Below are positions 1 to 32,000 of a stretch of DNA of 32,000 nucleotides, one piece after another. Every line of letters begins with the position of its first letter. Position 1 is the stretch's first letter. The notes under the pieces are model-generated. The model had not been told where the DNA came from and made no database searches. It saw nothing but the letters and a program-made list of their open reading frames with translations. This stretch comes from Candidatus Helarchaeota ASGARD archaeon Hel_GB_B (GTDB lineage: Archaea; Asgardarchaeota; Lokiarchaeia; Helarchaeales; HEL-GB-B), in the NCBI GenBank assembly GCA_005191425.1, contig SUPR01000008.1, forward strand, positions 1 through 32,000. The letters are read 5' to 3'. The position numbers and the translations under genes were made by a program.

Positions 1-946
1 CAATATAATAGTCTTTAATTAAATTTTTTATAATCTCTAGCCTTGTATTATGCCCGAGTTTTGGCCCCAAGCCTCTTGGACATGGATGTTTAAATAGGTA
101 CCGCTCTGTAAGTGCATCAATTGGGTCTTTGTTTTCGTCTACATTCATGGCGAAATATTTTAGTCCGAAACAGTTATAATCTGATACTACAATTGAATTC
201 TGGTCTTCAATTAATTTAATATATTCGGGGTCGTCTATTTCACTACCAATAATCATAATTCTTGGTAAATTTTCAATCCCTTTTTTATCATCTAGTTTTT
301 CTAAGAATGATTCTAGCTTTTTATTAAACTCCTCTTTTGGATAGACCATAGCAGCTCCTAAAATTGAAACAACTTCATGCCCCCAGATTTTAGGTGCCTC
401 AAGTTTTCTAAAATCATATAATTTTCTTAATAGATCTCTGGTCCTATTATATGTTCTTATTACTGATCTTAATTTATCGTCTGTTATGTCGACTCCAAAA
501 TGCGCTTCAAGACTTTTTTTAAATTTAATAATCTCTTCTTTAAACCATTTAATTGCTGTCTGGTCCCCAAGGTGAGGTATACTCATAAATTGAACAAATG
601 GTGGACTTTTTTTAAACCTCCAATTGTCGCTCATTCGTCTCATATGGTCACAACTATTGCAAAATACTACTCCTTCTAAAAAATCATAGTCATTATGAAA
701 AACTTTATCTAAAACATTCCTTGAAAAACTACAATTTAAATTAGTCATATATCCATCGGCTAAAGTAGTATCATTATGTCCATATGGAATAATTCTTATT
801 GGTAGAACTCCTGCTGCATAAATAATTTCTTCTGGTATTAAAGTACAGATATATCCCACAACTTTTTTTCCTTTTTCAATATTTGTATTAATAAATTCAT
901 TTGGTACATTTTTATATGAACTAGTAAATTCTTCAATTAAGCTCAT
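1..946 (-). CDS. 2-hydroxyacyl-CoA dehydratase / benzoyl-CoA reductase-family subunit (HgdB/BcrC-like), partial: runs off the left edge
   Basis: Not in the ORF track because it has no stop in the window. Manual translation from ATG at 946 gives MSLIEEFTSSYKNVPNEF..KKVVGYICTLIPEEIIYAAGVLPIRI..NLNCSFSRN..FCNSCDHMRR..PRIMIIGSEID..HPCPRG..IIKNLIKDYYI, open to position 2. The GY.C..PEE..AAG..P, CxxxR, NSCD and CP motifs are typical of this family. Confidence 0.85.
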   Translation of the reverse strand, partial: MSLIEEFTSSYKNVPNEFINTNIEKGKKVVGYICTLIPEEIIYAAGVLPIRIIPYGHNDTTLADGYMTNLNCSFSRNVLDKVFHNDYDFLEGVVFCNSCDHMRRMSDNWRFKKSPPFVQFMSIPHLGDQTAIKWFKEEIIKFKKSLEAHFGVDITDDKLRSVIRTYNRTRDLLRKLYDFRKLEAPKIWGHEVVSILGAAMVYPKEEFNKKLESFLEKLDDKKGIENLPRIMIIGSEIDDPEYIKLIEDQNSIVVSDYNCFGLKYFAMNVDENKDPIDALTERYLFKHPCPRGLGPKLGHNTRLEIIKNLIKDYYI

Positions 947-1884
947 AAAGACACATCGTTCGTTTAAATTATTTGAATAATTTTAAAGAAATCTAAAAAA
1001 TATTTTTGTTTTAATTCCATTTATTTTAATTATTTACATTGTTATATTTTTCTTATTTATATTTATTTGGGTTTAAAATCTTGGATTTTCAATTTTAACA
1101 AAACTGCACCAAAATCGAATTAAAAAAGTACTTTTTTTTAATTGTGAAAATATTGTTAAGTATATTGGATAATTTAAATTTAAAATTGATTATTTAATCT
1201 AAGATATATTGATATATTTGTCTATTAAATATCATAAATTTCTCTAAAATAAATTTGATTTCAAATAATTTTCAATTTATATATCCAAAATGGTTTATTC
1301 CTTAACTTAATTCATATAAATTATTAGAACATACTCTTTTTCTCATTCAAATTTATTTGGAAAGATACATTATTTAACTATTTGAAATACCGATTTTTTT
1401 GAATAATGGACTGAAGATCCCTGAATAAATTAGATAGAAAAACCAAAATTAATCTTAAATTTAATTTCACGATATGACCTATTAAATATATTATTGAAGA
1501 TGACATATCGTAATTTTTGAGATTCTTATTTTTTTTAAAATTTACTATTCCTAATATACAATTATCTAATTAATAGAAAATTCAATAAAATACTTTAAAT
1601 TATGAATATACTCTTAAATATATAAACATTCTACATTTTTCTACTTTAATATTTAATTTTATTATCTATTAGATACGAATATATATGTTTAAGGTTCTGA
1701 TATGTAAAAAAGTATTCATTTTTTACAAGTGATATTATTAGTTAAATAAAACATTTTTTTTTATTTTTCAATAAATTCATTTCCAACTTCTAATCATCTA
1801 ACTATATTTTTTATAATTAAATTGCATTATATCTTCGACTATAAATCGATAGCTTTATATATAATCAATTTTTAAATTATTTAT

Positions 1885-1903
1885 TGACAAACTAAGTTTG
1901 TCA
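1885..1903. promoter_or_regulatory. Perfect inverted repeat TGACAAACT-A-AGTTTGTCA upstream of the histone gene; putative transcription-factor operator
   Basis: 9-bp arms with a 1-nt spacer, read directly. It lies between TATA-like TTTATATA (1854-1861) and TATATAAA (1909-1916) and ends 34 nt before the histone ATG. Confidence 0.55.
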
Positions 1904-1937
1904 TATAATATATAAAAAAATTGAGGTTTGATGAAAT

Positions 1938-2156
1938 ATGGCTAAAGCTCCGAAAGTAATAACTAAAACAGCTCTTCGAAGACTTATGAAAGAAGAAGGT
2001 GGAGCCAATATCGTAGCTGCCGATGCTGTTTTAGCCCTAATGGACTATTTACAGGATCTTGCAACTGATATTACTAAGAAATCCCTTGAATTGGCTAAAC
2101 ATGCAAAAAGAAAGACTATTTCAAAAGAAGATATTAAACTTGCTATTAAAGCATAA
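1938..2156 (+). CDS. Archaeal histone (HMf-like histone fold)
   Basis: 72 aa with ALRRLMK, GA.IVA.DAV and AKHAKRKTISKEDIKLA (conserved H, R-K-T and D of the fold). SD-like GAGGT at 1923-1927. Confidence 0.93.
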   Translation: MAKAPKVITKTALRRLMKEEGGANIVAADAVLALMDYLQDLATDITKKSLELAKHAKRKTISKEDIKLAIKA

Positions 2157-2215
2157 TTTTAAAAATTAATTTTTTTAAATAATTTTTTTTTTATTTTTCT
2201 TCAATAAAAGTCTAT
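2157..2215. terminator. Likely T-rich archaeal terminator region between convergent genes
   Basis: Long oligo-T tracts directly after the histone stop, in the gap before the convergent glycosidase stop. Confidence 0.4.
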
Positions 2216-4486
2216 TTATTTATATTTCCTTTGAGAGTATTTTTGTCTGTATTTTTTTATGTATTCATCAACAAAAAGCTTATAATTCATCTGAATTTTT
2301 TGGTCGAGTTCCCATTTTACCTCTAATACAAACTCAGATTTTGATGTAAATTCTATTTTGTTATTTTTTATTGGTATTGACTCTGAATTTAACGAAGCTT
2401 TTTGATTTTTAGTAAAAAATGGTAAATGAATAATTATTTTGTCAGGTGAATTCCGAAAAGATGACTTAAAATTTAAAGTTATCATTGAAGAACTCGATTT
2501 AATAGTATAATCTATGATCCCAAAATAAGTATTTGCTTTTTCAATTTTAATTTCCGTTTTAGGTCTAACCCATTCTGGAGATAAAACTGAAATTAAATGT
2601 AAATTATTGTCTTCTTCCCTAATTAACATATTTCTTAAAAGTGTATTATATGCTACCCCAAACCATCCATGAGGTGGGAAATTATAAAATTTCAATATAT
2701 AATTCATTTCATAATCTCGGTCTCCCCATGGATATATTCCCATTTCAAACCCTTCATTACAACTCCCAGTATGTAATAGCATTGAGTAAAAGCAATTTAG
2801 GACTTTTTCTTGGTCTTCTAATATCATAAATGATTGAGCAATCCGTTCCGTAAGATAATGATGTAAATATCCCATCCATGTTGCAAGACCTTCAGCCATC
2901 TTATTGTTATAATAATTGTTTAGAGTATTCACAACGAATTTAGATGATGGTCTAAACAATTTTTGAGGATATATTAATAGTAAATTACCCCAATCGACAC
3001 CACCTTTAACATTAAGACTTGGTGGTACTATGAAATCTCTGTTAGATACTTTAATTAATTGTCTAAGGAATGATTTGAAGAACTTATCATATAATTCATG
3101 ATATTCTTTATATAAATCCAATCTATTTAATTTTTTTGTTAAATAAATAGCTGAATTTAGTCCCATAAGTGCCCATAAATTATGTCCTGTATATCGACCG
3201 ATAATTGATTCATTATCAAATGCACTTGTTGAGGGTAATATTCCTAATTTATCTTTATTAATAGTATTCTTGAACCAATTTATTGCACGTTCAATAACAG
3301 GTAATAACTTTTCTGCTAATTGAACATCATCAGTGAATTTAATATGTTCAGCAAAAGACCATAAGCTTTGACCAAATCCATCTAATTGACCTTTTTGGGA
3401 CATAAAATTCCCGTCTTTTACTTGGTATTTTAATATATTAAAAATTATTCCTTTGGCAATTTCTGGATACCCGAACATATTATACATTCTTATATAAAAA
3501 CTTGAATCTCTAATCCAAAAGTGGTTATATTGAAATCGATTGACCTTTTGAGAAATTTTGGAATTATCATAATCTTGAGTCATAAAATTAAAGATTAAAT
3601 TTGTCTTAGATGTATTTATTACTTTATTTTCGGGTAAAGAAATTTTGATTCCCTTAGAAAGCATCCCGTCCCAAAATTTTTCGAATTCCTTATAAATATC
3701 GTCCCATTTGATATCTTTTAATTTGTTGATAGTGTCCAAATCAGTGATATTAATAGGATAATGTGGAATTTTAATAATAATCTGGCTTTTACTCTTGGAA
3801 TTTAATCTATAATTAAATTCAGAAATAAGTACAATTTTATTTTTGTTAAAATGTGTAAAAGGGGAATGATATTGTTTATGAATATTTTTCCAATATTTAG
3901 AAGGTGTTTCAGAAGTTAAATATAATAGTTTATTTCCACGAATGGCATGATTATTCTCAAACTTATATTTCCATAATTTAAATCTAGTCTGCATCATTCC
4001 ACCATTCATTGCCAGAATTGGGCGGTGTCTTCTTCCATGAAATTTAATCCCTACTGCTATCGAACATTCCTTTATATCATTAGAATTGTTAATACACTCA
4101 ATTTTCACATAATTAATTTGTCTTGATTTTTCTTTGCTGTCTAAATAAAATTGAAATATTTCAAATCGATACTCGACACCATCATTTTTAATATTATAGC
4201 ATACTGCCGGTAAATAGCCCTTTTTTAGCGTCCAAATTCTTTTATTTAAGAGTCTTTTATTGATGAAAAATACATACTCCGCAGCTCCAGTGTACAACCT
4301 TCCTTCAGGTGTGATTTGAGTTGCAAATTTAAAATTAGGCAGACCAATTTGCATGTTCGGTCTGGCAAAAAAAGAAAAAATTTCTCCTTCATCGATTTTT
4401 GGATTGACCATTTTATTCCTAAAAGTAATTATTGGAATAGCCGACAAGATTTTAGTATATATCCAAGTTAATATTTGATGGATCAT
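2216..4486 (-). CDS. Uncharacterised six-hairpin (alpha/alpha)6 glycosidase-like protein
   Basis: 756-aa ORF with a QYNHFWIRDSSF (W.RD) motif, GQLDGFGQ.LW, and a C-terminal LHL...PEW beta domain, as in GH15/65/78-like barrels. Alternative start ATG 4411 (MVNPK) has AGGA upstream. Confidence 0.65.
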   Translation of the reverse strand: MIHQILTWIYTKILSAIPIITFRNKMVNPKIDEGEIFSFFARPNMQIGLPNFKFATQITPEGRLYTGAAEYVFFINKRLLNKRIWTLKKGYLPAVCYNIKNDGVEYRFEIFQFYLDSKEKSRQINYVKIECINNSNDIKECSIAVGIKFHGRRHRPILAMNGGMMQTRFKLWKYKFENNHAIRGNKLLYLTSETPSKYWKNIHKQYHSPFTHFNKNKIVLISEFNYRLNSKSKSQIIIKIPHYPINITDLDTINKLKDIKWDDIYKEFEKFWDGMLSKGIKISLPENKVINTSKTNLIFNFMTQDYDNSKISQKVNRFQYNHFWIRDSSFYIRMYNMFGYPEIAKGIIFNILKYQVKDGNFMSQKGQLDGFGQSLWSFAEHIKFTDDVQLAEKLLPVIERAINWFKNTINKDKLGILPSTSAFDNESIIGRYTGHNLWALMGLNSAIYLTKKLNRLDLYKEYHELYDKFFKSFLRQLIKVSNRDFIVPPSLNVKGGVDWGNLLLIYPQKLFRPSSKFVVNTLNNYYNNKMAEGLATWMGYLHHYLTERIAQSFMILEDQEKVLNCFYSMLLHTGSCNEGFEMGIYPWGDRDYEMNYILKFYNFPPHGWFGVAYNTLLRNMLIREEDNNLHLISVLSPEWVRPKTEIKIEKANTYFGIIDYTIKSSSSMITLNFKSSFRNSPDKIIIHLPFFTKNQKASLNSESIPIKNNKIEFTSKSEFVLEVKWELDQKIQMNYKLFVDEYIKKYRQKYSQRKYK

Positions 4487-4609
4487 TTTTCTCGGTCAGA
4501 AGTTAAATGAATTAAAATTGAATAGATGTTAAAATATTAAAAATTTTATTTAATTAAATATCTCTTTATTACCTTATTTATTTCATTTAAAAAACATTTA
4601 GGGTTTAAG

Positions 4610-5554
4610 ATGAAAAATTTTGATACTATTTTAAAAATATATTCAGATTTAAAAAACGAAAATGTTAAAGGAGCAAATGAAATTTTATCTATGGCATTAA
4701 CAAGGCTAGCTGGTGCAATTAATAAATATTCTGATGTAAATATTATTGAATTTATAATCGCAAGTTGTAAAAAAATATTTGAAGCACAGCCTTCTATGTC
4801 TCTTTTAGCAAATAGTATGGCATTAATTATTTCAGAGGCTGAAAATCTGTCAAAATTAAAAGAAGATGTTTCACAAATAAAATCGAAAATTATTTTGAAA
4901 ATCGAAGCAATAAAAAGAAGGGAAAAAATAGCAATTCAGAAAATTTGTCAAAATTCTAATGAAATTTTTTATAATAAAAAAAACATATTGACCTATTCCT
5001 TTAGTTCTACAATTTTTAAAGTAATAGATTATCAAAAACAGTTAAATAAAAATTTAAATATTTATATTACGGAATCAAGACCAATAAATGAAGGGATTTT
5101 AGGTGCAAAAGAATTTTCAAAATTATATCCAACTAAATTATTTATTGATGCCGCTATCGGATATATTATAAATGAATATGACATTGATTTAATATTAATA
5201 GGTGCGGATTCCTTTACAAAAAATATGGTCATAAATAAAATTGGGACATTACCATTAGCAATAGTTGCTCATGAATTAGAAATTCCAATCTATGTTTTAT
5301 GTACTTCTTTAAAATATTATTTTGGAGAAGAATTTGGATATACTCTCAAAATTGAGGAAAAACCATATTTTGAAGTTTCAGATATTCAAAAAAACAATTT
5401 GGAAATCAAAAATTTTTATTTTGACAAGACTCCAATTAAATATATAACCGGAATAATTACTGAAACTGGAAAATATGATTTAAAAAATGATAAACTTAGT
5501 TTTTTAAAAGAATTTCCCATAAAAACAATCAAATTACTATATAAAATGATTTAA
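4610..5554 (+). CDS. eIF2B alpha/beta/delta family protein (IF-2B fold; R15P isomerase/MtnA superfamily)
   Basis: Motifs QPSM..L.N, ILTYSFSSTI, ITESRP..EG, GAD, NKIGT..LA..A..L.IP.YV and FD.TP...ITGIITETG. Confidence 0.85.
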   Translation: MKNFDTILKIYSDLKNENVKGANEILSMALTRLAGAINKYSDVNIIEFIIASCKKIFEAQPSMSLLANSMALIISEAENLSKLKEDVSQIKSKIILKIEAIKRREKIAIQKICQNSNEIFYNKKNILTYSFSSTIFKVIDYQKQLNKNLNIYITESRPINEGILGAKEFSKLYPTKLFIDAAIGYIINEYDIDLILIGADSFTKNMVINKIGTLPLAIVAHELEIPIYVLCTSLKYYFGEEFGYTLKIEEKPYFEVSDIQKNNLEIKNFYFDKTPIKYITGIITETGKYDLKNDKLSFLKEFPIKTIKLLYKMI

Positions 5555-5638
5555 ACAAAAAAGAATAAATTATACAAATGATAAATATTGTATTATACAG
5601 AAAATTAAATGTATTTCAATTAGGAATTGTGAAAAAAA

Positions 5639-6988
5639 TTGAAAGAAATAAAAAATAATGATGCAAGAGTCAAAAAAGCATTAGAATATGGGAAAAAATC
5701 AATAAAACTTCATAAATTTTATGGCGGTAAAATTCAAGTTATGCCAAAATGCGCTATAAACGAGTTACAAGATTTCTCGTTATGGTATACTCCAGGAGTC
5801 GCTGATGTCTGTAAAAAAATTGTGGAGCAAAAAGATTTAGTATTTCAGCTTACTAATAAATGGAATGCAGTCGCAGTAGTCACTGATGGAACTCGAGTAT
5901 TAGGACTGGGTAATATTGGGCCAGAAGCTGCAATGCCAGTAATGGAGGGCAAAGCTCTATTATTTAAATATCTTGGTGGAGTAGATGCTTATCCCATTTG
6001 CTTAAATACAGCTGATAAAGAAGAATTTATTAAGACAGTAAAAATTTTAGAACCATCATTTGGCGGAATTAATCTTGAAGACATTGAAAAACCAAAATGT
6101 TTTGAAATATTAGAACGCACGAGGAATGAATTACAAATACCTGTATGGCATGACGACGAGCAAGGTACTGCTGCTATTACTTTAGCTGGGTTATTAAATG
6201 CTATAAAAGTTGTAGGTAAAAAAAAGAAGGATGTATCTATTGTTTTTTTTGGAGTTGGAGCCGCAAATGTGGCAATTTCTAGAATTTTATTTAAAGCCGG
6301 TTTTGACCCCAAAAAAAGTATATTTGTCGATAGTAAGGGTATTTTATCTAAATCTAGAAAAGACCTTGAAAAATCCAAATCATATAAATGGAAAATTGCA
6401 TTACAATCAAATTATGAAGATCGAGAGGGCGGGCCTGAAAATGCATTTGAAGGGATGGACATTGCAATTTGTGTTTCAGCATCGGGTCCTGATGTTGTAA
6501 AAAAGAAATGGGTTGAATCAATGGCTTCAGATTCAATTATATTTGCATGTGCAAATCCTATTCCTGAAATATGGCCTTGGGAAGCCAAGGAAGCCGGTGC
6601 AAAAATTGTAGCTACTGGGCGTTCTGATTTTCCCAATCAAGTAAACAATAGTCTCGGATTCCCTGGAATATTTAGAGGGGCACTTGATGTTCGGGCCAAG
6701 ACAATAACTGATGAAATGTGTATAACAGCAGCTGAAAGCTTGGCATTTACAGCGGAAGAGAAGGGAATAAATGAGAATTATATAATTCCAAAGATGGACA
6801 ACATTAATGCATTTATCAATGAAGCTGTAAACGTTGGTCTGAAAGCCATGACTCAAAATATTGCTAGAATAAAATTGGACAAAGATGAACTTCTTCAAAT
6901 TGTTTCTGATAATATTATAAAAGCAAGAAATTCAACAAAAGAATTAATGAAGAGTGGGCTTATTTCAGAAAAAAATCTCTTGAATTAA
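5639..6988 (+). CDS. NAD(P)-dependent malic enzyme
   Basis: [60 protein letters not shown] and [29 protein letters not shown] start. Confidence 0.95.
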
Positions 6989-7140
6989 AATTTGTTTCTT
7001 ATAAATCTTAAATAAATACTTTATGTCTAATGGTCTATTATAAAAATATTTTAGAAATTTCTTGTATTTTGTTTATATAATTTGATTAAAGAAATCAGTA
7101 TATTTATAAATTTAATCATTAATAATTTTTATTTACTAAA

Positions 7141-7174
7141 TAATAATTATTCTTGGATAATAATTATTCTTGGA
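7141..7174. repeat. Perfect 17-bp tandem duplication TAATAATTATTCTTGGA x2 just upstream of the acyl-CoA ligase RBS
   Basis: 7141-7157 is identical to 7158-7174. Each copy contains the palindrome AATAATTATT, and the second copy supplies GGA of the GGAG SD. Confidence 0.9.
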
Positions 7175-7186
7175 GTTGCGATAAAA

Positions 7187-8926
7187 ATGATAAATGAAGA
7201 TACTGAATGTTTATATGACATCAATGATATTCCAATTTTTGAAAAAGACAAAAGTAAATATATTGAACCGGACCGACCTTGGTTGAAATTAGTGCCTTCA
7301 ACGCTACCAAGTTCTTTAAATATACCTAAAGTTGGAAATTTATATTGTATTTTAGTAAGAGCAGCGACCGATTTTCCCTATAATCTGGCGATTTATGATT
7401 GGGATAGAAACGAAAAATACACTTATATTGAGCTAAAAGATATGGTCGATAGATTAGCAACAGCATTCCACGAAATAGGGATAAGGAAAGGCGATGGAAT
7501 AGCATTATATACAGCAAATGTCCCTGAATTCTATATAATATTATTTGCTACTTTAAAAATCGGAGCAATTCTAATACCAATAAACCCATTATTAAAATAT
7601 CGTGAAATAAAACATATAGTAACTGATTCTGGTATTATTAAATTAATGATTTGCCATGAAAAATTATGGCGTCAAGTAAAAAAAGTCCATAATGAAATTC
7701 CATTTGAAAAAATTGCAATAATTGATAAGACAAAAGACATCGAAAATTCATACAGTATTGATGAACTAATTGAAAAATATCCACCAAATCCTCCTCATGT
7801 GGACATAGATATTGAGGAAGATTTAGCATTTTTAATGTATACTGGTGGTACTACCGGACTTCCGAAGGGAGTTATGCTCACTCATAGAAATATGTTAGCA
7901 AATGTTTTACAAACTGCATTAAGGATACTTCCATTTGAAGAAGGCTTAGAATTAAGAGGAAAGTGGGCTAATCTAGCTGTGCTCCCATTATGTCATATTT
8001 ATGGTTTGCTTTTAGCTTGCAATACTATTGCTAATGGATATTTAAATATCACTATCTTATTTGATGTAGAAAAAGTAATGAAAGCAATTGAAAAGTTTAA
8101 GATACAAATTTTTTCAGGGATTCCCACTATGTTTACTTTTATAGCAAATCATCCAGATTTTAACAAGTATGATTTATCGTCATTAAAATTAGTTACTTCT
8201 GCAGCTGCAGCTTTGGCACCATCTATCGCTAAAAAATGGAAAGATGTACAAGGAGTTATTCCAGTTCAAGGTTATGGGCTGACTGAATGCTGCCCAGCAA
8301 CTCATCTACAACCAATATTCTGGATAAACCCCATAGCTGAATCAATAGGTATTCCACTCGCTGATACTGATGCAAAAATAGTAGATCCAGATACATTAAA
8401 AGAATTACCACCAAATGAAGTCGGGGAATTGTTGATCTGTGGCCCCCAAGTCATGAAAGGCTATTGGAAGAAACCAGACCGAACTGCCGCTGTTCTTATT
8501 AAAGATGAAAAGGATAAAACATGGCTCAGAACTGGCGACCTTGCTAAAATGGACGAAAATGGGTTTTTCTATATAAGTGGTAGGACCAAAGAAATGATTA
8601 AATATAAAGGCTATAGAATCCTTCCTTTTGAAATCGAGAAAACTTTATATGAGCACCCAGCTATCTTAGAATGTGCTGTTATCGGTATACCCGATGATGA
8701 AGTCGGCGAAAAAATAAAAGCTTTTTGCTCAATAAAACCTGAATATAAAGGAAAAATTACCGAACAAGATATAATCGAATGGGCTAAAGAAGAAATGGCC
8801 GGTTATAAATGGCCACGTATAGTTGAATTTGTTTCGTCAATACCAAAGACAGCAGTTGGTAAAGTTTTCAGAAGGACTTTATTGGAAAAAGAACTTGCAA
8901 AATTAAAGAAAGAAACGAATCAATAA
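7187..8926 (+). CDS. Long-chain fatty-acid--CoA ligase (AMP-binding enzyme)
   Basis: YTGGTTGLPKGVMLTH, QGYGLTE, GPQVMKGYW, RTGDL and TAVGK motifs. I moved the start from 7082 to ATG 7187, which follows GGAG; the extra 35 codons are AT-rich and non-homologous. Confidence 0.93.
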   Translation: MINEDTECLYDINDIPIFEKDKSKYIEPDRPWLKLVPSTLPSSLNIPKVGNLYCILVRAATDFPYNLAIYDWDRNEKYTYIELKDMVDRLATAFHEIGIRKGDGIALYTANVPEFYIILFATLKIGAILIPINPLLKYREIKHIVTDSGIIKLMICHEKLWRQVKKVHNEIPFEKIAIIDKTKDIENSYSIDELIEKYPPNPPHVDIDIEEDLAFLMYTGGTTGLPKGVMLTHRNMLANVLQTALRILPFEEGLELRGKWANLAVLPLCHIYGLLLACNTIANGYLNITILFDVEKVMKAIEKFKIQIFSGIPTMFTFIANHPDFNKYDLSSLKLVTSAAAALAPSIAKKWKDVQGVIPVQGYGLTECCPATHLQPIFWINPIAESIGIPLADTDAKIVDPDTLKELPPNEVGELLICGPQVMKGYWKKPDRTAAVLIKDEKDKTWLRTGDLAKMDENGFFYISGRTKEMIKYKGYRILPFEIEKTLYEHPAILECAVIGIPDDEVGEKIKAFCSIKPEYKGKITEQDIIEWAKEEMAGYKWPRIVEFVSSIPKTAVGKVFRRTLLEKELAKLKKETNQ

Positions 8927-9323
8927 TTTTACATCGGAAAAACAATTTTATTTTAATTTTTTATTCACAATTTTTTATTAAATCTACCCGGAAATAATTT
9001 AATTACCAAAAATTCTTTTAAATATATTCTTTTAATTTTTTTTGATTTATTTTATAATTTTAAATAAATAGTTATGCTCTTTTTCTTATTGACTTATCAA
9101 TAAATATGGGAAATAACTCAAAAATTAATTACAAATATTTAAATCAAGTTCCATTTAATTATAAAAGTGTAAAAAATTGTCGATATATTGTTTAATGAAA
9201 AATAAAAGTTTTAATTTAATATCTGAATAACTTTTAAGGGTTCTATTAGGTAAATTTAAAACTTATAATTTATTTTTGTAAATTAAGTTGACGATACAAA
9301 AATATAGGTAATAAGCGAGTTAT

Positions 9324-10901
9324 ATGAATGATCCAAAAGTAGACATATTAGTAATTGGGTCTGGAATTGCTGGGTTATTATTTTCTTTAAAAGCATGTGA
9401 ATTTGCCGAAGTTAGCATTATTACTAAGAAAGAAAGGGCTGAATCTAATACTAATTATGCTCAAGGTGGTATTGCAGCTGTCTTAGATCCTTTAGATTCG
9501 TTTGAATCTCATATTAAAGACACATTAATTGCTGGAGATGGCTTATGCGATAGAAAAGTTGTTGAAAAAATTATCACTGATGGACCTACTCGAATTCAAG
9601 AACTTATTGACCAATACAATGTAAATTTTACCAAATCGAGCAATGGAAAGAGCTATGATCTAGGAATGGAAGGTGGGCATTCAAATAGAAGAATTTTACA
9701 TACAAAAGATTTGACTGGTCAAGAAGTTGAGGAATCTTTATTAAATGCGATCGTAAAAAATCATATCCCAATTTATGAAAACTGTATCGCTGTCGATTTA
9801 ATTCCGAGAAATGGAAAAATTATTGGGGCATATGTTTATAACAAGGAAAATAGGGAAGTAATCGTAATACAGGCAAAAATAGTTGTACTGGCAACTGGTG
9901 GAGCGGGAAAAGTTTATCTCTATACAAGTAATCCTGATATAGCTACTGGCGATGGAATTGCAATGGCATATAGAGCTGGCGCCACAATTATGAACATGGA
10001 ATTTTTCCAATTTCATCCAACATGTCTTTATCATCCATTTGCAAAATCATTTCTGATTTCTGAGGCGCTAAGAGGTGAAGGCGCCGTATTATTGGACAAA
10101 AATGGAAATAGATTTATGGAAAAATACCATAAAGACAAAGAACTTGCTCCAAGAGATATTGTGGCTAGGGCTATTGATGATGTACTTAAAAAGACCGGCG
10201 ATGATTGTGTATATCTTGATATCACTCATAGAGGTGCTGATTTTATTAAACAAAGATTCCCTGGCATATATAAGCGGTGTTTAAACTTTAATATTGATAT
10301 TACAAAAGATTGGATACCCGTAGTACCTGCCGCTCATTATTGTTGCGGTGGTGTTAAGGCAGGAATTGATGGGACAACTACTATCGGAAATTTAATTGCT
10401 ATAGGAGAAACTGCATGTACAGGACTCCATGGAGCAAACAGATTAGCTAGTAATTCATTATTGGAAGCTTTAGTTTGTGCTCATGAAGCTGCATTAAAAT
10501 GTAAAGACCTCCTTAAAGAAGGGATTGATTTTCATAAAATTAAGCCATGGGAACCAGGAAATGCTGTTGATAGTGATGAGGCAGTTGTAATAACTCAAAA
10601 TTGGGACGAAATTAGAAGATTTATGTGGAATTATGTGGGAATTGTAAGGACTAATAAAAGATTAGAACGGGCTAAAAAAAGAATTACAAACCTTCAGGAT
10701 GAAATTAATGAATATTATTGGAATTTTAAAATTACTTCTGACCTTATTGAACTAAGAAATATCGCAACTGTAGCTGAATTAACGATCAATTCAGCATTAA
10801 GTCGTAAAGAAAGTAGGGGCATTCATTATAATTTGGATTATCCGTTTAAATTACCTGAAGCTAAAAACACTGAAATTATAAAAAGGCGTAAATGGGTATA
10901 A
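9324..10901 (+). CDS. nadB: L-aspartate oxidase
   Basis: [85 protein letters not shown] and ESRGIHY. Confidence 0.95.
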
Positions 10902-11018
10902 ACTTAACTCATAATTAATTTAATTATTGGTAATTATTTTAAATATTCTAAATTCTTCAATTAATCGAAATCCAAGTAAAAATCCATTTGATTTGAAATT
11001 TTAGGTAGCGGATTTGAA

Positions 11019-11858
11019 TTATTTACAGACTTTTGCCACACTATCAATTATACCGTTCAGAATTAATTGTCCAAGTTCTTTAAAAATTAATATTTTTTTG
11101 TCTTCTTTAAATTTCTTAAAACAATCGACAAGTCCAATTTTTGGCTCCCTTAGTGGGTCAAACTCTGGTCCACCAAACTCTAAAAAACCTCCTAAACCTC
11201 CAATTGCTGGCCACCTCTTCAAAGCTGTATTTAAATCTTTAGAAATCAAGTCATTCATTATCTTAAGTTTCTGGTAGTCGACCAATCCGATTACTGCTGC
11301 GATAGAATGTTCAGTAGTATCTGCATGTCCGGGTTTAACTCCTTGTTCAATTAACCAATAATTTACTTTATCTTGGTCTACTAAATTAAAATCAAAATCA
11401 AATGGCCCAAAAGCCTTAATTTTGTATCCTTTAATAGTTTCTTGCACCTTTTTTATAGCCTTACGGGGAAAAATATTTCCACCATGAAAATTGACTATAA
11501 CTATTTTATCAAACTCGAGATGATAATTTTCCAGCAAGGTGATATGCATTTTCATAAATTCTGTAATTTTCTCCAGCCATTTTTCGAATGGTAGATAATT
11601 TGGTGACCAAAACTTTGCAATATCGCCCACCCTATCAGTAGAATATGGAATATGTGCGATATATCTAGCACCAGCTTTATTGGAAGCATTAACTGCTACA
11701 TATATGGCCTGCCGAGCATCAATATCCCTTGGTAAAGCATAACCATGAGCTTCATTAGAATTTCCAATTGAAAAAATTATTGTTTTGTCCTCGTTTTCCC
11801 CAAATGGTCCGCGGTCGGACAATTTTCCCTTTAAATTTAAAAAGTCCAAATTATACAT
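11019..11858 (-). CDS. Creatininase-family amidohydrolase (ArfB/FAPy deformylase-like)
   Basis: Metal-binding motifs E.HG..LP.D.D, VNFHGGN and GHA...E.S. The layout resembles methanogen ArfB. Confidence 0.75.
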   Translation of the reverse strand: MYNLDFLNLKGKLSDRGPFGENEDKTIIFSIGNSNEAHGYALPRDIDARQAIYVAVNASNKAGARYIAHIPYSTDRVGDIAKFWSPNYLPFEKWLEKITEFMKMHITLLENYHLEFDKIVIVNFHGGNIFPRKAIKKVQETIKGYKIKAFGPFDFDFNLVDQDKVNYWLIEQGVKPGHADTTEHSIAAVIGLVDYQKLKIMNDLISKDLNTALKRWPAIGGLGGFLEFGGPEFDPLREPKIGLVDCFKKFKEDKKILIFKELGQLILNGIIDSVAKVCK

Positions 11859-11924
11859 CTCATAATTTCATTTTTCATTTCAAATTTTCTAATTAGGAAC
11901 TTTTCTAAATACCTATTAAATTAA

Positions 11925-12839
11925 TTATATAATCAATAAAAAGAAATTCATTAAAATAGTTAATGTAATCCCTGCCAGGATTGGTGTAGAGAAATTATCA
12001 TCAACTGGTAATTTTAAACTTTCATAAAACCCTCCTAATACTCCACAAATTATTGAGATTAGCACATAATAAAATATATTCAAAATTTGCCACTGAATAA
12101 TAAAACCAATACCTAAAAATGTTAAAGATACAATAATACTAACAATAATATTACCGAAAAGTCCCTCATAAGACTTCTCTTTATTCCAAGGAAGTTTATG
12201 TTTTCCGTATTTTGATCCTATAAGAAAAGCAGTTGTGTCTCCAAATCCCCAAATTAATATTGTTGTAGTGTAAATGTAAAACATTGCCCATTTAAATTGA
12301 ATCCCAGTATAATATGCTCGAAAAATATAAACTAGCGGCGTTTCAATACCCAAAATAATTGTGGAAGATATCAATGCCATAAATGAGGCATAATATGGTT
12401 TAAATTCTTCAGATTGACGTCCAAGAGCATTAAATGCATCTGTATACCACATTTTCAATTTTAACCCTGCATAAACTACTTCATGCATTCCAAAAGCAAA
12501 ATCCAACCCAAGTAAACAAAAAATTGAAAATAATGGATCAAATAAAAAGATAAAAATTGTCGCAAGCAACCCGCTAACAATATTAAACATTTTTCTAGAA
12601 AAAGTCGTTGCTTCTTTTCCTTTTTCTCTAATCTTATAATGACGTATTTGTCCATATAATACCAAAAATATTAATAATCCATCTAATAATATAACTGCAA
12701 TTATACTCATCCACCAATATATATAGAAATTAATAAATGTTGGAATAAATAAAATAATATCTGTGATCGCCACTACAAAAATTGACCAAAATGCTTGAAG
12801 GAAAGATTTTTTATCCATAACACTCGACCTTTTTGACAT
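11925..12839 (-). CDS. CTP-dependent polyprenol/dolichol/phytol kinase-like membrane protein (CTP_transf_1/SEC59 family)
   Basis: Multi-TM protein with GDTTAFLIG..YGKHKLPWN..KSYEG and a C-terminal ES....DDN signature. Confidence 0.8.
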   Translation of the reverse strand: MSKRSSVMDKKSFLQAFWSIFVVAITDIILFIPTFINFYIYWWMSIIAVILLDGLLIFLVLYGQIRHYKIREKGKEATTFSRKMFNIVSGLLATIFIFLFDPLFSIFCLLGLDFAFGMHEVVYAGLKLKMWYTDAFNALGRQSEEFKPYYASFMALISSTIILGIETPLVYIFRAYYTGIQFKWAMFYIYTTTILIWGFGDTTAFLIGSKYGKHKLPWNKEKSYEGLFGNIIVSIIVSLTFLGIGFIIQWQILNIFYYVLISIICGVLGGFYESLKLPVDDNFSTPILAGITLTILMNFFLLII

Positions 12840-13066
12840 TAATCTGATAAAATCTGAAAAACTACTTATAACTACTTATATTTATTTATATTCTTTTTTA
12901 CTATGTAAATAAAAGATTTTGATTGGATATGAATTTTGTTAAAAATTCGTTGTTCGTTTATTTAAAATTTTTCAAACATAAAATAAAATTAAATGATTCG
13001 AAAAAAATTTGTTTTATACTTGAAGTATTGAAGATTGCGATTTTAAAATGGTTATTAACCGATTTA

Positions 13067-14440
13067 TTATAATTTATTTATGATACCTTTACTGGCTACT
13101 AGTCCAGAAACAGCTGCTGCAATAATTCCTCTTGTAATTCCAGCACCATCTCCAGCTACAAAAATATTTTTTATATCTGTTTCGAGATATTTATTTGTTA
13201 TTATTCTTTTGGCGCTATATTTTATTTCTGGGGCATATATTAATGTAGAATCATTATTTAATCCTGAAATTACTGTATCTAATTTTTCGATGCTTTCCAT
13301 CAAATCCGTCAATATACGATATGGCATTACCATTGATATATCTCCTGGAGTGACATTTTTTAGAGTTGGTTTGACAAAATTTTTCTGAATTCTTTCAAAA
13401 GTACTTCTGCGGCCTCTTTTTAAGTCTCCTAGTCTTTGTAAAATTGGTTTACCACCACCTAATATAGTAAAAGCATCAATTATTGATTTTCCATATTTCA
13501 AAGTATCTTCCAATGGTTTTGTAAGCGATACCCGTGAAATTAATGCAAAATTTGTATTTTTTGATAATTTAGAGATGTAAGAATGTCCATTTACTGCAAC
13601 TGTTCCATCTTCATAGACTTCTTGGACTACAAATCCTTCATGATTTGTACAGAATGTCCTCACAAATCCATCAAATTTATGCGTATAAATATGAAACTTT
13701 GGGTCTCTTTGAATAGAACAAATCGGTTCCATAATATATGAAGGAACTTCCAGCCGTATCCCTATATCTATTGGTTTATACTTAGTTTTTACACCTAACT
13801 TTTCCATCTCACTGGCAAGCCAATGCATTCCTATTCGACCAGGGGCGGCTAAACAAAAATCGAACGAAATATTTTCTCCATTATCTAATTTGATATCGGT
13901 TTCATTAAGTTCAACAACTTTTGTTGCGAGCTTAAATTTTACCCCTCTTTCCTCTAAATATTTTTTAATATTATTTATTACTTTTGGTGCATTTTCAGTA
14001 CCAATGTGCCTCTGCTTTATCGGCATAAAATGAATATCTTTTGATGCAGCTTTTAATTTTATTTCATTAACTTTACTTTCATCTGGTTGAAAAATTTTTT
14101 TGGGGGCACCATTCAATAGAAAAATTTCATCAATTTTATTAATTAGATTCCATGCTTCTTCTTCATTTCCTACTAATTCTACCAAATTTCCTCCTATAAT
14201 TGGACTTAGGTTCAATTGCCCTGAAGAATATGTCCCGGCTCCACCAACTCCACTAAGCATATGACATGGTTTACAATGTGCACAAATTAATTTATCAGGG
14301 ACTAAACATTTTCTTTTATCTACATCTAACCCCATGTCAATTATTAGTATGTCCAAGTCATCTCTCGAAGACAATTCATAAGCTGAAAATAAACCTGCTG
14401 CCCCAGCCCCTATTATTATCAAACGTTTTTTTTTGCTCAA
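13067..14440 (-). CDS. FAD-dependent oxidoreductase (uncharacterised FAD dehydrogenase family, COG2509-like)
   Basis: GAGAAG dinucleotide fold, C..C.PC...SGVGGAG, RTFCTN..G.V, NGHS, T.GD, Y.PE.K and AGDGAG..RG...AA. It lies 14 nt downstream of purE, so probably co-transcribed. Confidence 0.8.
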   Translation of the reverse strand: MSKKKRLIIIGAGAAGLFSAYELSSRDDLDILIIDMGLDVDKRKCLVPDKLICAHCKPCHMLSGVGGAGTYSSGQLNLSPIIGGNLVELVGNEEEAWNLINKIDEIFLLNGAPKKIFQPDESKVNEIKLKAASKDIHFMPIKQRHIGTENAPKVINNIKKYLEERGVKFKLATKVVELNETDIKLDNGENISFDFCLAAPGRIGMHWLASEMEKLGVKTKYKPIDIGIRLEVPSYIMEPICSIQRDPKFHIYTHKFDGFVRTFCTNHEGFVVQEVYEDGTVAVNGHSYISKLSKNTNFALISRVSLTKPLEDTLKYGKSIIDAFTILGGGKPILQRLGDLKRGRRSTFERIQKNFVKPTLKNVTPGDISMVMPYRILTDLMESIEKLDTVISGLNNDSTLIYAPEIKYSAKRIITNKYLETDIKNIFVAGDGAGITRGIIAAAVSGLVASKGIINKL

Positions 14441-14454
14441 AATTATGACCTGAC

Positions 14455-14859
14455 TTATAATTTATCCATTAATTCAGGATATTTTAGTCCTAAAATTCTT
14501 ATTGCCAGCCAAGCTGCATTTTGACTGTTATCAATTCCTACACAAGCTACTGGTACTCCTTTCGGCATTTGGACTATAGATAAAAGTGCATCTAGTCCAC
14601 CCAACTTCACATCTACAGGTACTCCAATAACTGGTCTCTTAGTTTTTGCAGCTATAATCCCTGGCAGAGCTGCAGATAACCCTGCAATTGCAATAAAGAC
14701 ATCACTATTTGAATTTTCTAAATATTCATCTAACTTCTTGTAGTTTCTATGAGCTGAAATTACTTGTAAATCGTATTTTATACCTTTCTCTTCCAAAATT
14801 GCTGTAGCTTTCTCCGCTATTTTCCTATCCGATTCACTACCTATTATTATTGAAATCAA
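14455..14859 (-). CDS. purE: AIR carboxylase / N5-CAIR mutase PurE (short archaeal form)
   Basis: [41 protein letters not shown] and NAA.LA.RIL. TTG start 7 nt after an AAGGTG SD (14867-14872). Confidence 0.9.
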
Positions 14860-15027
14860 TTTATCTCACCTTTATCTATCTAAATTTATTTCTCTGAATT
14901 ACAATTGAACAACATTTTTAAATTTGTTTATTGGTTATTTAGCATATTTTTTTAGAATTACATAATATTTAAATCTAAAACCTAAATATATTATTAATCT
15001 TCCAAATATTCAAATCAAGGTATCAAT

Positions 15028-15858
15028 ATGAAAAAAAAATTGATGATTTTGGGGTTAATTCTTCCAATTCTTCTTAGCCTACCAATTTCTATAGTACATA
15101 GTCAAATATTAAATATATGGGATGTTAGAGCCGGCAATGTCAGATATTATTATTTTTCCGAAGTCTATACTGGAAATGTAACTGGTATATCTACTCTACC
15201 ACCTCTTGAATATCATATTCTTTTAAATGAAGAACTGGGACAATTTTTTCCTTTTTACAATACAAGTGGTACCGATATTTATCTTCGTATTTTGATGCTT
15301 ACTAAAAGCCCAGTTGAAAATTTATTGACCCTCTATGATGATTCATATACAAATTCTAAAAGTGATTTCATTTTCGACCAAGATAACCTTAATTCATTCT
15401 TCAACTTAGGAGTTTCAGGAAAATTTGTATTACCAGTAAGAAATGGTTCAACGTTTTTCATCGCTTGGAATTTTCCATGGGGTGATAATTGGACAATATG
15501 TTGTCAAGAAATTAATTCTGATCCAAATTATAACTGCAGTTGGAGTGGCAATTTATTGATCGTTAATTGCACAAAAAATAACGTATTAGATCCAAATCTA
15601 AATATGCATTTTAATCTGACTAAAAGAATTGTCTGGGATAATTCGACTGGTTTTTTAGTTTCGTTATCTATGAAAAAATTTTACGAGAATAAATTCTGTA
15701 CAATAACAACAACAATTACGTCGAGCTATAGTTATTCTAGCCTTTCTGCATTCTTATCTATGGGACCACAAGACATTTTCTGGCCTATTGCGTTGTCAAT
15801 AAGTGGGATTGGGTTAGGGCTATCATTAGTCATTTTTTATAAAGTTAAGAAAAAGTAG
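15028..15858 (+). CDS. Secreted, C-terminally membrane-anchored surface glycoprotein (paralog 1)
   Basis: Basic-hydrophobic signal peptide, 8 N-x-S/T sequons, and a C-terminal TM helix followed by KVKKK. Confidence 0.8.
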   Translation: MKKKLMILGLILPILLSLPISIVHSQILNIWDVRAGNVRYYYFSEVYTGNVTGISTLPPLEYHILLNEELGQFFPFYNTSGTDIYLRILMLTKSPVENLLTLYDDSYTNSKSDFIFDQDNLNSFFNLGVSGKFVLPVRNGSTFFIAWNFPWGDNWTICCQEINSDPNYNCSWSGNLLIVNCTKNNVLDPNLNMHFNLTKRIVWDNSTGFLVSLSMKKFYENKFCTITTTITSSYSYSSLSAFLSMGPQDIFWPIALSISGIGLGLSLVIFYKVKKK

Positions 15859-15867
15859 GATTGATCA

Positions 15868-16641
15868 ATGATGAAAAGAAAAAATAAAATTATTGTTTTT
15901 AGTTTTTTAATGCTATTTTTTATTGTACAGCCTATATTCATTAGTACTTCATTTGCACAAATAGTCAATATTTGGGGAATTTCTGAAGGTGCAACGCGGT
16001 CTTATGATTACTATGAAATCTATTCGGGGTCAATTAATTCAATTACTACACATCCAAGGCGGACATACCGGATTGTAAAAATTTATGACAATGATGGAAA
16101 TAACTATACCGAACTAATTTTTCAAATTACTACGACCAATATATACGGATCGCCTCAAGTTTCAACTCAGGTACTAGATGATTCATCATCATCTTGGTCG
16201 TATAATGGTCTTGAAATGACTTCTTCAAACTATTACATGAGTAATCCTTTATATCCAATTTATTACAATGGGACAGATAGTATTGGGTTTAATTGGACTG
16301 CTGCAGAGGTGCATTTTAACACTGCAGACCCAAATTGGAACATGACTATATCAGGAAATATAGCAACTCTTAATAGGTCTTATAATGGGACGGAAAATGG
16401 CGCAGATTATGACGTTAATGTAATTATAAAGTGGAACATTGTAAGTGGATGGCTAATATCTTATGATGAAATAAAAACATATAATGAAACTCTAGGATAT
16501 TCAATCCATTACCAGACAACAATTGCTTTACCAACAGCTGGATTCTTACTGGATTGGAGCATTTTATTCAGTACATTTGCTATTGGTCTTGGTGCTGCTG
16601 CTGTTGTATTTGCTACTCTTGCTTATAAAAAATTTAAATAA
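15868..16641 (+). CDS. Secreted, C-terminally membrane-anchored surface glycoprotein (paralog 2)
   Basis: Signal peptide, 7 sequons, and a C-terminal TM followed by KKFK. It shares QI.NIW, R.Y..E.Y.G, DPN.N..SGN, W...G.L.S and IGLG with the upstream gene. The gap between them is 9 nt. Confidence 0.8.
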   Translation: MMKRKNKIIVFSFLMLFFIVQPIFISTSFAQIVNIWGISEGATRSYDYYEIYSGSINSITTHPRRTYRIVKIYDNDGNNYTELIFQITTTNIYGSPQVSTQVLDDSSSSWSYNGLEMTSSNYYMSNPLYPIYYNGTDSIGFNWTAAEVHFNTADPNWNMTISGNIATLNRSYNGTENGADYDVNVIIKWNIVSGWLISYDEIKTYNETLGYSIHYQTTIALPTAGFLLDWSILFSTFAIGLGAAAVVFATLAYKKFK

Positions 16642-16668
16642 TGATTAATTACGTTGACAAGCTAATTT

Positions 16669-16688
16669 ATATTTTCTCCTTTTTTTTA
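16669..16688 (+). terminator. Probable oligo-T terminator after the surface-protein pair
   Basis: TATTTTCTCCTTTTTTTT tract about 30 nt after the stop codon. Confidence 0.35.
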
Positions 16689-16999
16689 AATAGATAATTA
16701 ATTTTTTTTCTCGAATTTTGCTTAATAAAATATTCTCCTTGTTAAAATCATTAATTAAATTAAAATGTATCTTCTAGAATTTCAAAATAAAATTATTATC
16801 GTCAGTACCTAATATAAAGTTAAAAACATTATAATTAATTCGATAGATTATTTAGAAATATCATGCTTTTCTACAACCTATAATCATTCTTACTCCTAAT
16901 AAAATTATTTTGAGAAAAAAAAACAAATTCCGAAGGTTTTTATCCGACCTTTTCTATAATTACTTCACAAAAAATTAAATTTTTAAAAGGATTAAAAAA

Positions 17000-17245
17000 A
17001 TGAAAAATTCTGTTTCTGTTAAGGACTGTTTAGAGGAAGCTGTAGGATCATTAGATCGAGCGTTAAAATATGCAATTGAACAAGAATCTAAGAAAGAAGT
17101 TTTTAATATGATTTTATCCGCGGCATTATATAATGAAGTGGGACTTGAAAAAACTGTTAAAAATATTTTAAAACAGATGTTGTCAATGGCAGATGTTTCT
17201 GGTTCAGTAAAAAAAGAGATATCTGAATTTTTAAAGAATTTCTAA
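17000..17245 (+). CDS. Small helical hypothetical protein (81 aa)
   Basis: ATG start with AGGA upstream, protein-like composition and flanking AT-rich non-coding DNA. Confidence 0.7.
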   Translation: MKNSVSVKDCLEEAVGSLDRALKYAIEQESKKEVFNMILSAALYNEVGLEKTVKNILKQMLSMADVSGSVKKEISEFLKNF

Positions 17246-17586
17246 TGTGTAAAAATGAATTAGAAAAAAGATTTTGGAGATTTTAATTTCTATTTTTAAA
17301 TAATTTAATTTGTAAAATTTTAACTATAATTTTTCAGAGAATTTTAAATATATTAGCTATATTAGCTAAAATTTCTATTAACAAAATAATCTTCGTTAAT
17401 TCAATTGGTTAATGACCTAAAAGTATTTTTTTACTGATTCTAATTTTTGTTTTTATTTATTTAATTGAGAAAAATTCTTATATTAATTCAAAGATTTGAC
17501 TTTAATATTAATATTATTTGAATAATTTCTTAAAATGATTTAAAAAATCTTTAATAAGCTGTTAGAATATTTGGAGAATTTTAATA

Positions 17587-18447
17587 ATGGCATGGGATGC
17601 TTTATTTAAACAACTAATGACTAATGAACTTAAAGATTTTGATGTTAGAACTAATGTTTCGGTCGGAAAATTACCTTTACAAATAGATGTTGTTATTATT
17701 AAACCCAAAATACCACCTAAAACTAATATATTGAGTTCGTTTACAAAGTATTTATCTAAAATTAACATAATTGAATTTAAAAGTACTCATGATTTAATGA
17801 AAAATGCTGATTTGACCAAATTAATCGGCTATGTTGGGTTATATTGTAATTCTAATGATCTGGGAATTCAAGATCTTAATAAAATTACAGCTTGGTACAT
17901 TATTCCATATGAACCAAAATTCCTTAGATTGCTAAATTTAACTAAAAAAGAAGATGGAATCTATTTATTGAATTTCTCATTTAAATTTTATATTGTGATT
18001 ATAGATAAGTTTCCAACCAAATTTGAAAATATTCCATTTCTTATGTTTTCGTCAAAAGAAAGGCTACGCGAAATACTTAAATTAATAATTCAAGAAAAAT
18101 CATTACAAAGATATTTAAGTGTCTCTTATTTATTATATCCTAAGGTGCTAAAAGAATTGACATCTAAAGAAGATTATTACACTTATAAAGAAATTCAAGA
18201 TAATATAAAATTTGCAGTAGAGGAATTAGGGGTAAAAAATGTAGTAGAAGCGGTAGGGCTTGAAAAGGTGGTAGAAGCGGTAGGGCTTGAAAAGGTGGTA
18301 GAAGCAATAGGGCTTGAAAAGGTGATAGAAGCGGTAGGGCTTGAAAAGGTGGTAGAAGCAATAGGGCTTGAAAAGGTGGTAGAAGCAATAGGGCTTGAAA
18401 AAATAGAGAAAATAATAAATAAAATAAAAGGTAAAATGAAAAAATAA
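17587..18447 (+). CDS. Rpn/YhgA-like PD-(D/E)xK nuclease (putative transposase family) with C-terminal 9-aa tandem repeats
   Basis: N-terminal WDALFK (compare Rpn HDxLFK), IDVVII (D34), IIEFK (E63/K65), K..GY..LY, then (VEA[VI]GLEKV)n. GGAG lies upstream. Confidence 0.7.
   Translation: MAWDALFKQLMTNELKDFDVRTNVSVGKLPLQIDVVIIKPKIPPKTNILSSFTKYLSKINIIEFKSTHDLMKNADLTKLIGYVGLYCNSNDLGIQDLNKITAWYIIPYEPKFLRLLNLTKKEDGIYLLNFSFKFYIVIIDKFPTKFENIPFLMFSSKERLREILKLIIQEKSLQRYLSVSYLLYPKVLKELTSKEDYYTYKEIQDNIKFAVEELGVKNVVEAVGLEKVVEAVGLEKVVEAIGLEKVIEAVGLEKVVEAIGLEKVVEAIGLEKIEKIINKIKGKMKK
18157..18447 (+). CDS. Putative intragenic small protein (96 aa, RpnS-like) nested in frame in the nuclease gene
   Basis: AAGGTG at 18142-18147 is followed 9 nt later by an in-frame TTG (codon 191). 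The same SD+TTG style is used for purE and the 24633 gene. Translation is not demonstrated. Confidence 0.35.
   Translation: MTSKEDYYTYKEIQDNIKFAVEELGVKNVVEAVGLEKVVEAVGLEKVVEAIGLEKVIEAVGLEKVVEAIGLEKVVEAIGLEKIEKIINKIKGKMKK
18217..18405 (+). repeat. Coding tandem array: 6 near-identical 27-nt units (18244-18405) plus 1 degenerate unit (18217-18243)
   Basis: Consensus GTAGAAGC(GG/AA)TAGGGCTTGAAAAGGTG, with units starting at 18244, 18271, 18298, 18325, 18352 and 18379. Confidence 0.97.
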
Positions 18448-18665
18448 AATCCTGCAATCTTCCCTAACTTTTCATAAAATAATAGAAAAAATTCTTTGAT
18501 TACTAAAAAATACATAACCAATTTAATAATAAACTTTAACAGATTTGTATTTTTATTATAAAAATTTTTTAAATTTCTCTAAATTAATAATGAAAAATCG
18601 CGAATTGACAATTTTTTAATTTGTAATTGAGAAAATTTTTTAGATATTTATTATTTATAGATTTT

Positions 18666-19790
18666 ATGAAAAAAATTCCCATTAATCTTCCTTTAATAGG
18701 AAAGGAAGAGCAACAAATTGTGTTAAACGTCCTTAAATCTGGGGTATTGACTAATAAAAGTGGGCAAGGGCCAATGGTACATAAATTTGAAAATAATTTT
18801 TCAAATTATATAGGATGTAGATATGCAATAGCAACAAATTCTGGGACATCTGCTTTACATGCAGCACTGTTGGCCCTTGATTTAAAACCAAGAGATGAAG
18901 TAATAGTACCATCATTTACTTTTGTAGCTACTGCCACCATAATTTTACATGTTCATGCTAAAGTCGTTTTTGCAGATATTGAGCCTGAAACATTTACCTT
19001 AGACCCTATAAAAATAAATAAAGTTATTTCAAAAAATACTAAAGTAATAATACCCGTACATCTTTTTGGGCATCCAGCTGATATGAAACCCTTAATTGAA
19101 ATAGCAGAAGATAAAAATATTTTTCTATTAGAGGACGCGTGTCAAGCGCACGGATCTGAATATAGAGGTAAAAAATCTGGAAATCTTTCAGATGCAGCAT
19201 GTTTTTCATTTTATCCAAGTAAAAATATGACGACCGGCGAAGGTGGGATAATAACTACTAATAATGAGGAATTTGCAGATAAAATACGAATGATAATTAA
19301 CCATGGAGAAAATAAAGCATATAACACAATTAGATTGGGACATAACTTCAGGATGCCAGAAATAAGTGCTGCAATAGGTATAGAGCAATTAAAAAAGTTG
19401 CCTGAATTCATTAATAAAAGGGCAAAAAATGCTAGTTATTTTAATCTAAAGTTAAATAATATAAACGAATTAAGGCTACCTATTGAGAAAAAGTGGGCAA
19501 AACATTCTTGGTACATGTATACATTGACAATCAAGGATAAAAATATTGACCGAAACTTAATAGTCAAAAGTCTAAACGATTCGGGAATTGGGGCTGGTGT
19601 ATATTATCAAATTCCATTACATCTAATGCCATTTTTCCAAAAAATGAAAATAAAAAATGATGACTTAAGTATAACTGAGCAAATTTCTAAAAAGGTATTT
19701 TCTATTCCAGTCCATCCGGCATTATCAAATGAGGATTTAGATTTTATTAACGAAAAACTTCAAACTATCATTAAAAAACAAAATGAATAA
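18666..19790 (+). CDS. DegT/DnrJ/EryC1/StrS family PLP-dependent sugar aminotransferase
   Basis: NSGTSALH, PSFTFVAT, PVHLFG, EDACQAHG, FSFYPSKNMTTGEGG and G.NFRM. Likely start is ATG 18666 (MKKIPINLP) rather than 18627. Confidence 0.92.
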   Translation: MKKIPINLPLIGKEEQQIVLNVLKSGVLTNKSGQGPMVHKFENNFSNYIGCRYAIATNSGTSALHAALLALDLKPRDEVIVPSFTFVATATIILHVHAKVVFADIEPETFTLDPIKINKVISKNTKVIIPVHLFGHPADMKPLIEIAEDKNIFLLEDACQAHGSEYRGKKSGNLSDAACFSFYPSKNMTTGEGGIITTNNEEFADKIRMIINHGENKAYNTIRLGHNFRMPEISAAIGIEQLKKLPEFINKRAKNASYFNLKLNNINELRLPIEKKWAKHSWYMYTLTIKDKNIDRNLIVKSLNDSGIGAGVYYQIPLHLMPFFQKMKIKNDDLSITEQISKKVFSIPVHPALSNEDLDFINEKLQTIIKKQNE

Positions 19791-19803
19791 TTATTTTATA
19801 ATT

Positions 19804-21258
19804 TTAAATTTTATTTAAAGCTTCTTTTATTAATTTGTTAGTTATTTGGGGGTCGCATCTACCATTACTCAGTTTCATAACTTGTCCAACAAGAAAATGG
19901 ATAGCTTTAGGGTCTTTTTTTGCGTCTGAAACAGCTTTTGGTTGGGTATTAAAAACTTTATTAATAAATTCTTGAATTTTTTTAAGATCGTTAATTCTTA
20001 ATAATCCTTTTTCTTTTGCAATTTCCATAGGCTTCTTACCGCTTTCCATCATTAATTGTAAAATTCGTTTAGCTAATTTGCCACTAATTGTACCCTTATC
20101 AATTAAATTCAATAGTTCAATAAAATCATCAGCACAAATTTTGGAATCGTTAATTTCAATATTCAAGGTATTTAAATGTCGCATTAAATCACTCATTATC
20201 CAATTACTAACTTCTTTTGGTTTTTGATATTTTTTAACGACATCCTCATAAAAATCAGCAAGTGATTTTGTAATGACCAGAACTTCTGCATCATATCGTG
20301 GTAATTTATATTCTTTTATGAACCTATTTATCCTATCATCTGGTAATTCAGGCATATTTTCTTCTATTGAAGTAATCATCTCGGACGATATTTCAATAGG
20401 GAGCAAATCTGGCTCAGGAAAATACCTATAATCTTGTTCCTCTTCTTTTGTCCTTAATGTAAATGTTCTTTTTTTATCGCTGTCCCAATGTCTAGTTTCT
20501 TGCTTAATTTCACCGCCATGTTTATAGATATTTTTTTGCCTTATTATTTCTGCATTTAGAGCTGCTTGGACATCTTTATAAGAAGAAATATTTTTAATTT
20601 CGACTCTATTTTTTCCATATAAAGATATATTTGCATCGCATCGCATAGACCCCTCTAATGACAAGTCTGCAATGCCAAGATGCTCCACAATTGACCTTAA
20701 TTTCTGTAAAAATATTCTTGCTTCCTCTGGAGTTTCAAAGTCAGGCTCAGTGACTACTTCAATCAAAGTAATTCCTGCCCTGTTATAATCAATATATGCA
20801 ATTGGCGATGAAAGAATTGTTCCATCATAACTAATACGTCCAGGGTCCTCTTCAAGTTGAAGTCGTGTAATATTAATTCTTTTATCATATTCTTTAAATT
20901 TTAAAATCATTTGACCTCCTAGTGCTATTGGTACCCCACCGGCTTTATTATATTGTGAAATCTGGAAATTTTTAGGCATATCCGGATAAAAATAGTTTTT
21001 TCTATAAAAAAGGGTTTTATTTGAAATTTTTGAATTTAAAGCAAGACCCAACATAATTGCAAATTCCACTGCCTTTTTGTTGACTGAAGGTAAAGAACCC
21101 GGAAGCCCCAAACAGACCGGACAAACATATGTATTTGGTGGCATATCTCTATAATCTGCATTACACCCACAAAATAGCTTTGTTTTAAGTTTAGTTAATT
21201 GAATGTGTATTTCAAGTCCAATTTTTATTCCTAATTGTTCTAATTCTTGTCTACTCAT
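19804..21258 (-). CDS. gatB: Asp-tRNA(Asn)/Glu-tRNA(Gln) amidotransferase subunit B
   Basis: IGLEIHIQL, CPVCLGLPG, RKNYFYPD, LEEDPG, DYNRAG..LIE.VTEPD, RCDAN.S, EIKN and DYRYFPEPDL. Start is ATG 21258, 6 nt after AAGGTG (21265-21270). Confidence 0.97.
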   Translation of the reverse strand: MSRQELEQLGIKIGLEIHIQLTKLKTKLFCGCNADYRDMPPNTYVCPVCLGLPGSLPSVNKKAVEFAIMLGLALNSKISNKTLFYRKNYFYPDMPKNFQISQYNKAGGVPIALGGQMILKFKEYDKRINITRLQLEEDPGRISYDGTILSSPIAYIDYNRAGITLIEVVTEPDFETPEEARIFLQKLRSIVEHLGIADLSLEGSMRCDANISLYGKNRVEIKNISSYKDVQAALNAEIIRQKNIYKHGGEIKQETRHWDSDKKRTFTLRTKEEEQDYRYFPEPDLLPIEISSEMITSIEENMPELPDDRINRFIKEYKLPRYDAEVLVITKSLADFYEDVVKKYQKPKEVSNWIMSDLMRHLNTLNIEINDSKICADDFIELLNLIDKGTISGKLAKRILQLMMESGKKPMEIAKEKGLLRINDLKKIQEFINKVFNTQPKAVSDAKKDPKAIHFLVGQVMKLSNGRCDPQITNKLIKEALNKI

Positions 21259-21270
21259 AATATTCACCTT

Positions 21271-22746
21271 CTAAATTTTAGGAAATGTGTTTTTGGTATG
21301 CGCATTTTTCTCATACAAGTCAGCAATTTGAAAAATTTTATATTCCTCGTAATAATTACCAATGATTTGAAGTCCAATTGGTAATCCTTGACTAAATCCA
21401 CATGGAATTGATAGTGCAGGTAGCCCTGTAATATTGATTGGTACAGTACAGATATCCGCTAAGTACATTGTTAAGGGGTCATTGACTGCCTCTCCCAATT
21501 TAAAGGGTAATATTGGCATTGTTGGGCAAATCAAAAATGAGAATTTTTTCAAATGCTTTTCAAATTCTTGAATTAATAATGTCCGCAATTTAAGAGCTTT
21601 TAAATAGTACATATCATAATAACCTGCTGATAAAGCATAAGTACCTAACATTATTCTTCTTCTAACTTCCTTACCAAAAGCTAACCGGTTATTCGCGAAG
21701 ACTTCATTCCAATTACCTTTATCTTCGCTCCTAAAGCCATATCTAATACCATCAAATCTAGCTAAATTGGAGCTAGCTTCTGCCATTGCAATTATATAAT
21801 AACAAGCAATTGAATAATCAATTGATGGAATTGAAATTTCTTCATAACTTCCTCCTAAATCTTCTAGTAATTTGATTGCATCCCAAACACTTTTTTTTAC
21901 TTCAGGGTCAATTCCCTCGCCTAGAAGTTCTTTTGGTATCCCAAAAGTAAATTTTCCTTTTGAATTTGGAAAATCTTTAAATGATTTTTTTAGATATTGT
22001 TCCATTTCTTCTTTTGAAATAGTTGTACTGTCCATTGGATCATTACCTACTATAACATCAAATATATCCTTACAATCACTTACATTCGTAGCCATCGGAC
22101 CTATTTGCTCTAAACTACATGCATATGCAATTAAACCATATCTTGATACTAGTCCATATGTAGCTTTTAACCCTACTACACCAGAAAAACTTGCCGGGCA
22201 TCGGATCGACCCTCCCGTATCACTACCAAGAGCTAATGGGACTTCTCCACTTGCTAATGCTGCTCCACTTCCTCCAGACGACCCACCTGGCACTCTATCC
22301 AATGCCCATGGGTTGTGTGTCACTCCAAAATAACTTGATTCACAAGTAGTACCCATTGCAAATTCGTCCATATTTGTTTTTCCAACTATTATTGCACCTT
22401 CATCTAATAACTTTTTAATCACTGTTGCATTATATGGTGGAATATAATTTTCCAGCATTTTAGAAGCGCAAGTTGTCGGATAATTTTTAAAACAAATATT
22501 ATCTTTAATTGCAATTGGAATACCAAATAACTTACCTTTAGTTTTTCTCCCACTTTTTTTCAAAGTTTTATCCAATTCTTTTGCTCTTTGAATTGCTTCA
22601 TTTTTTAAAGTTAAAATAAATGCATTTACTTTATTTTCGACTTTATCAATCCGGTCGAATGTCTCAATTATTGTGTCCTCTACTGTCTTATTTCCTGATT
22701 TATACTCGGCAATCAGATCTCTTATTGTGTGATAATGTCTTATCAT
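21271..22746 (-). CDS. gatA: Asp-tRNA(Asn)/Glu-tRNA(Gln) amidotransferase subunit A
   Basis: IAIKDNI, GKTNMDEFAMG, PGGSSGGS, GSDTGGSIRCPA, SNLARFDG and EVRRRIMLG. Confidence 0.97.
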   Translation of the reverse strand: MIRHYHTIRDLIAEYKSGNKTVEDTIIETFDRIDKVENKVNAFILTLKNEAIQRAKELDKTLKKSGRKTKGKLFGIPIAIKDNICFKNYPTTCASKMLENYIPPYNATVIKKLLDEGAIIVGKTNMDEFAMGTTCESSYFGVTHNPWALDRVPGGSSGGSGAALASGEVPLALGSDTGGSIRCPASFSGVVGLKATYGLVSRYGLIAYACSLEQIGPMATNVSDCKDIFDVIVGNDPMDSTTISKEEMEQYLKKSFKDFPNSKGKFTFGIPKELLGEGIDPEVKKSVWDAIKLLEDLGGSYEEISIPSIDYSIACYYIIAMAEASSNLARFDGIRYGFRSEDKGNWNEVFANNRLAFGKEVRRRIMLGTYALSAGYYDMYYLKALKLRTLLIQEFEKHLKKFSFLICPTMPILPFKLGEAVNDPLTMYLADICTVPINITGLPALSIPCGFSQGLPIGLQIIGNYYEEYKIFQIADLYEKNAHTKNTFPKI

Positions 22747-22757
22747 TATATAAACCC

Positions 22758-23051
22758 TTAGATAATTCTCGGTGAAACTATAAATTTATCTTTTCTTTTT
22801 GGTACATTTTGCATTATTTCATCTTCTTTCAAAGATTCTTTTATTTCATCCTCTCTAAACCTATTAACACTTCTTGAAATGTGAAAAGTAGGTCTAACTT
22901 TTTCAGTATCTATTTCATTGATTTTTTTAAAATACCTTAAAATGTCATTAAATGTAGTTTTATATTCATTAATTTCTTCTTGACTTTCCAATTTGATCCG
23001 CGCTAGCCATGCTACATGTTTGATATCATCATCTGTTAAGTCTTCAGTCAT
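22758..23051 (-). CDS. gatC: Asp-tRNA(Asn)/Glu-tRNA(Gln) amidotransferase subunit C
   Basis: IKHVAWLARI, IL.YF.KI.EIDT.V.PT, N.FRED, and its position upstream of gatA. ATG 23051 is preferred over GTG 23063. Confidence 0.9.
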   Translation of the reverse strand: MTEDLTDDDIKHVAWLARIKLESQEEINEYKTTFNDILRYFKKINEIDTEKVRPTFHISRSVNRFREDEIKESLKEDEIMQNVPKRKDKFIVSPRII

Positions 23052-23305
23052 TATTAAAGTCACTTAATATATTTATCATTAAAATTATTTTTTAATTCGA
23101 TTCATATTTTAAAAAATTTTTTAATAATTTTAATAATTATAATGAAACAATTAAGAAAATTTAATTTTATTATATCTTTTTATAATTTCATTTTCTAGGA
23201 TATTTAATTTATTTCAAGATAACTCCAATAAATTTGATCTACAATATCAATTTTTAAATTTAAAAATACTGAAATTAAAATAAATATCTTTAGATGATTT
23301 GCTGT

Positions 23306-23902
23306 TTAAACTAAAATAACTGAATCTACAAATAGCTCATATTCATCCCCTTCATTTAAATCGCGAATTTTTATTCTTTCGACCGTATTATCTCCTAAAA
23401 TTTTAATTATCTCCGATTGGGTTAAAATTTTTACATCAGAAGACCGTAATTCGGATTTTAATTTAGAGTTGCATAAAACTGTTTTTAATGGAGTAATAAA
23501 TATTACCAGACCTGTATATTTGGTAAGTTTAATAGATAATTCAATACTGGGCTCTCCATTTTCTACTATAATTACTCTTTTATCCTTAAATAACTCTAAA
23601 TTATCATAATTCTTATAAACACCTTTGTCCAAAAATTGATCAACGCCAACTATTTTACCAATTTCTGGTGGGACATTACAAATTTTCTCTTGAACATCTA
23701 TTACTGGTTCTAACTTAATTCCTGATCTATAGTTCTTGATCGCATCATGTAATGCATCTGCAGCTAAATTTGAACAATGCATTTTTATTGGAGGTAAACC
23801 TTCAAGTTCTTCTGCCACATCTTTTCTTGTAATTTCTAATGCTTCATCTAATGGTTTTCCTTTTGCCATTTCTGTTATCATAACATCACATAACGCTGTC
23901 AT
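23306..23902 (-). CDS. 5'-truncated IscU/NifU scaffold domain fused to a degenerate thioredoxin-reductase NADP-binding-like domain (possible pseudogene or split gene)
   Basis: MITEMAKGK..EAL.IT..DVAE.L.GLPP.KMHCSNLAADAL is the IscU C-terminal half. The C-terminus G...FL.KGV..FKDKRVIIV..SEI..ILGD..VE.I.I..L..G.E.EL.VD.V is TrxB-like. Confidence 0.7.
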   Translation of the reverse strand: MTALCDVMITEMAKGKPLDEALEITRKDVAEELEGLPPIKMHCSNLAADALHDAIKNYRSGIKLEPVIDVQEKICNVPPEIGKIVGVDQFLDKGVYKNYDNLELFKDKRVIIVENGEPSIELSIKLTKYTGLVIFITPLKTVLCNSKLKSELRSSDVKILTQSEIIKILGDNTVERIKIRDLNEGDEYELFVDSVILV

Positions 23903-24632
23903 AAATGGGCCAAAATTACTTAAAAATATTCTGGAATATTTAAGACAAATATTATTGATTTACACAAAAAATTGTAAATTTTCAATCATTATCACTAATT
24001 AATTCATAACATTTCTAAATTACTTTTTTTTAGAATCCATAAGATTTGTTATAATTTGATTTCAAATTTATATTTTTAAAATCTTTTTCTATTAATTGAT
24101 CAATTTTTCCATAAAATTTCTTTTATATTATTTCTTTTTTTAAAAATACATTTCTATTCCTTGAATATTAAGTTAAAAAGCAAAATAAGGATCGAAAAAT
24201 TGATATGGAACAAAAAATTGTATTAATCATTAACTGGATTCAAAATAGAATTTTTTAAAACGATTTCGTTTTTAATTTAACTTATTTTTACTTTAATTTG
24301 TGTATTACCACATTATTGACTTTAATTCTATAATCTTTTTTAATTCATAAAATGTTTTAATTCACTTTTAAATTAAGTGAAAAATGACTTAGTTCTACGC
24401 GTCTTAAAATATTTCTTTTAATGAAAATTAATATTTTAATTATTTATTATCAAATTAACGCCATTTTGATAGGTAAATTAAAAAGTAAAATTTAGGTTAA
24501 TCTAATAATTTATGTAAAATAAAATCAACAATGAAGAAAATTCCGAATATTATAAATTATCAATAATTATTAAATAAGCTATACTATGTTATAATAAAAT
24601 GATAAAAAAATTTAATTTTTAGGTGGAATATA

Positions 24633-25577
24633 TTGAGCAAGAAAAATAAATCCGAAAATAGTAAAGAATCAACTAATATGGAAGAAAAAACTAAGAAAAA
24701 AAGTAAAAAGGTTAAAGAAACACCACAAAAAACTGAAGTTCAGAAGAAAAAAAGGATTGCTTATAAAAAATTGACTATTGATTTTTGGGCTACCGATTTA
24801 CATGGCGAAGAAGTAGGTGTTAGACAAGATGCACAACATCGAGCAAAATCAAGGCAATTTTCGAAAGATATGGAAATTTATGGTGCTTTATTTGAAGATG
24901 GTAAAAAAGTAGGTTTTGTAGGCTGGCGTAAAGAAGCATGGGAAAGTGGGATTGATGAAGAAGATGAAGAAGTCGAAGGTGAAATATTAGGTCCAAGTAC
25001 TGCTGAAATTGGAAGGTTAATAATAAGATGTTTTACCAATGAATCAAATTGGATCGGTTCACTTGAAGAACAAGTCGTGCTTGAATTGCCTCGGTCATAT
25101 TATGAACCTTTACCTGTATTTACTATTATTATCCCACGATATGAATTTGTTATAAGGGTTGAAAGAATTTATTCAAGGACAGGAAATTTATACTGCACCA
25201 CTCTTATAACTAAAGAAAAAGGGGATAAAGAAAAAATAATGGATATTTTTGAAATTGATGAAAAATTGTTTACATTAGGTTCTGATTGGGTAGTAAGAAG
25301 ACGTGGGGCTAATAAAAAAGATATTGTAGCAAAACTTGATGGAAAAATTCTAAATGTTGGTGGTAAAGTAGATATTACAATTTATGATGAAGAATTAGCA
25401 AAAAATAGAGCATTTCGGATGTTATTAGTACTGTTTGCAGCAATGACAAAGTTCCATAATAAAGTAAAAAAGAAGATACGAAAAGTAAGAGAACAAATAT
25501 TTAATGGAGAAATTCAAATTAAACCGACCCACCAAGAACTTGAAATGATGCGAAACCCAAGGACCATTAGAAGATAA
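24633..25577 (+). CDS. Hypothetical protein with a LURP-one/scramblase (Tubby-C-like) domain and a Lys/Glu-rich N-terminus
   Basis: IDEKLFTLGSDWVV, VAKLDGKILNVGGKVDITIYD and a final hydrophobic helix MLLVLFAAM match the repeat pattern of YxjI/LURP-type proteins. AGGTG lies 7 nt before the TTG. Confidence 0.6.
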   Translation: MSKKNKSENSKESTNMEEKTKKKSKKVKETPQKTEVQKKKRIAYKKLTIDFWATDLHGEEVGVRQDAQHRAKSRQFSKDMEIYGALFEDGKKVGFVGWRKEAWESGIDEEDEEVEGEILGPSTAEIGRLIIRCFTNESNWIGSLEEQVVLELPRSYYEPLPVFTIIIPRYEFVIRVERIYSRTGNLYCTTLITKEKGDKEKIMDIFEIDEKLFTLGSDWVVRRRGANKKDIVAKLDGKILNVGGKVDITIYDEELAKNRAFRMLLVLFAAMTKFHNKVKKKIRKVREQIFNGEIQIKPTHQELEMMRNPRTIRR

Positions 25578-25845
25578 AGGATAAAAATACAATTAAGAAG
25601 TTTTTTTTCAATAAATTTGCTTTTATTTCATATTTTTTCGTTTAACGTATGTTTTCAAATTATATTTTTAACTATACAAGTGAAAATCTGTTTTTAAAAA
25701 GAGGAAAAACTATTAAGTTCATTTTAATATGAAATTTATCAATTAAAAAGATTAATTAATAATAAAAGATGTGATATCTTAACCATCAAAAATTGATCAT
25801 TTAAAAAGCAAATTTCAACAATATTTTATAATAACGGTGTATATT

Positions 25846-27126
25846 TTGAAGAAAAATATTAAACCTTATGAGATTTTATATTATGCAATTTCATTAACCT
25901 ATGATTTAGTAGATAGAATAGTTATTGAGGATGAGTTGCAAGTTTTAAAATCATATATGAAAAATATGCTACCTGTTCTAGAAGATTCTTTACAAAAAGC
26001 TGCAGAAGGGCTACCTATTATTGGATACAATTTTGGGATACCACCAGAAATTTTCTTTTGTTTTGATTGTATACCATTTTGTTTTGAGGCTACTCCATAC
26101 ATTATCTCTGCTCTTTTACCAAGTGGAGTTGAATATTTTTACGATAAAGCTAATGCCTGGGGTCATCCGTACCATACTTGTAGCTCTCAAAAGGGAATAA
26201 TGGGGATGATACTTGATGGTAAAATTGAATTGGACGCTATTATTACACCTACTTCTCCTTGCGATAATGCAATTGCTTCTTATCAATTTTTTTCAAATTA
26301 TATAGAAGTTCCAACTATTTATGCAGACATTCCAGCTCTCTATAATAATGAAAGAGCTTTTGAATATTATGCAGAAGAGTTAAAACGTATGGTCAATAGT
26401 GTCTCTAAAATTATAGGCCAAGAGCCAAATTTTGATAATATGATAAAAGCTATTGAATTTAATTCAAAAGCTCATCAATATTTATTAGAAATTCATGAGT
26501 TAAAAAAAGCGGTACCTTGTCCTTTTGAAAGTATTATAAATCCAATTATTGCTGCTGCAACAACTTTAATGCCTGGGACCTATGAAAAGGTAGCTTTTTT
26601 TAAGGAAGTCTCTGAAATTGGTAAAAAAAGACTAAAAAGACATGCAGGACGACCAGGTATTGAAAAGTTTAGAAGTATTTGGCCTTATATGAGTGTTTTT
26701 TATGATTTTAGCTTGTACGAATGGATGGATAGAGAAATGGGGATCTCGCAATTATGGGATATTTTTAATTACTATTTTTATGACCCTATTCAGATAAAAA
26801 ATAAAAAAGATATTGATGATATTTTTTTACAAATTGCAAGCCAAGGGAAGAATTTGCCTATGAACAGACAATCTTTACTTTCTGTAGATGTCTTAATTGA
26901 TGACATGATTTGGCTTGCAAAAGAATATAATTGCGATTTTACGGTTATTATGGAGCATTTAGGATGTAAACAAATGGCGTCAATATCTCAATTATTAAGA
27001 GAAGAATTAATGAACGAATTAGGTATGCCAACACTTATAATTGAGCTGGATGTAGGTGATAAAAGAGTCACTCCAATTGAGTCTATTAGATATCAAATGA
27101 ATGAATTTATAAACACATTACTATAA
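25846..27126 (+). CDS. 2-hydroxyacyl-CoA dehydratase / benzoyl-CoA reductase-family subunit (HgdA/BcrB-like)
   Basis: PPEIF, HTCSSQKG..G, PCDN and HLGCK..A motifs, and PTL.IE.D..D.R. Start is TTG 25846 after GGTG, or GTG 25837. Confidence 0.85.
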   Translation: MKKNIKPYEILYYAISLTYDLVDRIVIEDELQVLKSYMKNMLPVLEDSLQKAAEGLPIIGYNFGIPPEIFFCFDCIPFCFEATPYIISALLPSGVEYFYDKANAWGHPYHTCSSQKGIMGMILDGKIELDAIITPTSPCDNAIASYQFFSNYIEVPTIYADIPALYNNERAFEYYAEELKRMVNSVSKIIGQEPNFDNMIKAIEFNSKAHQYLLEIHELKKAVPCPFESIINPIIAAATTLMPGTYEKVAFFKEVSEIGKKRLKRHAGRPGIEKFRSIWPYMSVFYDFSLYEWMDREMGISQLWDIFNYYFYDPIQIKNKKDIDDIFLQIASQGKNLPMNRQSLLSVDVLIDDMIWLAKEYNCDFTVIMEHLGCKQMASISQLLREELMNELGMPTLIIELDVGDKRVTPIESIRYQMNEFINTLL

Positions 27127-27149
27127 TATTTTAAATTCGTTTTATCATA

Positions 27150-28043
27150 TTATTTTATTTTTTCTATTTGTGCCTGTCTTTTTGCAAGTAAATATGTACT
27201 TATAATCACAAATATTGTTCCAAAAAGCATTAATGGTGTTGATAAAATATTTGGGGGGATTAATAGATAAACGGACAAGTAATAGAATGGTGGCGATATT
27301 AAAATCGGAAACTGTTGGATTACAATCATATTACTTGCTTGACCAAATTTAAAAGCCTGATTAATTTTGGCAAGAGCAAATATATTAGTGAATATTAATA
27401 TTATACAAGCAATTACAAAAATTACTAGCTCAATTAATAGTGCATTATTATTTAATACTTGAATAATTACTCCTAATAATGGACTTATCCAAAAATTAGA
27501 TAAGGCTAACATGAGACCGGAAATAAGAGCTGCAGAAATACCCGGGTATTTTTCTTTTTTTTGGAGAATTTCGAATATGATTGATAAAAATAAAAAGATT
27601 GCTGTAAAGATAGAAATTCTTATAATCAATCCTAAATCAAGAAAATTTATTAAATCGACATTTATGTCCATATTACTTAGTCCTATTAGACATGTGGCAA
27701 TTATCATAAGACCAATTCCAAAAATTTCAGTGACACCAAGATGCTCTTTTAAAATATAAACTGAGCCAATTGCTAATACTATTAACCCAGATGCCATGAG
27801 TCCTGGAATTAAAGTAGGGCCAATATAATTCTGAGCTAATAAAAAAAGTATTACTCCTATTACCATCTGAAATATCAACCCTAATAACCATAGCGGATTT
27901 TTAATTAAAGAACGCATAAATTTCTCTTCATTAGAAACTCTATTTACAACTTTTTTCTGTAAAATAGTACCAATATTATTGCTAATCCCGGATAATATAG
28001 CAAAAAAGACTCCAAGCCAATAATCTGACAAATTCCACCACAA
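27150..28043 (-). CDS. DMT-superfamily transporter, NIPA/EamA-like
   Basis: About 9 TM helices, with G...A..S....G..LQKK, L.KNPLW..G, PTL..L and LKEHL.....GI.L. Confidence 0.75.
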   Translation of the reverse strand: MWWNLSDYWLGVFFAILSGISNNIGTILQKKVVNRVSNEEKFMRSLIKNPLWLLGLIFQMVIGVILFLLAQNYIGPTLIPGLMASGLIVLAIGSVYILKEHLGVTEIFGIGLMIIATCLIGLSNMDINVDLINFLDLGLIIRISIFTAIFLFLSIIFEILQKKEKYPGISAALISGLMLALSNFWISPLLGVIIQVLNNNALLIELVIFVIACIILIFTNIFALAKINQAFKFGQASNMIVIQQFPILISPPFYYLSVYLLIPPNILSTPLMLFGTIFVIISTYLLAKRQAQIEKIK

Positions 28044-28451
28044 AAAATATTTGAATATAATTTGATTTAATTCTAATTTTTAAATTTTAAATTTTTCTGA
28101 ATTCTAAATTTTTATTTCGTAAAATTAAAAATAAAAATTAAAACAATAGGCTCCTATAAATTTTTTTTGGGGTTGTTTATCCATATATTATGGATTTTAT
28201 ACCAATTTCTACAAGTTTTTTTTGACTTTTTTTAATTATTAAAAATACATTATATTAATTGGTTGAGATTAAAGAAATCTGTTAGAATAAATTATATAAG
28301 AGGAAATGTTTTTTCATTAATACTATGAATTATTTATTTTAATTCAGTTTTAATTAATATTTTAGACCTATTAAAAATCAGAAATATTTATTATTATAAA
28401 ATCATATAAATCTCAAATATATCTAATCATTTTAAAAGAGCGATATTAATC

Positions 28452-28961
28452 ATGACCATATCTAAAATAAAAGAGTTCAATGCATTAACTTATGAACAAA
28501 TTAAATTGAATGTTTTAGCTAATCTATTTAGAATGCTTGTAGATATTTATGGTTATCCAAAAGCCAAGAAAAATCTATCAAAAATTGAGAGTGAAGAGAT
28601 TTATGTACATTTTCCATATTTAAAAGGCGGGATAATTTTCAGGCCACATGGTGAAAGAGTAATTGGACAAGTAGTAAAGGAACTTAAGGACTCAGAAAAA
28701 CCAAAGGCAAGGCTTAATTTCAAGGTTAAAGATGAAAAAATTTATGATGTAATTGAGAAAATAATAAAATATAAATCGAATAATTGGAGCATTCTAAAAG
28801 TATTTTTTAAATATATACTTACTGGAAAAGTAGGACTTTCTATTCTTAAAGTAGGGACTATTATTGTTCTTTTTAAGTGTCTGATGATTGGAGACCATCC
28901 AATGTATAAAGAAGTTGACATTAGTGATTTTAGTAAACAAGAACAATTAGGTGGTGTTTAA
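28452..28961 (+). CDS. Hypothetical protein, probably a divergent SCP2-like lipid-binding domain
   Basis: Beta-rich centre followed by KP.ARL.F and ..KYILTGKV, resembling the SCP2 A...GK.K end. It is the first gene of a tight operon. Confidence 0.5.
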   Translation: MTISKIKEFNALTYEQIKLNVLANLFRMLVDIYGYPKAKKNLSKIESEEIYVHFPYLKGGIIFRPHGERVIGQVVKELKDSEKPKARLNFKVKDEKIYDVIEKIIKYKSNNWSILKVFFKYILTGKVGLSILKVGTIIVLFKCLMIGDHPMYKEVDISDFSKQEQLGGV

Positions 28962-28964
28962 ATT

Positions 28965-29321
28965 ATGGAAATACCTGATGAGCCAGATGATATTTTAGGT
29001 TTAGGGATTTATCGTAGAATAAAAACAGTAACAGAGATCAGTCCTGATTTTAAAAAGTTTGTCAATAATTTAAATGAAAATATCTTATTATCTACTGATT
29101 ATTATGATTTTATGATTAAATTTAAAGATGAAAATTTTGAAGTAACAAGAGAAATTGAGAATCCTACTATTATAATCAAAATTAAAATTGAAGAATTCTT
29201 TAAAATTATGGAAAAAAGGACTTCTATGGTATTTTCATTTTTAAAAGGAAAAATGAAATTTAAAAAGGGTTTAACTAAACTTTTTAAAGTGTATAAATTG
29301 TTTGGAAATATTTTAAGCTGA
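28965..29321 (+). CDS. SCP2 sterol/lipid-binding domain protein
   Basis: NPTIIIKIKIEEFFKIM..RTSMVFSFLKGKMKFKKG resembles the SCP2 signature (PD.TI...EDF..L..G.L....AFM.GK.K..G). Confidence 0.75.
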   Translation: MEIPDEPDDILGLGIYRRIKTVTEISPDFKKFVNNLNENILLSTDYYDFMIKFKDENFEVTREIENPTIIIKIKIEEFFKIMEKRTSMVFSFLKGKMKFKKGLTKLFKVYKLFGNILS

Positions 29322-29325
29322 AATT

Positions 29326-30813
29326 ATGAAAAAATTAGTAGGGTGTGATAAATTGTTAGAAAGTAGTGAAAAACATGACATTATCAAGGAGAGCCTAATA
29401 AAAATTGTCGGAGAGCAATGGTATTCAGATTTTCCTGAAGAATTATTGATATATTCCTATGATATGACCGAAAATGACCCCAGTTTACCTGAATTTGTAG
29501 TAATGCCCAGGACTTCTGAAGAAATTCAGAAAATATTAAAATTTGCAAATGAAACTAAAACACCTGTCGTTCCATTTATTAGTGGAAATAATGTGGGCGG
29601 ACTTACAATACCTTTAAAGGGGGGAATTGTTGTAGATTTGAAACGAATGGACTCTATTTTACATTTTAATGAAGATGATATGTATGTCATAATAGAACCT
29701 GGTGTTACATTTGGTCATTTGCATGCTTTTTTGGAAAAAACTAATTATAGGTATTGTTATCCATTTGCACCGCCATTTACTTCTGTTATAGCAAATGCAC
29801 TTCTTGATGGACTGAATAATTTGAGTTTAAGACACGGAAGTATGAATGAATGGATAAATGGGATTGAAGCAATACTTCCAAATGGTGATTTAGTTAAAAT
29901 AGGAACTTGCTGTGCTTGGGGTGATAATTATGATTTATGGTGGAGTAGGAACCCCATGCCCGATCTTCTTGGTCTTTTTACCAGTTGGCAAGGTATGACT
30001 GGTATTGTCACGAAGATGGCAGTTCAAGTATGGCCTCGAAGACCAATTAGGGATTGGAGGATTGTTTTATCTTTTAATGTTGAAGAGACTTACAAATTTG
30101 TAAAGACTCTTACTCATTTAGAAATATTAAATGATATTCTTTTTATGTCAATTGAAACTGTAAAAATGATTGCTGGAGTACCATACGGTAAAGCCAAATA
30201 TTTAGAAGGGGAGCCTCGTTGGGTTTGTCTATTAGATTTTTCTGCAAATACTAAATTAGAATATGAAGCTAAATTAGATATGATTAATACTGCTTTTAAA
30301 AAATTAAAAGAGGTCGACCCAAAAGCTAATATGACTAATCTTGATGTAATGGAAAAGTTTTACGGAAAAAAAGTCGGTGATATAAAAAATTTACCTGTCA
30401 CGATTGGCCCAATGCTCGAATATGGCGGTCTAACATGGATGGGTACATATATGACAACAAAAACCGAAGCAGTCGTTAATGGAATAAAGACTGCCTTTGA
30501 TTTAATTGATAAATATAGATTTGAAAAATGCTTGTATTCTAGGTCTATGAAAGGGCATCATTATTTTGCATTTAGGTTTCTTTTACGTTTTTCTAAATTA
30601 CAAGAAGGAGAAACTGAACGTATGCAAAAATTACAAGAAGAGTTGTTTAATAGTTTGTTTGAACTTGGTGCATTTCCATATAAGACTCCTGCTCGGTTTG
30701 CAAAACAGATTTTAAAGCGAGCAGACCCAAATTGGGTTAATTTGCTAAAAACTATAAAAAGTACAATTGATCCAAATGGTATAATGAATCCAGGAAGATG
30801 GGGCTTAGAATGA
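29326..30813 (+). CDS. FAD-binding oxidoreductase (GlcD/VAO-PCMH flavoprotein family)
   Basis: PEFVVMPRT.EEIQ, P..SGNN.GG...P..GGIVVDLKRM, VIIEPGVT, G.E.ILPNGD, GIVTKM and K..IDPNGIMNPG. Confidence 0.88.
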   Translation: MKKLVGCDKLLESSEKHDIIKESLIKIVGEQWYSDFPEELLIYSYDMTENDPSLPEFVVMPRTSEEIQKILKFANETKTPVVPFISGNNVGGLTIPLKGGIVVDLKRMDSILHFNEDDMYVIIEPGVTFGHLHAFLEKTNYRYCYPFAPPFTSVIANALLDGLNNLSLRHGSMNEWINGIEAILPNGDLVKIGTCCAWGDNYDLWWSRNPMPDLLGLFTSWQGMTGIVTKMAVQVWPRRPIRDWRIVLSFNVEETYKFVKTLTHLEILNDILFMSIETVKMIAGVPYGKAKYLEGEPRWVCLLDFSANTKLEYEAKLDMINTAFKKLKEVDPKANMTNLDVMEKFYGKKVGDIKNLPVTIGPMLEYGGLTWMGTYMTTKTEAVVNGIKTAFDLIDKYRFEKCLYSRSMKGHHYFAFRFLLRFSKLQEGETERMQKLQEELFNSLFELGAFPYKTPARFAKQILKRADPNWVNLLKTIKSTIDPNGIMNPGRWGLE

Positions 30814-31979
30814 GTGAAACTGAAGCAATTAATAAATATGTTGAAGAAATATATTGTTGTACAAGATGTGGGACATGTAAATATATATATCAAGTTTATG
30901 ATCCATCATGTCCCGCAGGCGTAAAATTCCGGTTTGAAACTTTTTATCCAAGTGGTAAAATTCATATTGCTAGAGGACTAATTGAAGGTAAAATTGAATG
31001 GAGTGAGCGAATTCGTGATATAATTTTTGCTTGTCCAACTTGTGCAAACTGTACAATTCAATGTCAATCAAGGCATCATGCACAGATTGTCGAAATAATT
31101 GAAGCATTAAGAGCTGATGCTGTTAGTAAAGGATTTGGACCCCTGCCTAATCAAAAGGCATTTGCCGATTCGGTTAAAAAGGAACATAACCCTTACAAAG
31201 AAAAGCATAGCGATAGAATAAAATGGGCTAAAAATCTTGCCATCCCACAAAAAGACAAGGCTGAAATTTTGTATTTCGTTGGTTGTACTTCCTCATATAG
31301 ACAGCAATCCTTGGCTCAAAAAACAGTTGAAATATTAAATAAACTTGGAGTAGATTATATTGTTTCCAGTGATGAATGGTGTTGTGGTTCTCCTTTAATA
31401 AGGACTGGCCAATTAGAACAAGTATCTCAATTAATTAATCATAATTTAGATTTAATCAAAAGTCTAGGGGTAAAAACTGTCATTACTTCATGCGCTGGTT
31501 GCTATAGGACTTTAAAAATGGACTATCCTAAATATACCGATAAATTAGATGGAATTGAATTCCTCCACATTACAGAATTTCTACAGCAATTCATTTCTAA
31601 AAAGAAATTAAAATTTAAAAAAGGAAAAGAATTTAAAGTCACTTACCACGACCCTTGTCATTTAGGTCGCCATTCTAATATCTATGAAGAGCCAAGGGCA
31701 GTATTAAACGCAATTCCTGGACTGAAGCTCATTGAAATGCCTCGAAATAGAGAAAATGCTTGGTGTTGTGGAGCTGGCGGCGGTGTAAAGGCAGGATATA
31801 AAGAATGGGCGGTCGAAATCGCATCTGACAGAATCCATGAAGCAGAACAGATTAATGCTGAAATATTGACCAGTGCATGCCCTTTTTGCAAAACTAATCT
31901 CCAAGATGCTATTAATGAAACAAATTCTAACATAAAATTCATGGACATTGTAGAACTTTTAAACGAAGTGATTATATAA
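30810..31979 (+). CDS. Fe-S oxidoreductase with 4Fe-4S dicluster and CCG domains (GlcF/GlpC/HdrD family)
   Basis: CTRCGTC..CP, CPTCANCTIQC, EWCCGSP, SCAGCY, YHDPCHLGR, WCCGAGGG and ACPFC. ATGA overlap with the upstream stop puts the start at 30810. Confidence 0.92.
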   Translation: MSETEAINKYVEEIYCCTRCGTCKYIYQVYDPSCPAGVKFRFETFYPSGKIHIARGLIEGKIEWSERIRDIIFACPTCANCTIQCQSRHHAQIVEIIEALRADAVSKGFGPLPNQKAFADSVKKEHNPYKEKHSDRIKWAKNLAIPQKDKAEILYFVGCTSSYRQQSLAQKTVEILNKLGVDYIVSSDEWCCGSPLIRTGQLEQVSQLINHNLDLIKSLGVKTVITSCAGCYRTLKMDYPKYTDKLDGIEFLHITEFLQQFISKKKLKFKKGKEFKVTYHDPCHLGRHSNIYEEPRAVLNAIPGLKLIEMPRNRENAWCCGAGGGVKAGYKEWAVEIASDRIHEAEQINAEILTSACPFCKTNLQDAINETNSNIKFMDIVELLNEVII

Positions 31980-32000
31980 ATAATTTGACTCAATGCTTCT

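Follow-up and report, generated by a model that had tools for sequence, protein, structure and literature searches.

The gene described here lies in a 32,000-nucleotide stretch of the genome of the Helarchaeota archaeon Hel_GB_B (the window, to which positions refer unless a contig or other locus is named). It is an ORF at 17587 to 18447 (+), the product of which (286 aa) we call the L form. Its N-terminus (MAW-D..FK) aligns with the starts of homologues, and a weak SD-like GGAG (17573 to 17576, +) is found 10 nt 5′ of the main ATG. In the models described below, residues 1 to 154 (17587 to 18048, +) form a PD-(D/E)xK nuclease domain and residues 155 to 190 (18049 to 18156, +) a helical linker that ends in the helix ...SYLLYPKVLKE; a repeat tail follows. 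The candidate catalytic Asp, D34 (codon at 17686 to 17688, +, in QIDVVI), and residues E63 and K65 of the E-x-K motif (E63-F64-K65, 17773 to 17781, +, in IIEFKS) are kept in at least 90% of 125 family representatives.

At the core/tail junction, a putative internal SD, AAGGTG (18142 to 18147, +, codons K186-V187), is followed after 9 nt by an in-frame TTG, codon 191 (18157 to 18159, +). This candidate start would yield a tail-only product of 96 aa, the S form (18157 to 18447, +). The tail contains a 27-bp tandem array (18236 to 18401, +; 6.1 copies, 92% matches) whose unit encodes the 9 residues GLEKVVEAV/I, and the family alignment indicates that the 9-aa repeat is common to the whole family. 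A previous reading of this DNA, made from its sequence only, had described the ORF with D34 and E63-F-K65, the SD and TTG with the predicted 96-aa product, and a repeat tail behind the nuclease core; all of these were found in place when the sequence was read again. A strain variant of the ORF, found in three metagenomes, carries four synonymous changes and one conservative change; across four metagenome runs the SD and the TTG are unchanged in the strain with five SNPs, a distance too small to be informative. About 25 nt 5′ of the TTG, the codons for Y-L-L-Y read TTTATTATAT (18128 to 18138), a TATA-box-like sequence that might serve as the promoter of a short leaderless transcript and that is expected by chance, as the G+C content of the genome is 28%.

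The neighbours of the gene are housekeeping genes rather than a defence island: two secreted proteins, an aminotransferase-like gene and gatB. Close relatives likewise sit among unrelated housekeeping genes, in differing contexts. A search of 301 Asgard genomes found the family in 24; a single genome had up to about ten matches, and fragments were numerous. The host genome contains a second full copy (L002, C109:21499-22308, -), as well as a broken N-terminal fragment with a TGA (C121:641-849); the two full-length paralogues have diverged and are not recent copies. A search for terminal inverted repeats around the gene yielded only AT-rich pairs with 70-88% complementarity. There were no repeated ends, and the upstream flank is unique in the host genome. 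Further upstream, the ORFs 15028-15858 and 15868-16641 (+) are adjacent paralogues that probably encode surface glycoproteins: both products (276 and 257 aa) have a signal-like segment at the N-terminus, numerous N-x-S/T sites and a hydrophobic anchor at the C-terminus.

A nuclease family resembling Rpn

AlphaFold2, run with the family alignment, modelled the L form with a mean pLDDT of 89 and the nuclease domain with values above 90. Aligned with known structures by VIA-align, residues 1 to 154 matched McrC (Z 9.6) and NucS/EndoMS (Z 9.0) and, with lower Z, also Can2, Card1 and FokI. The E-x-K motif lies on a beta strand of the model, and residues 155 to 214 are helices. On this basis the modelled residues 1 to 154 can be assigned confidently to the PD-(D/E)xK (restriction-endonuclease) fold, of which the conserved acidic residue and the E-x-K/Q strand are both present. 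A Foldseek search of PDB and Swiss-Prot with the whole model returned weak, generic PD-(D/E)xK rows, with the E. coli Rpn proteins outside the best 30, which does not imply their absence; a sequence search of PDB with the family profile gave chance-level rows only.

The family comprises 413 representatives at 50% identity from Asgard archaea and bacteria, and its named members belong to Helarchaeota, Lokiarchaeota, Heimdallarchaeia and 'Promethearchaeota' MAGs. One branch, of high G+C content, seems to be bacterial, as are the nearest ESM Atlas clusters, and the junction motif W-E-E-V-x-x-M is kept in the members of this branch. No Pfam or NCBIfam model, including those for Rpn and related proteins (PF04754, PF12784, TIGR01784, PF27070 and PF14261), matched the 286-aa protein or any of 125 family representatives. 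No family member reached the PF11103 (DUF2887) or PF14261 (DUF4351) model, and a PF04754 search of the host genome found nothing.

The E. coli RpnL/RpnS proteins (RpnA-E and RpnP2; PF04754 and PF27070) are gene-within-gene toxin-antitoxin systems. RpnS can also be encoded by a gene of its own, e.g., ypaA behind rpnE, and such separately encoded RpnS proteins are known in Pfam as DUF4351; rpn genes are solitary, patchy and without defined ends (PMC10400941). The Asgard gene resembles them in its N-terminal PD-(D/E)xK nuclease, with a first helix of the form h-D-A-x-F-K and a strand h-h-E-x-(K/Q)-S, in the putative internal SD and start at the core/tail boundary, and in the hypervariable short repeat right behind that start. 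Separate tail genes 3′ of full-length copies recall rpnE-ypaA, and the gene is likewise solitary, patchy, multicopy and without inverted repeats. It differs from E. coli Rpn in its motif (E-x-K, E-x-Q in Rpn) and in its repeat unit, which has 9 residues that form separate short helices in a solenoid, whereas the 4-aa unit of Rpn lengthens one helix. The predicted tail fold is a short-helix solenoid, unlike the three-helix bundle of RpnS, and the predicted small form has 96 aa, compared with 49 for RpnA-S. The putative internal start is a TTG, and the host is an archaeon.

On visual inspection, WDALFKQLM at the N-terminus and IIEFKS in the strand are similar to HDALFKLFL and LIEHQS of RpnA. A comparison by hhalign of 128 family members with 122 Rpn sequences, the profile of which was shallow (Neff about 3), gave P=0.008 in local and 3.7e-4 in global mode, with probabilities of 5-16%, values that neither establish nor dismiss homology. 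Its confident core pairs residues 59-110 with RpnA 78-129, i.e., the E-x-K strand and the next helix. Among predicted models, AFDB clusters named TIGR01784 transposase/invertase, YhgA-like or Rpn family were matched with E values of 6e-6 to 4e-4, and ESM Atlas models with TM scores of 0.62-0.66 over 214-227 residues; some of the matched Atlas clusters carry PF14261 (DUF4351) or PF27070 (HTH_Rpn_C) on a minority of their members. Language-model embedding neighbours carry PF14261, PF27070, PF04754, PF11103 and PF12784, and the nearest neighbours by structure or language model are DUF2887/DUF4351 proteins of cyanobacteria and other bacteria, together with unnamed clusters of Planctomycetota and Bacillota. 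The whole protein therefore resembles Rpn-group models, a likeness that rests on predicted structures and automatic names.

As no Rpn HMM matched and the hhalign probability did not exceed 16%, the family is an analogue or a very distant relative of Rpn; it is best described as an unnamed distant relative or analogue, membership not being demonstrated. The description 'Rpn-like' given in the sequence-only reading thus holds for the fold, the motifs, the architecture, the hypervariable repeat tail and the stand-alone tail genes, and not for a match to Rpn HMMs.

Codon conservation at the core/tail junction

Genome-wide, the first ATG of long ORFs is preceded, at -15 to -10, by an approximately tenfold peak of SD 5-mers. 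An SD precedes 6.8% of 5′-proximal TTG codons versus 2.0% of interior ones, and 7.4% versus 2.1% of the corresponding ATG codons. The genome thus uses SD sites, with TTG as much as with ATG. In the window, TTG starts with an SD, which had also been noted previously, are seen at 24633 (AGGTGG, 6 nt, TTG) and additionally at 14859(-) (AGGTGA, 6 nt, TTG). The ORF itself has 16 in-frame ATG/GTG/TTG codons, each with an SD chance of about 2%, and only that at 18157 is preceded by one. The SD and TTG of this single gene are therefore not beyond chance, and the case rests on the comparison of homologues.

The DNA sequences of 45 Asgard homologues, which form 31 clusters at 50% identity, were aligned to the family HMM. 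The codons at column 191 were ATG in 10 homologues, TTG in 9, GTG in 7, ATA/ATT/ATC in 9 and CTG in 2, and several further homologues have a Met 1-4 residues away. Counting one sequence per 50%-identity cluster, the clusters not being fully independent, Leu at this column is encoded by TTG in 7 of 8 clusters, against 18% of Leu codons in the same genes (binomial P=4e-5), and Val by GTG in 4 of 5, against 26% (P=0.018). After the true start, column 191 ranks top of the 286 columns for the cluster-weighted share of ATG/GTG/TTG, and it heads the 75 columns ranked by the share of TTG/GTG in Leu/Val codons (88% versus 20% overall). In the 125 protein representatives, Met occupies it in 37%, compared with 2% overall, the highest value after column 1. 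Neighbouring synonymous sites vary freely in the homologue DNA. The closest relatives (72% and 54% identity) keep the TTG, one of them with AAGGTGA.

Of the 45 homologues, 40% have an SD match of 5 nt or more that lies 3-12 nt 5′ of column 191. The corresponding frequency was 5.8% at the remaining in-frame positions and 18% for the same peptide re-encoded by family codon usage, so that the K-E-V amino-acid motif explains the SD signal in part but not entirely. Per cluster, K186 is AAG in 8/8 (background 37%), E187 is GAG in 9/14 (41%) and V188 is GTG in 8/12 (26%). SD-forming synonyms are thus preferred 3-5 codons 5′ of column 191, and residue 190, outside the SD and just before the start, follows background codon usage. 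In the ORF studied here, the SD is one codon further 5′ (K186-V187) than the family columns.

A prediction for an independent set, eight metagenome homologues with Leu or Val at column 191 and each less than 50% identical to the first set, was set down before their DNA was retrieved. Leu was TTG in six of seven (P about 1e-3, given that TTG makes up 24% of Leu codons in these genes), the seventh having CTC followed directly by TTG; the single Val was GTG, and an SD match of at least 5 nt was found in 6/8. These comparisons of coding sequence indicate that start-capable and SD-forming codons at the junction are conserved well beyond codon-usage expectation. If homologues had no start codon or SD at the junction, the internal start proposed from this one gene would lose its footing; the proposal survived this comparison in both the discovery and the independent set. 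As far as comparative codon data go, the family therefore has a predicted internal start at the core/tail boundary, where RpnL/RpnS have theirs.

In about one-third of the homologues, among them the paralogue of the host genome, column 191 is occupied by ATA/ATT/ATC, CTG or some other codon, so that the start is either absent from part of the family or, in these genes, non-canonical. The paralogue L002 has ATA at the junction column, five nt after a strong GAGGTGA; in that gene either a non-canonical start is used or the start has been lost.

The repeat tail and separate tail genes

In the AlphaFold2 model, each 9-aa repeat forms one 8-residue helix, and the tail folded alone is a solenoid of 8-residue helices (pLDDT 82). 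The tail-alone model had no convincing counterpart in PDB or the Atlas, the searches yielding no PDB match at E<1 and only TPR-like rows with TM scores of 0.5 or less. No C-terminal domain of the HTH_Rpn_C/DUF4351 type was detected in the tail with PF27070 or PF14261, a point that the comparison of folds would not settle by itself. A complex prediction for the L form with residues 191-286 scored below the mark, deciding neither way.

The number of repeats varies between close relatives. In clusters at 90% identity, alleles that are 95-100% identical elsewhere have lengths of 265, 283 and 301 aa, or of 280 and 316 aa, and these gaps correspond to 2-4 whole 9-aa units. Since contigs of four metagenomes break inside the array, short-read assembly error may add to the variation. 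A hypervariable short repeat in the shared tail is thus a further feature in common with RpnL/RpnS, with a unit of 9 rather than 4 aa. Four large proteins of 1064-1365 aa (P0066, P0079, P0118 and P0121) also contain stretches that match the 9-aa repeat (E 1e-14 to 1e-26). Such surface proteins with Listeria-Bacteroides repeats were not retained as relatives, the likeness being probably at the level of the repeat only; it may stem from a module common to these proteins and the tail, or from convergence of low-complexity sequence.

As is known for RpnS, separate tail genes occur both beside and apart from long genes. At one locus (L046), a full-length copy (304-1095, +) is followed by a small tail gene (1214-1468, +) preceded by AAGGAG and 8 nt, the ATG of which falls on the junction column, where the adjacent long gene has GTG. 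The small gene carries 4 repeats, compared with 1-2 in the long gene, and upstream read-through suggests that this tail gene is the remnant of a duplicated full-length copy. Tail copies also lie directly 3′ of full-length genes at L049, L040 and L039. Orphan tail genes were found as well: P0176 is a 78-aa gene that starts at the junction and has no nuclease remnant upstream, and P0310 and P0311 are similar. P0169 has lost the nuclease core and kept the tail. Finally, two related natural variants (L009 and L068) are split by a stop codon in the linker; both halves have remained open reading frames, that of the tail starting with an ATG. A small-protein search with the tail as query gave 3 hits, word-based searches being a poor census for repeats. 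In the window, 340 nt 5′ of the gene, an 81-aa ORF (17000-17245, +) encodes a sequence weakly similar to the tail (LKYAIEQ...EVGLEKTVKNI), with a pairwise BLASTP E value of 0.014 against the tail and 8 bits with the tail HMM (E 1e-4, one target). This ORF may be a decayed gene of the stand-alone tail type, or the similarity may be due to chance.

One product or two

Taken at the level of sequence comparison, this is an Rpn-like family that has no Pfam model and has a conserved putative internal start. The gene would then give rise to two proteins, a 286-aa PD-(D/E)xK DNA endonuclease with a helical linker and a repeat tail and, through AAGGTG and the TTG at codon 191, a separately translated 96-aa tail; from the codon data, the small protein is probably made. 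By analogy with RpnL/RpnS, its most likely action would be to pair with the same tail in the long form, thereby holding the nuclease inactive. We lean slightly towards the view that the shared tail allows the small protein to act on the long form in the manner of Rpn, and we infer its antitoxin role from the same analogy. The number of repeats might set which small form fits which long form, and release of the nuclease, e.g., on viral infection, would damage DNA; a part in antiviral defence is a tentative suggestion, its chances clearly below even.

It is possible, though somewhat short of an even chance, that these genes represent a previously unnamed intragenic toxin-antitoxin nuclease family of Asgard archaea in which the repeat solenoid serves as a tunable specificity code. 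Several observations speak against an antitoxin made from within the gene: the homologues that have no canonical start codon, among them the paralogue; a tail solenoid unlike the RpnS bundle; the unmatched Rpn HMMs and low hhalign probability; the housekeeping neighbourhood; and the contribution of the K-E-V peptide, which alone raises the frequency of SD-like sequence to 18%. The unequal repeat numbers at L046 (4 versus 1-2) also do not fit a matched pair.

The gene might instead have one product, the start- and SD-like sequence being a relic of the fusion of a nuclease gene with a tail gene, or acting through mRNA structure or ribosome pausing. The split and stand-alone tail genes show that two-gene forms exist, and the missing canonical start in about one-third of homologues also speaks for this explanation. 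A relic would, however, decay at synonymous sites, whereas the TTG/GTG and SD codons are retained between clusters that share less than 50% identity, as well as in the independent set, while adjacent synonymous sites vary freely, which makes a single product unlikely. If two products are made, the small form might also be a required, stoichiometric subunit of the active enzyme, as is Cas11d, which is made from an internal start in cas10d and is a subunit of the type I-D Cascade. The internal-start data would look identical for such a subunit and for an antitoxin, and complementary internal-start products of this kind are known (PMC10400941). The split variants, with their tail-less nuclease ORF, also fit a subunit as well as an antitoxin. 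The orphan tails (P0176, P0310) and the core-less P0169, on the other hand, resemble orphan antitoxins more than orphan subunits, and hypervariable repeat numbers are typical of conflict systems, so that we regard an obligatory subunit as distinctly unlikely.

The patchy occurrence of the family, its many copies and fragments, the unrelated contexts of close relatives and the transposase annotation of some structural neighbours would also suit a nuclease or transposase of a mobile element. Its truncated internal-start product would limit the activity of the element, as the Tn5 inhibitor protein, likewise a truncated internal-start product, limits that of the transposase. This is very improbable: inverted repeats around the gene are absent beyond AT-rich noise, the flanks are unique in the genome, and the paralogues of the host are diverged rather than recent copies. 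Rpn proteins themselves were long annotated as transposases, and there is no sign that they transpose autonomously (PMC10400941).

Were the antitoxin reading true, this would be the first archaeal gene-within-gene antitoxin, a branch of the Rpn principle that is either independent or very old. Should the small protein be produced and keep the nuclease in check, the economy of drawing an antitoxin from the tail of its toxin would reach the Archaea, and with them a family of 413 representatives that has no Pfam model. The 9-residue repeat would then be a second, structurally different case in which repeat number acts as a specificity dial. Genes within genes are usually missed by annotation, and a comparative codon test here brought out a candidate in an uncultured archaeon. 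The gene is a concrete candidate for catalogues of Asgard defence systems, which are now blind to this family; in PADLOC, even RpnA lacks a model.

Of the 301 Asgard genomes searched, 3 contained canonical PF04754 proteins, all of them weak matches, compared with 24 for the family described here. Two of them, in other Asgard genomes (L064, 1369-2370, +, and L066, 1333-2301, +), are not matched by the HMM of the Asgard family. They have E-x-Q in place of E-x-K and four-residue KEG[IKM] repeats, and share with the family the architecture and a Met near the junction. From their sequences, these two genes are canonical-looking archaeal examples of the classical Rpn architecture.
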